Below, piece by piece: positions 1 through 64,000 of a DNA stretch of 64,000 nucleotides. The notes under the pieces are model-generated. The model was given only the letters and a program-made list of their open reading frames with translations, made no database searches and had not been told where the DNA came from. The position numbers and the translations under genes are program-made. How positions within the stretch are numbered: the stretch's first letter is position 1; each line of letters starts with the position of its first letter. Origin of the DNA: a virus. Location of the stretch: positions 5,419 through 69,418 of the IMG/VR virus record IMGVR_UViG_3300037010_002901; one strand, given 5' to 3'.

Positions 1-176
1 TCCTTGCGTTTTACAAACGTGCTGCACCGATTAATTATTTCTACTTTTTTTCTATTGAATTCCCCTTCACAGAAAGCGCTTTTTGCTGGGCGCTTCAACT
101 TTTTCGTATGACGCAGTAGAACTTCGGCTATTGCCAGCTCCCGCACTGATTGTACATACATCTCCCTTTGTGTCAT
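1..176 (-). CDS. hypothetical protein, partial (runs off window)
   Basis: Manual translation MTQREMYVQSVRELAIAEV..., open to the edge; ATGA overlap with the stop of ORF 173..361. Confidence 0.55.
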   Translation of the reverse strand, partial: MTQREMYVQSVRELAIAEVLLRHTKKLKRPAKSAFCEGEFNRKKVEIINRCSTFVKRK

Positions 177-361
177 TGCTTCGCTTTGTCAAATTCAATT
201 TTGAAATGAACTGGACAAAGCTGTTTACCGTTCAGCCTGATCACTGGCCCGCGCCGGCTACAATCGCTACATTTTGGTTTTGCTTCCAGCTCTTTACCAC
301 CGCGCACATCTTCACGTGTCATATTATCTGAATATCCTATTTCTCCACCCACCATCAACAA
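173..361 (-). CDS. small putative zinc-binding protein
   Basis: CSDC...LCPVH motif; tightly packed in the operon. Confidence 0.5.
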   Translation of the reverse strand: MLMVGGEIGYSDNMTREDVRGGKELEAKPKCSDCSRRGPVIRLNGKQLCPVHFKIEFDKAKQ

Positions 362-364
362 AAT

Positions 365-700
365 TTATGAATTTGTTGGTTCGAAAATGTGAAAAACAAG
401 CCCAGTATTAGACTTAACAGTAGAAATATATTTTTCTACTGTCGTTGGGAATAGAACAACCTGTGGCATATATAAAAAACGGCAACTATTTTTTATTTGA
501 TGAAAATACGTATCCATTGATTTACCTATCCATTTACAGATGCACGCAAAACTTTCCACGTCAGGTTTTGTCCACCTCTCCAGACGGCTCAATGTCGCAG
601 CACTTAACCCCGCCTTGGTTATCGCTGCTCGCAGCGATAACCCCTGTGCCTTTCTAAAAGTCACTAAATCCGCAGAGAATTTATCTGTATCAAATGTCAT
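365..700 (-). CDS. XRE-family helix-turn-helix regulator
   Basis: FRKAQGLSLRAAITKAGLSAATLSRLER = HTH_3 pattern; own TAGATTTG promoter near 721-728. Confidence 0.85.
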   Translation of the reverse strand: MTFDTDKFSADLVTFRKAQGLSLRAAITKAGLSAATLSRLERWTKPDVESFACICKWIGKSMDTYFHQIKNSCRFLYMPQVVLFPTTVEKYISTVKSNTGLVFHIFEPTNS

Positions 701-744
701 ATCTTGTTTCGCTTGTGATACAAATCTATGGATATTTCTGAAAT

Positions 745-774
745 AAAACCCCCCCCCGGAAAATCCGAGGGCTC
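745..774 (-). terminator. intrinsic terminator
   Basis: GCCCTCGGA-TTT-TCCGGGGGG hairpin plus T tract after ORF 801..1178. Confidence 0.6.
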
Positions 775-800
775 TAGTGTACTATCATTCGACAGGCTTT

Positions 801-1178
801 TTAGGCATTGGCTGCCTGCGCTTTCTTTTTTGCTTCATGACCAGAAATCAGGCCTTTGATCAATGCAAGAAGAGGACCTGAGCCGCCTTCTATTGCATCC
901 CACGCCCCTTTTATAATACCCACCCATTTTTCAAATACGGTTTGAGTATTTACATCTGGAATAAGAGTACCTCCAGTGGCGAGCGCATCGAGCAGAGTGT
1001 CGCCGACGTCTTTCAGCGCCGGTGCCGGAGCAGCTTCAACCGTTTTTGCTTGCAGTACTATTTCGTCAAGCACATCAAGCGCAGATTGAACGCCGAGAAA
1101 CTTCAGGAGTGTGATCAGGAAAAGAGCAATTTTGCCCGCGAGAGATTTTTCTTTGTCTGTAAGTGTAACTTGTGACAT
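801..1178 (-). CDS. hypothetical protein in lysis region
   Basis: N-terminal hydrophobic helix; downstream of endolysin. Confidence 0.6.
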   Translation of the reverse strand: MSQVTLTDKEKSLAGKIALFLITLLKFLGVQSALDVLDEIVLQAKTVEAAPAPALKDVGDTLLDALATGGTLIPDVNTQTVFEKWVGIIKGAWDAIEGGSGPLLALIKGLISGHEAKKKAQAANA

Positions 1179-1225
1179 AAAGTTGATTTTGTTTTTGTTT
1201 ATAATAATTGGACCGTAAAGATATA

Positions 1226-1504
1226 TTATTTCCCGAAAAGCTGAAAATCTATCAAGGAAATGATATCTCCGCGTTGCGTATCGCTCAAATCCATAAAATC
1301 AAGATCAACCTGCTTTGCTACTTGGTCAGCGCCGAATTTCATCTTTCTGCAATGACGAACGCATCTTCTCATTTTTTTATTGATTACCCGCTGTTTGACT
1401 AAAGGAATTTGTGTTTGAATCCAAGCATTGATAGCTGGGCTCAGTTTTTCCCCGAGCAATGCAAGATCATCAAGCCATTTAAAAATTAAAGTAGGATCGT
1501 ACAT
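1226..1504 (-). CDS. hypothetical protein
   Basis: Start overlaps the endolysin stop (TAATG). Confidence 0.6.
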   Translation of the reverse strand: MYDPTLIFKWLDDLALLGEKLSPAINAWIQTQIPLVKQRVINKKMRRCVRHCRKMKFGADQVAKQVDLDFMDLSDTQRGDIISLIDFQLFGK

Positions 1505-2160
1505 TATTTGAAATCGTTGAAGTGAAGAAGTGTATAAGTTATATCTCCCGTTTTTGCCATCAGTTCTATGTATGGCCGAATTTGATCATGAACATCAGCC
1601 TGTGTTACTTGGCACCCAGCCGATAAGTTTTGTACGAACTTCATAAAAAAACCAGCCCAAGAATGGAAATTGATTCCGAACATACCGGTATTCATTCCTA
1701 CGCGATCCAATATGTAATCACGATCAGAATCTCTATATACGGTCATAGGAGCTACTTGAGCCAAGAACGGCATCTTAGACCATCCAGTGTTTGATAGACG
1801 CCATACATGGGGATATTGTCCTTCCACGAGACAAGCGCATCCCTTTACACTATCGATATACTGTTCGTTGAGGAAATATTGCGCACCAGGCTTTGTACTC
1901 ATAGAAAACATCGATAGAGAACATCCATGTATGATTATACCCCAATCCGTAAATTGGTTTGTGTAGGCATCATCCATTCTTATGCCGATTAGTTCATAGT
2001 CTCCCGAAGAGACGTACCCTTTATCATTGAACACCTTTGTAATCTTTGCTAACATATCCGAGATAGCCAATTGCGTCAATGGTCCTATCACGCCGTCAAT
2101 TGCCCCAGTGTAGAATCCAAACTCTGAAAGGCCTTTCTGTGTAAGTTGATTAAGTTGCAT
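1504..2160 (-). CDS. putative endolysin: peptidoglycan-binding domain plus L,D-transpeptidase (YkuD)-like domain
   Basis: GFYTGAIDGVIGPLTQLAI (PG_binding_1-like) and GINFH...SAGCQV His/Cys motif; ATG 2160 preferred because it follows promoter TATTTTTG. Confidence 0.75.
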   Translation of the reverse strand: MQLNQLTQKGLSEFGFYTGAIDGVIGPLTQLAISDMLAKITKVFNDKGYVSSGDYELIGIRMDDAYTNQFTDWGIIIHGCSLSMFSMSTKPGAQYFLNEQYIDSVKGCACLVEGQYPHVWRLSNTGWSKMPFLAQVAPMTVYRDSDRDYILDRVGMNTGMFGINFHSWAGFFMKFVQNLSAGCQVTQADVHDQIRPYIELMAKTGDITYTLLHFNDFK

Positions 2161-2220
2161 ATGCAAAAATAGAAAAAGCCCTCAATTTGAGAGCCTTTTC
2201 TAGCATTTAAAGTCAAAACC

Positions 2221-2616
2221 CTAGTCTCTGACTTGCTCCCACACTTTACTGAAATGCTTTTTTCTTTTTTGGATGCCAACCAAATATATTCCTTCTGCCA
2301 AAGTAGTAGGTTTATGATCAGCAATTGGCATTACTTGATTTTTATCCCAATACTCGGGAGTCAGGTTTGCATAACCTGTATGGTTTAGGGTTGCTCCATC
2401 TGTGCCTACCTTTATTATAAAGGTGTCGGTTTGCTCTTTGTGCTTAAAAAGCTGGTAGTCTCCGCATAAAGCATGAGCGTGTCCTGATTTTTCAGACTTA
2501 GCAAAGAAAGTCTTAGCTGACTTCTCCCAACACTCAGGAATGCCAGTTATTTGAAACATTTGAACATCGCCTTGATGCGCATTTACTCCCGTGTAGTTAA
2601 TTTCGTTTTTTTTCAT
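2221..2616 (-). CDS. conserved phage protein (HQGDV...SGHAH family), partner of DUF6745-like protein
   Basis: HQGDV, EKSGHAH, DHKP motifs; lies next to the repeat protein. Confidence 0.7.
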   Translation of the reverse strand: MKKNEINYTGVNAHQGDVQMFQITGIPECWEKSAKTFFAKSEKSGHAHALCGDYQLFKHKEQTDTFIIKVGTDGATLNHTGYANLTPEYWDKNQVMPIADHKPTTLAEGIYLVGIQKRKKHFSKVWEQVRD

Positions 2617-2777
2617 TGTTTTTTATTTAAATTTCCGTTGAATACTTCTTTAAGGTTCACCTTACTTCCTGTCATGGCATTTAATAATACTAACCGAGTA
2701 ATGGATGGCATTAGTGCCTCTTTTATATTTTCTGCGACCTGTTTTTAAACAGTATCCTTTATTTCCTGCTCTGTCAT
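2613..2777 (-). pseudogene. small ORF with one in-frame TAA
   Basis: MTEQEIKDTV*KQVAENIKEALMP...KKQ; TAA at 2745-2747; final TGA overlaps the next ATG. Confidence 0.45.
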
Positions 2778-2786
2778 AATTTATTT

Positions 2787-4082
2787 TTAACTTCTTGAAA
2801 ACCATTTATAAGGTACTTCTTTAGATACATAATCCGGTCTTGCATACTTCGCAGCTTCCTCGCATGTTTGGAATGATGAATCAGAAGGAATCAGATATGT
2901 AGCCATTGTTGAAGGGCAGGTCAATTTCAACCAGCACAAAGGAACTCCTGAATTCCCATTTAAATCCTCTTCCTCGTCGAAATAGTCTTCGGTTTTATAA
3001 AGTTGCATCAACTCGGTATCACCATTCGCATGAACAAAAGTTTGTTCATGAACAATTCCTGCTCCCAAGAATGAGAGCATTGAACCCTCTCCTTGACCCT
3101 CAATTACTTCATACATTCCAGCTTTAACATCTTCATTAGTTTCCGAGATAAATTGCTCTTTTGTAAATGGAGCAAATATCCAAGACGGCATTGCTCTTCC
3201 GTGAATATAATATTGACCATAACCATCAGAAAATTGAACAGCATACCCATTAATACAATGAAGCCTATTTTCTTCGTCTCTTTTTATAGAATTTGGATAC
3301 TTGCTTACAATACATAGTCCTTGTAATTGAATACATAGAAATGATTGCTCAGCACAATCTCTTATCATTTTTAACTCATTATACTTATCAAGCGCGATAC
3401 CACAGCTGTCCTTAAAAAAACTATAAAATGAAGTCCATCCTAAATCTGATGAATTCCCATATATAGCAAACGTTTTATACTGATCCCTGACCTGATCCCT
3501 GACCTGAGCCCCGACCTGAGCCCTGACCTGATCCCCGACCTGATCCCTGACCTGATCCCAGACCTGATCCCTGACCTGATCCCAGACCTGATCCCTGACC
3601 TGAGCCCCGACCTGAGCCCTGACCTGAGCCCAGACCTGAGCCCAGACCTGATCCCAGACCTGATCCCCGACCTGATCCCCGACCTGATCCCAGACCTGAT
3701 CCCAGACCTGAGCCCCGACCTGATCCCAGACCTGATCCCAGACCTGAGCCCCGACCTGATCCCAGACCTGATCCCAGACCTGAGCCCCGACCTGATCCCT
3801 GACCTGAGCCCTGACCTGAGCCCCGACCTGAGCCCTGACCTGAGCCCCGACCTGAGCCTTCAAAAGCGAAGCTGCGTATTGACAAGCTAATGGGGATTCT
3901 AATAATAGAACAATTGGGGCATCTAACTTGCATAGTTGATACAACCTATGAAATGAATCAATAGCCTTGGCGTGGCTAGAATTTTTATAAAATTCGTATT
4001 CAAATACATTCGCTAAAGTTTTGATTGCGCATGATTTCATTTGCGCTTCCTGATCTAAAGAAAGACTATTTACTTTTTCCAT
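2787..4082 (-). CDS. DUF6745-like protein with central tetrapeptide repeat array
   Basis: LESPLACQ, (QV[WRG][DA])n, [16 protein letters not shown]...Y.IHG and TCPST...Y motifs; ATG 4082 preferred over the TTG start at 4145. Confidence 0.8.
3481..3858 (-). repeat. 12-bp coding tandem repeat CAG GTC (T/A/G)GG G(A/C)T, about 31 copies
   Basis: Directly visible; only two positions vary. Confidence 0.95.
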
Positions 4083-4205
4083 AAAATAAAAAGCTCGGAC
4101 AACGATTGTGGCGAAGTCCGAGCAATTATGACGTTTTACCGTCAATTAGTTAATGCTTTTAAATACTCCACAATTAATATTTATCAGATATGTAGAGCAA
4201 ATGTA
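4083..4205 (-). promoter_or_regulatory. promoter plus structured leader ending in a terminator-like hairpin
   Basis: TACATTTG (4198-4205); ATTGTGG/CCACAAT helix interleaved with GCTCGGAC/GTCCGAGC plus T tract. Confidence 0.65.
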
Positions 4206-4244
4206 TTTATTTCTTTTGAATTGCCAAAAGCACTTACCAGTTTT

Positions 4245-4568
4245 TTATTTCTTTTTTTTAGACGGTTGCTCGGGCAATATCATTTCGCAAATCCAGCAAG
4301 AAGAGTCCACATTTGAAGAGGACGAGTCAATAGTAGCTGGCAATTTAAAGTGTCGATTAATATACGCCAAACCAACTTTCTTTTCTATTATCATAATTCT
4401 GGCTTGATGATCTACGACTTTTTCATGATCAGAAGTAACGGTATTATATACAGCTGCCATCATGTACAGCATTACTATACCGCCAGCGTAAGAAAGCAAT
4501 CTGTGAATCCAATGCGGCACTTCTGGCAGCTCGATTTTACTTGTAGAATTATTTTTCCTTGTTGTCAT
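4245..4568 (-). CDS. membrane protein, possible lysis accessory
   Basis: Single hydrophobic helix followed by a coiled segment; ATGA overlap. Confidence 0.55.
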   Translation of the reverse strand: MTTRKNNSTSKIELPEVPHWIHRLLSYAGGIVMLYMMAAVYNTVTSDHEKVVDHQARIMIIEKKVGLAYINRHFKLPATIDSSSSNVDSSCWICEMILPEQPSKKKK

Positions 4569-4822
4569 TTCGGTTCACCTTCTTTTACTGATTCAATAGT
4601 GGCAGGGTCGGTTCCTATCACGTACTCTATCCATTTGAAAAAAGTACCTATATATGAGGATAGCGCAAGCAGTAGCACCTTGGCTTCCTTGCTAATCATA
4701 TCGTCTGGTATGCCCATGATTATGGTGGTCGTAGCTGGCTGCAGTATGGCTATGAAACCATTGACTGCTCTACGTAGAAGAAGCGGTGCAGGTACACCTA
4801 TTTGGTCTAATCCTATTTTCAT
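4565..4822 (-). CDS. putative holin-like membrane protein
   Basis: 85 aa with two hydrophobic segments; between fibre and lysis genes. Confidence 0.45.
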   Translation of the reverse strand: MKIGLDQIGVPAPLLLRRAVNGFIAILQPATTTIIMGIPDDMISKEAKVLLLALSSYIGTFFKWIEYVIGTDPATIESVKEGEPK

Positions 4823-4833
4823 ATTATGGGTAT

Positions 4834-5976
4834 TTAATAGATGTAGAAAAATGTGACTCGCTCAGTTCCTATTAGTGTAGTTCCTGTATAGGTAATAGAA
4901 GAACCACTATTTGAGTAAGTAGTTATATCAATAGCTAGTCCATTTACAAACATCTGTACTGATCCCGATGGAGTATGAGATATAGAGAATATAGTTTGAG
5001 CTACGCCTGCGGTCTGTTGATCTGCTCCCTGACGCATTTGAGGCTGCCATGTACCCTTCCCATTGGCATCGGAGGTAAATACATAACCTGAGCCTTGTGT
5101 TCCATCTATTATATTAGTATGTCCATCTGAGTCGATTATAAATGCAAATCCAAGTCCTGGGTCAACTGCAAAGGGTCTATTTCTTTTTATCCATATTTGT
5201 GGTGAGTGTGGACTTGGGTCATCTACAAATAGATTGACATAAAAATCTCCTTGTGTAGTATCATAAGCTGCGCTTATACCAGACCCTTTATTAGATGATA
5301 CATCAAAACAATAGATTAAATTTTCATGATCAGAAGGGTCATCAAACCCAACCACATTATTCATATATCCATAACGTAGATTCCCATCTTTTTGGACGAT
5401 TTGATATGTTACGTTACCTGTATATTCATTAGGGAATACACCATTCGTAATATTATTAACCATATCAGTAAATAAATGCATTCCATGTACATCTAATCTT
5501 GATAATGGGTATGCTGTACCTATACCTAAATTTTTAGTTGTATCCGTAAGCCATGTATCAGAGCCACTTTGTGACCAATACTTTGAACCCGCAGGCACAG
5601 CCCATGCACCTTGTCCATTTAAAAACGTAGTAGGATCATAGTTTAGCATAAGCCCCCCAGTGCCGGAATCAATCCTAAAGCAAATATTATAGAGCAACTT
5701 TCTAGCGCTATCGATGTTTGGAGCTATATTCACTACTGTGAGATAATTCCAGTCAGCAATCAAATATCTGTTTGCCGTTGTATAAACTGAAATGTATGAA
5801 GAGGTAGCATTTATGCCCATCGAGTTTTTGGGTTCCGCAGTGCGAATGTGAGAGGTTGTATCGTAAAAAACTACGTATGCAGCGCTATCTTGAACGGTGT
5901 ATATGTGTTGCTGCGCTGATGACAATATGGATATTGCCAAACCAAATGTAAATAGTATGGCCTTGAGATATTTCAT
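4834..5976 (-). CDS. tail-fibre-like protein with Sec signal peptide
   Basis: MKYLKAILFTFGLAISILSSA-QQ; NLGIGTAYP and DGTQGSGYVFTSDANGKGTWQ fibre motifs. Confidence 0.55.
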   Translation of the reverse strand: MKYLKAILFTFGLAISILSSAQQHIYTVQDSAAYVVFYDTTSHIRTAEPKNSMGINATSSYISVYTTANRYLIADWNYLTVVNIAPNIDSARKLLYNICFRIDSGTGGLMLNYDPTTFLNGQGAWAVPAGSKYWSQSGSDTWLTDTTKNLGIGTAYPLSRLDVHGMHLFTDMVNNITNGVFPNEYTGNVTYQIVQKDGNLRYGYMNNVVGFDDPSDHENLIYCFDVSSNKGSGISAAYDTTQGDFYVNLFVDDPSPHSPQIWIKRNRPFAVDPGLGFAFIIDSDGHTNIIDGTQGSGYVFTSDANGKGTWQPQMRQGADQQTAGVAQTIFSISHTPSGSVQMFVNGLAIDITTYSNSGSSITYTGTTLIGTERVTFFYIY

Positions 5977-5988
5977 AGACTTTAAATT

Positions 5989-6453
5989 TTATCGTTGTTC
6001 TACGACACGAACAGAGGTACCGCTGCTAGTGTCTACCAATACTGGATCTAGTGTTTTCGGAAGATCATGCACGCCCTCCCTTATCCGCATGTTCAAAGGA
6101 AAGCCTGCATTTAGATTTTGTCCATTCACATACGCGGATCCGTTACCGACATTTTCCAGTTGGTATGAAACTAAAAGCCCCTCTACCACATTACCAGTCT
6201 CAGCTCCAGAAAGAGTGATATTGGTGCCGGGTGTCAACCAAACTACGTTTGCACTGTAAGAGTGTACTCTAACCAAAAGTCCGGCAGTCGGAAAGAACAG
6301 CCATACGTTAGCATATTTGTTAAGCAGCAATCTAAGATCATCGCTACCAGCATACGCCAGTCGGCGCCCGGTCCCCGTAAAGGTGCCAGAAGTAGTTACC
6401 ACTGCATGTGGCACGCTATCTTTTCCGTTGGCTATGGTCCTGATTATCTCCAT
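5989..6453 (-). CDS. hypothetical virion protein
   Basis: Beta-rich ORF in the structural operon. Confidence 0.55.
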   Translation of the reverse strand: MEIIRTIANGKDSVPHAVVTTSGTFTGTGRRLAYAGSDDLRLLLNKYANVWLFFPTAGLLVRVHSYSANVVWLTPGTNITLSGAETGNVVEGLLVSYQLENVGNGSAYVNGQNLNAGFPLNMRIREGVHDLPKTLDPVLVDTSSGTSVRVVEQR

Positions 6454-6455
6454 TA

Positions 6456-7250
6456 TTATGCTATTTGGCTGCCACTCACTACATACGAAGTCGGGAGAAG
6501 CAATGGTGAATCATAAATGATTTTTGTGGTGCTTGTGCCATCATATGTTTTGCTTACCACCCACAGCTGGTTTAGCATGATGCTTGGTCCTTTTGATACC
6601 TTGTTATCTCCATTCACAAGAACTCCGGTGAATGGGACAAGCGGGCTACTGATTGTCTGATCAGTAAGAAAGGCTTGCATCTGCTCTGCTGCACCCTCGC
6701 CACCAGTAAAGTTGGTATTCACTGCAACAGAAAATGTAGGGCCGGTATTGGGGCCAAAAGAAACGTTCACCACCTTACCATTCCAGTATGATGTGCTTCC
6801 AGCCGGTCCATGAAGTGTATAGAGAATTGCTCTGCCAACCAAAGTCGAAGTTTGAGTAAAGCCTTGAGTATTGGCATTCAAAAGTGCTGTCACTGCCGTT
6901 CTTATTGCCGCCGGGGTTTCACCACCTGCACATATGTAATTGTAGGCAACTCCATCTACGGTTACTATCACTTTATCCCCCGCTGTGGCCGACACTGCCG
7001 CAGTAAAACCAGCGGTAGCGGCTGTGTCAGTAAATCTTGCTTCGAAGTCATATGTGTCAGGAGTCGCATTTGAGCCCCAGTAAATCACACGCAGTGTAGG
7101 CGTATTTGTATTGTCAATAGACAGTACACCAGTTTGCACGCTTATGATTTTTTCCGTATTGATTGATTCTGCAGGAATATTAGAAACCAATGAACCATTG
7201 ATTGCTAAAAGTACCAGGCTGCCGTTATTCAGTGGGAGTTGAAATGTCAT
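6456..7250 (-). CDS. hypothetical virion protein
   Basis: Thr/Gly/Ala-rich; TATTTTTG promoter upstream near 7273-7280. Confidence 0.6.
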   Translation of the reverse strand: MTFQLPLNNGSLVLLAINGSLVSNIPAESINTEKIISVQTGVLSIDNTNTPTLRVIYWGSNATPDTYDFEARFTDTAATAGFTAAVSATAGDKVIVTVDGVAYNYICAGGETPAAIRTAVTALLNANTQGFTQTSTLVGRAILYTLHGPAGSTSYWNGKVVNVSFGPNTGPTFSVAVNTNFTGGEGAAEQMQAFLTDQTISSPLVPFTGVLVNGDNKVSKGPSIMLNQLWVVSKTYDGTSTTKIIYDSPLLLPTSYVVSGSQIA

Positions 7251-7311
7251 AGGTTGTTTTCTTTAGGTTGCACAAAAATAGATATTTTTTGAGATTACCA
7301 AATTTATTTTT

Positions 7312-10300
7312 TTAGTCTTCGTCTGTGAGCCCTTTATTGCTTTTATGAAGCAGTTCTTTATACCTTTCTTTTTGATCTGGAGTAAGCTTCTTCCACATAT
7401 CTGCTTGCTCGGCTGCCTTCATGCGTTTGAAGTGTATTTGATCATCCCCCAAACGTGCTTCATCGGCCATATTTTTCACTTTCTTTTTTGTGAGACCAGC
7501 GCCAGATTTATATTTGTCAGGCATGTTTTCTTCATAGTGATTTATAATTTGTTCTTGATCTGCATCAGGATTTTGAGCCGCAAAATCACGAATATTTTTA
7601 TTGACTTTATCCTTGTAATACAAATTCATACTTTCGGGAAGAGTCTGGCGTAATTTTGGAATACCGGCTTTCATAACATCAGTAAAACTATCTTCTTTTC
7701 GACGAATTTTGTTCCCAAATTCATCAACGTCATGCTCTTTAGCATAGTGCTGAACAACTGACGGTTCCGCAATATTTCTCACTTCCTTGGCTGCCCAAAT
7801 ATTGAGTTTGTGAGCAGGATCTTTTTTATCTCTGGCTGCCTCAAATAGATTCGCCGGACCACTTAGGAATGGAATAGACTCCAGTACCGAAATGGTAGAT
7901 TTTCCTATTGCCGTTGACAAATCTACATGTTTCATTTCCTTCTCTCCATCTTGCATTTGTTTCTTGACATCTGCGCCAATCATGGTACCAATGATAACTG
8001 GATGGTGAAGCGCCCAAGCTGGGACGTCAATTTCTTTTCCGGCAACAGTTACACGGTATGACTCTTTTTCCTGATCGTCTGCATGAATTACATCGCCTTT
8101 ATGATAGAGACCGCCAAAAGCACTACTGGCCAATCCGTAGGCTGCGGCTATGCCTATAGCACCCACAATATTTTTCCCAGCATTACGCATTACGTAGTCA
8201 GCATCCTCAGCGCTCAGATGTTCTACGCCACCTACCTTTTTTACCCGCCCATACGCTGCCGCACCACCACCTACATACGAACTCAAATCCTTCATGATGT
8301 TCAGGGGGATAGTTTTTACAGGGAATATTACATCAAGGGCTGTAGCTGCCATATAGCCAATAGTACCAGTTGTTTTAAGGTTGTCTATCATGCCTTGATA
8401 TTTCTTACTGACAGCATTTGGACTCTTAAAAATATTCCTTTCTGCATTATCCAACGCCAATGTATGAATGGTATTTTCCGTAGCCAAATCATTCAGGTCC
8501 CACCCTTGTCTTATTGCATATTCTGTGGCCGCTTGACGAGATGCATAGTACTCTGATCGGAAAGGCAACAATTTGGCAACCGCGTGGCTGTTATTTACAT
8601 AATCGGTAAAATGTGTTGGTTCAGTAGGAATGCTTTTCCTTTCTGTACCAAATCCATAGATTTCGCTTTTCCCTTCTTTAAATGTATTCGGTATGTCTTT
8701 ATAAAAAGCTTTTTTCATTAACTGATTGTAATTTTCTGCTAACTGCTTTACACTTAAACGGCCTTCAGTTGGCGCCTTTTCTGCCACACTTTTGAGCACT
8801 GTTTTACCCAATCCAGTTTGAATTGATTTACGCAAAGGAGTAACACTAAGCTGCCAAGCACCGGCAGCAATCAGCTTTCCTATAATTTTCGGGCTTGTAA
8901 GAATATTGAATCTATTCAAACGAGGAATCCAATCGACCGCCTTTTGCCACCCGGGTTTTGCAGCATAATCAAGCTTTGCTCTTTCAAGATCAATCTTGTC
9001 TTTTGCTGCATTTATTTTAGCCTGTATCTGGTGCATTTCTGGTGTCAGCGGCACGGGAGGTTTACGCTCCTCTTTACTGTAATCACCGTTCTTTATTTTC
9101 TCTTCGATCTTGCCAATAGTATTTTTGAGCCTTGTTAGTTTTGCCTTACCTCTTGGATCTGGAAGTTCGCCTGCTTCGATAGCAGCGGCTTTCCTATTTT
9201 TAAATTCTTCTTTACTTTGGTCAAGTGCCTCTTTTATTTTTTGGCCTTCTGCTGAAAGAACAACCGGCATTTTCTTGCCAGATTCTACATAGGTTCCTTT
9301 ATCTATTGCCTCTATAGATTTAGCCAAGTCTTCAATCTGCTTTGTCATCCTCTGAATAGCAGCCTGATCACGCGGGTCCTTTATTTTCGCATCTTTTACA
9401 GCCTGATATTCTGCATCCTTATATGCTTTTCTTAGAGTATCTAGTGCTTCTTTTGCAGATTTAGCTATTTCTGGTATTTCCCGAGAACTGGTTTTAGAAA
9501 AATCTCCGGCATTTATTTTATCCTGCAATTTACGGATTTGAGCTTCTATATTTTTTAGAATCCTTGTATCCTCCGGTGGGTAAATATCGCCTGATTTTAC
9601 ATCTTCCTTTATAGACAGCTCTTTAGCTTCTTTTTTCAGCCTCTCTACCTGTGATTGTAGCTCAGTTTTGGTACGAGTTTCTTTAATCTTTCCGTATCCA
9701 CTGATAGCATCGCGAATATGGCGCTCGCTTAGGTCTTTTACATCAGCCAGCTCATTCTTTATTTTTTCAACAATCTCAGGCAGTTCAATTTTAGCGGCGG
9801 CTCCTTTGGCATCGCCGAGAGCTTCCTCTACGTATCCTTTGAAGAGGTCATAAACCAATGGCGCTATTTCCTTGGCAATATCCGAAGTCGTTTCGTCATC
9901 CATTGCCAAGGATTTTGCTGCACCTGAAGCGGTCGCCGCTTTATGAAGTAGTGCCGCAGTCCTCTCTTTGATCTTACTTACAATTTCTTTTCGCTCTGCC
10001 TGTATGTCTTCTTTAGATCGAATACGATTGCCTCTGACAGATTTTTTTGTTTGCTCTACTGTGTCGCCATCGCTTTTTGCTTTGCGGCGTTTTTGCAGAT
10101 CATCTAATTCTTTTTGAAGCTCTTTTATCTTGGTAGTTTGCTCAAAAATTACTTTTTCTGTATCTGGAGATACAGTATCATGTTCAGCCTTGATTTGAGC
10201 CATTTGACCTAAGAAAGTATAGTCAGAAGCTATTTCGTCTTTTGCCGATCTTAAAGTGCGGCCCGCAGTAGACAACCCGCGTTTAAGCACTTTTGCTGTA

Positions 10301-13300
10301 TCCGAAAATTCATCGTTTATTACGGCTAGTTTTTGCCAGCCTTCTTTTTGACCAGCTTCATCACCTTTAGATTTTGCCTCTGCTATATCTTTGGTAATCT
10401 CATGAGAGAAATTAAGCAATTTAGCCTTATGATATACTAAGGCATCAGTTTCGTAGTCAGTCAAGTGTATTTGCTTGCCATCATTGATTTCTCCAATTCG
10501 GTCGCCAATAAACTTTCCTACATTAAAATCACCGATCTCTACATCGTGTTTTGCCTTAGCAAATGTATCTGGACGTCTGCGCACAGCGTCTTTTTCAACT
10601 GGGTCTAATCCTAGGTCATCAAGCTCTTTTTCAGTCAGCTCTTTTCTGGCCCCTGTTTTTCGTGTGTCTTCATCATCTCTGAATTCAGACCTAAGATCGC
10701 TGTCAAGCCCTTTTATTTCGTCTTCGGTAATCTTGTCTCCATATTTGTCTTTAAGCTTCTGCAGGACAGTAGAAATAGCTTCTTCGATTGTTGCGCCGGT
10801 ATGCTCTACAATTGCTTTTGCCGCTTTGTAGAGCGCGGCAATTACCTCTGGTTTTTTTTCTGCTGATATATCAAGAATACCACCTAGTGATCGCGTAAGT
10901 TCCTCCAAAGCTTCAGAAACTTTTTCGCGTGTGATATCGGTTTTTTTTATGTCCGGTTCTTCGCTATTCGTTTCAGATTTGCTTCGTCCCTTGCCAGTAT
11001 CGACTTCACCTGTTTGCTTCTGTCCGTCGGTTTCTGATTTAGTTTCGGAGTTTTCATTTTGGGTTCCTTGTCCCGATGATTTTTCGCTATTGCTCTTTTC
11101 TGCACCGGCGACAGACGATCCCAAAACTTCTTGTGACTTTGCCCTCTCATAATCATCAAATATAGAATTTTTTTCTTCCTCAGACAAACTATCCCACCAA
11201 TCGTTATCTGCGGACTCCATTTGTTTTTGGATCGCTTCGTCAGCTTTAGCGTATTCGGCCTCGGCTTCCTTCATAAATTCTTCTGGAATATACTTTGCCG
11301 CATATTTCTCAAACTGATAGTCTGCCCGTTCCTGTCTGGTGTTCATTATCGAGCCATTTTCATGCTCAAAGTCCTTTTGCAATTCACTTAACATTGAGGA
11401 TTTCCCTTCGTGCCCGGTAAGTACATCGTTAATTTCTGCCCTGATCTCTTGATCGTCTAGCTGTCCCCCATGTTCTGATTCCCAGTGGCGCTTAAACTGC
11501 TGCACAAGGTCATCCATTACCGGCGCGTCTTTACTATGTGCCCAGATGCGCTTATTTAACTCTTCACGCGCCCGCATAGCGCCATCCCTATCTGCAGCGC
11601 CAAAGCCTGTTTCCGACCTCATGCTGTCAGTATGGATACGGCCGCCACTAGCAAAATACTGTAGTATCATTTGACGCGGAGTATCTGGCTCTGCCGCTGT
11701 GAGCTGTTTATTACTTTCTTTTTGCTCTTTTCCACCATTGAAGATTTCTTGTTGACCAGGTAATTGCTCGTCTGGCTTTTTACTTTCCATACGATCTATC
11801 TCCGTCTGCAGCTCCACCATTTTCTTGCGATGGCCCTCTACTATTTTTCTTTGCTCGCTGAGATTATCATCGAATAATTGTTTGTCGCCTTCTCGATTCC
11901 CAAAAATATCAATTTGTGCCTGACCGCCATTCTTTTCTAATGCGGCATTGGTGTCTTCGTACTTTTTAGTAGCCCTTTTAAGTTTAGACTTGATTTCTTT
12001 GACGCGCGCTGGGCTATACGGTTCCTCGGCTGGTTTTATCTCTTGTTTTACTGGATTATCAGTTTTCTCGGTCTCGGATTTTCTTGGCTCTTCTGATTTT
12101 TCCTGCACTGGCTCGCTTGCTTCTTGCGCAGGGGTCTCGGCACGTTCTTTAACTTTTTCTGCTGCCTTTTCCTCTTCTGCATCTTTTTTTTCAGTAAAGT
12201 CATCGACAAACTTTTCTGGCATAAGATCAGCTGCCTTTTCCTTGAATGATTCTAGGCGTTGTTTTCGTAACTCGTCGTCTTTCATTCCTGCTATATCTTC
12301 CCGCTCTTTTGATAAAGTAGGCTCAGAATCTACATAGGCTGATAATAATTCATCATCTTTCAAAAGGGTTTTGCCTTTTTCTACTTTTAGGCTTTCGCGT
12401 TCTGTTCGGTGCTGTCCGACCGCTTGAATCATATCCTGGCCAGCTTGGTCTATTTTATTTTGAATGTCTGTTTTAACTGCTTCACTGTTTGCCAGCTTCA
12501 AAGAGGTGTGTAGCTGATCAATTTTTTCCTGATATGGTTTTGCAACCATAAGTTCCTCTGCGGTCCAGTCAGGAGGAAGTTTTTTTATAATTTCAGATGT
12601 CTGTTTTGCGTCGTTCAATACTTTCATTCCTTGAGCATAATCAATAGTTCCAGCTTTTATACCATCATTGATTGGCTGCTCTATTTCTGGAAGTCTTCTG
12701 GCTATTGCGACATCGTATATATCTTTAATATTCTTTGGTAGTTTCAATCCAGATGATACCATGCCAGTAAGTACATGCAGAAAAGCACCAGAATATACCG
12801 CTTTTTCTACATCAGTAGTCGGGTCTTTGCCTTCCAATAAATTTTGCACCACTTGACCGGCGCCAAATATGCTACTGGTACCAGCGCCACTTAGTAGGAA
12901 TTGTTTCAATGCTGCATATTCCGTTTCTGGCAAAACAAGTGACTCAAGCTTGCCTGAGACTCCGGGCATCAATGCGCCTATGACCGCTTGGGTTCCTCCT
13001 TCTTTCAAAGCTATATCTTTGGCATAGGCTATAGCATCCTTATCGGACATCCCTTTATTCTTTGCTTCAACATAGCCCTTATATAGACCTTGGCCGCTGC
13101 CTTGGGCTCCCATGAGGGTAGCGCCAATCATTGCTTCAGGAAGACCAGTAGAAGCCCCCAATACCATGCCGGCTGCCAGTGGCGCTACCCCGCCAAGCAC
13201 TTCAGAAGACTTTGCCAAAATGCCTTTTGACTCTGTAGGTTCCAGATACATTTCCATGATCTGTTTACGCCTCAGCTCAGTAGCAAGCTGGCTATCATTC

Positions 13301-14262
13301 ATACTAAGTCCATCAAACATTAGCTTCATATCATCGAGCGCACCACCTGCGCCGTGAAGAAATGCACCGGTCATATTTTTGCCCCATTCAATAGGGTTAT
13401 CCCCTTCTACTGAATATACTTTCACGCCATCTTTATCCGGGACAAATCCTACCGTATTTTGATACGCTTTAATTGAAGCCTGCATAGCTTGAGTTACTGC
13501 CTGATACTTTTCATGTGCTTCATTTCGGTCCTTATAATATTGAACTTGTTTATCAAAAAGATCTCCTACAGTAGCATTATCCGGTAGTCCAGCCCTTTTT
13601 GCCCTGTCATAAATAGTTTCCTTGATCGCTTGTTCTGGGTTCCCATTTACAGTTGCAGTTGGCTCATATTGCGGCGTCCCATAAGATTGCAAAGCTGCGT
13701 CAGCTATTCGTTGCTTTCTTATGTCATCAATCTGAGCTTTCAAAATCTCTTTTCTTTTTGGGTCAGAGGCTTTGTCATATTGTTCCATCAAATTATTGAT
13801 AGCCTGCAGTTGTGGCTCCTTGCCAATTGCCTCTATTGCTTGAGAAGTAGTGACTATCTTATCCAATGACTCATTAGCTGTTTTTTGAGTCTCTGGGTTG
13901 TTAAGAAACTTTCTAGTTTCTGCCATTGCGGTCTCAACTGCGGTCTCAACGGGGACTTTTGCTTTTTCCTCTTTTTTTTGCTTTTCAGCATAGTTATCCA
14001 AAGTTTTCTGCGCTTTTTCCGGTATTACCGGTTTATTTTTTGTGCCGATCGGCAGAGATTGATTTGCACTACCACTCCACTCGTATCCACCTTGAGAGGG
14101 CTGAGAAGATTGTTTTTTTATAGGCTGAGAAGAAACTTCGGGACCAGAATTTTTTTTTTCATTTGTGACCTCTGCATCGGATGGTGGCACAAAGCTATTC
14201 TTAGCCGTAGTTTCTACTTCGGCATCAGATGGTGGTACGAATTTATTTTTGTCGTTTGGCAT
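7312..14262 (-). CDS. large internal virion/ejection protein (2316 aa)
   Basis: Gly/Ala hydrophobic N-terminal helices, long charged coiled regions, position after tail genes; no RNA polymerase DFDGD-type motif. Confidence 0.65.
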   Translation of the reverse strand: MPNDKNKFVPPSDAEVETTAKNSFVPPSDAEVTNEKKNSGPEVSSQPIKKQSSQPSQGGYEWSGSANQSLPIGTKNKPVIPEKAQKTLDNYAEKQKKEEKAKVPVETAVETAMAETRKFLNNPETQKTANESLDKIVTTSQAIEAIGKEPQLQAINNLMEQYDKASDPKRKEILKAQIDDIRKQRIADAALQSYGTPQYEPTATVNGNPEQAIKETIYDRAKRAGLPDNATVGDLFDKQVQYYKDRNEAHEKYQAVTQAMQASIKAYQNTVGFVPDKDGVKVYSVEGDNPIEWGKNMTGAFLHGAGGALDDMKLMFDGLSMNDSQLATELRRKQIMEMYLEPTESKGILAKSSEVLGGVAPLAAGMVLGASTGLPEAMIGATLMGAQGSGQGLYKGYVEAKNKGMSDKDAIAYAKDIALKEGGTQAVIGALMPGVSGKLESLVLPETEYAALKQFLLSGAGTSSIFGAGQVVQNLLEGKDPTTDVEKAVYSGAFLHVLTGMVSSGLKLPKNIKDIYDVAIARRLPEIEQPINDGIKAGTIDYAQGMKVLNDAKQTSEIIKKLPPDWTAEELMVAKPYQEKIDQLHTSLKLANSEAVKTDIQNKIDQAGQDMIQAVGQHRTERESLKVEKGKTLLKDDELLSAYVDSEPTLSKEREDIAGMKDDELRKQRLESFKEKAADLMPEKFVDDFTEKKDAEEEKAAEKVKERAETPAQEASEPVQEKSEEPRKSETEKTDNPVKQEIKPAEEPYSPARVKEIKSKLKRATKKYEDTNAALEKNGGQAQIDIFGNREGDKQLFDDNLSEQRKIVEGHRKKMVELQTEIDRMESKKPDEQLPGQQEIFNGGKEQKESNKQLTAAEPDTPRQMILQYFASGGRIHTDSMRSETGFGAADRDGAMRAREELNKRIWAHSKDAPVMDDLVQQFKRHWESEHGGQLDDQEIRAEINDVLTGHEGKSSMLSELQKDFEHENGSIMNTRQERADYQFEKYAAKYIPEEFMKEAEAEYAKADEAIQKQMESADNDWWDSLSEEEKNSIFDDYERAKSQEVLGSSVAGAEKSNSEKSSGQGTQNENSETKSETDGQKQTGEVDTGKGRSKSETNSEEPDIKKTDITREKVSEALEELTRSLGGILDISAEKKPEVIAALYKAAKAIVEHTGATIEEAISTVLQKLKDKYGDKITEDEIKGLDSDLRSEFRDDEDTRKTGARKELTEKELDDLGLDPVEKDAVRRRPDTFAKAKHDVEIGDFNVGKFIGDRIGEINDGKQIHLTDYETDALVYHKAKLLNFSHEITKDIAEAKSKGDEAGQKEGWQKLAVINDEFSDTAKVLKRGLSTAGRTLRSAKDEIASDYTFLGQMAQIKAEHDTVSPDTEKVIFEQTTKIKELQKELDDLQKRRKAKSDGDTVEQTKKSVRGNRIRSKEDIQAERKEIVSKIKERTAALLHKAATASGAAKSLAMDDETTSDIAKEIAPLVYDLFKGYVEEALGDAKGAAAKIELPEIVEKIKNELADVKDLSERHIRDAISGYGKIKETRTKTELQSQVERLKKEAKELSIKEDVKSGDIYPPEDTRILKNIEAQIRKLQDKINAGDFSKTSSREIPEIAKSAKEALDTLRKAYKDAEYQAVKDAKIKDPRDQAAIQRMTKQIEDLAKSIEAIDKGTYVESGKKMPVVLSAEGQKIKEALDQSKEEFKNRKAAAIEAGELPDPRGKAKLTRLKNTIGKIEEKIKNGDYSKEERKPPVPLTPEMHQIQAKINAAKDKIDLERAKLDYAAKPGWQKAVDWIPRLNRFNILTSPKIIGKLIAAGAWQLSVTPLRKSIQTGLGKTVLKSVAEKAPTEGRLSVKQLAENYNQLMKKAFYKDIPNTFKEGKSEIYGFGTERKSIPTEPTHFTDYVNNSHAVAKLLPFRSEYYASRQAATEYAIRQGWDLNDLATENTIHTLALDNAERNIFKSPNAVSKKYQGMIDNLKTTGTIGYMAATALDVIFPVKTIPLNIMKDLSSYVGGGAAAYGRVKKVGGVEHLSAEDADYVMRNAGKNIVGAIGIAAAYGLASSAFGGLYHKGDVIHADDQEKESYRVTVAGKEIDVPAWALHHPVIIGTMIGADVKKQMQDGEKEMKHVDLSTAIGKSTISVLESIPFLSGPANLFEAARDKKDPAHKLNIWAAKEVRNIAEPSVVQHYAKEHDVDEFGNKIRRKEDSFTDVMKAGIPKLRQTLPESMNLYYKDKVNKNIRDFAAQNPDADQEQIINHYEENMPDKYKSGAGLTKKKVKNMADEARLGDDQIHFKRMKAAEQADMWKKLTPDQKERYKELLHKSNKGLTDED

Positions 14263-15956
14263 TACTTATTTTTCTTTTTGATATACATGATACCATCGGG
14301 GCCCATTACTTTATCACCTGGTTTGGCCACCTTCCATTGAGAATCAAACTCTGCTTGAGTCGTTGCTTTTGCCGGAGTAGCTGGCTTGCTATTGCCAGGT
14401 ATATATGTACTTGCCTTTTTGATAAGACTTGCTGCACGTTGAATCACACTTGGTGAGTTATTCGCTCCTTCTATGGAAGACTCTACTTTTGCGTCCGGCG
14501 CTAGTACTTGGGGACCATATGTGTTTTCAACATATTTTTTGTTGTTATACCCCATACCTGGCTCAAACTCTTTCTTGCCTGCTTTTTCTACTCCTTTCCA
14601 AGAAGAAGACACGTCTTTTGATCCGTTGTTTTTTAATATCGGAGACATATAATCTTGTATGAACTTGCTTTTTGGCATTTCTACAAATGGATCTGGTGTT
14701 TTTTTCTTTTTAAATGCTTCTTCACTCAGGTTTGTATAGACCTTTATCCGATCAGGATTACTCACGTCCACCTTAGTAATATACTCTGGAACTTGGCGAC
14801 CTTCTGCATTCAGCCATATGCCTACTTTCTCGCCAGTAAGATCAGCGGCAATTGTATTGCCCTGTTCATCCTGATACGTCTCCCCCCTGCCAGCCAAAGA
14901 GTTTTGTACTCTATGGTATTGAGCTATTCCAAGTTCTTCTTCCTTCTGCTGATCTAAACCTTTATTGGCTGCATGAACTGCTACTTTTCTGTTTGCCGCT
15001 ATGTCAGCATCTTCATGAGAATTTTTATATGCCTTAGTCATCCACGGTTTTATTCTATAACTAGCATATATCTCTTCGGGCTTTACATATCTGCCTGTTT
15101 CCTGCAAAATTTTATCTGACTGTAGATATGCTTGGCGGGTCAGTGGAGCATTTACCGGATTGTTCATTTCATCGACAAAGTGCTTGTATGCTTTTGGGTC
15201 ACTAATGACCGCAGCGGCAAATTGCTCTCTCCCGCTTGTGCCGGGAATAGGATTTCCGTCTTTATCTTTTTGAGCTGGGCTGTCTGTACCTTCATACCTT
15301 ACTTTGTTGCTTCCTTGGTTTTCCTCCCACTCAGTTTTCTTGTTTTTTGTAAGATCATTTAGGTATTTGTTTACATCCCATTTGTCTGCTGGGTCCAAAA
15401 GAGTACTGCCGAGCTGTACACGCGGATGCTTACCAGATAGATAGTCAGACATTGGAATTGTAGCCGCTGTTCTCAGGTTTGTTTCTGAACTGGGATGAAA
15501 ATTTAAACCTTTATCATTTTGAAATTGCTTGCCTTCATCGGCAATTTGTTTTTGAAGACCCGAAGAAGTATTGATCAATACTTTTTGAGCATTCATCATG
15601 GCACTAACCTTCTGATATTCCTCTGCATTCTTTGGGTCAAATGGATCTTTATCGCTTGCATATGCCTGTGTGACATATTTATTTATGACATCTTGCGCCT
15701 CTAAGACTGGGTTTTTATCAATAGGGCGAATACCTGACGGGTCTACTTGTACGTCCAAAATTGCTTTTTTTCGCCGTTCAATTTCTTTTTGCTCGTCCGC
15801 CGCCTTTTGATTTTGCCAGTCAATGTTTCTCTGAGCGGCTTTCTCCATAGCCATTTGGCTCTCATGGCCATGCTCGTCAGCAGGCACAAATGCACCTACA
15901 CCGACGCCAGCTACATTCTGACCATAATCATCCCAATTTAATATTTGTCCGTTCAT
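14262..15956 (-). CDS. putative ejection/cargo protein
   Basis: Position between the Gly-rich pilot-like gene and the giant gene; TAATG overlap. Confidence 0.55.
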   Translation of the reverse strand: MNGQILNWDDYGQNVAGVGVGAFVPADEHGHESQMAMEKAAQRNIDWQNQKAADEQKEIERRKKAILDVQVDPSGIRPIDKNPVLEAQDVINKYVTQAYASDKDPFDPKNAEEYQKVSAMMNAQKVLINTSSGLQKQIADEGKQFQNDKGLNFHPSSETNLRTAATIPMSDYLSGKHPRVQLGSTLLDPADKWDVNKYLNDLTKNKKTEWEENQGSNKVRYEGTDSPAQKDKDGNPIPGTSGREQFAAAVISDPKAYKHFVDEMNNPVNAPLTRQAYLQSDKILQETGRYVKPEEIYASYRIKPWMTKAYKNSHEDADIAANRKVAVHAANKGLDQQKEEELGIAQYHRVQNSLAGRGETYQDEQGNTIAADLTGEKVGIWLNAEGRQVPEYITKVDVSNPDRIKVYTNLSEEAFKKKKTPDPFVEMPKSKFIQDYMSPILKNNGSKDVSSSWKGVEKAGKKEFEPGMGYNNKKYVENTYGPQVLAPDAKVESSIEGANNSPSVIQRAASLIKKASTYIPGNSKPATPAKATTQAEFDSQWKVAKPGDKVMGPDGIMYIKKKNK

Positions 15957-15965
15957 TCCAGATAT

Positions 15966-16784
15966 TTATCTCATAATACTTCCAATGCCCCCTAAGCCCC
16001 AGTTCATATTGGATGGAGACTGGGAAATATCAATAGGAACATTAGACCCTGATAAGTTTGAATAGTCTGAGCCATCTCCTTGTTGCGCATTACTGCCATC
16101 AACACGATTTGCGAAATAAGATTCATCGCCGCCAGATGTTGGGTTTACAACTGGACTGGTCGTAGATGGACTGCCACCGATCGGCACTCCCATTCCTATC
16201 ATTGCCCCATTGGTAGCTAAACCGAGAACCCCGCCTACTGTATTTTTTATAGCCCCATATTTATTTGCTGTAGCTGCGTTTGACAGTGCCCCGGCCTGAG
16301 AGTTAAGTTTTGCCTGTTGCATTCTTTTTATAGTCTCAAGATTGTTCTTTTCAGACCCTACTTGCCACATAGTATTAACCAAACTATTTACGTTGTTTTC
16401 ATGAGCCTGAGCATCTTGCTCGGCAAGTGCTACTTTTGAGGCATTGCTACTATTATTCATACCTGATATGGTTCCCAATAAGTCACTGCCACTACCGGAT
16501 GCCTCTCTTGCTGCACGAATTGAGTTTCCTAGGTGCTCGTCAAGTTGAGAATTATACGCATTAATATTTGCAATGCCATGATTTGCCAAAGCGGTTTTTA
16601 AATCCAGCGCTTGTTGAAATTCTTTTTGCAATGGACCTGTGGTGAGGTGCGCAGATGTATCAGATAGTTTCTTAGCCTGATCTTGCTGTTTTTTTGCAAG
16701 AGCCGCTTGAGAGAACGAATTTGCAAGGGTTCCGAAAGAATCTAAAATCCCCCCAAAAGCTGAACTTGTGCCGATTCCGTCCAT
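15966..16784 (-). CDS. putative ejection (pilot-like) protein
   Basis: Gly/Ala/Gln/Asn-rich with hydrophobic ends; TACTTTTG promoter near 16807-16814. Confidence 0.55.
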   Translation of the reverse strand: MDGIGTSSAFGGILDSFGTLANSFSQAALAKKQQDQAKKLSDTSAHLTTGPLQKEFQQALDLKTALANHGIANINAYNSQLDEHLGNSIRAAREASGSGSDLLGTISGMNNSSNASKVALAEQDAQAHENNVNSLVNTMWQVGSEKNNLETIKRMQQAKLNSQAGALSNAATANKYGAIKNTVGGVLGLATNGAMIGMGVPIGGSPSTTSPVVNPTSGGDESYFANRVDGSNAQQGDGSDYSNLSGSNVPIDISQSPSNMNWGLGGIGSIMR

Positions 16785-16819
16785 AGATATCTTGTTTAGG
16801 TTACACCAAAAGTAACAAA

Positions 16820-19800
16820 TTATTTTATTTGTCCCTTAGAAGACGAATACATAACACGAATTTCCCTTAGTGATACTTTGTCGTTGCTTGGGTTTTCTAC
16901 ATCTACAGTAAGCGAGTTACTTTGCAAAATATTTCCTTCCAACAAAGGATATGTTTTGTTGAGAGTATTCACATCCCGAAGAAAAAAAGCGTGCCAAAAC
17001 TGGAACCACCTTTCAAAATTTCTATTTGGTATGTTTGATTCCTGACCCACTATGTTGGTTACACTTGAGCAAAACCAATCAAATAAACCATTATCCTGCC
17101 TTTGATCAAGTAGAATTGCCCACCAGTTTTTTATTTCCTTCGGAAGAATATTGAAAACAAACCGTATTAAACTAGAGTATTTCACTCCATAAAACCTATT
17201 CATCCCTGCCGGAGTATTGTCTTTGTCATGAATCCACAATGACCCGTTTTTGAATGAGATCAGTTCTTTGGAGAAATTTCCATAGTAATCTGGCAGGAAG
17301 GAATATGTAGAACACCATTTATTTTTTGGCTCGCAAAATGATATTGTAACTCCTGTACCTTTGCTATATAAAGTTGCATTTATGAACGCGTCAGATATAC
17401 CATTCACTAAAACAGTAAGTGTATTTCCAGATATATATGATACCGTACCTTTTATACGCTGGTATTGACCACTGTGCATATGTGTGCCACTTATTCCCAC
17501 TATGTCTCCAAGTACTATTCCCAAAGAGGAAACCAAAACATTCAAATTTACATTTACAGTTTTCCTAATAGGATTATAAAAAGTGCTTGATATTTTTGTT
17601 TCTACCGTTGGGTAAATAGTCATAATATACTCTTCATATGCTTTGTCAAAAGCTGAGGGAGAGCTCCAAATTTCAACGCCCCTGTATCTATTAAAAAACC
17701 CCTTGGCATTGTAATTTGATATTTGATGAAATCCATTGCTGCTATATCTCCATGCAAGACCCTGGTTTGCATCCCAGCCATACACATACCCTTGCCATTG
17801 CCTAATACTTTCAGGATTTTGACTTCCATACTCCGCCTCAAATGCTCGTGTATTTCCGAAGAATGAGTCCGTGACCTGCATCAAACCTTGACCGCCTTGA
17901 TCTCTTGCTAAAATAGCGCCAAGATATATAGATGTGTTTTTATTGTCACAGACAATTAATAAAACTTGCCCTATCAACATAAACCGTCTAATCTCTCCAT
18001 TGGAAATGCTGATGTCGTCTTTATCATTAAGGGGCTCAAAGCTACTCAGCCCATTAAGTTGAGTGCCGGCAATAAATACATTGGACAACCTAAGTTTCGT
18101 TGGATAATGTTGCTGCTTAAAATATGGGTCCGAAATCCCCACTCGACCTATATCCCAAGATTTACTATTGAAGAAATCGGACAACCCTCGATCTTCTATC
18201 AAATAATTTGTTGACTCGAAAATATAGTGAGCTGGGTCATTTACAAGATACTGTCGTCTTCTCCAATATGTATCTCCGCATGTAAGAACAATAGGGTTTT
18301 GAGTAAAGTCATTATTATCGCTGCCCGGATTAGTACATAGAAACGTTTCCCCTACTTCATAAAATATCAGCTTGTCTTGCTCGACGGTTGTTTTTGGATG
18401 AAGTACTTCAAATAGTATTCCTGCAGATAGCTCAGGCAATGACACAGAATTTCTGACAATGATAGATTGCAATACTGAGTCATACCCTGTGACATCTAAC
18501 TCATAAAGCTGAGTATATTTCACACCGTTCGCATCTGAAATCAATCTTATTCTATCTCCAGCTTGGTAGCTATATGCCAATACTGAATCTGGATTAGATC
18601 GCTGAAAATCCACAAGGTTTTTCAAACTTATATAAATGTTTGTTGCATCGCCGGCTTGATACGAAGATACTACCGGCTTTACATAAGTTGATGTTGGTGT
18701 AGTTGTACTGACTGACGATACAATATTACCTCCGGAGATGGTATTAGTAGTGAGTACCGTGTTTGCACCAGCGTTCTCCGCCGAACTATATCCTATATTG
18801 CTTACATAGGTGATTTCGTTTGCCATCCATACAAGGTAATCAGATTCATACTGATTCAAAGCAAGCAAAATTTGGTAGGACACAGCAAATTTAGACGGCT
18901 TGAAATTCAATTTTACTGTAGTTTTTACTTTGCCGTACTTATAGGTACCCACTGGATATTGATCAGGGTAGTAATCGTGCAGATCCTCGGTAATGAATGG
19001 AATAGTAAATATGCACTTTTGATTCGTCATAACCGTATTAACGCGGCCTGCTGCATCATACTCCCTGTACCCAACTTGGTAGACCCCACCCCTCTTTAAT
19101 GATTTGCCAAAGGGATCATAATTTGCAATTAGACTATACCCTGCAGCAGCATATGTTGCTGGCATAGTCAGAAACCGGATGGCTTGCGGGTTATTATTTA
19201 TATTATTGGTCGTGCCATTATACTGAATGATAAGGTCTGAAAATAATCTATGGGGAGTAGAAAGATCGATATATCCCAATACTACAGAATAGACCAATAA
19301 TTTGTAATATCCATCAACATCGGTAGTCACTACCCTTCCGCAATATCCAAATATTACAGTAGCTCCAGATATGCCATTACCTTGGGAATCTACAAACCTC
19401 CCTGTGATCGTGGTGCTCATAGAGTTTATCGCTACAGCGTCGGACACGCAGAAGAGAAATTGATATGCTTTTTTTACATCTGGGAAATTTATGCCCCCTA
19501 CTTGAGTTGATATATCGACACTTGAAGCCGACAATATCGCATTATCTATGTCTTGCAGGATTGAATTACTAATGAATGGTACAAGGGTTTTTGTATCATA
19601 TAAATAGTTCGTGCCCGCTATGTAAGCAATTCTAAATCTGAACTTAAAACTCCCCTCTATGTCAGGGCTATCTTGCTCAAAGTTCCATATTGCTCTGTAG
19701 AAATACCCATTGTGATCTATGACAGACGTATATGTCGTTCCTGCTATTCCAGTATCTATTCCAGTAGCAACCATTTCAAATATTTGCCCTTCTATCCTTG

Positions 19801-22018
19801 GCGCTTGACTTACTATGTTCGCAGATGAACCAGTTTGCGATGTGTCTACTAAATATCCACTGACAGATACATCCGACAATGCTGGTTGTAAACTTCGGCA
19901 GTCTTCAACTACAAATTCTCCTATAAATACATCGGAGTTCGTAACTTCAATTTCTATTTCTTTTTTTGTGAAATCATACCCAGTAAATACCCCGCCCACA
20001 AATGGACTTATATTTCTAACATTCGTAGATGTTGTTTGATACCTTCTGCCGTTGTTTAAGTCATATGCTGCACCTTTGCCTAATACGTCTCCAAATGAGC
20101 ACCAGTGGGAAGCAAGGCGAACTATATGCTTGCCTTTTTTTACTTTAATTTTGAATTTCTGTATGACATCAATATTTGTATATCCTTCACTCAGAAAAGA
20201 TTGAATTGTGCTAACATTATCTGCATTTATGACACCCCCGCCATCCGTAGGCAGATATACACCGGCATTGAATGCCCCGCTTGTTCCTTTTTTTAATTGC
20301 ACTTGAGTTGAAACTCCATAAAAATCTGTTCCAGCGGAGTATGCTACCCAACCTGCAAGTGGAATGAGCTGATCTAAGTTATCTGCCTTATCGCTGTAAT
20401 GATAGCCACTGTTGTTATTATAAGTCATACCTCCCCACTGAGGATACTTTTCGTATGTCAGAGGGCTTGCTGGATCTGCAGGAGTATATTTATAAATTGG
20501 CTGTAACATTTGTGCAATGCTTGGCGCGGTATTGGGAGATGTTTTAAGTACGTTCCCTGATAGCATATCCATCATAAAGTTGAATATCCTGATCTGCCCG
20601 TAGATATAATAGTATGTATCATCACCATCATCAAAATCATGTGAAACCTCTATATTTACACAATCAACTGCGTCATAATTTTCTGTAATCCCACCCATGA
20701 CCAAGTGATTATTAACAAATTTCTGAGAACTGTTTTGTATTGGTACTACGTCATATTCCTTCGCAGCTAAAGCAGCATCAATAGAGTTTGAAACTGTATT
20801 GTTATAGAAGTCGTAATATCCACTTAGTACTCCATTTTCAAATTGAAGAAGATCACAGATATCAAGTAATGCCACTTCTCTCCAATCGCCCACGTTATCA
20901 TTTGCGTCAGCCTTTACAAATATCGCAACGCGGGTTATCAATCCTATATTCTCTACGAATTTTGGATCATTGAAGTCAATGTGCAGGTAGTTGTATATGC
21001 TCAGTTGTAGCCCATCATTAGCAGTTTCATTTATGGGAACTTGGCTGATTGGTCCCAATGCCGACTGTTCAAAATCATCATACTGGTATTGAATTCTGAA
21101 TTGGAATACAGTATTTTTTATATTGTTGTATTTCTTACTGCTGTCTATTGCAAAGGTGGATACCGGTGATAAGACTGGTGGATATTTGCAAAGATCAGTC
21201 ATCCGTTCAGTAAAATTTTCTCCGTACCAATTTATCGGAACTGTCAATATATCATTTGCAATAAAAAAGGCATTTACTTTGTTGGCTTGCACTTCAGTAA
21301 TATCTATGCTGCAGTCACAGGCGCTCGCTGTCACATACGTCTTCATAGTCGCATCCGCGTTGATGGCATTCGCTAGATATTCAAGTAGTAATGCTTTACT
21401 TGTAATCTGAGGCTGTGACCTTGTATCAATAGTCAGCGTATAAATTGACTGAGTTGTGCCAACTTGATTTATGTTGAAAAAAAACCTAGTTTGAAAATTG
21501 GTATAGTTTACTGGAAGATAGCAAGTCCAAGTTTTGAATTTATTTGTAATTTCCGCTTTTGTAGCATTTATTTTACGCGACTTAATATTATCAGTCCAGT
21601 AAATCATAACGCCCTGCTTACTTCCTCTTACGACATCTACAGAGGTTATTAAGGTGTCCTGCTCCCACTTCCAATCATATGTAGCCACAAGATTAATCGA
21701 GCCATAAGTAGAATCCGCACTTGGGATATAATGAAGAATTTTATGTTTTGAGTCTGCCGCCCATAAGAAGTAAAAAACACTTTTGTCAGTGTCGTCCTCT
21801 GCTGTTCCAATGCACTTGTGATAGATATTTTGAAGATCATACTGAACTAAAATATTTCCCTTAAGGTTTGACGCTGCACTCTCGTTGTTCTCATAGGAAT
21901 ATGAATTCCTGATATTAACTGCATATCTGTAATCACCCTCTCCGGTATTTATCTTGATATCTACACTATCAAAATCCATGCCTCCGATTGGCTCTATTGA
22001 TGCTATTGGATGCGCCAT
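16820..22018 (-). CDS. tail stabilisation/muzzle protein (crAss-like, P22 gp10-related)
   Basis: GGMDFD..YRYAVNIR N-terminus, NHLVMGGITENYD, SLKRGGVYQVG, LNGLSSF, EYGSQNPES, ISFCE..NKWCSTYSF.PDYY, NRFYG. Confidence 0.75.
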   Translation of the reverse strand: MAHPIASIEPIGGMDFDSVDIKINTGEGDYRYAVNIRNSYSYENNESAASNLKGNILVQYDLQNIYHKCIGTAEDDTDKSVFYFLWAADSKHKILHYIPSADSTYGSINLVATYDWKWEQDTLITSVDVVRGSKQGVMIYWTDNIKSRKINATKAEITNKFKTWTCYLPVNYTNFQTRFFFNINQVGTTQSIYTLTIDTRSQPQITSKALLLEYLANAINADATMKTYVTASACDCSIDITEVQANKVNAFFIANDILTVPINWYGENFTERMTDLCKYPPVLSPVSTFAIDSSKKYNNIKNTVFQFRIQYQYDDFEQSALGPISQVPINETANDGLQLSIYNYLHIDFNDPKFVENIGLITRVAIFVKADANDNVGDWREVALLDICDLLQFENGVLSGYYDFYNNTVSNSIDAALAAKEYDVVPIQNSSQKFVNNHLVMGGITENYDAVDCVNIEVSHDFDDGDDTYYYIYGQIRIFNFMMDMLSGNVLKTSPNTAPSIAQMLQPIYKYTPADPASPLTYEKYPQWGGMTYNNNSGYHYSDKADNLDQLIPLAGWVAYSAGTDFYGVSTQVQLKKGTSGAFNAGVYLPTDGGGVINADNVSTIQSFLSEGYTNIDVIQKFKIKVKKGKHIVRLASHWCSFGDVLGKGAAYDLNNGRRYQTTSTNVRNISPFVGGVFTGYDFTKKEIEIEVTNSDVFIGEFVVEDCRSLQPALSDVSVSGYLVDTSQTGSSANIVSQAPRIEGQIFEMVATGIDTGIAGTTYTSVIDHNGYFYRAIWNFEQDSPDIEGSFKFRFRIAYIAGTNYLYDTKTLVPFISNSILQDIDNAILSASSVDISTQVGGINFPDVKKAYQFLFCVSDAVAINSMSTTITGRFVDSQGNGISGATVIFGYCGRVVTTDVDGYYKLLVYSVVLGYIDLSTPHRLFSDLIIQYNGTTNNINNNPQAIRFLTMPATYAAAGYSLIANYDPFGKSLKRGGVYQVGYREYDAAGRVNTVMTNQKCIFTIPFITEDLHDYYPDQYPVGTYKYGKVKTTVKLNFKPSKFAVSYQILLALNQYESDYLVWMANEITYVSNIGYSSAENAGANTVLTTNTISGGNIVSSVSTTTPTSTYVKPVVSSYQAGDATNIYISLKNLVDFQRSNPDSVLAYSYQAGDRIRLISDANGVKYTQLYELDVTGYDSVLQSIIVRNSVSLPELSAGILFEVLHPKTTVEQDKLIFYEVGETFLCTNPGSDNNDFTQNPIVLTCGDTYWRRRQYLVNDPAHYIFESTNYLIEDRGLSDFFNSKSWDIGRVGISDPYFKQQHYPTKLRLSNVFIAGTQLNGLSSFEPLNDKDDISISNGEIRRFMLIGQVLLIVCDNKNTSIYLGAILARDQGGQGLMQVTDSFFGNTRAFEAEYGSQNPESIRQWQGYVYGWDANQGLAWRYSSNGFHQISNYNAKGFFNRYRGVEIWSSPSAFDKAYEEYIMTIYPTVETKISSTFYNPIRKTVNVNLNVLVSSLGIVLGDIVGISGTHMHSGQYQRIKGTVSYISGNTLTVLVNGISDAFINATLYSKGTGVTISFCEPKNKWCSTYSFLPDYYGNFSKELISFKNGSLWIHDKDNTPAGMNRFYGVKYSSLIRFVFNILPKEIKNWWAILLDQRQDNGLFDWFCSSVTNIVGQESNIPNRNFERWFQFWHAFFLRDVNTLNKTYPLLEGNILQSNSLTVDVENPSNDKVSLREIRVMYSSSKGQIK

Positions 22019-22050
22019 TACTTATGTTTTGAAAAATAAAAAATAAAATA

Positions 22051-22839
22051 TTATCGCTTAGGTACACCTCTTATTGAATCTCGGTAGATTTCAAGAAAGC
22101 CTTCCATCGTGAATGCAGATTTTCGAGCCAGCACTCGGCGCCATGCAATATTTTTGTCTGACTTATACAATTCTATCAGACCTAAGTATGATTTGTCCTT
22201 GAGAGCTCTATATTTAGCTACCCTATAAACTACTCCGTTTACTACCGCTTCTATGATGTCATCATTCACGATTCCATTTATTCCGTAAAGACTACCGTTT
22301 GACCTGTATTCCATGACAACCTCTTTGATAAGGCGGTGTTCATTTCTTTCAACTACTATCTGGCTATTAGGCTGATCTATTCTAAAGTCTCCATAGTGAA
22401 ACCCGGCGCCGGCTCCATATGCGCCGGCTACATACTGCCCATTGTGAAAGTAGCTGGCATAATACCACTGAGAACCCCAGTATGGGCTATTCAGACTGTT
22501 GCTTTCATATTCTCCCATTCGCTGCGCACATTCATCATGCGAACAGCATGAACTTATGTCAAAGAGATCCTGATTGTAAGTCAAATTTAGTATTCTTCCG
22601 CAGTGCAGAGCCCCTACCTTTAGATATGTAGAGTAATCACTTGGGAGAGTTCCGACGCCTTCTACAATAGGAATGCGCACAGTTTTAAATACCATAGCAT
22701 CGTATAAGCCAGCAAGTATAAGCTCGCGCATTTCGTCCTGGGCGTGTTTATAATACGTGAGTGCATAGACATCATTGTCTTCTTCAAAATTCTTTTGCAC
22801 GCTCGATACCACGTCCCATAAATCTTTATACTCTGCCAT
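22051..22839 (-). CDS. tail ring/tubular protein
   Basis: LPSDY..YLKVG and VVMEYRSNG motifs; position. Confidence 0.6.
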   Translation of the reverse strand: MAEYKDLWDVVSSVQKNFEEDNDVYALTYYKHAQDEMRELILAGLYDAMVFKTVRIPIVEGVGTLPSDYSTYLKVGALHCGRILNLTYNQDLFDISSCCSHDECAQRMGEYESNSLNSPYWGSQWYYASYFHNGQYVAGAYGAGAGFHYGDFRIDQPNSQIVVERNEHRLIKEVVMEYRSNGSLYGINGIVNDDIIEAVVNGVVYRVAKYRALKDKSYLGLIELYKSDKNIAWRRVLARKSAFTMEGFLEIYRDSIRGVPKR

Positions 22840-22849
22840 ATTTTACGGT

Positions 22850-23458
22850 TTAGGGTCTTCCATTATTATCACCTAGTTTTGGTGTTTCTTTCTTGATCAT
22901 GAGTGATCTCATTACCATATCGCGAACGCGGCCCTCGATTTCACTATTCCCAAATATCTCCCACAATTGATCCATTTCTGGGGCAGCAAGAGAGGGTATA
23001 AGTTTGATTAATGCCTCAGTGGCTCCATTGGTAAAGGCAGCATATATAGTGCTCCCTTCCAGCCAATATACCGGTCTGCCTCCATAGTCTTCTTCTCTAA
23101 ACTGTGAAGTTTTTCCAGCTTGAGTAGGAAGCCAGTTTTTAAAGCCTGCAGGTTTGCCGCACTCGACAAATTTGGTATTCGAAATACTGCGTATTCCTAA
23201 ATCCCCTACACCATTTGCTATCGCAATAGGAAGATTAAATTTCATAAGTCCCGTATCCGGATCTGGCAGAAGATTCACCTTGAAAGATCGAATGTAGTCA
23301 CCGGTTGGCATTTTTCCTGTCTGTCTGAATATTTCAGCTATTATTTGACCTCGGCAAGTATCCGTCAATGCAAATATCATACGATCATCAAACTTTGTGT
23401 TTGCGTCGTATTGGCCCATCAATTGACCTATAAGCTCAGCCCAAATCTGTAAGTTCAT
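22850..23458 (-). CDS. tail ring protein (putative)
   Basis: Size and position among ring genes. Confidence 0.5.
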   Translation of the reverse strand: MNLQIWAELIGQLMGQYDANTKFDDRMIFALTDTCRGQIIAEIFRQTGKMPTGDYIRSFKVNLLPDPDTGLMKFNLPIAIANGVGDLGIRSISNTKFVECGKPAGFKNWLPTQAGKTSQFREEDYGGRPVYWLEGSTIYAAFTNGATEALIKLIPSLAAPEMDQLWEIFGNSEIEGRVRDMVMRSLMIKKETPKLGDNNGRP

Positions 23459-23459
23459 A

Positions 23460-24152
23460 TTATTGGCCCTTTTCCATTATTTTTCTTGCATATTCAATAA
23501 CCTGTTCGTCTTGTACAGAAATTCCAGCCGCCTCCAACAGCTGCCCAAGAATATCCTGCCAGCATATCTGCGGGAACTCAAATTGCACACTACCGGTAGG
23601 TATGTACTGATCTGTGCTTGTATATAGCCTCACTGGCGTAGCTGGCATCCTCAAATAAGTCAAAAGCACGGTATTAATTTCTTTTGGCTCTACACGATAT
23701 CCATATTGAGTCCAAGTTCCTACTGGGCGTCTGACTGTCGGCGGAATGAGAAAACTGCCTAACCTGTCTGTAAATTCAGCGTCGGGTACCATTTCTACCC
23801 TATCCTCATAAGATTTTGTCTCACAATTTTCTTCGTATGTATATCGGAATCTTAGTGAGCTAAAAGCAACATAGTCTTGTGGCTTTGGGAAAAACCCGCT
23901 GATTGCTCTGCTAATCTGATATTCAGGCACTATGAATGCATCTATACGATCACTGACTCCTTGGGAAATCTGGTATTGTATTTTTGACATTGGCTGGCCA
24001 ACTGCCCATTCCTCAGGAATGCCAAGGTACTTTTTGTAGTATTTTAGATTTACAAGCTGGCAATATTCATTAAACCTGTCTGGGCCATACATACCACTTC
24101 CTAACTCCCTGGAGAAGTAGCCAACAATTAGATACAAATCGTTTATGTTCAT
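23460..24152 (-). CDS. tail ring/adaptor protein
   Basis: PDRFN, PQDY, LTYLRMPATP, QFEFP...GIS motifs typical of crAss-like ring proteins. Confidence 0.65.
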   Translation of the reverse strand: MNINDLYLIVGYFSRELGSGMYGPDRFNEYCQLVNLKYYKKYLGIPEEWAVGQPMSKIQYQISQGVSDRIDAFIVPEYQISRAISGFFPKPQDYVAFSSLRFRYTYEENCETKSYEDRVEMVPDAEFTDRLGSFLIPPTVRRPVGTWTQYGYRVEPKEINTVLLTYLRMPATPVRLYTSTDQYIPTGSVQFEFPQICWQDILGQLLEAAGISVQDEQVIEYARKIMEKGQ

Positions 24153-24161
24153 GATGGCTCA

Positions 24162-25085
24162 TTATTTTTTAACGTAGACTGTGCCATTCCAGATCAAAGA
24201 TAATGTCTGGGTTACACTTGCTGCGCCAGTGATTGTATCAAATACACAATTGCTGCCGGCTGTCACCGTGTATGATCCGGTAAAGCCCAGTACTATTGTT
24301 ATTTCAGAATATGGATTTGCCCCAAAAGTTCCCGCGCTTGGCGCAGTAAGATTAAGAGTTACGCTTCCATTTACCGAGCCGACATTTATCAATAGCAGAT
24401 TTGCTACCGGAACAATACTTTGGGTACCTGCGGCCCATGTTGCTATCTGTAGTTGCTTTGTAAGTACTAGAAGCTGATTTAATGCCGCATCAGCATTATC
24501 CGAGGCTGTATTTGCTGTAATTTGAGCAGCGGCTCCTACTGCCTCGGCTTCTGATTGTGCATTCGCTATGGCCACTCCTTGAGCTATAGAAACTGGCTTA
24601 TTATTATCTGCCGTGTTGTCTACGTAGTTCAATCCAACATCTCCTTTTGATAGTGTGATTGTTCCCGTTTTACCGGCAACTGATAACACCGGAGGTACGT
24701 ATGAGTCAAACGCAGTTGAAATTGCGTCGCTGATATCTGCGCTTATGCATTCAATATACCATTTGCCGTTAAATTTCATTGTTACAAGCACATCAACGGA
24801 CTCGCCTATTGCAATGAGACCGGTCAAATTCTGACCTTGGACTATCACCGTATGACCCGCTGCAGTCATATTGCAGGTAAACCATAAATCTATGGAATCA
24901 CCAGCTACATATGTGTCTGAATTTGCCGATACTACAAAATTTGCCGACAATGTTCTTTGCCCACCTATATAGTATGCTGCATTTTGAATAGGATTGTGCT
25001 GCCCTTCTACCGGAGCTCCATATTTTGCAATTGTCAACGAAGAGACATCTGCTACATCAATAGCTATTATATTTTCAGTTTTCAT
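24162..25085 (-). CDS. fibre protein
   Basis: VLSVAGKTGTITLSKGDVGLNYVDNTAD.NKPVS.AQ fibre motif. Confidence 0.7.
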   Translation of the reverse strand: MKTENIIAIDVADVSSLTIAKYGAPVEGQHNPIQNAAYYIGGQRTLSANFVVSANSDTYVAGDSIDLWFTCNMTAAGHTVIVQGQNLTGLIAIGESVDVLVTMKFNGKWYIECISADISDAISTAFDSYVPPVLSVAGKTGTITLSKGDVGLNYVDNTADNNKPVSIAQGVAIANAQSEAEAVGAAAQITANTASDNADAALNQLLVLTKQLQIATWAAGTQSIVPVANLLLINVGSVNGSVTLNLTAPSAGTFGANPYSEITIVLGFTGSYTVTAGSNCVFDTITGAASVTQTLSLIWNGTVYVKK

Positions 25086-25094
25086 AGTCCCTAT

Positions 25095-26819
25095 TTAAGC
25101 TGTTTTGTAATTGATCCCCTCGCAGATAAACAAATTTGCTGTACTTGCTGCGCAACTGCTGAAATCTACTGTAAATGTCAGCGGATCTCCCAATGTATAT
25201 ACTCCAAGTTCCAAATTAACTCTTGCAAATCCAGAAAGATCAGTAGCAATACCATAAACTCCAAGAGACTTATATTGAATATCAATTCTGACATTCAAAT
25301 ACGAAACACCGGCTGATTGCCTCAAGTAGAATTTGAAATTTGTAATACCGTAAGTGATAAAAGAGCCCGACGTCTGGTTGAACAGCGTCGCTTGAAGTTG
25401 ATACGTAGTAGATCCTACCGTGATCAGGTGCTTAACAATCTTGGTAGGGTCTGTTGGTGGCGTAGTCACTTCCGTTCTGATGTGCACGGCATCGCCTGCC
25501 ACAGCAAGCGCAGTCGTGCCTATGGTGAAGTTTTTCACGTCAGCTGCACCCGCACCAGTATTTGAATAGTTTATAACTTGCGGCCAGAGTTCTGAAGCTC
25601 CATTTGCTCCCGCCGGACCGGTTGGTCCCGGATCACCTTGAGGACCTGTTATATTACAGATTAGACCATAGATATTTGAGCTTTTTTGATAAACGTTTCC
25701 TGTACTTATATCCAGATACAAGTCAGTATTCGCGCCCAAGCTGTTTGAGGGCACACCCGACCCGGTACGCCATATTGAACCGGCTGTACCAGCTGGCCCC
25801 GGAGCACCGCCGCCTCCCGAGCACCCGCACCCTGTAGCCGTCACCGGCCCTGTTGCGGTTTCGTTCAGGCATTTAGAGCATTTAGGGTCAAGTCCGGTCA
25901 CTGTCCAGAAGCTTGTTACAAACTGCGCATAGTCATCGTCGCATTCAATTGCAGAATTGACCATAGACAGCATTGATGTACCGGCCATAAATCGAGTTAA
26001 TAAACTTGGAGCCAAGGCCGGATTGGTTGTCAGAAGTTTTATATAGTCGTCCTTGAGCTGGCCCAGCGCACAGTATAATTGGCAGCGTACATCAAGGCAC
26101 GAAACAACGCAGGCGCCATCCCCGCTCGCCGGAGTAGTATAGCTAAGAGTTTGGACAATTGTAGTAGTCCCGAGCTGATATGTAGCTGTAGAAGCCAAGC
26201 TCAAAGTATATGTGCCATTCCACAATGCTCCATTACCCTCACTGCCATTATCAATTTGCAACACCTTATTGGTTGTAGTAGCTGTTGGCTGGTTGCTGCC
26301 AGACGGAGGCACTGCCGTGATTACTCTCGATACACCAGTAAGAGAATACCCTTGAAGCACATAATTCGTCACGTCCGTTATTGTCAGAAGTACATTGGTG
26401 CAATTTACCGGAAAGATCAATGCAGGATTTGGCAAACATGATACGCATATTTTTGCGCTTGAATAGTTTACTGTCGCATTTGTAGTAACCGGTGCACTGG
26501 TACTATCTACGTATTGCGCTTGAATATTTATTTTGTATTCTCCGCTCTCAGGTATCGTTGAACCAGAAAGATATGGCAGTGCATAGCTACCTGTCAATGA
26601 ATCAGGGCTTGTAAAGCTCGATGTGTTCCACCCTGTATTTTGATATATCACCGTATTTGAAGGCGAGATGATCTGCAATATCAGTTTCAAAACATGCTGC
26701 GAATCCTGCGGCACTGTCACCGAGTTAATACCGATGTTGTAGCTAATTTGCTGAGACGCGCCGCCTATGCTAAATGACGTCGTAGGTAATATTCCTGCAG
26801 CTAATATTGTAGGGTTCAT
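25095..26819 (-). CDS. structural protein with collagen-like segments
   Basis: GAPGPAGTAGSIWRTGSGVPSNSLG..DLYLD, GPQGDPGPTGPAGANG. Confidence 0.65.
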   Translation of the reverse strand: MNPTILAAGILPTTSFSIGGASQQISYNIGINSVTVPQDSQHVLKLILQIISPSNTVIYQNTGWNTSSFTSPDSLTGSYALPYLSGSTIPESGEYKINIQAQYVDSTSAPVTTNATVNYSSAKICVSCLPNPALIFPVNCTNVLLTITDVTNYVLQGYSLTGVSRVITAVPPSGSNQPTATTTNKVLQIDNGSEGNGALWNGTYTLSLASTATYQLGTTTIVQTLSYTTPASGDGACVVSCLDVRCQLYCALGQLKDDYIKLLTTNPALAPSLLTRFMAGTSMLSMVNSAIECDDDYAQFVTSFWTVTGLDPKCSKCLNETATGPVTATGCGCSGGGGAPGPAGTAGSIWRTGSGVPSNSLGANTDLYLDISTGNVYQKSSNIYGLICNITGPQGDPGPTGPAGANGASELWPQVINYSNTGAGAADVKNFTIGTTALAVAGDAVHIRTEVTTPPTDPTKIVKHLITVGSTTYQLQATLFNQTSGSFITYGITNFKFYLRQSAGVSYLNVRIDIQYKSLGVYGIATDLSGFARVNLELGVYTLGDPLTFTVDFSSCAASTANLFICEGINYKTA

Positions 26820-26832
26820 AGGTTCGGTATTT

Positions 26833-26871
26833 AAAAAGGAAGGCTACTCTATATTATAAAGTAGCCCCTTT
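26833..26871 (-). terminator. intrinsic terminator
   Basis: GGCTACTTTA-TAATA-TAGAGTAGCC plus T tract. Confidence 0.55.
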
Positions 26872-26896
26872 CACGTTTATAGATCCAAAAGTGGCT

Positions 26897-27760
26897 TTAT
26901 GCCTTTTTTAGCTCGTCCTCTATCATTTTCAGAACTGCTTTGCCATCTGCCTTCGTAGTGAGATAAGCAAACAAATCATCATGCTCACTTCTTCCTTTCA
27001 CTATTTGGGTAATCACATCGCTCGGTTCTATGGTTTTCTGATCTTCTTTCACCCAGTACCAGAAACGATTTTTGGGTTCAAAGGCAATAATACCGGCAGA
27101 CTGAGCCTTAGTAATGAGCGCCTTTATTGATCTCGCCTCAGACTCATAAAGCTCTACGAATGTCTTTGGATTTTTCAAAGCGTATGTCTCCAGTTGCTCT
27201 CTGGCTATATCCGCATTCTGAGCGCCATATTTATTTATCGCTGCGAACATATCCAGCGCCTCACCATCCGCCATGTCCACATAAAGAAGTTGTAGAACCT
27301 TAGTCCTTTCAACGTTCTTGGTCTTCCTTTCGGCAGCTTCTTTCCTAGCATCCACCTTGTAGAAGTAACGCTTTTTAGTAGAGCCCTTAGTATCACGATT
27401 AAGTGGGTGGTGCTCCAAAAACCAGACTAACGACTGATCTACCTTCGCGGTATAGCGGCCCTCTCTGAATTGTACTTCAGTATCGTGCCACTTCATAGCG
27501 TCATTACTATCTTTTGTCACGGCGCCCCTTGAATATCTCATTTCAAAGAACTCGCCGTCTATCTCCATTCTGAACATAATTGGCAGATCAAGACCTGCAG
27601 CGAGAACCGGTTGATTTCCAATTATTCTCTCCCCCACCATTACGGTGTGCAGCTTGGCCGTGTTGTTAAGAAGCTGATAAGTAATACCCTCCGAAGGGAT
27701 AGTGAATTTTTTCATAAATTCTTTCCATCCTGTCCAAAGTTCGCCGTTTCTGTAAATCAT
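26897..27760 (-). CDS. conserved crAss-like protein downstream of the major capsid gene
   Basis: FLEHHP.N, F..VD...EA, A..NP..F motifs; position. Confidence 0.6.
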   Translation of the reverse strand: MIYRNGELWTGWKEFMKKFTIPSEGITYQLLNNTAKLHTVMVGERIIGNQPVLAAGLDLPIMFRMEIDGEFFEMRYSRGAVTKDSNDAMKWHDTEVQFREGRYTAKVDQSLVWFLEHHPLNRDTKGSTKKRYFYKVDARKEAAERKTKNVERTKVLQLLYVDMADGEALDMFAAINKYGAQNADIAREQLETYALKNPKTFVELYESEARSIKALITKAQSAGIIAFEPKNRFWYWVKEDQKTIEPSDVITQIVKGRSEHDDLFAYLTTKADGKAVLKMIEDELKKA

Positions 27761-27777
27761 ATCTAGTTTTTATAAGG

Positions 27778-27806
27778 AAAGCCGCAGGCTTTTTTGACCT
27801 GCGGCT
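27778..27806 (-). terminator. terminator after the major capsid gene
   Basis: AGCCGCAGG...CCTGCGGCT inverted repeat plus T-rich tail. Confidence 0.65.
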
Positions 27807-27815
27807 CGTGAAAAA

Positions 27816-29264
27816 TTATGCTGTTTCTACTACCTGGTAGAATTGGTTTCCTGCGTAGATTTCTATTCCAAGCTCAGAGAGCATGTTCATTTGGCTCAAA
27901 TCCACTGTAGAGTTGTTTGCATATTTGCTCGCACCACCAGTCCACCAAACTCTTTGCTTTCTTGAGTAGCCGTCTTTTTCTTTGTGACGGAATTGAACGT
28001 TAGGTACAGACCCTTTTGTAACTGGATCAGTATTTTCCTGGTTTGGCACCATTACGCCCAGCCCTTCATAAAGGTATCCGGGAAGACCCATTCCCTTGGG
28101 GTGTGAGAATATTTCCATAGTATTCAGGTGGTACTTTATTTTGGTACCAGCCATTGTAATGCTGTCGAAGCCAAGATCCACATCTTTGGTATTGTCATAA
28201 CCCCAGTCGCCATTACGCTTGCTGAATATTGTTGGATTTTCCTTATAAAGACCGCCGATTGCTGTACCTACTTCATCCGCGAGATTGATACCCATGAAGA
28301 ACATGTGCTCTTTACCGGCAAAAGCTCTGATTTGTTGTTTACCGATGGCACGAAGATCATTGATTGAAAATGTATTACTTATATAAGGTCGAGTATAGCC
28401 GTAGTTTGTGATATAAGGCAGCAGACCTGTCATGTTTCTCAGACCTAAACCTATACTGGTTGTATCAGTCACCGGTTCATCAATCAAAGCCGCATTGCTG
28501 ATATACTGTTTAAGTCTATATTCTGTATCCATGATAGCCTTAGACATGTAGACATTTGATCCATCTAACTCAAACCAAAGACCGTTGGTAAGCTCGGTAT
28601 TAGACCCTTTGCAGGTTTCCTTCACAATCTTAGCACCAAAAGTAAACTGAGTTACCTGAGAAGCACGACCGCGTGGCTGATCTGTTTCCTCTGCAAAACC
28701 ATTTGAGTATATGAAAAGCTGATCATTAGCCGTTACTCCACCGAATGACACGCCCGCCACTGTTGGTTGGATAACGATACTAAAGTTGGGAGCTGTACCA
28801 GTGATACTTATAATTTGACCTTGTGCTCCGTTACCAGTATTCTGCACGTTATCACCAGGACGAGCATATATTTGTCCTGCGAGAACACTTGTTGGATTAA
28901 TTGGTATTGTAATTGGGTTGCCCGGTCCTGCATCCGCTACAGTGCTTAATACAGCCGCGTAATCTATATAGTAACCTTCTTCAAAGTGACTAAAGTTTGT
29001 TTGCGCTACACCGTCATATGTAGACGTATAGCCCATCATCATAAGTGTATCGTAAAAAGTGTGACCCTGTTTACCAAAGGTCTTCACCAAGAAGTCACGG
29101 TATTCAGGTTTATGGGCTCCCATTGTAGTTACAAGGGCGTCATTTACATCTACACTTGCCGAGTGTAGGTCTTCCGGTCGAACACCAAATGCGGTAATTG
29201 CCGGGTGTGCTACTGCCGAAAAAATCGCAAACAGCAACGAAAAAATTAACGAGATACGTTTCAT
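27816..29264 (-). CDS. major capsid protein (crAss-like type)
   Basis: After portal and scaffold; IYSNGFAEETDQP, IVKETCKGS, TGLLPYI, DLGFDSI, MLSELGIE..AGNQF motifs; terminator follows. Confidence 0.8.
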   Translation of the reverse strand: MKRISLIFSLLFAIFSAVAHPAITAFGVRPEDLHSASVDVNDALVTTMGAHKPEYRDFLVKTFGKQGHTFYDTLMMMGYTSTYDGVAQTNFSHFEEGYYIDYAAVLSTVADAGPGNPITIPINPTSVLAGQIYARPGDNVQNTGNGAQGQIISITGTAPNFSIVIQPTVAGVSFGGVTANDQLFIYSNGFAEETDQPRGRASQVTQFTFGAKIVKETCKGSNTELTNGLWFELDGSNVYMSKAIMDTEYRLKQYISNAALIDEPVTDTTSIGLGLRNMTGLLPYITNYGYTRPYISNTFSINDLRAIGKQQIRAFAGKEHMFFMGINLADEVGTAIGGLYKENPTIFSKRNGDWGYDNTKDVDLGFDSITMAGTKIKYHLNTMEIFSHPKGMGLPGYLYEGLGVMVPNQENTDPVTKGSVPNVQFRHKEKDGYSRKQRVWWTGGASKYANNSTVDLSQMNMLSELGIEIYAGNQFYQVVETA

Positions 29265-29283
29265 GGGTAGTTTTTTTAGGTTT

Positions 29284-30387
29284 TTAATGTTTTAGGGCTC
29301 TACTTGCTGCATCTTTAAGCGAGTCAAGTCCGCTTTTTTTCCCTGCATTTTCTCCAGGTGCAGGTTTTTTCTGGGATATGGATGTATTATGAACGTCCTG
29401 ATAAACATCTTCGTCTACCTTACCTTTTGAAGCCATAAAAATCGCTTTCGCTATTTTCGGCAGATTCGCAAGGATAGCGCGTGATCTGATAATGTCTTCA
29501 GCATCCGCAAGATTTTTGTCGTTTACCTGGTGTCCGTTTTTCAGAATATCTCCAGTCAGAAGGCCAGCGATTATATTATCGGCTCCATCAAGGGGGATTT
29601 TCACTGGGTCTTTCAGCCCTTCTACCTGCAGCTCAAATGCCTTGAGCTTTGTTTGAATGGTAGGAAGCTGTTTTTCCCAATCTTGTTTCAGCGCCTCAGC
29701 ATTTTGCTTATGAATGACTTCGCTACGTGCCTGGTCTGGCTTACGCAAAAGTTCTTCTTTTTGCTGTGCTAATTTTGCTTCAATCCCATCTTTGCCGGAA
29801 ACGTCAAATTCTATATCTCGTAGTCCTTCTCTCTCGTCTGGTTGACTGTCCTCACCTATGGGTGCATACTCACCAAGGTTGTATTTTTTGTTGACTTGCT
29901 GCTCAATAAGCTCTCTTGAAAGGGTTGGCTTATCAAACTGATAATGCAAAATCATTTTCTCTTTGGGAGAAAGTTTTGACAGGTCGGTTTTTATATAGGT
30001 CATTGCCGTCTCAAGTGAGTGGCCGTCCTTTCTGAGTTTTGCCAGAGCTTTCAAATCTACATCGCCGTCAAATGGATCTGCATCCAATTGCTCTTTATAT
30101 TGATCGGCCAAAGTTGCTTTTTGTCTGATTGAATCAAACTCGGTCGGTGCAATACCGTACTTTTCATGAAAAAGAGAATCGAAATCTTTAGTATCTGCAC
30201 CCGCCGCGGCTTGATTGCCCAGATCAGCTGCCGCGCCTTGTCCGTTGCCTGCACCGGCACCGTTATCACCTGCGCCATTATCATCACCGCTTTGATTGCC
30301 TTGATCACCGCCAGCATTTTGTGATGAAGAATTATCTACACCATTTGTGAGTTTATTTGCGGCCATTTTGATTTCATCCAATCCCAT
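29284..30387 (-). CDS. scaffold-like capsid assembly protein
   Basis: Acidic low-complexity N-terminus; between portal and capsid genes. Confidence 0.6.
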   Translation of the reverse strand: MGLDEIKMAANKLTNGVDNSSSQNAGGDQGNQSGDDNGAGDNGAGAGNGQGAAADLGNQAAAGADTKDFDSLFHEKYGIAPTEFDSIRQKATLADQYKEQLDADPFDGDVDLKALAKLRKDGHSLETAMTYIKTDLSKLSPKEKMILHYQFDKPTLSRELIEQQVNKKYNLGEYAPIGEDSQPDEREGLRDIEFDVSGKDGIEAKLAQQKEELLRKPDQARSEVIHKQNAEALKQDWEKQLPTIQTKLKAFELQVEGLKDPVKIPLDGADNIIAGLLTGDILKNGHQVNDKNLADAEDIIRSRAILANLPKIAKAIFMASKGKVDEDVYQDVHNTSISQKKPAPGENAGKKSGLDSLKDAASRALKH

Positions 30388-30472
30388 TGTTACGATTTAT
30401 TAATGCGAAATTATATTTTTTTATTCAATTGCAAATATTTTTCTGCTTTTCTGAAAATACTGTGTTTCCTTA

Positions 30473-32824
30473 TTAAGCCGTTTTACGATCAACTTCCAAT
30501 TTATTTTTATGGGATAATACATCTTTTTCAAGTGCACTATCTGTTACGGCGTGTCTCAATCCTAGTTTTGATTCTGCCTCTATAATTTTGAGTTTATTGG
30601 CTGTAAGATGGTCGTCCAACTGAGCTTTTAGTGTATATTCTAATTGTAAGCTTTTTCCTTTTGCCTCTTCTGTTCCTTGGGCCGCCTGCAACATTCCCTG
30701 ACTATTTGCTTGATCTGCCGCCATTTTGTTGCGCTGGATAAGTTCTGCTGCTTTTCTATTGGCTTTTCTCAGCATCATTGCTGCTACTTTTAAATTCCCA
30801 CCAGTAGCCAAATGTCTTTCTATATCAAGATAGTCGGGTGCTTCTTGACCTCCAAGGCCGGCTTGCAAATTAGAAGTAACTGCTTCCTGAATCATTTGCA
30901 TGATTTGTTGTTTTTGCTCTTGAGTAGGAAGAGCTTGCACGCGGGTTGCGTAGCTCAAAGTAGAAATATTTGAGCCTATTTCTATCAGTCTTTTAAACCC
31001 ATCACCAAGAGTTACGTAGCCACTTATATTACCATTTCTTGCAATGACCTGCATTTTTAACAATATCATATATGCTATCATTTCGTCCATTTGTAACATT
31101 CCGAAAATGATTGGCGACAATGAGTTTTCTGCCCCCTGAAGGGCAAGTTCAGACGTTGCTACTGGTTGTTCTGCGGGTGGCGTACTCGCGTCCATCATAT
31201 CGTTGACGCCAGATATGGTTCGTATGAGCTCAATGTTGTTTTTTACTTCTATCCACCACCCTTGGAGCGCAGGTGTGATATCTCGCTCAACCCATTTTAT
31301 GGGACTAATTTGACTGACTCGTCCATCATCTTCGAAGGTAAAGGTGTTTCTGTAAATGACATTCCCCGTTTCCGCAGCAATTGTAAATAATTCTTCTGAA
31401 TTTTTTAGCTTGCCATCTACAAAGACTTTTTCAAATGCAGTCATTTCTATTTCGTAGCCGCTGGGCATCGCTTTTGCAAGAGTATTGTTTTTATATAAAA
31501 CAGCTAACTGCAGCGCATCAAGGGTCGGAAGCACTAGCTCTAATACAGATTTATTCGTAGCTCTGTAAAACTTGAACTCTCGGTAGCACTCTTTTTTATT
31601 TTCATTGGGACGAGCAATATCAGCTTTCTTGCCCCAGTCGGCCATGAACTTAGTATTAATGATCCACTTGCCGCCACGTACAGTCTTAATGTCTATTGCT
31701 TTTATCTCACGCGAATATATTGTACCGTCTGCGCTTGTCTTTTCAATCTTTGGCGTCACCGGCGTCTCAAATGGTACGCTATAACTGTTGAGGTTGCCGC
31801 TCTTTGTGGTAAATTCTTTTTTGATACGATCACATGAATAAACTTCAAAGTCAAATACCAATATTTTGAAATTGTCCCATTCCCTATATAGTGTATATTG
31901 AGCATCGCTGTTTACATATTCCTGGTAAACGCCTATTTGATACGGATTGCCATATTGTCCTACTGCACTTTTTGCTATCTCATAATACTGTTTGTCAGTA
32001 AACTGATCACCCCACTCAAGTCGGCATTCTGATATAGTGTAAGTTAAAACCTCGCCAATACCTTTTGAGGCATCGCCATCATTGCCATAAAAGTCTTCTA
32101 TGACAAAATTTGCTAGATCACATTGACGCATTTTCACACGTTGACTAATACGATCTACCCAGATTTTACAAGCAGCAGCACCATTGATTATAAACTCCCT
32201 TCTGAGTTGGCGCCTTAATAATTTCCAGTTGTTTTCCTCCCGGACCATTTGTACACCGAGTTCCATTTCCATTTCATATGGAAGCCTAAAGCCATCTTCC
32301 AGTATGGCTTGCAATTCCTCCATGCTCTCGGGTACAAATCCTTGAGGCGGTGGGGTATCGGCCCCTATTGATTGAGCAACAAAGTCGTTAAATGATTTCA
32401 GGGTGACTCTGGCCTTCATTGCTGCCTCAATGAATTTTTTATCTTCGGCGGCCATTGGATTCAGACAGTCCAAAAATATTTGATAGTCAAGTTTTTCCCA
32501 GTAGCCAAGTATAGCATTAACTAGCTTAGGCGCCGTACTGGTTATTCCCCAGTTGAGATCACGGTATGAGACCTTTTTCCCTTCCTTTTTTAGCTTTACT
32601 ATTCGGTCAACATATTTTTGGGTATTCTGGTTGCCGTCTGCATAGGCTCTATTCTCTATAAAGTCTATACGTCTCTGATTAGTAAGGTATTGTATGGTGC
32701 TGTGCTTGGAAAATAGAGCTTTCCCAAGTTGCATATGCCAATCATATCCCTTTTTTGCAGGATCTATAAGATCATTGGGATATCCCCCATAACCAGAAAC
32801 GGTTGGTAACATACTCTCTGCCAT
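30473..32824 (-). CDS. portal protein
   Basis: R.YA.G.Q...KY, LNW...PK.V..I.G, IRTISGVND..DASTP motifs; follows terminase. Confidence 0.8.
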   Translation of the reverse strand: MAESMLPTVSGYGGYPNDLIDPAKKGYDWHMQLGKALFSKHSTIQYLTNQRRIDFIENRAYADGNQNTQKYVDRIVKLKKEGKKVSYRDLNWGITSTAPKLVNAILGYWEKLDYQIFLDCLNPMAAEDKKFIEAAMKARVTLKSFNDFVAQSIGADTPPPQGFVPESMEELQAILEDGFRLPYEMEMELGVQMVREENNWKLLRRQLRREFIINGAAACKIWVDRISQRVKMRQCDLANFVIEDFYGNDGDASKGIGEVLTYTISECRLEWGDQFTDKQYYEIAKSAVGQYGNPYQIGVYQEYVNSDAQYTLYREWDNFKILVFDFEVYSCDRIKKEFTTKSGNLNSYSVPFETPVTPKIEKTSADGTIYSREIKAIDIKTVRGGKWIINTKFMADWGKKADIARPNENKKECYREFKFYRATNKSVLELVLPTLDALQLAVLYKNNTLAKAMPSGYEIEMTAFEKVFVDGKLKNSEELFTIAAETGNVIYRNTFTFEDDGRVSQISPIKWVERDITPALQGWWIEVKNNIELIRTISGVNDMMDASTPPAEQPVATSELALQGAENSLSPIIFGMLQMDEMIAYMILLKMQVIARNGNISGYVTLGDGFKRLIEIGSNISTLSYATRVQALPTQEQKQQIMQMIQEAVTSNLQAGLGGQEAPDYLDIERHLATGGNLKVAAMMLRKANRKAAELIQRNKMAADQANSQGMLQAAQGTEEAKGKSLQLEYTLKAQLDDHLTANKLKIIEAESKLGLRHAVTDSALEKDVLSHKNKLEVDRKTA

Positions 32825-32878
32825 AGGTCATTTTGGGCAAAGGTATTAAAATTTATTTTTCATATTTTAATGGGAGCC

Positions 32879-35128
32879 TTAATCGTAATAATTTTCCATA
32901 TTACTCATTCCGGTGAAGCCACCATAATTTGCAGGAGTTTTCACCTCTTGTCTTTTGGGTTTCCTCACCATTTTCGCATAGTAGCAGGCGTATCCTGCAG
33001 ATACAAAGCTGTCAAAAGGACTCCAATCACTCGGATTCAAATCTCGACAATCTTCCAATATATTGATAAACTTGCACCTCATTCCATGCTTATCTAAATG
33101 GCTGTCTACCGCCGCCATGATAGCCTCTGCCTGCGCACCGCCCACTGTCTGTACTCCCGGTTGCGATGCCTGTTGTGCGATTATCTGCCCATTTTTCTCA
33201 GTAATGATTGTTCTGGTTTTTAGAAATTTACTGTACCCTCTTCTGGCAAAGTACTGCCGAACGTTATCAATATTTGTCTCAACCATGATTTTGCAGCCCA
33301 GCCAGTGAACAAGAGCAATAGCATCTTCACAATATTCATCTGTCGTTCTTGGTCTGAAACAGTAGTGAATGCCCCAATCTTCAGTAAGCCAATCAGCTGT
33401 ACTGCTTTTTTTCCCGTCTATCAGATCATCGAAATTGCAGAATACCGTAAGCGCTCCCATTGATTTTTTCGTGCCCTCTGTCTCGTTGTATTTGAATGTA
33501 TCAGAGGCAGCCATATACAAAGCATCATTCAGTGGCATCAAAAATTCCGCATCGTTTATTCTGACACTATTAGCACGGTTTTTCTCTATATGCTCTATCA
33601 GTTCTCTTGGACCTCTGAATTTTCCATGCTCAGTCCATTCTACTTGATAACCGTTTTCTTCTTCATCCCATTTCAAGTTGAATGCCTCTGTGAATGGATC
33701 GCCATATCTAAAATCTGTAAGTCTTCTTTGAATAATATCTATCGTATTGAATGGACATAACCTATTGACCGATGTAAATGCCTCTTTTAGCGAGAACGGG
33801 TACATACTCTGAAAAGCTTGCCTGTCTCTAGGATCTTCTATTGCCGCCAACTCCGCAGATAGTAGTTCCTTTGCTGCCATCAAGTGATACCCTTTGTCTA
33901 CAAATGGTTTATATCCAAGTGATAGATAATATTGTTTCAAATACTCACTTTGCGCAGGCGTAGGATTTTCTATAATTGGAAATCCCCATTGATCAAATAC
34001 ATAACTTTCCCAAGCGGGCTTGAACCACACAATTAAACCCGATACTGTTTCCCCAAGATCATTCATCATTTTTCTTGCAGGTACACGGCTCGATTCATCA
34101 ACTAGCTTTTTGAATTTTATGAGCCCTTTGGGAGTCATTTGCTCAACCGTAGTAGTTATAAGAGCTTTCCCATTTTTCACAACCCTTACACGTAAGCATT
34201 GCTTATGAATACGCCATGTTGCATGGACGTCTACATCATCCCATTTCCCCGCTTCGTCTATTACCAGACCTATACAACAATCGTGGTGATCTTTTGCACC
34301 TAGCTTCTCACCATCAAACGCTGTTTCTTTTGTTGTGCGGGCCTCTATTCTACTATCCAACGACTCTACATCGCCCTCAGCTATTATCAAGTCTGAGGCG
34401 TCCAGGTCATCACCACCTCGGCTCGCATCCCTGAGTATAAGTTCTTTCTTTGGATAGGTTTTATTGTCAAATTGTGGCGCGAAATAAAATGGCAATTTTC
34501 GCCAAGCTTTCACGACATTTTTATCGAAAAACTCAATTGCATCATTACCGTTTTTCGAAAGAATCCCACCTACTGAATATCGCACTCTTGTAGCTGCCTC
34601 AAGGAGTTTGAAACCGGCTTTTGTTGACTTGGCATCCCGGCGCATTGCTATACTAATACCACCATATACCAATGGATCTTTGAGCACACATATATTCCAC
34701 CACCACTCCTCTTCAAGATCGGGATACCTAAATTCTGGTAGCTCGCCCTGCAGATATACATAATTCATAAAAAACCAGTAATTACCCGGAATCCACAGCG
34801 GTTTTCCATAGATATACATGAAGACTCCGTTGCGCCTCTTTTCCCACTGAGTCTCTATCCATTCACCAAATTCAGGGTTTTTCTCTGCTATCGCGATTGC
34901 TTCTTTTCTCGGCAAGCGATTTAATTTTGCTACCCAAGCCGGTTTATCTTCGTACTTAAAGAATTGTTCTTCTTTGGGAAATCCATAATTTATAAAATGT
35001 GTATGCGGGGGTGGAGCTGGTAATTCAACGTGATACGGCTCTACATCTTCATCTATGCCATCGCGAAGAATGATATTTCTTTTATAGTATTCGTATCCGA
35101 ATTTTTGGATAGTCGTTTTAGAGGCCAT
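32879..35128 (-). CDS. terL: terminase large subunit
   Basis: RR.NG.F, Walker A-like RRDAKST, Walker B IDEAGKW, TTT motif, YP...EAF, nuclease ASD, VETN and FD motifs. Confidence 0.85.
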   Translation of the reverse strand: MASKTTIQKFGYEYYKRNIILRDGIDEDVEPYHVELPAPPPHTHFINYGFPKEEQFFKYEDKPAWVAKLNRLPRKEAIAIAEKNPEFGEWIETQWEKRRNGVFMYIYGKPLWIPGNYWFFMNYVYLQGELPEFRYPDLEEEWWWNICVLKDPLVYGGISIAMRRDAKSTKAGFKLLEAATRVRYSVGGILSKNGNDAIEFFDKNVVKAWRKLPFYFAPQFDNKTYPKKELILRDASRGGDDLDASDLIIAEGDVESLDSRIEARTTKETAFDGEKLGAKDHHDCCIGLVIDEAGKWDDVDVHATWRIHKQCLRVRVVKNGKALITTTVEQMTPKGLIKFKKLVDESSRVPARKMMNDLGETVSGLIVWFKPAWESYVFDQWGFPIIENPTPAQSEYLKQYYLSLGYKPFVDKGYHLMAAKELLSAELAAIEDPRDRQAFQSMYPFSLKEAFTSVNRLCPFNTIDIIQRRLTDFRYGDPFTEAFNLKWDEEENGYQVEWTEHGKFRGPRELIEHIEKNRANSVRINDAEFLMPLNDALYMAASDTFKYNETEGTKKSMGALTVFCNFDDLIDGKKSSTADWLTEDWGIHYCFRPRTTDEYCEDAIALVHWLGCKIMVETNIDNVRQYFARRGYSKFLKTRTIITEKNGQIIAQQASQPGVQTVGGAQAEAIMAAVDSHLDKHGMRCKFINILEDCRDLNPSDWSPFDSFVSAGYACYYAKMVRKPKRQEVKTPANYGGFTGMSNMENYYD

Positions 35129-35141
35129 AGAGCAAAACTAA

Positions 35142-35786
35142 TTACTTTTTTTCCCTTTTCCTTTCTTCGGAAATTTTACTTGCGTTTTGCTCAGGACTGA
35201 TAGCAAACCTTTTGCTCATTACTGCCAGTGATGAAATATTCTCGCTCAGGTCTCGATCACCCATGAATATTTTATCTGCCTCCGCTTCTATGCTTGACAA
35301 AGCGTTATTCATAGTATCATTCATTCTGAGCGCATCTGCACTGTCTTTCAATGTATATTTAGTAACGGCAAGCGCCTGCATCATATTCCAGTAGTTCTCA
35401 TTGGATATTATCCAAGAAGAGTAACGAGTATTTTTCTCAAATTTCAAAAATTGAAGAATCATTTTTACTACTACTTCATTTTCGTTATTGATCAACGCCT
35501 TTATTTCTATTGGCCATTCTCTTTCCCTCTCAAATCCGGCTTCTATGAGTGCTCGCTCTTTTCTACTGGAAATTTCGCTCATGCGTATCACCAGTGGTGA
35601 TTTGATATGATACGCAAATACAATGTATTTGACAATTTTTTCAATGGTCAATTGATCTTCAAAAACTTCTTCTTTAAACTCTAAAAAAATATTTTCTAAA
35701 TCTGGGAATGCTTTAAAAAGATCACCCGAGAAACTTTTTAGGTTCCATTTCATTCGAGCATATTCTGAGCTAGGAATTACTTGCAT
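35142..35786 (-). CDS. hypothetical protein, candidate small terminase
   Basis: YIVFAY...SPL motif; directly upstream of terL. Confidence 0.45.
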   Translation of the reverse strand: MQVIPSSEYARMKWNLKSFSGDLFKAFPDLENIFLEFKEEVFEDQLTIEKIVKYIVFAYHIKSPLVIRMSEISSRKERALIEAGFEREREWPIEIKALINNENEVVVKMILQFLKFEKNTRYSSWIISNENYWNMMQALAVTKYTLKDSADALRMNDTMNNALSSIEAEADKIFMGDRDLSENISSLAVMSKRFAISPEQNASKISEERKREKK

Positions 35787-35795
35787 ACTATATTT

Positions 35796-36092
35796 TTACC
35801 AGCTTACTTTTATACCAATTTTCTTTCCTCTTTTATCTCCACTTTCCTCTGGAAATTCATAGTCGTTAGTTACAATGTAACCTTCTTTTCTAAGAGACTC
35901 GGACACGCTCTTTTCAAATTTAGACTTTAATATTGCATAGTCAACTCTAAACATGAAAAACCCTTGATCTACGGCATCATTGATAATCTTAGAAATAATT
36001 TCTGTGGTTTTCCGCAATTCCTCTGTTTCCCTAGCAACACGTATTGGTTCTGCTGCCAAAGCTTTTTCCCGTGCTTCTTTTGCGCTGATCAT
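35796..36092 (-). CDS. hypothetical protein
   Basis: MISAKEAR...LRKEGY.V...I.VSW small phage protein pattern. Confidence 0.6.
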   Translation of the reverse strand: MISAKEAREKALAAEPIRVARETEELRKTTEIISKIINDAVDQGFFMFRVDYAILKSKFEKSVSESLRKEGYIVTNDYEFPEESGDKRGKKIGIKVSW

Positions 36093-36400
36093 ACCTCTGT
36101 TTTGAGTTCTGTAAATTCCGCATAAACTTCATCAATATTTATCACTAGGTACTTTTCGTGATTATGCGTAAATGCGCTTCCGGCATGTCTGCTGTGCAAT
36201 ATTAGTGCGCCCTTAGGAATATGAGCAGCAGCGCTTGATACTTCAATAACACGGCTTGTAGTAGGCACATCCTTATGCATTTTTTGCTCTGGCATAGCAT
36301 ACTTTTCTGTTTCAGGAAGAGACTCGGGTTGTACCAAAAGTCTACCAGTCAAAATTCCGTCTTTGCGGAAGTCATGGATTTTTAAAGATGGAACACTCAT
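36089..36400 (-). CDS. groES: GroES-like co-chaperonin
   Basis: GRLLVQP, VIEVS, KGALILHSRHAGS, YLVINIDEVYA; ATG 36400 preferred. Confidence 0.7.
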   Translation of the reverse strand: MSVPSLKIHDFRKDGILTGRLLVQPESLPETEKYAMPEQKMHKDVPTTSRVIEVSSAAAHIPKGALILHSRHAGSAFTHNHEKYLVINIDEVYAEFTELKTEV

Positions 36401-36457
36401 TTTTTTAAATTTTGCACCCTGGGGTCGATTCGAACAACCCCAACATACCATACAGGG

Positions 36458-38140
36458 TTAATTTTTTATTTCTGTGATTGTAGCCTCGGTAGTTATGATC
36501 GTGCCTGCTACGGACACTGCATTTTCCAATGCTATTCTTGGTACCTTGGTCGGGTCAATTATTCCAGACTCTCTGAGATTTTCTATTTTCCCGGTCTTTG
36601 CGTTGTAACCTATCTCTGGAGATGTCTGATCGATACGCAACTGGTTTAAAATTGAGTCAACGTCCTCTCCGCAGTTCTCTATGAGTTGCTTAATTGGGAC
36701 CAAAAGTGCTTTTATTACAATGTGCCTTCCTATTTGGAAATCTGTCATTGCATTCAAATCCTCTGGCAGCTCATAGAGCTTTTGGTAGATATTGTAAAAT
36801 GGGATTGCCCCGCCGGTCACTACGCCTTCTGATATTGCTGCGCGTGTTGCAAGAATAGCATCTTCGACACGATATACCTTTTCGGAAAGCTCAACTTGAG
36901 TTGGTGCGCCTACGTGTATCACAGCGACGCCACCTTGCAATTTTGCAAGTCTTTCTTTCAATTGGTTTTCGTCTTTAGGATCTGCATTTGCAAGTTGTCC
37001 TTTCAAATCTTCAATTCTCTTGTCAATCACCTCTTTGGTCCCGGCACCATCAAAAATCATTGATTTTTCCGTAGTGATTACCATGTTACCGCAGGTTCCC
37101 ATTTCCTCACGTGTGATTCTACCTAAGGTTCGACCTTCACTTTCGAATACGGCTACTGCGCCGGTCACTGCAGCAATATCTTTCAACGTTTCTTTTCTAA
37201 CGTCGCCACTTGATGGGGCGATCAAAATAGTTATATCGATTGGCGACAATCCTTTCCGCTGACGGTTTGCCCTGATAAACATCATATTCTGATCGTCTAT
37301 GTCGCTTACAATCAAAACTAGAGGACGAGGTTGAATCGCTTTTTGTTTTTCCGCATCTGTTGCATCTCTGTTATTTTGCTCTTCCCATTGATCAATTGCG
37401 TCTTGGTGAGCAATATCTATCAAATCCATAACGCCTACTTCGTCTACTTTGCCGCGAGCTATTATATCTGAAACTACTATCAGCGGCGATGCTATTTCAG
37501 ACATTCTTCTCTGTTTGTCGCGCATAAATTCCTCACTAAGTAGTCCTGAGTCAAAAGACACTCCCAGGTAGGTCTTGAGTTGATTTTTGAAAGTCGGGCT
37601 AAGTCCCATAGCTACCATGCCATTGATAGATACTTTTTCATAAGCTTCTCTGATCATGGCACCGATACTTTCATCGTTGTTTGCTGAAATGGTCGCTATT
37701 TTTTCGAGCAAATCCAAATCGCCATTTAAAGGAGTTGATTGCTCTTTGAGTGCAGAAACTATTTCAATCACAGCCTGATCCATTCCTTTCTTTATAGCTG
37801 TAGGATTCCGTTTGCTTCCATCTACTTCTGCTATTCCGTCTTTGGCTATTGCCTGACATAAAATAGTTGCTGTTGTGGTTCCATCGCCGGCTTGTTTCGC
37901 GGCTTGCTGCGCTGCCTGCTTTATAGCCTCAGCACCCATAGCCTCAACATCATCTACCGGAAATATGTTTTTTGCTACTGTCACCCCGTCTTTTGTAGCA
38001 TGGTGATCCTCATTGATTTTCTGAATGAATACAGTCCGTCCCTTGGGACCCAATGTAACCTTTACGGTATTCGCCACCTGATCAATACCTGATAGAAGTG
38101 CTGCCCGAGCTTCCATTCCTAATAAGACTTTTTTTGCCAT
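36458..38140 (-). CDS. groEL: chaperonin GroEL
   Basis: VKVTLGPKGR, TKDGVTVA, AGDGTTTAT, ERLAKLQGGVAVI, GIIDPTKV. Confidence 0.95.
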   Translation of the reverse strand: MAKKVLLGMEARAALLSGIDQVANTVKVTLGPKGRTVFIQKINEDHHATKDGVTVAKNIFPVDDVEAMGAEAIKQAAQQAAKQAGDGTTTATILCQAIAKDGIAEVDGSKRNPTAIKKGMDQAVIEIVSALKEQSTPLNGDLDLLEKIATISANNDESIGAMIREAYEKVSINGMVAMGLSPTFKNQLKTYLGVSFDSGLLSEEFMRDKQRRMSEIASPLIVVSDIIARGKVDEVGVMDLIDIAHQDAIDQWEEQNNRDATDAEKQKAIQPRPLVLIVSDIDDQNMMFIRANRQRKGLSPIDITILIAPSSGDVRKETLKDIAAVTGAVAVFESEGRTLGRITREEMGTCGNMVITTEKSMIFDGAGTKEVIDKRIEDLKGQLANADPKDENQLKERLAKLQGGVAVIHVGAPTQVELSEKVYRVEDAILATRAAISEGVVTGGAIPFYNIYQKLYELPEDLNAMTDFQIGRHIVIKALLVPIKQLIENCGEDVDSILNQLRIDQTSPEIGYNAKTGKIENLRESGIIDPTKVPRIALENAVSVAGTIITTEATITEIKN

Positions 38141-38191
38141 AAATCTGTGTTTTTTATATTATTATATCAAATTGATACCAGTTTTTTTACC

Positions 38192-38797
38192 TTAATTCAA
38201 ATTTAATTTTTCGGATAGGGTCATCAAGATTTCATTCACCTGCATTCGGTATAAAGGTTCAGTTGTAGCAGTAAGAGCAAACTCAACAGGTGCGTCACTA
38301 TTTGTTTCATATATAACAAGATCACCTTCTTTAAGACCTTGTTCATTTTCGCCAATAAGTCTTATGGTCCCTTCTGCTGCACTAACGTCCTGAATATCTC
38401 GATCGGTAAGTGAATACTTGCCTATTTTGTCTTTCTTATTTTGAACTGGAGATAATAGGCAATATCCATTCAAAGGAATACGAATGCCAGACCTTTGAAT
38501 GAAGAATATGTCTTCACGCAGCATTAGAATTGCAGTTCTCTTTCTCTCAACTAGCAAAAGTCCTTCATCTGCCTGCGGCTTTGCGGATTCCAAGACTAGG
38601 TAATGAAAATAAACAGTATCACCTTTCTTTATCTCCGTTTCGCCTTCCGGCACACTTAATACAAGCCCAAACTTAGGGTGGTATTTATTTTCGTTCATCA
38701 GGTGAGAAGGCATTACATACCCATTTTTCAGAGAATCTGGCTTCACCTGAACTTCTACTAAAATTTTGTTCTCTATTGGTTTAATTTGTGAGATCAC
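38192..38797 (-). CDS. tandem two-domain GroES-like co-chaperonin
   Basis: Two Cpn10-like repeats: KPIENKILVE..GLVLSVP..IKKGDTVYF and PLNGYCLL..GTIRLIG..LKEGDLVIY..NEIL. Confidence 0.7.
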   Translation of the reverse strand: MISQIKPIENKILVEVQVKPDSLKNGYVMPSHLMNENKYHPKFGLVLSVPEGETEIKKGDTVYFHYLVLESAKPQADEGLLLVERKRTAILMLREDIFFIQRSGIRIPLNGYCLLSPVQNKKDKIGKYSLTDRDIQDVSAAEGTIRLIGENEQGLKEGDLVIYETNSDAPVEFALTATTEPLYRMQVNEILMTLSEKLNLN

Positions 38798-39177
38798 CAG
38801 TTAGTATTTTTTAGTTTGTTCTCATATACAACAAAGTCCTTCAGTTTTTTTGATTTGGCTCGGTATATTACTGCACTTGAAACCTCAATGCGTTCCATTG
38901 TGCCCTTTTTCACCTTTTCTTTACAGCGATCTATTTGCTTACCTTTTTGCCAGCGGGTTAGATTTTCCCAGTCTGATACTTCGTCAGGAATACGAAGAAG
39001 AATCTTTTGATTCCGGTGCTCAACTACCTTGTAGAAATTGTTATAGTTATCCGAAAAGTCATATTGAAAATCATCATCGATATACACCGCAGATTTTTTT
39101 CTGTCAATTATGAGTTTGACGATGATAACTATAACAAGAATGACAAAGCCAATCCCTATTGTTTTTTCCCAGGCCAT
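38794..39177 (-). CDS. membrane-anchored hypothetical protein
   Basis: N-terminal transmembrane helix. Confidence 0.6.
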   Translation of the reverse strand: MAWEKTIGIGFVILVIVIIVKLIIDRKKSAVYIDDDFQYDFSDNYNNFYKVVEHRNQKILLRIPDEVSDWENLTRWQKGKQIDRCKEKVKKGTMERIEVSSAVIYRAKSKKLKDFVVYENKLKNTNW

Positions 39178-39590
39178 ACAAATATTTTTTTACGATAAAG
39201 CAATAATAGAGTATCAAAATAGTCTTTAACTTCTAAATAGGGAAGATATGGATCGTCTCCATTCCCACAAGTTTTCCATAGTAAATCCAATGCTCTTTTA
39301 CTTGCGTTTTTTTCTACTACATACTGGAAAATTGGTGGTAAAATTCCCCACTGGCAAAGCCTAAGCGCCCAGTAGTGGCTATTATCTTGAAGCACATGCG
39401 CTACCTCATGCGCAATAATTGCTTCATCTCTAAAGTCATTTTTAGCAATGGTTCCTATTTTTAGCAACCTGTTTGCGCTATCATATTCCGACTGTTCTAT
39501 GTTGATCGGATATGTTGCAATTATAACTGTCTGTATGTCGCCTAAAAGTCTTTTTGCAATAGCTTTCAGCGATTCCGGTGTTTGTTTCAT
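39156..39590 (-). CDS. putative zinc metallopeptidase
   Basis: AHEVAHVLQ (HExxH) and E.NAS.RA. Confidence 0.7.
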   Translation of the reverse strand: MKQTPESLKAIAKRLLGDIQTVIIATYPINIEQSEYDSANRLLKIGTIAKNDFRDEAIIAHEVAHVLQDNSHYWALRLCQWGILPPIFQYVVEKNASKRALDLLWKTCGNGDDPYLPYLEVKDYFDTLLLLYRKKIFVWPGKKQ

Positions 39591-39594
39591 AGTG

Positions 39595-40461
39595 CTATTT
39601 TATCAATTTTTCCTGAGCTTCCTTAACTCGGCTCCTCAGGAATAATTTATCTTCCTCTGGTACCCTGAAAGGAATCACGTTCATATTGTTGTATTCTCCA
39701 TTTCTTAAAAGATATGGCAATTCCTCTTCGTTGGTATTCATTCCTATAAAGTACAATGAATGCAATGGCATTTCTCCATCATCGGGATAGTTGCGGGCCT
39801 CTTCTCTGATATCTTCAAGTTCGTCTACGAAAGGCATATATACAATCAATTCTGCATAATCAAGCCCGTGAATATCTGCATTGGATACAATTTGCCAATA
39901 CCATTTTTCACCAGTTTTGTCGTCGTATGCCGATCGCAATAAAGTAATTGCATCTTCATTTGTTGAGTATCTTACCCCTTTGATGTCCTCATACGAAGTC
40001 ATACAGTCAGCTATTTTACAAAATGAGGGAAGTGTCCAAGGGCATTTTATTTCTATCACAGTTGTTGCTACTTCGCCTGTATATTTTTTCCCATCTTGGG
40101 TGCCAGACCAGCTTTTAGGGAAAATTGGGTGCGCATAGGTCTCATTGGAGTTGATGTGATATCCAGTTCCTAAAAGACTATTCACGCGCCTTTCACAGAG
40201 TTTTCCCCAAACCAGTGGTCGAGCATATATATCGGTGTCTACGGATCTGCCCAATTTACGCTCCCATCTTTTTTCTCGAATATAATTTTCTGCCTTATCT
40301 CCAAAGCCGCCAGGTTTAAATTTTACTGAGCTTCCTTCGCCTGTTTTGGGCCGCGCAGCAAGCTCTTCTGAGGTCATTGGTATTTTCCCCATTACTGTGA
40401 GCGCATATATTTCTGACGAAGAGAAAAACCCCACACGCATTGGATTCGATCTGGTGGTCAT
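39595..40461 (-). CDS. YqaJ/lambda-exonuclease-like nuclease
   Basis: R.G.F.SS, WG...E, SGTQDG, IEIKCP, YWQ. Confidence 0.85.
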   Translation of the reverse strand: MTTRSNPMRVGFFSSSEIYALTVMGKIPMTSEELAARPKTGEGSSVKFKPGGFGDKAENYIREKRWERKLGRSVDTDIYARPLVWGKLCERRVNSLLGTGYHINSNETYAHPIFPKSWSGTQDGKKYTGEVATTVIEIKCPWTLPSFCKIADCMTSYEDIKGVRYSTNEDAITLLRSAYDDKTGEKWYWQIVSNADIHGLDYAELIVYMPFVDELEDIREEARNYPDDGEMPLHSLYFIGMNTNEEELPYLLRNGEYNNMNVIPFRVPEEDKLFLRSRVKEAQEKLIK

Positions 40462-40468
40462 ATATTAG

Positions 40469-41620
40469 TTATTTTATCTTGAAATTTACGCCTGTCAATC
40501 TTTTATTACCGTTCCAAATATCATAGTGCCCTTGCCAATCTGCACGTATTCTCATTGTTTGAATATCTCCAAAAAACTGATGATTACCAACTAGATCAGC
40601 ATACAAACTATCTTTTTTATTGGGATGTATTCGGCTGATTCGTCCCACCTTTTGATAAAATCTACTTAATGACATTGTGGGGCTTGCATCAAGGACCGTT
40701 TCAAGTTCAGGATAATCATATCCGGTCAATAATGTCTGACAGTTTACAATGGCTTTAATGTCGCCTTCTTTGAAAGCTCTTAATATTTTCCTTCTCAAAG
40801 TTTTATCGGTATCACCGGTTATTACTTTGGAGCCAGGGATTTTTTTTGATAGGGCTTCTGCTTCAGATACCAGCGAACAAAAAGCAAGCAAATTTTTTCT
40901 TTCCTCTAAAAGTTCATTTGCTTTTTGCGCAGCGATACGAGGAAGGTCAATAGATCGAGCCATTGCTCTTATTGAGCCATCTGTGAAATCTGTACCGCTG
41001 TCATTCATTACCAGTTTTGAACGATCAATAGCATTATTATCAGCATATTCAATCTTAGAGAGGTAGCCTGCATCGAAAAGAGTTTCATTTTGCACGTAGT
41101 ACACAAGGCTATGAAATGTTTTATACCTTGGTCTATTGAGAAATTCAAGAATAGCTCCGTCTCTATTTGGTTCCATTCTATACGGACTAGCAGTAAGCCC
41201 TAAGTTCTTTGCATTTGGGAAACAGGCAAAAAACTTTGTGTACATTCCTCCGTATTTGACCCAATGGCATTCGTCTGTAATAATGTTTTTCAACCCCCTG
41301 AAAAGATGTGGCTTATTGTAAATACTGCCTATTGTAGCAAAAGTCACCCGATCAATATACCGGTGCCCAGCGCTATCGCTGTATATACCGGCTCTGAAAC
41401 CCATGCTGGTATATTTCTCATAATTCTGCTCTAATATTTCTACACTTGGTTGAAGAACTAAAGTTACCCCGTCCGTCTCTCGGACTGTCTCAGCAATCAC
41501 TACGCTCTTACCGCCTCCCGATGGAATCACAATAAATACTGGATTCCTTGCCGGTCCGTGAAAGAACACCTTAGCAATGTTTGCTGCATCATCCTGATAT
41601 TGACGGGGTACTATAATCAT
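40469..41620 (-). CDS. superfamily 2 DNA helicase
   Basis: PSGGGKS, DECH, GLTASP, TGYDYP, QKVGR..R. Confidence 0.9.
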   Translation of the reverse strand: MIIVPRQYQDDAANIAKVFFHGPARNPVFIVIPSGGGKSVVIAETVRETDGVTLVLQPSVEILEQNYEKYTSMGFRAGIYSDSAGHRYIDRVTFATIGSIYNKPHLFRGLKNIITDECHWVKYGGMYTKFFACFPNAKNLGLTASPYRMEPNRDGAILEFLNRPRYKTFHSLVYYVQNETLFDAGYLSKIEYADNNAIDRSKLVMNDSGTDFTDGSIRAMARSIDLPRIAAQKANELLEERKNLLAFCSLVSEAEALSKKIPGSKVITGDTDKTLRRKILRAFKEGDIKAIVNCQTLLTGYDYPELETVLDASPTMSLSRFYQKVGRISRIHPNKKDSLYADLVGNHQFFGDIQTMRIRADWQGHYDIWNGNKRLTGVNFKIK

Positions 41621-41623
41621 ATT

Positions 41624-42274
41624 TTATTGACCGTCGTTTGGTTCCTCTGTTTTCGTTTCAGTTGCAGCTCCTTCTTTTGCTGCTTTCTTAACAGCCTTTC
41701 TATCTGCTTTTTCTTTTGCATTTTTAACTATCACAGCATTTTTGTCAGCATTAAACACATTCAGTTGATTTTCATCTTCCGATTCCTTTGGAGGATCTAC
41801 AGGATCGTATTTCCCGTCTTTGTACAGCTCGATTTCTTCACGAAGTGTCATGATTGCTTCACAAAGTTGTGATGCCCATTTATATGAGCTAGTTTCGTCT
41901 AAAACTATCTTTGGAGTCTCCAGAGCCATGCGACCACCCTTTCCTGAAGATATGTATTTCATACCTTTCAATACGACTTTGAGATCCTCTTCCTCCCCGG
42001 TAAGGACAAAGCTGCTAACGGTATATCCCGTAGTGACATCTTCACTTCTCATGTTATCGATGTGATCAACATTGACGTTCTTAAAAGCATCATCAATAGC
42101 GGCCAAGTGCACATTCAGTGCAGAGAATGCGTTTAGAAGGTCTTCTCTTACCAAACCAGGTGCTTTTACACGATGTATTTGCCCGATTCCATCACCTTCT
42201 ACAATCTCAAATGAGAAATTACATTTATGCCCTTTCTCACCGGCACTCATGATTTTAATTTTCTGCTCTACCAT
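41624..42274 (-). CDS. hypothetical phage protein
   Basis: Intact ORF in the recombination operon. Confidence 0.65.
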   Translation of the reverse strand: MVEQKIKIMSAGEKGHKCNFSFEIVEGDGIGQIHRVKAPGLVREDLLNAFSALNVHLAAIDDAFKNVNVDHIDNMRSEDVTTGYTVSSFVLTGEEEDLKVVLKGMKYISSGKGGRMALETPKIVLDETSSYKWASQLCEAIMTLREEIELYKDGKYDPVDPPKESEDENQLNVFNADKNAVIVKNAKEKADRKAVKKAAKEGAATETKTEEPNDGQ

Positions 42275-42298
42275 TATCTTTGTTTTAATTGTGACTTT

Positions 42299-42333
42299 TA
42301 AAAAATCGGGAGCCAGCGGTTAGCCAGCTCCCT
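42299..42333 (-). terminator. intrinsic terminator
   Basis: GGGAGCTGGC-TAACC-GCTGGCTCCC plus GATTTTTT. Confidence 0.65.
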
Positions 42334-42343
42334 TCTTCTGTAT

Positions 42344-42450
42344 GCGAGAACAAGGCGTTTGGAAGATTTCACTTGCGGTAAATCCGCTGACCCATTTCCT
42401 TCCGCTTCCGGGTCGTAATCACTACGCTTGCCACATTAAAGGGCTCTCGC
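42344..42450 (-). ncRNA. candidate structured ncRNA
   Basis: GCGAGAGC/GTTCTCGC closing stem, GACCC/GGGTC, GCGG/CCGC, possible GGAAG/CTTCC pseudoknot. Confidence 0.45.
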
Positions 42451-42465
42451 TTTCTTTGGTTGTGT

Positions 42466-42554
42466 TGCGGAGGTTGCAGATTCGAACTGCCACTCAAAAA
42501 TGTACCCGCATTGTACCTCCAACCATGTGTGCAGTGCAATTACACTTCCTCTGC
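42466..42554 (-). ncRNA. tRNA-like element with aberrant anticodon region
   Basis: GCAGAGG/CCTCCGC acceptor, GTGT/GCAC D stem, GCAG-TTCGAAT-CTGC T arm. Confidence 0.55.
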
Positions 42555-42601
42555 CAGTTTTGTCCCTGATCTTTCGATACACAATTCCATGCCCCGAAGG
42601 G

Positions 42602-43390
42602 CTATTCGTACTTGCTAAAAATTTGTGTTTTCAGCTTTTTATAATTTGTTGTTTCTTTATTATCCAAGATTCTTTTTGAGTCCCCGTAGTCGTCTGGGTC
42701 CATCCTATCCTTGATTTTTTCAAAACTCGCACACAACTCTTCATGGCTGTATGCATCTATGACAGTATATTGAGGCTCTGTTGCTAAATCTGCGTCACCA
42801 ACTTCTATTCCGGTCACTTTTTCAAATAGCCATGCCCGAGCTTTTCTGGTGGCTTTACCAATTACTGTATCTGGTTTGGCGGTATATTCATCGATCATTA
42901 TACCAAAATCTATTTCCTCTGTAGTCACAGGACCTAAATTAAAAGACCACTGTATTTTCATTACTACCGCTGCACTCCACTTTGTTTTGTCAATTCGTGG
43001 AAGTGATGGAATAATTGTCCAGCGCAGTCCAGGTACTTTATTGAGTACGTACCCAAAACCTTCTTTGGTGCCATACATGTTGCCTTTTATGATATTAAAC
43101 TGATTCCCATATGGTTGGAATCCAGTAAGAACAGCATCAATCAAGCATTCTTTTACAACTTTCTCGGGGTATTGACTATCTTTTTTATCTGTTAAGAAGC
43201 CAAGTTTACTATTTTGCAAAGCCATAATCGGTTTCATATATTCAGTTGTTAATGCTTCTCGCAATGCCTGTATAGCCTCAGCAACCTTATATGCTCTTTT
43301 AAAGCCATCTGTAACACTTGTGCTAATTACTGTCTGCACGTGCTGATCAAGAATAACAGCTATTTCGCTGTTTGCGGTAGTTTTTGACAT
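42602..43390 (-). CDS. putative single-strand annealing/recombination protein
   Basis: NQFNII.G.MY.TKEG, GKA.RKARAWL; linked to exonuclease and helicase (function inferred). Confidence 0.5.
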   Translation of the reverse strand: MSKTTANSEIAVILDQHVQTVISTSVTDGFKRAYKVAEAIQALREALTTEYMKPIMALQNSKLGFLTDKKDSQYPEKVVKECLIDAVLTGFQPYGNQFNIIKGNMYGTKEGFGYVLNKVPGLRWTIIPSLPRIDKTKWSAAVVMKIQWSFNLGPVTTEEIDFGIMIDEYTAKPDTVIGKATRKARAWLFEKVTGIEVGDADLATEPQYTVIDAYSHEELCASFEKIKDRMDPDDYGDSKRILDNKETTNYKKLKTQIFSKYE

Positions 43391-43400
43391 GGTTTTATTT

Positions 43401-43646
43401 TTATTCAATTATTGAAACTTTTTTGTCTTGAGCCCAAGAAAAAATTATCCTGAGAGTTTCTGCTGGTATATATACAGCCGGAACTTTAGCCCCTTTGTAA
43501 TATACTGCCATGATCTCAAGACCAATTTTATTCAAGTCTTCAACCGTAAGGTCTTTAATTGGTTTTGCCATTATTTCCGCATTGTATTTTGCAATACGTG
43601 CTGCGGCTCTTTTATCCATTAATTCATTTAGAACTATTGCTGCCAT
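43401..43646 (-). CDS. hypothetical protein
   Basis: Intact ORF in operon. Confidence 0.55.
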   Translation of the reverse strand: MAAIVLNELMDKRAAARIAKYNAEIMAKPIKDLTVEDLNKIGLEIMAVYYKGAKVPAVYIPAETLRIIFSWAQDKKVSIIE

Positions 43647-43683
43647 TGGTTAAAATTTTCGGTGACTATATCTTTATTTACCC

Positions 43684-43860
43684 TTATAGAATCAACTCTG
43701 AAATATCTATTCCTTTTTTTCTTTCTTCATCGGTAATGCAACAATCACTGAGGTTGCCTGTGATACCTGTGAGGTCGCCTGTGAGGTCTGTGAGGTTGCC
43801 TCTGATGCCTGTGAGGTCGCCATAATAAATGTTCTCAATTCTCGTTAATGCTTTTTTCAT
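43684..43860 (-). CDS. 58-aa protein with 7-aa repeats (absent from ORF track)
   Basis: MKKALTRIENIYY-GDLTGIR-GNLTDLT-GDLTGIT-GNLSDCCITDEERKKGIDISELIL. Confidence 0.7.
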   Translation of the reverse strand: MKKALTRIENIYYGDLTGIRGNLTDLTGDLTGITGNLSDCCITDEERKKGIDISELIL

Positions 43861-43872
43861 TTTTATTTTTTT

Positions 43873-43893
43873 GTTGACAAGTATATAGTTGCC
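43873..43893 (+). mobile_element. solitary IS1595-type terminal inverted repeat remnant
   Basis: GTTGACAAGTATATAGTTGCC; last 15 bp identical to the reverse complement of the IS left end at 48945. Confidence 0.55.
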
Positions 43894-43898
43894 TTATA

Positions 43899-44351
43899 TT
43901 ATAATTGAGAAATTCTTTTTAATACCTCGGCAGAAGTGTGCCCATCAAATTCAGGAGCTTGATCTAATTCTTTAAATTGGCATTGATCCCAATATTTTTC
44001 CGGAAGGTGATAAGTAATTTGCTTTCCTTTATCTTCAAAAATTCCAAGTAAAAACCACCCTTCCCACGTAGATCCGTCTGAATGTTTTTTACTTTTCCAA
44101 ACAGCTGGCTCAAGACTTTTGCAAAATGCCATATACAATACTATTCTATGCTCATACAGTTCATTAAAAGTATGATACCCGTCGCTAATAATGCCAGGGT
44201 TAGAAGGACATAAAATCTCTTCCATAACTTCTCCATTTGAAATACTAGCCTTTTTCTGAGCTATACCCAATCTGCTTTTTTTTTCAATAAATACATCGTA
44301 TGCTTTTTCAGAAAGGTTAGTAATCGAAAAAGAATATTTTTTTTCATTCAT
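43899..44351 (-). CDS. conserved phage protein
   Basis: SDGYHTFNELYEHR, WKSKKHSDG, QITYHLP, FDGHT motifs. Confidence 0.75.
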   Translation of the reverse strand: MNEKKYSFSITNLSEKAYDVFIEKKSRLGIAQKKASISNGEVMEEILCPSNPGIISDGYHTFNELYEHRIVLYMAFCKSLEPAVWKSKKHSDGSTWEGWFLLGIFEDKGKQITYHLPEKYWDQCQFKELDQAPEFDGHTSAEVLKRISQL

Positions 44352-44464
44352 CTTGTCGCGTTATGAATGCAAATGTAACATCACTTTTCAATTTTCCAAA
44401 ATTATAATTGAAATAATTTATTTTCATAAAAGTTTATTTTTTTTGGTTTTCTGAAATGCCTTTG

Positions 44465-44643
44465 TAGATTTGCAATCGTAAAGGTCATGTGGAACTGATC
44501 TGAGCAACAATAAATCAAGAATGCAAAAGAACAATATCAAATTTATTTTATAGTCCTGCGGGGAGCCGACAACTTTGCTGTGAGCGATCTTGATGCCACT
44601 GCATAAGGTTTCCACCGGCTCCTCTCAGGGCAATCTTTTTACT
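44465..44643 (+). promoter_or_regulatory. promoter plus structured leader of the replication operon
   Basis: TAGATTTG 44465-44472; GTGGAA/TTCCAC interleaved with CCTGCGGGGAGCCG/CGGCTCCTCTCAGG. Confidence 0.6.
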
Positions 44644-45552
44644 ATGGGCAGAAATTCATTAAACAACTGTTCTTATTTTCCTTTGGATACTAACATGGGT
44701 GATCATAGGAAGGTAAAAATTATACGTAATAAGTTTGGCCAAGTGCTTGGATTTGCTTTTTGGGCTATGATGCTTTCTCACCTTACTGGCGAGGATGGGA
44801 ATGAAATGGAGTATTCTGAAATGGAGTTTGAAATGTTTGCTGCTAAACTGGGGTGTACAAACACGGAGGTTAAAGAAATGATTGATTTTTGCATAAAAAT
44901 AGAATTGCTGTTTTACAAAGATGAATTTATATGGTCCGAAAGTTTGAATGAAAAACTTGCTCCGGTATATCAAAAAAGAAATAGAGCCAGAGATATTTCA
45001 GCTACAAAAAAGAGGAGAAACAACGGCACATTCGTTATAACTGTGACAGAAAAGCCAAGTGACCCGGTGTTATTGATAACAGATTCACCACAGAGTAGAA
45101 TAGATAAGAGTAAAGTAGATAATAAATTAGCTAAAGCTAATGATACGGCACAGAGAAATGAATTTGATAAAATGCTTGAAAGAGATTTGAATACCATAGG
45201 GAAATTCATAACTGATCATAAACCTAAATTCTCTGCGCCATATATGGAAATGTGGAATTTGTTTGCCTATAAAAACGGACTTCCAAAGATATTAGATTGC
45301 GCAGGCTCGCGCCGGGGAAAGTTGGCCAGCCGGCTCAGGGAGGATAAATTTGATTTTGTATTGATTTTGAAACGGGTACGTACTCAGAAACTCGCTCTTG
45401 AAGGCAGTTGGTTTACGTTTGACTGGTTGATCAAGAACGACGACAATTACAAAAAAATCCTTGAGGGCAATTACGTCCGAAAAGACGACCCGAAAGTAAA
45501 TGCCAAGCATACCGATAGTTCTCAATTTGAATACCCTGACAACGCAGCATGA
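44644..45552 (+). CDS. replication initiator (DUF4373/Lin1244-like N-terminus)
   Basis: YFPLD....D.KV..I..KFG..G; C-terminal FDWLIK.DNY.KILEGNY; upstream of dnaB; ATG 44644 preferred. Confidence 0.8.
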   Translation: MGRNSLNNCSYFPLDTNMGDHRKVKIIRNKFGQVLGFAFWAMMLSHLTGEDGNEMEYSEMEFEMFAAKLGCTNTEVKEMIDFCIKIELLFYKDEFIWSESLNEKLAPVYQKRNRARDISATKKRRNNGTFVITVTEKPSDPVLLITDSPQSRIDKSKVDNKLAKANDTAQRNEFDKMLERDLNTIGKFITDHKPKFSAPYMEMWNLFAYKNGLPKILDCAGSRRGKLASRLREDKFDFVLILKRVRTQKLALEGSWFTFDWLIKNDDNYKKILEGNYVRKDDPKVNAKHTDSSQFEYPDNAA

Positions 45553-47093
45553 ATAGCAAGAATAAGAACATGGAAAGATTGGCTACCGAGCATACGCCGG
45601 TACGTAGAACTAACAATGACCTTCAACCATTTGGTTGGGGCAAAATACCTCCCCAAGTCAGAGACTTCGAAGAGGCAGTCCTTGGTGCGCTTATGATGGA
45701 AGACCAAGCTATAAATTATGTTGGTGGTTTTTTAAAGGCTGAACATTTTTATGTTGAGGCTCACCAATGGATTTATACAGCAATTTCAAATTTGTTTATT
45801 GAAAATGCTCCAATAGACATTTTGACTGTTTCTGAGCAATTAAAAAAACTTGAAAAGCTAGAACAGGTTGGGGGAAGAATATACGTTTCGCAATTAACCA
45901 ATAAAGTTGGGAGTGCTGCAAGTATCGAATATCATGCGAGAATAATTATTCAGAAATGGGTAATGAGAATGCTGATCACTGAGTCTACTTCTATTACCCA
46001 AGAGGCATATGAAGACAGTGCAGATCCACTGGAACTACTTCGGGAGTCAGCAGAAAGATATTTATCAATTCAGCAAAGCATTGTTGGAGCAAGGGTTAAA
46101 ACTATGAAAAGCATGGTTGAGTCCCTTTCTGAAAGTTTAGTGCTAAAACGTAGTTTACCGGAAGATCAAAGAAATGTAGTAGGACAGAAAAGCGGCCTTG
46201 ATCGACTTGATTATGTGACACTTGGCTGGCAAGACGATGACTTGATAATAATTGCGGGAAATACCTCAGAAGGTAAAACAACACTTATGATGCAAGGAGC
46301 GCTGGAGTCTGCTTCGGAAGGTATTCCAGTTGGTATTTTCTCACTTGAAATGCCAGCGGAAAGACTTGTGCAGAAACTTGTTTCTACTATGTCCGGTATT
46401 TCAGTGACAAAGATACAGACAGGAAACCTCAATGATTCTGAAAATATGGTTGTAAATGCTACTTTGGACAAGCTTCATTCATACCCAATAGAGATTTGTG
46501 ATACTGCCGGCTTAGATATACTTGAGATAAAAGCCATATCTAAACTTTGGAAACTTAAACACAATATCAGACAAATCAATGTTGATTACCTGCAGCTCAT
46601 AACGGTAAGCGTAGACAATAAGAGAATTCAAACAAGAGAGCAGGAAATTTCCTTTATCTCAAGACAATTGAAAGAACTGGCAAAGGAAATTCACGTACCG
46701 GTTATTGCGCTTTCTCAATTGTCCCGAGCAAATGAAAAGCGGTCAGAAAAGGACAGAAGGCCTGTTAAATCTGACCTTCGTGACGGAGGATCAATAGAGC
46801 AAGATGCAGATATCATTGTCTTTGTATTCAGACCGGAACAGCACGGCATAAAAGAATACCCAGGAGGACGATCAACTTCTGGAGTTACCGAATTAATTGT
46901 TGCCAAAAACCGCATGGGAGACCTCAAAACCATATTTGCAAAATTCCTGAAGGATATCGGAAAATTTGATGCCAGCTTTCACAATGAAATTAAAAATGAT
47001 GCTGCACCAGATCAGTCAGATATTCCATCTCCTAAACCTCGTGCACAGACCTCAAGTATTCCAGAAAAAAAAGACGACGATTTACCTTTCTAA
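45549..47093 (+). CDS. dnaB: replicative DNA helicase
   Basis: EEAVLGALM, AGNTSEGKT, FSLEM, VDYLQL, LSQLSR, DLRDGGSIEQDAD, AKNRMG. Confidence 0.95.
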   Translation: MNSKNKNMERLATEHTPVRRTNNDLQPFGWGKIPPQVRDFEEAVLGALMMEDQAINYVGGFLKAEHFYVEAHQWIYTAISNLFIENAPIDILTVSEQLKKLEKLEQVGGRIYVSQLTNKVGSAASIEYHARIIIQKWVMRMLITESTSITQEAYEDSADPLELLRESAERYLSIQQSIVGARVKTMKSMVESLSESLVLKRSLPEDQRNVVGQKSGLDRLDYVTLGWQDDDLIIIAGNTSEGKTTLMMQGALESASEGIPVGIFSLEMPAERLVQKLVSTMSGISVTKIQTGNLNDSENMVVNATLDKLHSYPIEICDTAGLDILEIKAISKLWKLKHNIRQINVDYLQLITVSVDNKRIQTREQEISFISRQLKELAKEIHVPVIALSQLSRANEKRSEKDRRPVKSDLRDGGSIEQDADIIVFVFRPEQHGIKEYPGGRSTSGVTELIVAKNRMGDLKTIFAKFLKDIGKFDASFHNEIKNDAAPDQSDIPSPKPRAQTSSIPEKKDDDLPF

Positions 47094-47108
47094 AATAAAT
47101 ATCATACA

Positions 47109-47663
47109 ATGAAATCATACCCATCAGAGTGGCCATTAGGCTACAAGCGCACACCAAATCCAACATTTTCAAGATTCAAAACTACATTTGCAATGGCTCG
47201 CAATTTCGTTTTTGCTGAACTGCGCAGACTCGGCGCCAGCAATGATATTGTGATCTCATGCAGCATGAAACTATACGGCGAGCAACCAAAAGCTCGTATG
47301 AAAGAAAAGGGTGTGGCTGTATATTTTAAGCTCAATGACAAGCCCGTAGTGTTGTGCTGTGATAACTGGGATCAAATCCAAGATAATCTTTATGCAATAG
47401 GATTGACTATTGAAGCTATGAGAGCTATGGAGCGCTGGGGAGTATCTAATATTCTTTCCAGAATGTTCTCAGGATTTGAAGTATTGCCGGAGACTACAGA
47501 AGAAAATCCATATGAGGTACTTGGTGTTTCACCGAATGCCTCAGAGTTTGAGATTAAAAATGCTTGGAAAAATAAAATACTTGAGCATCATCCAGATAAA
47601 GGCGGCGATGTAGAGGAGTATCATAGAGTAAATAAAGCTTACGATAAACTTAAAAAAGATTGA
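47109..47663 (+). CDS. J-domain protein
   Basis: C-terminal NPYEVLGV...HHPDKGGD..Y.RVNKAY; N-terminus of the common phage WP.G.KRT..GVAVYF family. Confidence 0.85.
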   Translation: MKSYPSEWPLGYKRTPNPTFSRFKTTFAMARNFVFAELRRLGASNDIVISCSMKLYGEQPKARMKEKGVAVYFKLNDKPVVLCCDNWDQIQDNLYAIGLTIEAMRAMERWGVSNILSRMFSGFEVLPETTEENPYEVLGVSPNASEFEIKNAWKNKILEHHPDKGGDVEEYHRVNKAYDKLKKD

Positions 47664-47665
47664 TT

Positions 47666-48358
47666 ATGGAATACGTAGTTTATTACCGAGTCTCTACTAA
47701 GGGACAGGAAGAATCTGAACTGGGCCTCAAGGCACAGCGTACAGACGTTGAGCGCTTCATTGCTCGCACAAACGGATCTGTTCTTTCGGAATATAAAGAG
47801 ACCGAGAGCGGAAAAAACAATAACCGCCCAGAACTACTGCGTGCAATCGGTGAAGCAAAAAGAACTGGTGCAAGATTATTGATCAGCAAACTTGATCGAT
47901 TAAGCCGAAATGCATCATTTACATTGATGCTGATGGATACCGGAGTAAAATTTACAGCGGTAGATATGCCAGATGCCAATGAGCTGACAATAGGCATACT
48001 GGCTGTCATTGCAGAACAAGAGAGAAAAACCATTTCTGCCAGGACAAAGGCAGGGCTTGCCGAAAAAGCCAAGGACCTAGCTAAAGAAGGGAAATTTTTG
48101 GGCAATCCTGATATAGCATCGTTTGCGCAGCGGGGAGCCATTGCTCGTCATGCAATAAAGAGAAGTGGGCAGACTCCAAATAAAGCAGTCCTTGGGCTTA
48201 TTACCGAAATGAAAGGTGCAGGTAAAACCAATATCGAAATAGCAGCATTACTGAATGAGCAAAATCATAGAACCACTTATGATAGGCCTTTTACCGCAGA
48301 TAATGTTCGCATGATCTACAACGCACACATTTCTTCAATCAAATCAATAGCAGCTTAA
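47666..48358 (+). CDS. serine recombinase (resolvase family)
   Basis: YYRVSTKGQ, E.ESG, KLDRLSRN, ER..IS.RTK.GL. Confidence 0.9.
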   Translation: MEYVVYYRVSTKGQEESELGLKAQRTDVERFIARTNGSVLSEYKETESGKNNNRPELLRAIGEAKRTGARLLISKLDRLSRNASFTLMLMDTGVKFTAVDMPDANELTIGILAVIAEQERKTISARTKAGLAEKAKDLAKEGKFLGNPDIASFAQRGAIARHAIKRSGQTPNKAVLGLITEMKGAGKTNIEIAALLNEQNHRTTYDRPFTADNVRMIYNAHISSIKSIAA

Positions 48359-48360
48359 TT

Positions 48361-48540
48361 ATGGGACAAACTACGGAAGGAAGAATAAAGCAATTCTGTC
48401 AAAAAATCGGTATAACAGTTGATAAATACACCTATGTCTGGATAGCACATATGCGTAAAGCATGGCAGCAGTACCCGCTCATCATGCTGCATAGCAAAGT
48501 CCTCAAGAGAAGAGACGAAATTTTAGAACTCAATAAATAA
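48361..48540 (+). CDS. 59-aa hypothetical protein
   Basis: Manual translation MGQTTEGRIKQFCQKIGITVDKY...; fills the gap between neighbours. Confidence 0.5.
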   Translation: MGQTTEGRIKQFCQKIGITVDKYTYVWIAHMRKAWQQYPLIMLHSKVLKRRDEILELNK

Positions 48541-48546
48541 TACAAA

Positions 48547-48843
48547 ATGGAAGTAAATTTTGATAATGTACGTATTCAGGCACTAAATGACTATGAGACA
48601 ATTATAAGGAGACTCAATAATTCTATTGCAGGAGAAGAGCACTTTATAAGACTAAATAATGGTCGTCTTCTCAATGCCAGTGGATTTATTATGATAGATC
48701 CTGATGATATAAGAGAAGTACTTAATAGTCTTCGAATGGAAATAATAACAATATGCCTTTGTGAGACTTCAGAAGGTAGCCCGGTAGAAATAAAATCTGT
48801 TTTGCCTGAAAGGGAAATTATTTCACTAATAGATTCTGACTAA
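48547..48843 (+). CDS. hypothetical protein
   Basis: Intact ORF in operon. Confidence 0.6.
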   Translation: MEVNFDNVRIQALNDYETIIRRLNNSIAGEEHFIRLNNGRLLNASGFIMIDPDDIREVLNSLRMEIITICLCETSEGSPVEIKSVLPEREIISLIDSD

Positions 48844-48995
48844 TGAAACTACATGTACTAAAAACACATCAAGAACCATTCATGGCTATAGTCGATGGCA
48901 AAAAGAAGTTTGAGTATCGGAAAAACGATCGTGATTTTAAAATCGGCAACTATATACTTATTCAACCCATAAATGTTAATAATAACGCCAGTTGA
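48843..48995 (+). pseudogene. DUF3850/ASCH-like gene truncated by IS
   Basis: MKLHVLKTHQEPFMAIVDGKKKFEYRKNDRDFKIG then IS left end at 48945. Confidence 0.75.
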
Positions 48996-49049
48996 AATAA
49001 ATGCGATAATTCATTTGGATTATTTATTTAGAATGCTTATCTTTGAGTT

Positions 49050-49220
49050 ATGAAAGGAATATATACAGTAAAACAATGCGCAGATAGTAGTGATGTGACT
49101 ATCGCGATTCAACAGGTAACAACTGAGATACACCGCAACCAGACTATGAATAGGCTGACTCGCAAGCTGTATCAGAGGTTGATAGCATTGCAAAACCTTA
49201 AAACAAAAAAAGGATGGTAA
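49050..49220 (+). CDS. IS passenger small protein
   Basis: MKGIYTVKQCADSSD...; directly after promoter TATCTTTG. Confidence 0.5.
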   Translation: MKGIYTVKQCADSSDVTIAIQQVTTEIHRNQTMNRLTRKLYQRLIALQNLKTKKGW

Positions 49221-49375
49221 TCATTACAGACAGCACCTATTGGAGCTACTATTGGACAGTAAAGATTTCTAAGATGCTTGGCGTACCGAGATACAAATGG
49301 TTTTGGTATGAACACGCGGGCACTGTCCGCAAGGGAACTATTTTATCTGAGGAGCTTATTAGAATAAAGTACTAA
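49214..49375 (+). CDS. IS passenger small protein
   Basis: MVIITDSTYWSYYW...; TAATG-coupled to the transposase. Confidence 0.4.
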   Translation: MVIITDSTYWSYYWTVKISKMLGVPRYKWFWYEHAGTVRKGTILSEELIRIKY

Positions 49376-50349
49376 TGATACAGTTAAAGACATTCAAAAC
49401 ACTCATTGACCTTATCCTTTATTTCAAAGATGAGCAGGTTGGACGTGACTACCTCGCGCAGATACGTTGGAGCGGTAAAACCGTTTGTCCTTACTGCGAT
49501 AGCGACAAGTGCTACACGTTTAAGAATGGTAAGGTATTCAAGTGTGGTGGGTGCAAACAACAGTTCTCAGTGCGCGTAGGCACTATGTTTGAGGATAGCA
49601 AAATACCTTTGTCAAAATGGTTCGCTACCATCTATTTACTGACCTCACATAAGAAAGGTATCAGTTCATTACAGCTTGGTAAAGACATAGGCGTGACGCA
49701 GAAAACAGCATGGTTCATGTTACACCGTTGCCGTAAGTCATTAGGACTTAATACAGGCACCGAAAAGCTGACTGGTACTATTGAGGCTGATGAAACTCTC
49801 ATGGGCGGTAAAGAAAAGAACAAACACAAGTCTAAGAGGACTGCAAACACACAGGGACGCAGTGTAGTGAACAAAACGCCAGTGATCGGTGTGATAGAGC
49901 GCAATGGTGAATTTCGCGCCACAGTAGCCAAGGATACATCTTCTAAATCTATCCGTCCGTTCATAGTCGGCAATGTAGAGTTCGGTGTTGACCTCAAAAC
50001 TGATGAGTGGTTAGGCTACACTGTCCTGTCAGGTATGTATCACCACAAGCGTATCAATCACGGTGTTGATGAGTATGTACATGGCGATACGCATACCAAC
50101 ACAATAGAAGGGGCATGGAGCCTGTTAAAGCGTTCGGTCTATGGAATCTATCACTCGGTATCTGCAAAGCACTTACAGCCTTATGTGACTGAATCGGTAT
50201 TCAGGTACAATACCCGTGAAATGAACGAGACGCAACGTTTTGACTATATGCTCAACAATATCAATACTCACATCACCTACAAACAACTTATTCAATCGCA
50301 TGACACAGACATCACAATTATTAGCACTGATAGACAAATGGAAGGTTAA
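49375..50349 (+). CDS. IS1595-family transposase
   Basis: CPYC..C..C Zn ribbon, KKGISSLQL, IEADET, TDEW, HTNTIEG.WS.LKR, E..FRYN. Confidence 0.95.
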   Translation: MIQLKTFKTLIDLILYFKDEQVGRDYLAQIRWSGKTVCPYCDSDKCYTFKNGKVFKCGGCKQQFSVRVGTMFEDSKIPLSKWFATIYLLTSHKKGISSLQLGKDIGVTQKTAWFMLHRCRKSLGLNTGTEKLTGTIEADETLMGGKEKNKHKSKRTANTQGRSVVNKTPVIGVIERNGEFRATVAKDTSSKSIRPFIVGNVEFGVDLKTDEWLGYTVLSGMYHHKRINHGVDEYVHGDTHTNTIEGAWSLLKRSVYGIYHSVSAKHLQPYVTESVFRYNTREMNETQRFDYMLNNINTHITYKQLIQSHDTDITIISTDRQMEG

Positions 50350-50554
50350 CAGGGCACTCTTAGCTTCTAAAATGGATATGCCTAAAGGCACGTTCAATAA
50401 TAAGCTGACAGGCTCTCTTAACTCTAAATTCAGTGACAAGGAACTAAACCAGTTGTGCAATATCCTGATAGACTTTCGCACAGACTTAGGAATAGTTGAG
50501 GGTGCTGATTTGAATGAGGCATTATCAATAATCGTAAACAATAAACCCGAATAG
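50300..50554 (+). CDS. HTH regulator (IS passenger)
   Basis: VNRALLASKMDMPKGTFNNKL; ATG 50300 preferred. Confidence 0.65.
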   Translation: MTQTSQLLALIDKWKVNRALLASKMDMPKGTFNNKLTGSLNSKFSDKELNQLCNILIDFRTDLGIVEGADLNEALSIIVNNKPE

Positions 50555-50555
50555 T

Positions 50556-51293
50556 ATGCCACGGATAAAAGAGGTAGAATTAGGAGTAAAACAGCAAACG
50601 CACAAGTTTGTTATTTGGTACACTGAGAAGGAAAAGTTCCACGTCAAGGGCGGTCTCAGTAGTGATATGGATGACCGCGTTAGAGGAATCCTAAAGGAAA
50701 ATGACAAATACAGAAAATTCGATACTGCTGAAACACTTGAAAAGCTGAGAGCGCAATTACAGGAATTTATTGAACTGTATTGGAAAGCGGTTGAGTCATC
50801 TCACAGGGTAATACTTATCAGTGCGGAATTTAGCGAAAGAATAAAGCGAACCTATGAGGTTGAAGCATGGGGAAGTCCATTTGATAAAGACGAAGCCCCG
50901 AGATACCACGAAGAAAGGGGGGGCTATCGCAATGAAGTGTATAAGGCTCCAAGATTTAACGATCACTCCTATGGTGGGGATAGTTCTTTAAAAATAGAGT
51001 TCAACTGGCTAATAGCTGATATAGTAAAGGGGGCTGAGGTTTCAGTAATAGAAATGCAACGCAATAAATCTGGTGAGTTTGTCAAGTGTGGTAAATCCTT
51101 TACAATGAATAAGCACAATCAGAGTAAGTATGTTGTCATAGACTACACCCCCGAACGCGAACAGTTCTTCATTAGCTTAGAGGAGCAGTTTAAAGTGATG
51201 GCTGATAAGATGGCCGCATTTATAAGCCAATCCGATGAAGGCATCGCAGCCTTAGTGGACTCTAAACAATTAACACTTTTACCAACCTTTTAA
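50556..51293 (+). CDS. hypothetical phage-like protein (IS passenger)
   Basis: Intact ORF inside the inverted repeats. Confidence 0.65.
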   Translation: MPRIKEVELGVKQQTHKFVIWYTEKEKFHVKGGLSSDMDDRVRGILKENDKYRKFDTAETLEKLRAQLQEFIELYWKAVESSHRVILISAEFSERIKRTYEVEAWGSPFDKDEAPRYHEERGGYRNEVYKAPRFNDHSYGGDSSLKIEFNWLIADIVKGAEVSVIEMQRNKSGEFVKCGKSFTMNKHNQSKYVVIDYTPEREQFFISLEEQFKVMADKMAAFISQSDEGIAALVDSKQLTLLPTF

Positions 51294-51296
51294 AAA

Positions 51297-51668
51297 ATGC
51301 AACTCAGGTTGAATAAGTATATAATTGCCAAAAAAATTAAAGAATTGGTAGCTAAATACTACCCTGAGAAACAAACCGAATCTGCATTGTATAAAGCCAA
51401 ACGAGCTGTATTCAAGAAAGGTGCCGAGGAATTTTCACGACTTCAAGAAGTGAAAGAAAAACCTGTTAATAGTAGTGATAAAGAACCGTTGTTCGTTTAC
51501 TTCGTATCATACAATTTTCTTGATCAAAATATGATTCGTGCCGGGAGAATTGAAATTGGATTTAAAAGAAAAATCAAAAATATTTTTGATGTTATAGAAC
51601 TAGAAAAAGAGATTGAAGTTAATCACATCAAACAGAAATGTATAGTTATAAATTTCATTCAACTTTAA
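51297..51668 (+). CDS. hypothetical protein with IS-derived N-terminus
   Basis: First ~11 codons lie within the IS right end. Confidence 0.45.
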   Translation: MQLRLNKYIIAKKIKELVAKYYPEKQTESALYKAKRAVFKKGAEEFSRLQEVKEKPVNSSDKEPLFVYFVSYNFLDQNMIRAGRIEIGFKRKIKNIFDVIELEKEIEVNHIKQKCIVINFIQL

Positions 51669-51671
51669 CAC

Positions 51672-52010
51672 ATGAACTCAAAAGAAGAATATGGCAGTGT
51701 TTACAAAATACTTGCTCCAATCTTTAAAGCCGATCACCCGGTCTGCGAGGCAAATCTTGACGGATGCACGCATAAGACTGTTGATATACACCATAGAGCT
51801 AGAAGAGACGGCATCCGGCTTATTATGGAATGCTTTTTTCTTGCTGTCTGCCGGCATTGTCATGATATCATTGGTGTCAATTCTAAAATGGCTTTTGAAA
51901 CTGGACTTAGCTTAAATGCTGGTCACTTCGAAGTCACATCAGCGGTCCGACTGTTCAAATTAAATTACGATAAAGAAGCATTTTTAAAACAACTAAAAGA
52001 AAGAAAGTGA
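51672..52010 (+). CDS. HNH-like nuclease
   Basis: CEA...C....DIHH...R ... LAVCRHCH. Confidence 0.7.
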   Translation: MNSKEEYGSVYKILAPIFKADHPVCEANLDGCTHKTVDIHHRARRDGIRLIMECFFLAVCRHCHDIIGVNSKMAFETGLSLNAGHFEVTSAVRLFKLNYDKEAFLKQLKERK

Positions 52011-52198
52011 CCCGTACCCCATCAATTATCAAAGACCTCTTGCCAGGGAGTAAGTTTTATTTTACTGGGAAATCCTCAATTGAAGTTTATTCAGTGATTA
52101 AAATTGAACAAAAAGGAAAATTTCTTTCTATTTGGCATGATAAATCCCCTCATGCATTAGTGGAAAAACTTGAAAAGAAAATTATCATCATCACTTAA
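52007..52198 (+). CDS. hypothetical protein
   Basis: GTGA overlap with the upstream stop. Confidence 0.5.
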   Translation: MTRTPSIIKDLLPGSKFYFTGKSSIEVYSVIKIEQKGKFLSIWHDKSPHALVEKLEKKIIIIT

Positions 52199-52208
52199 AA
52201 TTTATAAA

Positions 52209-52547
52209 ATGGAATTTACAAAAGAAAATTTTTGGAATGAGCTTTATACTGCATTTCCAGAAGGTACACAAATATTCTGTGATTGGATGGACCGATATAA
52301 AGCTAATAACAATTGGAATGAGCTTTTTAATAGCGATAGCAATTGGCAAGATGCGAATGGTAAAAATGCTCTAGCTCCAAAATTCCACAATCTTCCATAT
52401 GCTATGCAATTGGGAATATGGATAGAGTTCGTCATTGAAAATACTCCAGAGTGGGAGATAGAAAATATGTCCAAATATGATCTTCGTGAAGACATATCAG
52501 AATATGTAAAACACGTTTTACAGGCTACGGCTACTACAAAACTTTAA
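52209..52547 (+). CDS. hypothetical protein
   Basis: MEFTKENFWNEL...; ATG 52209 preferred. Confidence 0.6.
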   Translation: MEFTKENFWNELYTAFPEGTQIFCDWMDRYKANNNWNELFNSDSNWQDANGKNALAPKFHNLPYAMQLGIWIEFVIENTPEWEIENMSKYDLREDISEYVKHVLQATATTKL

Positions 52548-52596
52548 CTTTTCTATTAATAAAAACCTGACTGTGTATAGGCAACAGTATAAAAAC

Positions 52597-53250
52597 ATGA
52601 AAAAATTGATCACAGTGTTAAGTATTGCAGCTATCTGCCATGCACTAAACAAAGCCTACTGCGAAGGTCTGGGTGATACCACCCAACCAAGCTGGGAAGA
52701 TGCACCCCAGTGGCAAAAAGACTCTGCAGTAAATGGAGTGAGCTTCCACCTGGCTTATCCTGACGCGCCAGCTTCAGCAAGTCACGAAAACTGGATGAAT
52801 GAAAAGCTGGCAGACGGCTGGAAGTACGGCCAGGTGAAAGACCCGGCAAAGAAAGAGCACCCATGCTTAGTGCCTTTCAATGAGTTGCCGGCCACGCAGC
52901 AGGCTAAAGATTTTATCTTTAAGCAAACAGTACATGAGCTGGCGCCATACATCAGCGAAGAAGGAGAAAAGAAGGAGACCGAAGTAGAAAAAACGGCTTT
53001 TGAGACTAATCTGAAAATCGGCGATGATGTAATGGTAAAGAGCGGAGGTCCTAAAATGAAGGTAGATGTAGTCTTTAATACCCCGCTGGGTGTAAAGGCA
53101 CACTGTACCTGGCCAGTAGGCAACCGCCAAACTTCTGACGTATTTTTCGAGCATACTCTCTACAAATTTGATCCTGCTCAGGAAGAAGCTACAGAAGCAA
53201 AGGCAAACGAAGGCCCGAGCCTGCCTAGTGACGAGAAAGTCAAGGCTTAA
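52597..53250 (+). CDS. RyR-domain protein fused to DUF2158/YodC-like domain
   Basis: SHENWM..K.ADGWKYG.VKD..KKEHPCLVPF.ELP and KIGD.V.VKSGGPKMKV..C.W. Confidence 0.8.
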   Translation: MKKLITVLSIAAICHALNKAYCEGLGDTTQPSWEDAPQWQKDSAVNGVSFHLAYPDAPASASHENWMNEKLADGWKYGQVKDPAKKEHPCLVPFNELPATQQAKDFIFKQTVHELAPYISEEGEKKETEVEKTAFETNLKIGDDVMVKSGGPKMKVDVVFNTPLGVKAHCTWPVGNRQTSDVFFEHTLYKFDPAQEEATEAKANEGPSLPSDEKVKA

Positions 53251-53267
53251 ACTTTCGGTGAAATTTG

Positions 53268-53394
53268 TACATTTGTGATGCTTATCAATATCACCAATGA
53301 ACTACAATTTTTCATTTAGAATACTCCCGCAGAGATGCAATCCTCCCAGAATCACGGGTGGTATTGATAAGCCTTCTCTGCGGGTTTTTTATTC
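53268..53394 (+). promoter_or_regulatory. promoter plus leader switch with interleaved helices
   Basis: TACATTTG; GCTTATCAATATCACC/GGTGGTATTGATAAGC and CCCGCAGAGA/TCTCTGCGGG plus TTTTTT. Confidence 0.7.
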
Positions 53395-53613
53395 ATGAAA
53401 ACTAGAAAAAAGATTCACCAAGAAAAAGAAAACCAGCTCGGCGTAGCCCTCGGGACCGCAGCAAATCGACTAAGAAAAAGTATTATGTTCTCGATGGCTA
53501 AACGCCTGAATGAACATATTTGATTCAAATGCGGTAAAGAGATTGAAACAATTGCAGAATTTTCCATAGATCATAAAAAGGCTTGGAAAGATATGCTAAA
53601 CAAAAAATTATAA
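53395..53613 (+). pseudogene. degenerate HNH endonuclease
   Basis: QLGVALGTAANRLRKSIMF...HI*FKCGKEIE...SIDHKKAW; TGA at 53521 where a Cys is expected; C-terminus missing. Confidence 0.65.
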
Positions 53614-53614
53614 A

Positions 53615-55075
53615 ATGTTCATCTGTAGTAAAAATTTAGAGTATCTGAAAACCATACCAGATAATACTTACGATAGTATTGTCACAGATGCGCCGTATGG
53701 TCTTGGCAAAGAGCCGGACGCCGTCAAAGTGCTGCAGGCATGGATTACCACCGGTTACTATGAGATCGGCGGGAAGGGATTCATGGGCAAAGAGTGGGAT
53801 GCATTCGTACCTCAGCCTCTATTCTGGAAAGAAGTGATCCGTGTGCTAAAACCTGGTGGCCATGTCCTCTGCTTCTTCGGTACCCGCACTTATGACTGGG
53901 GTGTGATGGCTATGCGCCTCGCAGGGTTTGAGATTCGTGATCAGATAGACTGGCTTTATGGTCAGGGATTCCCTAAAAGTCTGAATGTGAGCGTGGCGAT
54001 AGATAAGGAACTAGGAGCAGAAAGGGAGGTAATCGGAAAACGAGAGCATCCAACTTTGAAAGATAAATCAAAAATAAATCGTCAAGGCAATCAACAATTT
54101 CATGGAGAAAATAATATAAAAGACGAATGGGATGTGACAGGACCGAATTCGGATTACGCAAAACAATTCGACGGCTTTGGCACCGCTCTAAAACCCGCTC
54201 ATGAGCCGATAGTCATGGCCCGCAAACCCCTTTCAGGTACCGTTGCGAAGACAGTATTAGAGCATGGGACAGGAGGAATCAATATTGATGGCTGTAGAAT
54301 ACCATTTGCCGGAGATACCGATCTAAGGCTGCTATATGGGGGAGGTACCGATATCCTGAGGGGAAACTATGTAGGTGCTACGCATGGCAACGGTAAAGAA
54401 AATATCGAAGCTAACGACCTCGGCCGCTGGCCCGCCAATGTGATTATAGATGAAGAAGCTGCTACCATGATTGATCAGCAAACAGGAAAACTTACCAGTG
54501 GTGCTATGACAAAAAGTTATGAATATACCAACAATGGATTTTCATTAGGAAAACCAAGCGGCAGCACGAAGCAAATCCATGAAGCAAACAGCGGCGGAGG
54601 CTCCCGTTTCTTTTACTGCGCCAAGCCATCGAAAGAGGAGCGAAACAAGGGATGCGAACAAATGGAGCAAAAACCTTCCGGAGTAAAAAATGCCAGCGGT
54701 CGCGGGTACTCTGAGTCAGACCCATATAAGCAGGTACTCAATCAAAACACACACCCGACAGTAAAGCCAATCTCGCTTATGCGTTACTTGGTAAAAATGG
54801 TTACACCCCCAGGAGGTCATTGTTGCGATCCTTTTATTGGCAGCGGTACTACGCATATAGCATGTGAACTAGAGGGGTTTGAATGTACCGGTATTGACGA
54901 TGATCAAGAAAGTATTTTAATAGCCAAGGCACGAAGTAAAGGTTGGGCCGACGAGATTGCAGCAGCGGCATACCTGCGCACCCATCCAAAAGCACCGCCT
55001 GAGTCTGTCAAAAATCTAACTGCGGATCAAATAAGTTTTTTAGCGGGAAATATTCAAACATCACTTTTCTTATGA
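53615..55075 (+). CDS. DNA methyltransferase (N6A/N4C, beta class)
   Basis: VTDAPYG motif IV variant, HPTVKP, DPFIGSGTT motif I. Confidence 0.9.
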   Translation: MFICSKNLEYLKTIPDNTYDSIVTDAPYGLGKEPDAVKVLQAWITTGYYEIGGKGFMGKEWDAFVPQPLFWKEVIRVLKPGGHVLCFFGTRTYDWGVMAMRLAGFEIRDQIDWLYGQGFPKSLNVSVAIDKELGAEREVIGKREHPTLKDKSKINRQGNQQFHGENNIKDEWDVTGPNSDYAKQFDGFGTALKPAHEPIVMARKPLSGTVAKTVLEHGTGGINIDGCRIPFAGDTDLRLLYGGGTDILRGNYVGATHGNGKENIEANDLGRWPANVIIDEEAATMIDQQTGKLTSGAMTKSYEYTNNGFSLGKPSGSTKQIHEANSGGGSRFFYCAKPSKEERNKGCEQMEQKPSGVKNASGRGYSESDPYKQVLNQNTHPTVKPISLMRYLVKMVTPPGGHCCDPFIGSGTTHIACELEGFECTGIDDDQESILIAKARSKGWADEIAAAAYLRTHPKAPPESVKNLTADQISFLAGNIQTSLFL

Positions 55076-55275
55076 ATGAGAAAGATTTTGAAAAAGGCAT
55101 TCGGTTCTACCAAGCAGATCGTACCTGCAGAAATTATAATATTGTCCAAGTAGTTTTGAAAATAGATCAGGGATACGTACATACAGATATCAGACCCGAC
55201 GGTTTTGGAATAAGCAGCTACTATGCTGAAAAATGCAGAATAGCAAAAATTCTTAGCTGGAGGACCCTGCTATGA
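55072..55275 (+). CDS. hypothetical protein
   Basis: ATGA overlap with the methyltransferase stop. Confidence 0.5.
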   Translation: MNEKDFEKGIRFYQADRTCRNYNIVQVVLKIDQGYVHTDIRPDGFGISSYYAEKCRIAKILSWRTLL

Positions 55276-55433
55276 AAAGAATAAATTTTATGTTCCCAGG
55301 AGTAGACGCATTCAAAGAACCCAAAAAAAAAGGCTGCATATATTTGAGCTCTGTTTTTGGTGTAGCCACTACATACAAATAAGGTGTAATTTCTACTACT
55401 TTACCTTTCATTGGACAAAAATATAAAAAATTG

Positions 55434-55506
55434 GGTATCATACGGGATTCGAACCCGTTCCGATCAGTACCACAAACTGATGCTCTACCACTAAGCTAAT
55501 GACACC
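55434..55506 (-). tRNA. tRNA-His(GTG)
   Basis: G-1, GTGTCAT/ATGATAC acceptor, TCAGT-TTGTGGT-ACTGA, TTCGAAT T loop. Confidence 0.9.
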
Positions 55507-55515
55507 AAATAACAC

Positions 55516-55583
55516 GTGCAGCGGAACTACTTTTATTCCTATACCCTTTCGGATAGTTGGGTTTGAACCAACACCATCTGCAC
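55516..55583 (-). ncRNA. circularly permuted tRNA-like RNA
   Basis: GTGCAG-ATGGT-GTTGG TTCAAAC CCAAC-TATCC GAAA GGGTA-TA-GGAAT AAAAGTA GTTCC-G-CTGCAC. Confidence 0.65.
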
Positions 55584-55586
55584 TCG

Positions 55587-55659
55587 TAGAGTAGACCGGG
55601 CTCGAACCGGCGACCCCTTGCTCCCAAAGCAAGCACGCTACCAACTGCGCTACTACTCT
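55587..55659 (-). tRNA. tRNA-Pro(TGG)
   Basis: AGAGTAG/CTACTCT, CTTGC-TTTGGGA-GCAAG, GCCGG-TTCGAGC-CCGGT. Confidence 0.9.
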
Positions 55660-55700
55660 ATTTTTGTCACAATTATACCGTAAATGTGTGACAGATTTCG

Positions 55701-55771
55701 TTGTCCATTCTGGATTCGAACCAGAGTTATCGGGTCCAAAACCCGATCTCCTGCCGCTAGACAAATGGACA
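55701..55771 (-). tRNA. tRNA-Gln(TTG)
   Basis: TGTCCAT/ATGGACA, TCGGG-TTTTGGA-CCCGA, TTCGAAT. Confidence 0.9.
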
Positions 55772-55806
55772 ATAAAAAACCCCTACCAATTTCTCGGTAA
55801 GGGTCT
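55772..55806 (-). terminator. attenuator terminator immediately upstream of tRNA-Gln
   Basis: AGACCCTTACCGA-GAAA-TTGGTAGGGGTTT plus TTTAT. Confidence 0.75.
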
Positions 55807-55830
55807 ATATATGGTACACACACAGGCTGC

Positions 55831-55884
55831 CTATCCGATTGGTCGGTTAAGTGGCTGCGGCTGATGTGATATCCTCGTGATCAT
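55831..55884 (-). CDS. leader peptide MITRISHQPQPLNRPIG
   Basis: ATG 4 nt after promoter TACATTTG; His/Gln/Pro codons match the downstream tRNAs. Confidence 0.75.
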   Translation of the reverse strand: MITRISHQPQPLNRPIG

Positions 55885-55926
55885 GGCACAAATGTATAAA
55901 ATACAAATGGAATTGTAAAACTACAA
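55885..55926 (-). promoter_or_regulatory. Bacteroidota-type promoter of the Gln/Pro/His tRNA operon
   Basis: TTGTAGTTTT-N20-TACATTTG-TGCC-ATG. Confidence 0.75.
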
Positions 55927-56010
55927 TGAATTTTAAAAATAATTTTTGAGCAATAGCAACGGTTTTAAGGTTGATATTGTTTTTTAATTGTAGAACTACA
56001 AGACAAAAAG

Positions 56011-56082
56011 TGGTATCGGATGGAATCGAACCACCGACGCGGACGCCTTCAACGCCCCGCTCTACCCCTGAGCTTCGATACC
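56011..56082 (-). tRNA. tRNA-Phe(GAA)
   Basis: GGTATCG/CGATACC, GGGCG-TTGAAGG-CGTCC, TTCGATT. Confidence 0.9.
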
Positions 56083-56087
56083 TTTTG

Positions 56088-56145
56088 TGGTCAGCGGATG
56101 GAATAAAACCACCATAGACCGAAGCCAACGCATTTTACAGTGCGC
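56088..56145 (-). pseudogene. tRNA-Tyr(GTA) remnant lacking the 5' acceptor strand and D arm
   Basis: GCGCA-CTGTAAA-TGCGT anticodon arm, GGC-TTCG-GTC variable arm, degenerate T loop TTTTATT. Confidence 0.75.
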
Positions 56146-56148
56146 ATG

Positions 56149-56222
56149 CACGTAGGGTAGGACTCGAACCTAACAACCTGCGGTTTTGGAGACCGATGCT
56201 CTACCAATTGAGCTACCTACGT
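56149..56222 (-). tRNA. tRNA-Trp(CCA)
   Basis: ACGTAGG/CCTACGT, CGGT-CTCCAAA-ACCG, TTCGAGT. Confidence 0.88.
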
Positions 56223-56266
56223 AAATTGAAGAGCCCCTGCAGAAAATCTCTACAGGGGCTCTTCAA
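56223..56266 (-). terminator. attenuator hairpin immediately upstream of tRNA-Trp
   Basis: TTGAAGAGCCCCTGTAGA-GATTT-TCTGCAGGGGCTCTTCAA plus TTT. Confidence 0.75.
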
Positions 56267-56283
56267 GTATATCCGAAACTAAT

Positions 56284-56352
56284 CTACATACCAATCTGAG
56301 CCCCCTTGCAGAGACTATACCAGAACGATAATGATAGATTAGAAAATTTCAT
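56284..56352 (-). CDS. leader peptide MKFSNLSLSFWYSLCKGAQIGM
   Basis: ATG 4 nt after promoter TATATTTG; TTC TGG TAT match the downstream Phe/Trp/Tyr tRNAs. Confidence 0.75.
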   Translation of the reverse strand: MKFSNLSLSFWYSLCKGAQIGM

Positions 56353-56393
56353 GGCACAAATATAGAATTATTTTATTCACATAAAAACTACAA
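56353..56393 (-). promoter_or_regulatory. Bacteroidota-type promoter of the Trp/Tyr/Phe tRNA operon
   Basis: TTGTAGTTTT-N19-TATATTTG-TGCC-ATG, same layout as the promoter at 55885-55926. Confidence 0.75.
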
Positions 56394-56399
56394 AATTAC

Positions 56400-56645
56400 T
56401 CATACAAGAACCTTACTCAGCTCTTTCAGCACAGCATTCCATTTTTCCATACTGTCATACTCAATTACGATCGACTCCATCCCTTTGTAATAGAACTCTA
56501 TAAACCAGCGGCGCCCGGAACCTTCACCCTCTACATACGAATATAAAAACCGGTAGTCTTCATGTTTAATCTGCAGGTGTAGAAGATCATTGACATAAAC
56601 ACACGTGGCATAAAGGCTTTTACAAACTCGAATTTCAAATGGCAT
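56400..56645 (-). CDS. hypothetical protein
   Basis: Intact 81-aa ORF between tRNA units. Confidence 0.65.
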   Translation of the reverse strand: MPFEIRVCKSLYATCVYVNDLLHLQIKHEDYRFLYSYVEGEGSGRRWFIEFYYKGMESIVIEYDSMEKWNAVLKELSKVLV

Positions 56646-56705
56646 GGTATAAAATTACAAAAAGCCGCCATTACTTACAGCTTTTGCATTCATAGGTTTT
56701 TTGTG

Positions 56706-56778
56706 TAGCGTGGGCGGGACTCGAACCCGCGACCTTCCGGTTATGAGCCGGACGAGCTACCAACTGCTCCACCCCGCA
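56706..56778 (-). tRNA. tRNA-Met(CAT), initiator-like
   Basis: Unpaired T1:T72, GAGC/GCTC D stem, TCCGG-CTCATAA-CCGGA; promoter TACATTTG at 56827-56834. Confidence 0.88.
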
Positions 56779-57134
56779 ATATTGTACTACATTTTCATCA
56801 ACCGCCCTTTTAAAAGTTGCTGATCTCAAATGTAGCACGCAACAAACATAAATAAAAAAACCTTGCAAAAAAATAAGCAGTATGTTTTTACGACGTTCCT
56901 GCTTTTTTAGATTTGAAATGCGATCAATTTTCCAATTTTGGTTTATCTGCGGGTTTCTGTGCCTCACACCTTGCGGCCAGTCTGTCTCGTAAACAGATCC
57001 GGGTCTTGTTACCCCTACATTCCATCCATTCCTTTGCCGTCACTCTCCCCTTCTCATAGCAAGGTGGTTTATCTGCTTTCGCATTTTTGGAGAGGTGTAA
57101 ACGAACGCCAACCTTTCATACCGATGATGCCAAA

Positions 57135-57341
57135 TTAGGAAATTCGGCTGTACTTGTAATACTTTTTGATAAAATAGTCAAAATACTCTCCAATACTGGG
57201 TGCGGAAATCAGTGACTCATATGTGTCTGAAGGCACATCCTCATACTGGTAAACACCGCCCCAGTTAAACTCTACCTCAAGTATGCCATTTTCCCAGCCG
57301 ATTGACTCAATATTTGAAGATGACACTGACTGTCTTTCCAT
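57135..57341 (-). CDS. KTSC-domain protein
   Basis: VSSSNIESIGW...LEVEF..GGVYQY.DVP......APSIG.YF...IK. Confidence 0.9.
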   Translation of the reverse strand: MERQSVSSSNIESIGWENGILEVEFNWGGVYQYEDVPSDTYESLISAPSIGEYFDYFIKKYYKYSRIS

Positions 57342-57436
57342 ATCACAAATTTACAAAACTACATGGCATAAAAAAACCACCAGGCAGTTGTAATACCAGA
57401 TGGCTGGATTTCAAAGCTCTGCGAGTTAAAAAGAAT

Positions 57437-57691
57437 TTATGCTTCCGATGGCGATATGACTACTTCATAATCGCTATCGATGACAAACATATCTGTAGCG
57501 TCTTGATTAGTGGTGCGCAAAACAATACCAGTCCCGCCAGATAATTGATGATAAACAGAATTTGAATCATACGGAACTTGCAACTCTATTTCAGTAGCAA
57601 GAGGACTCTGCCCTTCGCCGACATTATAATTTTTTGTTTGTTTTTTGGAAACGCATTTACATTTTACCTTAGTTGACTTGATACTGCTCAT
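57437..57691 (-). CDS. hypothetical protein
   Basis: MSSIKSTKVKCKC...; ATG 57691 follows promoter TATATTTG. Confidence 0.65.
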   Translation of the reverse strand: MSSIKSTKVKCKCVSKKQTKNYNVGEGQSPLATEIELQVPYDSNSVYHQLSGGTGIVLRTTNQDATDMFVIDSDYEVVISPSEA

Positions 57692-57717
57692 GATATTTGA
57701 TTTAGTAAGGTACAAAT

Positions 57718-57880
57718 ATAAAAAAAAACCCTTTCCCGGAGCCGAAAGTTGGCTCAGGATTTTAAAGTCTCGTGTGTCTGGCATTTCTGGGATGAACCCA
57801 AGCTACTTGCACCTGATCTTTTTGACTACCAGGTCATATCTCCAACACGCATTATGACCGAGATTGACGTAGCTGCAATT
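57718..57880 (-). ncRNA. candidate structured RNA followed by a terminator
   Basis: AGCTAC/GTAGCT, GGTCATA/TATGACC, CCTGGT/ATCAGG, TGGG/CCCA, GAGCC/GGCTC plus T tract. Confidence 0.4.
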
Positions 57881-57896
57881 TCCCTATACTGCTTTC

Positions 57897-58250
57897 TCAG
57901 TTTTTAGTTTCTTGCGCCTGGTCTATCTCTTGCTGAGTTAGCTTCCACTCGCCATTGTACTGGGCGATATTAACCGGCCCCTCGAATTTTTTGCCTTTTA
58001 TCCACCGATTGTACAGAAACCGGCCTTTTTTGTTCCAGCTCTGGGCCGCCTGCTTTAAGTTATAGCACTCAGGATTGAAGTAACAAACCGTGCAGAGCTC
58101 TACATGGCAGCACACTTGAATAAGTTTTTCATCGTCCGGGGTAATGCTGATCACCGGCATACGGCCGCAGTTGCAGGGCCTCAAAAGCCGCTGCGCAGCA
58201 CCTAGCTTGCCGCCGATCACGCTCATTGGCCTGGACAGACACAGGCGCAT
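57897..58250 (-). CDS. Lar-like zinc-finger protein
   Basis: LRPCNCG.MP...CC...C...AAQSWN; start uncertain. Confidence 0.5.
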   Translation of the reverse strand: MRLCLSRPMSVIGGKLGAAQRLLRPCNCGRMPVISITPDDEKLIQVCCHVELCTVCYFNPECYNLKQAAQSWNKKGRFLYNRWIKGKKFEGPVNIAQYNGEWKLTQQEIDQAQETKN

Positions 58251-58714
58251 AAAAATCCTCTTCTTTTTCTGAGTGTTGAATGAGAACACCGGGGCAATGA
58301 TTTTAAGCATAAATCAAAAGTAAGAAAAAACCGCGCCGCGCTCGAATTTTTGACCAAAATCAACACCTCCCTCGCCCAAATACACACAATCAACCCACTC
58401 ATGCCAACAAAACAAAAACCAACTATAAAACCAGAAAAAAAATCCCACATAAATACAGCGGAAAAGTCATTCGCCCGATTGACGCCCCCCTGTCGCGCGG
58501 TTCCAAATCGCTGTCGGGCGACCGCCTCCCCTCCCTTGGGGCTTACTTCCTCCTTCATTGCGATTAAAAGAAACAAAAGACATCTCATAGCGCGTGCTGT
58601 GAAAAACAAGTCAGGTTAAGCCACAAATAAGCCTATTAGGGCCAAAACACATAAAACGACCTATTCGCTAAAGAACAGGCGCGCTCTAATGCGCTCTAAT
58701 GGCTTATTTGCCAC

Positions 58715-58754
58715 ACCGAAAATCTGCCTAATGACCGTTAGGCAGATTTTCGGT
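58715..58754. repeat. perfect 17-bp inverted repeat
   Basis: ACCGAAAATCTGCCTAA-TGACCG-TTAGGCAGATTTTCGGT. Confidence 0.9.
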
Positions 58755-59011
58755 TAATGCGACCTTTCAACAGATCAGGAGATTCGCAGAAAACCGATTT
58801 TGCATAATACGCTATAAATCAATAAAGTAATTTCTATAAACTCGTGTTTTTGCCAGCCAAACCAAGCAAAACCATGAAACAAACTGATAATCAGTTCAGA
58901 AAGTGCAAAAATTAGCCATAAACACGGCGAAACAGAGCGACCTTTTAACATTTTTGTTGCTTTAATGAAATTTGTCTAATTTGCGCGTCAATTCGGGGGA
59001 TATTTGAATAA

Positions 59012-59434
59012 ATGTACATCTATATGCGCGTAAGCAAGAAAATCAGCAAGAAAATGCAGGTTAAATTTTCAACCCTTCGGCTTGCGGGGACGGTTCCCGT
59101 GTTAGAGTGTTGTCTATATAATAACTTAATAACAATTGTTGGGGGCGAGTATAAGCTCAGGTCTTTAGACATTCAATGTATTATGTTGGTGGCGACCTTT
59201 GAGGGGGCGAACCGATGGGAAATTATTAACAAGTCGGGGCTACACAGAAAATCCATATATACAGTAATGGACAGGCTCCAGCGAGAGGGCTATATCTATA
59301 CTCCCGACACCGAGCGCGAGAGGGGACAAGCTATGTTCCTATCATTAGCGGGGAAAGAGGTGGTTTTTGATCTTACCAAACTATGGGGTGATGTAGTGAG
59401 AAATGGCAAAAAGCGCATAGAATCACAAGACTAA
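59012..59434 (+). CDS. winged-HTH (MarR-like) protein
   Basis: EIINKSGLHRKSIYTVMDRLQREGYI...LSLAGKE; start uncertain. Confidence 0.65.
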   Translation: MYIYMRVSKKISKKMQVKFSTLRLAGTVPVLECCLYNNLITIVGGEYKLRSLDIQCIMLVATFEGANRWEIINKSGLHRKSIYTVMDRLQREGYIYTPDTERERGQAMFLSLAGKEVVFDLTKLWGDVVRNGKKRIESQD

Positions 59435-59887
59435 TATTTGCAATATTCATATAGCTGATTTGCTTATTATGCAATAGTTTGCAATGCAAAACAGGGTTTT
59501 ATAAGTGCTTTTATATTGTGCCAACACATTTTTTCTACCTCATTATCAATTCATTACATTTTATTTTCGTAAATGACTAACAGCGTATATGTTTTTGTCC
59601 GTATAATTGTGTCATGGTTGAAACGCAGGACGACGCCGAACGGCACCCGACACCGCATATAAACCATAGTAGCTTAGTCCTTATCACAGGTAAGGTTAAA
59701 GACTCCAAGTATAGATAAGTTGAGGCAATCCCAGAGTTGCCAACGTAGAAAGGAGGATTTAAGGTTGAAGCGCAAACCACGACCAATACACACGAAACAG
59801 CGTGATCTATTGGGAATTATATAGAAGCGGGATTATAACCATTCGCGCAGTCATTCGTTTGACAGTATATAACTAAAATCATAAAAT

Positions 59888-60241
59888 ATGAATACTTCAA
59901 TACAGCTTATTAAAGCAATACAGACCTTACAGGAGCACAAGCAAGGCCACCAGATCACAGCAATACAATTTGAAGACGGCAGCGGCCTAAAGGTTAATTA
60001 TCAGTTAGACGGGGGCAAATGGCAATATATAGACCTCAGAGGCTTTAAAGGCATGGCAGCCACCGAGCCCACCGAGAACCAAACAGACGAGGCCGAAAAC
60101 AAACGGAGTGAAACCCTAGGGAATAGAATTATTTCCTTCCTTAATCTCAAAGTAAAAGGGGATAAGGTAGAAACAAGCTGGGGAACAAAAACGGCGCTAG
60201 GTTTGGGCGCCTCAATACTCAGAATAATTGACGAGCTGTAA
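59888..60241 (+). CDS. early hypothetical protein
   Basis: IQFEDGSG..NYQ motif; A-rich start. Confidence 0.65.
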   Translation: MNTSIQLIKAIQTLQEHKQGHQITAIQFEDGSGLKVNYQLDGGKWQYIDLRGFKGMAATEPTENQTDEAENKRSETLGNRIISFLNLKVKGDKVETSWGTKTALGLGASILRIIDEL

Positions 60242-60294
60242 AAACTATTAACTATTAAACAAACGCGACCAGCCCAGCGATAGAGGCGGGATAT

Positions 60295-61038
60295 ATGGAA
60301 TTTTTAAGAAATCATACCTCATTAGAAACAGCCTACAAAGTTGATGACTATCCGTACGGCTTTAAGCTAAGAACGTCCATTTTCTACTGGATAGAGACGA
60401 CACCGAAGCGCGGGGACAGGTTTTGCACTTGCACCATTAACCCGAAAAATGGCAAGTATAATGCACCAAAAAAATCTACTTATTACAACCTGGGTTTTAT
60501 GTACCTGAATAGTGAAAAACATGTGAAATGGACAGCCGTTAGCACGTATTCAAAAAAGGAGGCAATCGAAAACCTTGTTACAGCCTTCGGAATAGAGGAG
60601 CTAAACACAGAACAGCGCAAACAATATAACGCCCTGTTTGGTATCAATGAAGTAAAAACGGACGAGTTCACAGGGAAGGTAAAAAAAGATTTTTCTGTAA
60701 AGTGGGAGCGCGAAACCGTAGGAGCCGGATGGGTTGGTGGTGTATGGAATAAAGGTGAAAAAGGGAATTATGATGAAGTCAAAATAACCTTTGACAGACC
60801 AGACGGTGTTAAGCCAATAGAAATATATAAAGCCATGAAGAGCTTAGACCAAGACAAGCTAAACCAAGTATTTGCAACGCGCCCCAGTATATCAGCAGGT
60901 GAACGCACCGGAGTTGTTAGGGTATGTTGCAGGGGAGGCATATATCTGGGGGAGGTCTCAGAGGAACAGTATAAAAATTATCTGGCTAGTGATCAAAACA
61001 CTATAGAGGAAACGAAATTAATCGAAACGGAGCAATAA
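60295..61038 (+). CDS. early hypothetical protein
   Basis: HTS.ETAY.VDDYPYGF.LRT..YWIE..T.NPK...PKKSTY phage family pattern. Confidence 0.7.
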   Translation: MEFLRNHTSLETAYKVDDYPYGFKLRTSIFYWIETTPKRGDRFCTCTINPKNGKYNAPKKSTYYNLGFMYLNSEKHVKWTAVSTYSKKEAIENLVTAFGIEELNTEQRKQYNALFGINEVKTDEFTGKVKKDFSVKWERETVGAGWVGGVWNKGEKGNYDEVKITFDRPDGVKPIEIYKAMKSLDQDKLNQVFATRPSISAGERTGVVRVCCRGGIYLGEVSEEQYKNYLASDQNTIEETKLIETEQ

Positions 61039-61263
61039 CTTTTTGTTTAATACGGGCAGCAGGTAGCGCCCATTTTAATTTATCCCAATGATCATAAAGC
61101 ACACTAACGGCACCCCCTTTAATATCAAAGTAAAGACAGGGGACGGGAAAATAATAGACCTTAAAGCAGGGGAGAGCATAGAAGACCCCAGCGGGATCAT
61201 AAAAACCAAATACAGCACCGGAAGCTGGAAAACGCTCAAAGAGTCAAAAATTAAGCTATACCC

Positions 61264-61530
61264 ATGAGAGATTTATTTACAATAGACGAAAAGCCCAAAA
61301 CACATTATAATTTTTTCGGCTTATCTCCAATGGAGAAAATAAATTACAGAGCAGGGAAATTTACAAGCCCGCCCCGCGATTCATGGGCGTATGTATGGGA
61401 AGAGCTGAGAATTAGAAAAAAGGATATTGACGGCAGCGAATACCATCATTTTCTAATATCCCAACGCCTTAACAAAGGGAGCGCAGCCACCCGCAACTGG
61501 CTAAAGACACGAAATTTGTTTAATAAATAA
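61264..61530 (+). CDS. hypothetical protein
   Basis: Intact ORF. Confidence 0.55.
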   Translation: MRDLFTIDEKPKTHYNFFGLSPMEKINYRAGKFTSPPRDSWAYVWEELRIRKKDIDGSEYHHFLISQRLNKGSAATRNWLKTRNLFNK

Positions 61531-61540
61531 TCTTTAAATT

Positions 61541-62038
61541 ATGAAAGACTCATATGATTTTGAAACCCCCAGCGCTGAAAGATGTGCGCAACTGGGAGCC
61601 GCTGAATATGACTATTTGACGCAGGCGAAAATAAAAATTGCAGTATTTAAAGCAATGATACAGCGCATCATGAAAATTCCTAAATCTGGATATTTCCAAA
61701 CAGCCAGCAACTCCCACGACTTTGGAACATACTACACACTACGTTTTATTTACGATGACAACGACGACGACGCAATCGATTTTATTACCGAAGTGGATAG
61801 TATAGAAAACTGGGATAGGCAAGCGCTACAGGAGCTACAGGAGGCAGGTTATAACATGAAGCTATTTATAGACGACGACCGACTATTTAAAGCACCAGCG
61901 GAAACAGACACCGAACGGATACCTGCAAAACAGCACAAAGGGGGCAAAGCTGAGGAAATAGAATTTTACAGATCGGAGCTCACAACCATTTTCGAGGAAG
62001 ATGAAGTAGACGACCTATTAAACATATTTTTCAACTAA
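61541..62038 (+). CDS. acidic early hypothetical protein
   Basis: P..E.CAQLG...Y, N.HDFGTY, acidic tracts. Confidence 0.65.
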   Translation: MKDSYDFETPSAERCAQLGAAEYDYLTQAKIKIAVFKAMIQRIMKIPKSGYFQTASNSHDFGTYYTLRFIYDDNDDDAIDFITEVDSIENWDRQALQELQEAGYNMKLFIDDDRLFKAPAETDTERIPAKQHKGGKAEEIEFYRSELTTIFEEDEVDDLLNIFFN

Positions 62039-62083
62039 ATTTTCAATACTAACAACCGAGGCGACACGGATAACGCAAAAAAC

Positions 62084-63136
62084 ATGGCTCATAAAATAGA
62101 TTTGACCAAAAATGAAAAAGGTGCATTTGTAAGCTACCAACAGCCAGCATGGCATAAATTAGGGGTAGTATTTAACAGAGAGCTGACAGTATCCGATGCC
62201 CTGAATGAAGGAGGTTTGAACTTTCATGTGGACAAAGCGCCGAACATTCACCGCATACCATTTCACCCAGACATCGAAAGCGCCGAAAGCTTTTTTACCT
62301 ACAGAACCGACACCAACGGCATTTTAGGGAGCAGGCTGGGGAAAGAATACACAGTTTTTCAAAACCTCGAAGCGCTAAATTTTGTGCAGGATATTTTGGA
62401 TAGAGGTACATCTAAAATTGAAACAGCGGGAAGCATAGACGACGGGCGCCGTGTATTCGTTTGCCTCAGAAATAACAAGGATATCACAGTAGGAGACGAC
62501 GACAAAGTGAATTCGTATGTGCTCATAACGAATTCACATGATGGTACATTAGCAATAACCGCCATACCTACTAATGTAAGGGTAGTATGCAATAATACAC
62601 TTTCAGCCGCTCTCAGTGGCAAGGGAGCAGTAAAAGTAAGACACACCGCCAACGCATCTAACAGAGTAGCCGAAGCGCTCAAAATACTTGGTTTGCTCTC
62701 AGATAGCCAGCAACAAAGTGAGGATGCATACAACAAAATGCGCGAAACGATCATAGACCAAAATGCATTTTTTGACTACGTAGGAAACATATTTATGACA
62801 GCCGACGAAATCAAAGAGGCACAAGCTGGGAAAATGGTAAAAGACCTTTTGAGCACCCGCAAAATGAATGTCATTAACGACGTACTGACATTTGCGCTCA
62901 GGGGCATAGGACAAACGCAGGCGCTCAATAACGGGAAAGTAAATATGTGGTATGCATATAACGCGGTAACTGGATATTTGACGTCCAAGCGCTACAGTAG
63001 CGAAAGCGACAGAATGACATCGATGATGTTCGGAGACGCCGCAGGCAAAATAGCAGAAGCGGGCACCCTGGCTTTGCATACTGAGAATGTAAAGAGCCTG
63101 AGAAAATCTGTATTATCTGGCTTGAATTTAAACTAA
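62084..63136 (+). CDS. DUF932/DUF945-family protein
   Basis: PAWHKLG, R.DT...LG, Y...QN, ETAG...G.RVF, NSHDG, RVVCNNTL, RHT. Confidence 0.9.
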   Translation: MAHKIDLTKNEKGAFVSYQQPAWHKLGVVFNRELTVSDALNEGGLNFHVDKAPNIHRIPFHPDIESAESFFTYRTDTNGILGSRLGKEYTVFQNLEALNFVQDILDRGTSKIETAGSIDDGRRVFVCLRNNKDITVGDDDKVNSYVLITNSHDGTLAITAIPTNVRVVCNNTLSAALSGKGAVKVRHTANASNRVAEALKILGLLSDSQQQSEDAYNKMRETIIDQNAFFDYVGNIFMTADEIKEAQAGKMVKDLLSTRKMNVINDVLTFALRGIGQTQALNNGKVNMWYAYNAVTGYLTSKRYSSESDRMTSMMFGDAAGKIAEAGTLALHTENVKSLRKSVLSGLNLN

Positions 63137-63204
63137 TATTTAGGGGAACGGGTGAGCAGGGAGCCGCCCTTTTTTTCAAACTTTTATAAATATCAAATAT
63201 CACC

Positions 63205-64000
63205 ATGAGTCACACAGACGAATTTAACGAAATAATGAAACGCACCGAGACAGCGCACCGATCCAAAAAGGCAAAACAGAAAATTGTACCCGTTCCAATC
63301 GAAGCACGGGAAAACATGAATGAATTGCAGATCAGTATATATAAATGCAAAATTGCAGAAAATACGGTGTTTCTCCCCAGAGCAGATGAAACACCGCTAC
63401 ATAACTACTCAGATGTACGAAAAGCATTTTTGAGCGCCGGAGCGAGCTATAAAAATAATACATTTATTTTCCCCTCAGACGCGAAGCCATACATTGACAG
63501 GCTTATGGGCGGGGAGAAAGTCAACCTGAAAAAAGAGTATCAATTTTTCGCCACCCCCGCAGAGTTAGCCAAAAATCTGGTTTACTTGGCAGACGTGAAA
63601 AACCATCATACTATACTAGAGCCGTCAGCGGGGCACGGAGCAATAATAAAAGCAATACAGGCAGTCTGTAGCGTCCAAATAGACTACTGTGAGCTTATGG
63701 ATATAAACAAGGCTATACTGGCAGATATTAGCGGGACGCGCTGTATCAATTCGGATTTTCTGAAGCAGATAGTTGGGCAAAAATACGATCGAATTATTGC
63801 AAACCCTCCATTTTCTAAAAACCAAGACATTGACCATGTAAGGCATATGTACAGCCATCTCAAAACAGGCGGTAGAATAGTCTCTATAATGTCGAATTCA
63901 TGGAGAAAAGGGAGCCAGAAAAAACAAGAGGAATTTCGTCAGTGGCTCGAAGACATAAACGCAGAAGTAGAAGAAATTGAAGCGGGCGCTTTCAAAGAGT
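63205..64000 (+). CDS. N6-adenine methyltransferase, partial (runs off window; absent from ORF track)
   Basis: QFFATP, ILEPSAGHGAI, YDRIIANPPF, GGRIVSIM. Confidence 0.85.
   Translation, partial: MSHTDEFNEIMKRTETAHRSKKAKQKIVPVPIEARENMNELQISIYKCKIAENTVFLPRADETPLHNYSDVRKAFLSAGASYKNNTFIFPSDAKPYIDRLMGGEKVNLKKEYQFFATPAELAKNLVYLADVKNHHTILEPSAGHGAIIKAIQAVCSVQIDYCELMDINKAILADISGTRCINSDFLKQIVGQKYDRIIANPPFSKNQDIDHVRHMYSHLKTGGRIVSIMSNSWRKGSQKKQEEFRQWLEDINAEVEEIEAGAFKE

What the first reader, a model, noticed from the sequence alone, without database searches (positions are those of the whole stretch)
55434..56393. Phage tRNA operons apparently controlled by leader-peptide attenuators that sense their own cognate codons
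Seen: two minus-strand cassettes share the layout TTGTAGTTTT-N19/20-TAnnTTTG-TGCC-ATG, short ORF, terminator hairpin abutting the first tRNA, then tRNAs. Leader 56352-56284 (MKFSNLSLSFWYSLCKGAQIGM) has TTC TGG TAT and precedes tRNA-Trp, a Tyr remnant and tRNA-Phe. Leader 55884-55831 (MITRISHQPQPLNRPIG) has CAT CAG CCG CAG CCA and precedes tRNA-Gln, Pro and His. Established: this is the logic of trp/his-type ribosome-mediated attenuation, and host anticodon nucleases deplete tRNAs during infection. Inference: stalling on starved codons allows read-through, so the phage makes replacement tRNAs only when the matching host tRNAs are lost or uncharged. I know of no description of leader-peptide attenuation of phage tRNA genes, but I could not search the literature.
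Basis: partly seen in the sequence, partly recalled or inferred. Interest (0 to 1): 0.96.

Follow-up and report, generated by a model that had tools for sequence, protein, structure and literature searches.

The report
Leader-peptide attenuators gating phage tRNA genes
This phage puts a tiny translated test gene, spelled in the codons read by the tRNA genes behind it and followed by a switchable transcription stop, in front of two tRNA gene blocks, so it probably makes those tRNAs only when ribosomes read these codons slowly.

Summary
Both minus-strand cassettes have a Bacteroidota -7 box, an ATG exactly at the predicted transcript start, a short ORF, a strong hairpin 4-6 nt before the first tRNA, then tRNAs.

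The codon match is not chance. In the phage's own six-frame background an H/Q/P run of 5 or more occurs in 45 of 66,575 windows.

Codon-blind scans of viral contigs gave 17 unique leaders of the right geometry. All 11 with a terminator abutting the tRNA list the downstream tRNAs' amino acids. The 6 without a terminator do not. Shuffling tRNA sets among leaders never reached the observed match (0 of 20,000). 120 cellular-genome matches gave no case.

In 22 cassettes, every non-Met tRNA type has a codon in its leader (94 of 94).

A G-rich stretch near the ORF end copies the terminator 3' arm (antiterminator).

A cultured phage, Cellulophaga phi4:1_13, carries three such leaders.

Translation, termination and the physiological trigger are inferred, not shown. 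Nine of ten literature searches addressed this and found no description. This scan has noted the same thing before on other DNA.

The parts
56384..56393 (-). Cassette A: upstream word TTGTAGTTTT in the -33 region, shared only by the two cassette promoters.
   Evidence: Read. The same word at this spacing with the box and ATG gave only 12 hits in viral contigs, none with tRNAs.
56357..56364 (-). Cassette A: -7 box TATATTTG (Bacteroidota sigma-A type). TGCC follows, then the ATG at the predicted +1.
   Evidence: Box position -12 to -5 is taken from PMC9723704 (passages).
56284..56352 (-). Cassette A leader ORF, 22 codons plus TAG: MKFSNLSLSFWYSLCKGAQIGM.
56317..56325 (-). Cassette A control codons TTC TGG TAT (Phe, Trp, Tyr), codons 10-12. 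A further Phe codon TTT lies at 56346-56344.
56298..56313 (-). Cassette A antiterminator strand inside the ORF (codons 14-19). It nearly copies the terminator 3' arm and pairs with the 5' arm.
   Evidence: In the fold of the transcript cut before the 3' arm, nt 36-55 pair with the 5' arm.
56266..56292 (-). Cassette A small hairpin that encloses the stop codon and nests inside the antiterminator helix.
   Evidence: structures.
56227..56265 (-). Cassette A terminator-like hairpin: 17 bp, 5-nt loop, -31.8 kcal/mol. The tail is only ATTT, 4 nt before tRNA-Trp.
   Evidence: It was not flagged by the consensus scan because the T run is short.
56148..56222 (-). tRNA-Trp (CCA).
56083..56147 (-). Truncated tRNA-Tyr-like remnant with a GTA anticodon-like loop and a degenerate T arm.
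   Evidence: Read. Best local match is tRNA-Tyr, narrowly. Not called.
56010..56082 (-). tRNA-Phe (GAA).
55917..55926 (-). Cassette B: upstream word TTGTAGTTTT.
55889..55896 (-). Cassette B: -7 box TACATTTG. TGCC follows, then the ATG at the predicted +1.
55831..55884 (-). Cassette B leader ORF, 17 codons plus TAG: MITRISHQPQPLNRPIG.
55852..55866 (-). Cassette B control codons CAT CAG CCG CAG CCA (His, Gln, Pro, Gln, Pro), codons 7-11. A further CCA lies at 55842-55840.
55826..55858 (-). Cassette B: a hairpin formed in the untranslated leader (segments 1 and 2). It sequesters TCGG...AGG (55838-55830), the weak candidate antiterminator strand.
   Evidence: The duplex alone is not better than shuffles (p = 0.39).
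55772..55805 (-). Cassette B intrinsic terminator: 12-bp GC-rich hairpin (55805-55778) plus TTTTAT, ending 1 nt before tRNA-Gln.
55700..55771 (-). tRNA-Gln (TTG).
55586..55659 (-). tRNA-Pro (TGG).
55433..55505 (-). tRNA-His (GTG).

Best explanation
Each cassette is a ribosome-mediated (leader-peptide) transcription attenuator placed in front of tRNA genes.

1. Transcription starts at the A of the ATG, so the mRNA is leaderless.
2. A ribosome translates a 17- or 22-codon ORF whose central codons are those read by the tRNAs encoded just downstream.
3. If these codons are decoded quickly, the ribosome runs on to the stop codon. There it sits on, or melts, the G-rich antiterminator strand at the ORF's 3' end. 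The GC-rich hairpin abutting the first tRNA then forms and transcription stops.
4. If any of these codons is decoded slowly because the matching charged tRNA is scarce, the ribosome stalls upstream. The antiterminator strand pairs with the terminator's 5' arm, and RNA polymerase reads through into the tRNA genes.

The product (charged tRNA) is what the sensor measures, so each cassette is an autogenous negative-feedback loop on tRNA supply.

Shown here: the anatomy, the codon-to-tRNA match and its tracking across phages, and the terminator/antiterminator complementarity.

Inferred: translation of the leaders, termination at the hairpins, the direction of the switch, and the physiological trigger.
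For: (1) Anatomy at the stated coordinates.

(2) An ATG 4 nt after the TAnnTTTG box is the predicted +1, since the box lies at -12 to -5 (PMC9723704 passages). Long ORFs of this phage start the same way. Examples are the KTSC-domain gene with ATG at 57341 (Pfam E = 3.9e-20), the 137-aa ORF at 58310, and the 749-aa terminase-like ORF at 35128.

(3) Window odds: 45 of 66,575 windows for the H/Q/P run and 317 of 55,459 for the F/W/Y run.

(4) Codon-blind scans of viral contigs asked only for the box, N4, ATG, and a tRNA T-loop 145-175 nt on.
- Scan 1: 14 unique leaders of the right geometry had 65 of 240 codons cognate, against a shuffled mean of 30.1. 0 of 20,000 shuffles reached 65. Frame controls gave 26 of 220 and 30 of 238.
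- The match goes with a terminator: T+ leaders had 58 of 155 codons cognate (scan 1) and 18 of 63 (scan 2). T- leaders had 7 of 85.
- Ten of the 11 T+ leaders had 4 or more cognate codons. The eleventh, L125, was cut by the locus end.

(5) Prediction test. Extending L125 showed a cassette of Trp, Pro and Gln, the only 3 tRNAs in a 70-kb record. Its leader run is QQWPNQP.

(6) Completeness. In 22 cassettes, every non-Met tRNA type has a codon in the leader (94 of 94), while amino acids without a tRNA appear in 159 of 324 cases. In the 11 blind-scan cassettes the figures are 38 of 38 against 82 of 171 (Fisher p = 3.7e-11).

(7) Tracking among relatives of cassette B:
- Pro/Gln/His: HQPQP in the window.
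- Plus Met: QQLHQQP...M (L150).
- Plus Arg: HQRP.R and H.QR.Q.P (L172, L175).
- Plus Glu, Leu and Arg: ERLPQH.L, RLLHLEQPQ and QRLHLQELEQP (L131, L109, phi4:1).

(8) Antiterminator.
- In 15 of 17 leaders that the script could evaluate, the best duplex with the terminator 5' arm lies near the ORF's 3' end, with p of 0.07 or less against shuffles, although the stems differ between loci.
- In a co-transcriptional model the 5' arm is paired 0.69 with a stalled ribosome against 0.40 with a ribosome at the stop. 16 of 19 leaders go this way (Wilcoxon p = 1e-4).
- Cassette A shows a 16-nt copy of the 3' arm inside the ORF.

(9) Close variants. 3 of 3 substitutions inside two leader ORFs are synonymous. 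In a third leader all changes fall after the cognate run.

(10) Control. 120 matches of the same pattern in cellular genomes gave 32 leaders of the right geometry. None had a terminator, and 35 of 565 codons were cognate.
Against: - No expression data. Translation, 3' ends at the hairpins and read-through are all untested.
- Cassette A's hairpin is followed by only ATTT, so it is a poor intrinsic terminator by the usual rule and was not flagged.
- Cassette B's antiterminator is weak: 7 pairs, p = 0.39 against shuffles. L122's is also not significant (p = 0.47).
- At thermodynamic equilibrium the terminator wins in nearly every scenario. The switch must therefore be kinetic, and my ribosome footprint (-15 to +12) is an assumption. 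For cassette A the stalled-versus-stop contrast is small: 0.49-0.76 against 0.59.
- Leaderless mRNAs are rare in Bacteroidota: 5.5% and about 3.7% (passages of PMC9723704 and PMC7366714).
- Under simple wobble rules only 50 of the 65 amino-acid-level hits are codons that the phage's own anticodons read.
- Leaders hold extra residues within or next to the runs that have no tRNA in the cassette. Examples are N, D and I in L125 and N in L131.
- Cassettes of different phages are related by descent, so counts over cassettes are not fully independent.
Confidence: 0.8

Rival explanations
1. The leaders are translated and do sense cognate decoding, but the output is not intrinsic termination. The hairpin may serve as a processing or stability signal for the tRNA precursor, or a ribosome-free leader may admit Rho or RNases.
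For: Cassette A's hairpin lacks a proper T run. Equilibrium folds do not discriminate between scenarios.
Against: 10 of 11 blind-scan leaders, and cassette B, have a GC-rich hairpin followed by 4 or more T within 15 nt of the tRNA. The in-ORF copies of the terminator 3' arm covary with the stems. That is what a terminator/antiterminator switch predicts and a plain processing signal does not.
Confidence: 0.1
2. Translation-independent sensing: the leader RNA binds tRNAs directly through its codons, in the manner of a T-box, and the ORF is incidental.
For: The codons are complementary to the anticodons of the downstream tRNAs. A terminator/antiterminator pair is present.
Against: No T-box or other riboswitch family matched at E up to 1 in 54500-57500. 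The cognate codons come as in-frame runs of up to 16, starting from an ATG at +1 and closed by a stop. Frames +1 and +2 of the same leaders show no enrichment (26 of 220 and 30 of 238 against 65 of 240).
Confidence: 0.04
3. Promoter-proximal small RNA genes with their own terminators, or chance ORFs. The tRNAs would be made from other promoters and the codon match would be coincidence.
For: Promoter, about 110 nt, then terminator is also the layout of an sRNA gene. Attenuator-derived RNAs can act in trans (rnTrpL, PMC6614838, abstract seen in the listing).
Against: Permutation test: 0 of 20,000. Completeness: 94 of 94. Window odds. No promoter-like box lies between hairpin and tRNA, since only 4-6 nt separate them.
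Confidence: 0.03
4. The short ORFs encode functional small proteins that happen to sit before tRNA blocks.
For: Several leaders share a C-terminal GGTGM, GGTGV or GGTSV. One is annotated as a hypothetical protein in a GenBank record (Phi4113_075).
Against: The central part of the peptide changes with the tRNA set rather than being conserved. The shared C-terminus coincides with the antiterminator strand and the small hairpin around the stop codon, so the nucleotide-level constraint explains it.
Confidence: 0.03

Closest known systems
Leader-peptide attenuators of enterobacterial amino-acid biosynthesis operons (trpL, hisL, pheL, leuL, and the multivalent thr and ilvGMEDA leaders). Named from recall; the general principle is as in the abstract of PMC1183508, seen in the listing.
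   Same: A short ORF in the transcript leader holds regulatory codons cognate to the operon's product. An intrinsic terminator precedes the first gene. An alternative antiterminator helix forms or not according to ribosome position. Some of these leaders also sense several amino acids.
   Different: The regulated genes here are tRNAs, so the sensor reads out its own product directly instead of an amino-acid pool. Up to 10 amino-acid types are listed in one leader (L094). Translation starts at the 5' end of the transcript (leaderless). The system is carried by a phage. In most family members no obvious 1:2 pause hairpin was established.
Attenuation of the E. coli pheST (phenylalanyl-tRNA synthetase) operon by a Phe-rich leader peptide (recalled, no call).
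   Same: A component of the decoding apparatus, not a biosynthetic enzyme, is placed under leader-peptide attenuation by its own cognate codons.
   Different: The product is a protein enzyme for one amino acid, and the system is cellular. Here the products are the tRNAs themselves, in multi-isotype blocks.
T-box riboswitches.
   Same: They monitor tRNA status through codon-anticodon recognition and a terminator/antiterminator choice.
   Different: T-boxes act without translation, use one specifier codon in a conserved fold, and control synthetase and amino-acid genes. No T-box match was found here. The signal here is an in-frame ORF.
Candidate leader-peptide attenuation in Bacteroidota hosts: amino-acid operons of Flavobacterium psychrophilum (PMC9723704) and sORFs in long 5' UTRs of Bacteroides thetaiotaomicron (PMC7366714). 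Passages read.
   Same: These show that the host phylum is thought to use leader-peptide attenuation, and they share the TAnnTTTG promoter type.
   Different: Those cases concern amino-acid biosynthesis or unknown genes. The passages I read do not mention tRNA genes. Their supplementary tables were not available to me.

Membership tests
Ribosome-mediated (leader-peptide) transcription attenuators | A short ORF lies in the 5' leader, upstream of and on the same strand as the regulated genes. | tested here: met
   ORFs at 56352-56284 and 55884-55831. They start at the predicted +1.
Ribosome-mediated (leader-peptide) transcription attenuators | Regulatory codons cognate to the regulated product are enriched in the ORF. 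| tested here: met
   Window odds of 45 of 66,575 and 317 of 55,459. Family: 65 of 240 against a shuffled mean of 30.1, with 0 of 20,000 shuffles reaching it. Completeness 94 of 94.
Ribosome-mediated (leader-peptide) transcription attenuators | An intrinsic terminator lies between the ORF and the first regulated gene. | tested here: met
   Cassette B has a GC hairpin plus a T run. Cassette A has a 17-bp hairpin but only an ATTT tail, so it is met only in part. All 11 blind-scan positives have one.
Ribosome-mediated (leader-peptide) transcription attenuators | An antiterminator helix is mutually exclusive with the terminator and is placed so that ribosome position decides between them. | tested here: inconclusive
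   Cassette A: clear. Cassette B: weak, p = 0.39. Family: 15 of 17 leaders with p of 0.07 or less, and 16 of 19 with stalled above stop. This rests on a model with an assumed footprint.
Ribosome-mediated (leader-peptide) transcription attenuators | The leader is translated, and read-through rises when the cognate charged tRNA is limiting. | not testable with these tools
   No RNA run was listed. This needs Term-seq, Ribo-seq and reporters.
Ribosome-mediated (leader-peptide) transcription attenuators | The regulated genes are amino-acid biosynthesis or synthetase genes, as in all classical members (recalled). | tested here: not met
   The downstream genes are tRNAs. This is the point of novelty. 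It concerns the target, not the mechanism.
T-box riboswitch (Rfam T-box) | The conserved T-box fold and sequence are detectable by the covariance model. | tested here: not met
   cmscan of 54500-57500 at E up to 1 found only 6 tRNAs and two sub-threshold chance hits.

The most novel reading that the evidence does not exclude
The cassettes are on-demand counter-measures. Each leader is a real-time assay of one class of tRNAs. The phage switches on replacement tRNAs only when the host's copies are destroyed or disabled during infection, whether by anticodon nucleases, by other tRNA-directed defences, or by the phage's own host shut-off. The blocks are sorted by codon first letter: UNN for Trp/(Tyr)/Phe and CNN for Gln/Pro/His here. 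Within-cassette sharing is 0.47 against 0.30 in shuffles. This sorting would let the phage answer class-specific damage, such as loss of an anticodon-loop modification shared by one class. That would make tRNA supply an inducible, sensed layer of the phage-host arms race.
Probability: 0.3. Interest if true: 0.95.

Novelty: new variant of a known kind. Interest (0 to 1): 0.9.

Why it matters
Phage tRNA genes are usually discussed as constitutive helpers for codon usage or as spare parts against tRNA-cleaving defences. I found no account of how their expression is controlled. If these leaders work as their anatomy says, three things follow.

- tRNA genes join amino-acid operons as targets of leader-peptide attenuation. 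They would be the simplest possible autogenous loop, because the product is the very molecule the sensor consumes.
- Each leader becomes a readable label of what a tRNA block is for. That helps annotate degenerate or unusual phage tRNAs: leaders predicted Trp/Pro/Gln in L125 and name residues for uncalled tRNA-like genes in L109 and phi4:1.
- The question of when a phage needs its own tRNAs becomes directly testable in a cultured system, Cellulophaga baltica with phage phi4:1_13, which has three such leaders.

The design is also a compact, modular, multi-input sensor of decoding speed, which could be reused in synthetic biology in Bacteroidota.

Tried and rejected
- Close relatives of the locus. 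BLASTN of 55400-56800 against 50,697 phage records matched tRNA-length pieces only, with at most 7% of the query covered.
- Loci around relatives of the neighbouring methylase. L001-L080 were at most 52% identical over full-length matches (65% on one 192-residue fragment), and one tRNA was found among the 92 loci held at that point (L001-L092). They are no use as syntenic markers.
- The cassette-specific promoter word plus box plus ATG gave 12 viral loci, about the number expected by chance by my rough estimate, with 0 tRNAs.
- The terminase-like protein as a single query found no relative in viral contigs.
- Equilibrium base-pair probabilities of the full leaders do not separate the stalled and stop scenarios, because the terminator dominates. 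I replaced this with a co-transcriptional snapshot.
- My automatic terminator finder failed on two leaders, cassette A and L094 at 3926, because their T runs are short or interrupted. A second finder handled them.
- Sequencing runs: no RNA holder was listed. Contigs of 4 DNA runs (microbial mat and sediment metagenomes by their record) carry the stretch with no other letters in the leaders. They give no variation to test and no evidence on expression.
- The idea that codon choice in the leaders matches the phage anticodons exactly was not borne out: 50 of 65 amino-acid hits under simple wobble.
- Literature. Searches looked for attenuation or leader peptides with phage or viral tRNA genes, arrays, operons or clusters, in 8.1 million PMC papers and 0.36 million bioRxiv preprints. 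From listings and abstracts, none describes leader-peptide control of tRNA genes. PMC6409571, a survey of viral tRNA clusters that includes Cellulophaga phages, has 0 occurrences of attenuat-, leader or promoter. Subscription-only papers are not covered.
- Supplements are closed. Table S7 and SI Appendix D9 of PMC9723704 and Supplementary Data 3 of PMC7366714 list candidate leader peptides and sORFs that I could not see.
- I did not use structure prediction, complex prediction, the search for homologous proteins or the protein atlas. No protein question arose.
Full report
WHAT IS THERE

The window lies in a 69,418-bp single-contig virus record with a 127-bp terminal repeat and 40.7% G+C. Six tRNA genes sit on the minus strand between 55433 and 56778: Met, Trp, Phe, Gln, Pro and His (ARAGORN; all six also over the Rfam cut-off).

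Cassette A:
- TTGTAGTTTT, then N19, then TATATTTG, then TGCC, then ATG at 56352.
- A 22-codon ORF, MKFSNLSLSFWYSLCKGAQIGM.
- A 17-bp hairpin at 56265-56227, then ATTT.
- tRNA-Trp, a 65-nt tRNA-Tyr-like remnant, then tRNA-Phe.

Cassette B:
- The same word, then N20, then TACATTTG, then TGCC, then ATG at 55884.
- A 17-codon ORF, MITRISHQPQPLNRPIG.
- A GC-rich hairpin at 55805-55778 plus a T run.
- tRNA-Gln, tRNA-Pro, tRNA-His.

The consensus scan flags only the second hairpin as terminator-like. The first has a very strong stem (-31.8 kcal/mol) but a poor T tail.

The Tyr remnant is not called by either tRNA finder. Its best local match among tRNAs of 87 loci is tRNA-Tyr, only just ahead of Arg-acg (32 against 31). 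By reading it has a GTA anticodon-like loop.

PROMOTER AND START

TAnnTTTG is the sigma-A -7 box of Bacteroidota and lies at -12 to -5 (passages of PMC9723704 and PMC7366714). An ATG four bases after the box is therefore the predicted first base of the transcript, which makes these mRNAs leaderless.

Leaderless mRNAs are rare in the two hosts studied (5.5% and about 3.7%, same passages). In this phage, however, several long ORFs start in just this way:
- the KTSC-domain gene, ATG at 57341, Pfam E = 3.9e-20;
- a 137-aa ORF, ATG at 58310;
- the 749-aa terminase-like ORF, ATG at 35128.

A 5'-terminal ATG is therefore a normal start signal for this phage, by inference from gene structure and not from expression data.

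The terminase-like protein's nearest cultured relatives are distant, at 23-27% identity. 86 of the 87 matching records are phages named for Flavobacterium, Cellulophaga, Tenacibaculum or Maribacter, which fits a Bacteroidota host.

IS THE CODON MATCH CHANCE?

Within this genome's own six-frame, stop-free background:
- a run of five or more H/Q/P codons occurs in 45 of 66,575 16-codon windows;
- a run holding F, W and Y occurs in 317 of 55,459 21-codon windows.

Both events sit exactly at the only two hairpin-gated tRNA blocks of the genome.

THE DECISIVE TEST: DO LEADERS TRACK tRNA SETS ELSEWHERE?

No close relative of the locus exists in the collections I could search. I therefore ran scans that are blind to codons. 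They asked only for the box, N4, ATG, and a tRNA T-loop word 145-175 nt further on.

Scan 1 gave 41 viral loci. After removing duplicate peptides I required an ORF of at least 10 codons that ends before the first tRNA, with the tRNA 60-200 nt from the ATG. That left 14 leaders.
- 65 of their 240 codons are cognate, at the amino-acid level, to the tRNAs of the block behind them.
- The mean is 30.1 when tRNA sets are shuffled among leaders, and 0 of 20,000 shuffles reach 65.
- The same nucleotides read in frames +1 and +2 give 26 of 220 and 30 of 238.

The signal is all-or-none and goes with a terminator.
- The 8 leaders with a hairpin of -9 kcal/mol or better plus a T run within 15 nt of the tRNA have 58 of 155 codons cognate.
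- The 6 without one have 7 of 85.

Scan 2, with another T-loop word, gave 45 loci and 15 unique leaders. Three have the right geometry. All three have a terminator, and 18 of their 63 codons are cognate.

Examples:
- MIRIQHIEQPIDLLTG before Pro, Ile, His, Glu, Gln.
- MRTINIQQQPNNWNSILGGTGM before Trp, Pro, Gln, Met, Asn.
- MKTIKNNTERLPQHNLIMGGTSV before Pro, Glu, Gln, His, Leu, Arg.
- MRMTSLYTFCWFSSSRHRWK before Trp, Phe, Cys.

These yielded 106 unique leaders, of which 32 have the right geometry. None has a terminator, and 35 of 565 codons are cognate.

FURTHER CASSETTES AND A PREDICTION

I then looked upstream of every tRNA block in the positive loci, no longer blind. This added six more leaders. 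Two of them have 18- and 32-nt A-rich 5' UTRs instead of a leaderless start. One is MQSIKRNMVNIDRTGATLRKGIPI before Ile, Met, Asn, Arg, Asp, Ala, Gly, Lys, Arg, Thr, Val.

One blind-scan leader, L125, had been cut by the end of the stored locus after its first tRNA. From its run QQWPNQP I expected Gln, Trp and Pro. Fetching more of the record showed Trp, Pro and Gln, the only three tRNAs of a 70-kb record. Its N, D and I codons have no tRNA there.

Over 22 cassettes, every non-Met tRNA type has at least one codon in its leader: 94 of 94. The 22 are 19 cassettes from metagenomic viral loci and the window, plus 3 from a cultured phage. Amino acids without a tRNA in the block occur in 159 of 324 cases. 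For the 11 blind-scan cassettes the figures are 38 of 38 against 82 of 171 (Fisher p = 3.7e-11).

Among relatives of cassette B the leader changes with the block:
- Pro/Gln/His gives HQPQP here.
- Adding Met gives QQLHQQP...M.
- Adding Arg gives HQRP.R.
- Adding Glu, Leu and Arg gives ERLPQH.L, RLLHLEQPQ or QRLHLQELEQP.

Cassettes are related by descent, so these counts are not fully independent.

THE SWITCH

In every positive, a G-rich stretch near the 3' end of the ORF copies the 3' arm of the terminator, although the stems differ from locus to locus.

Scored as a duplex with the 5' arm against 500 shuffles of the upstream sequence, 15 of the 17 leaders my script could evaluate give p of 0.07 or less, with the pairing segment close to the stop codon. 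Cassette B (p = 0.39) and L122 (p = 0.47) do not.

With the whole leader at equilibrium the terminator always wins, so any switch must be kinetic, as in classical attenuators.

I then folded the transcript up to the terminator loop with a masked ribosome footprint. The footprint of -15 to +12 around the A-site codon is my assumption. The 5' arm is paired on average 0.69 with a ribosome stalled on a cognate codon, and 0.40 with a ribosome at the stop codon. 16 of 19 leaders go this way (Wilcoxon p = 1e-4).

For cassette A, 56313-56298 pairs with the 5' arm around a small hairpin that holds the stop codon. The contrast between stalled and stop is small: 0.49-0.76 against 0.59.

For cassette B the model gives the full classical picture:
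- With no ribosome, an internal hairpin (55858-55826) sequesters the antiterminator strand and the 5' arm is free (0.27).
- With a ribosome stalled on codons 7-11, the arm is paired (0.62-0.72).
- With a ribosome at the stop, the arm is free (0.30).
- The antiterminator itself, however, is only seven pairs.

The ribosome at the stop codon does not reach the terminator: gaps of 18 and 25 nt separate stop and stem. The opposite polarity, in which stalling causes termination, is therefore not favoured.

SELECTION

Between near-identical phages, 3 of 3 substitutions inside two leader ORFs are synonymous. In a third leader all changes lie after the cognate run. The three changes in a terminator fall in its loop. 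This is a small sample.

WHAT IT IS LIKE AND WHAT IT IS NOT

No T-box or other riboswitch family matches the region, and the signal is frame-specific.

The anatomy is that of leader-peptide attenuators of amino-acid operons, with three differences:
- The regulated genes are tRNAs, so the sensor consumes its own product.
- Translation starts at the transcript's 5' end in most cases.
- One leader can list up to ten amino-acid types.

I file it as working like that family. It is a new variant, not a classical member, because the defining target class is not met and function is untested.

IS IT KNOWN?

Eight full-text searches with varied terms found no description of leader-peptide control of tRNA genes (I saw listings and abstracts). 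A survey of viral tRNA clusters that includes Cellulophaga phages never uses the words attenuat-, leader or promoter (PMC6409571). Subscription journals and supplements were out of reach.

This scan's own notebook holds 365 notes from at least 306 genomes with these words. The follow-up reports shown to me reached the same reading on other phages and likewise found no paper. I did not test their DNA. My loci come from my own scans.

A CULTURED EXAMPLE

Cellulophaga phage phi4:1_13 (KT962245.1, host Cellulophaga baltica) has three such leaders:
- MKIQRLHLQELEQPIISGGTGV, starting 4 nt after its box, before Pro, Glu, Gln, His, Leu, Leu, Arg.
- An ORF annotated as hypothetical protein Phi4113_075, reading ...QLTKTGITVIDKTKGARAYLGDTVIG, before Ala, Lys, Ile, Gly, Met, Asp, Thr, Val, Arg, Met. 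Its start codon is unclear.
- MKTNYCTYNNSNWSFSYDTGSVCTLGSDGLIG before Tyr, Ser, a pseudo-tRNA, Trp, Phe and a second pseudo-tRNA.

This makes the mechanism testable at the bench.

LIMITS

- Nothing here shows RNA or protein. No RNA run was listed for this phage.
- The trigger is open. It could be host tRNA loss to defence nucleases, phage-induced decay of host tRNAs, a codon-usage mismatch late in infection, or simple homeostasis.
- Amino-acid starvation would also open the switch, although more tRNA would not relieve it.

VERDICT

- Confidence is 0.8 that these are translation-sensed attenuators of tRNA transcription.
- Novelty: new variant of a known kind.
- Interest: 0.9.

Noticed in passing
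window 57341, 58310, 55411, 35128 (minus strand); 49050 (plus strand): Many ordinary ORFs of this phage start 3-4 nt after a TAnnTTTG box, that is at the predicted +1. They include a KTSC-domain gene and the terminase-like gene. Leaderless mRNAs therefore seem common in this phage although they are rare in studied Bacteroidota.
   Followed up: partly
Neither ARAGORN nor Infernal (E up to 1) calls anything there. I did not test it.
   Followed up: no
L299 610-700; L098 minus strand upstream of the block at 2426: A shared element of about 80 nt, with a common core of about 25 nt, follows tRNA blocks in two unrelated viral records. It was seen by eye. It may be a conserved non-coding RNA or a tRNA-like pseudogene.
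   Followed up: no
19 cassettes: window and L094-L175: tRNA blocks are sorted by the first letter of the codons they read. Here they are UNN for Trp/(Tyr)/Phe and CNN for Gln/Pro/His. Within-cassette pairs share the letter in 0.47 of cases, against 0.30 in shuffles, and 0 of 5000 shuffles reach 0.47. The cassettes are related by descent, so this is suggestive only.
   Followed up: partly
L300 (KT962245.1) 5052-5171 and 7180-7281: Two small annotated 'hypothetical proteins' lie between tRNA blocks of Cellulophaga phage phi4:1_13. The first (Phi4113_075) overlaps a cognate-codon leader. The second (Phi4113_076) overlaps tRNA-like sequence and looks like a mis-call.
   Followed up: partly
L215 and L269 (two alphaproteobacterial MAG contigs): A Lys-rich short ORF lies about 105 nt upstream of tRNA-Lys(CTT): 8 of 24 codons in L215, with a similar ORF in L269. 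No terminator was found. It may be chance in A-rich DNA, or a cellular case worth a look.
   Followed up: no
window 56827-56834 to 56778 (minus strand): tRNA-Met has its own TACATTTG box about 50 nt upstream, with no terminator and no ORF beyond ATG AAA ATG TAG. It appears not to be gated in the way the other two blocks are.
   Followed up: no
L135-L178 (many loci of one large sample): In a large group of about 100-kb viral contigs, a TAnnTTTG box lies 21 nt before tRNA-Gln, so the pattern's ATG gives only 'MIRR'. These are tRNA blocks driven directly by a promoter without a leader.
   Followed up: no
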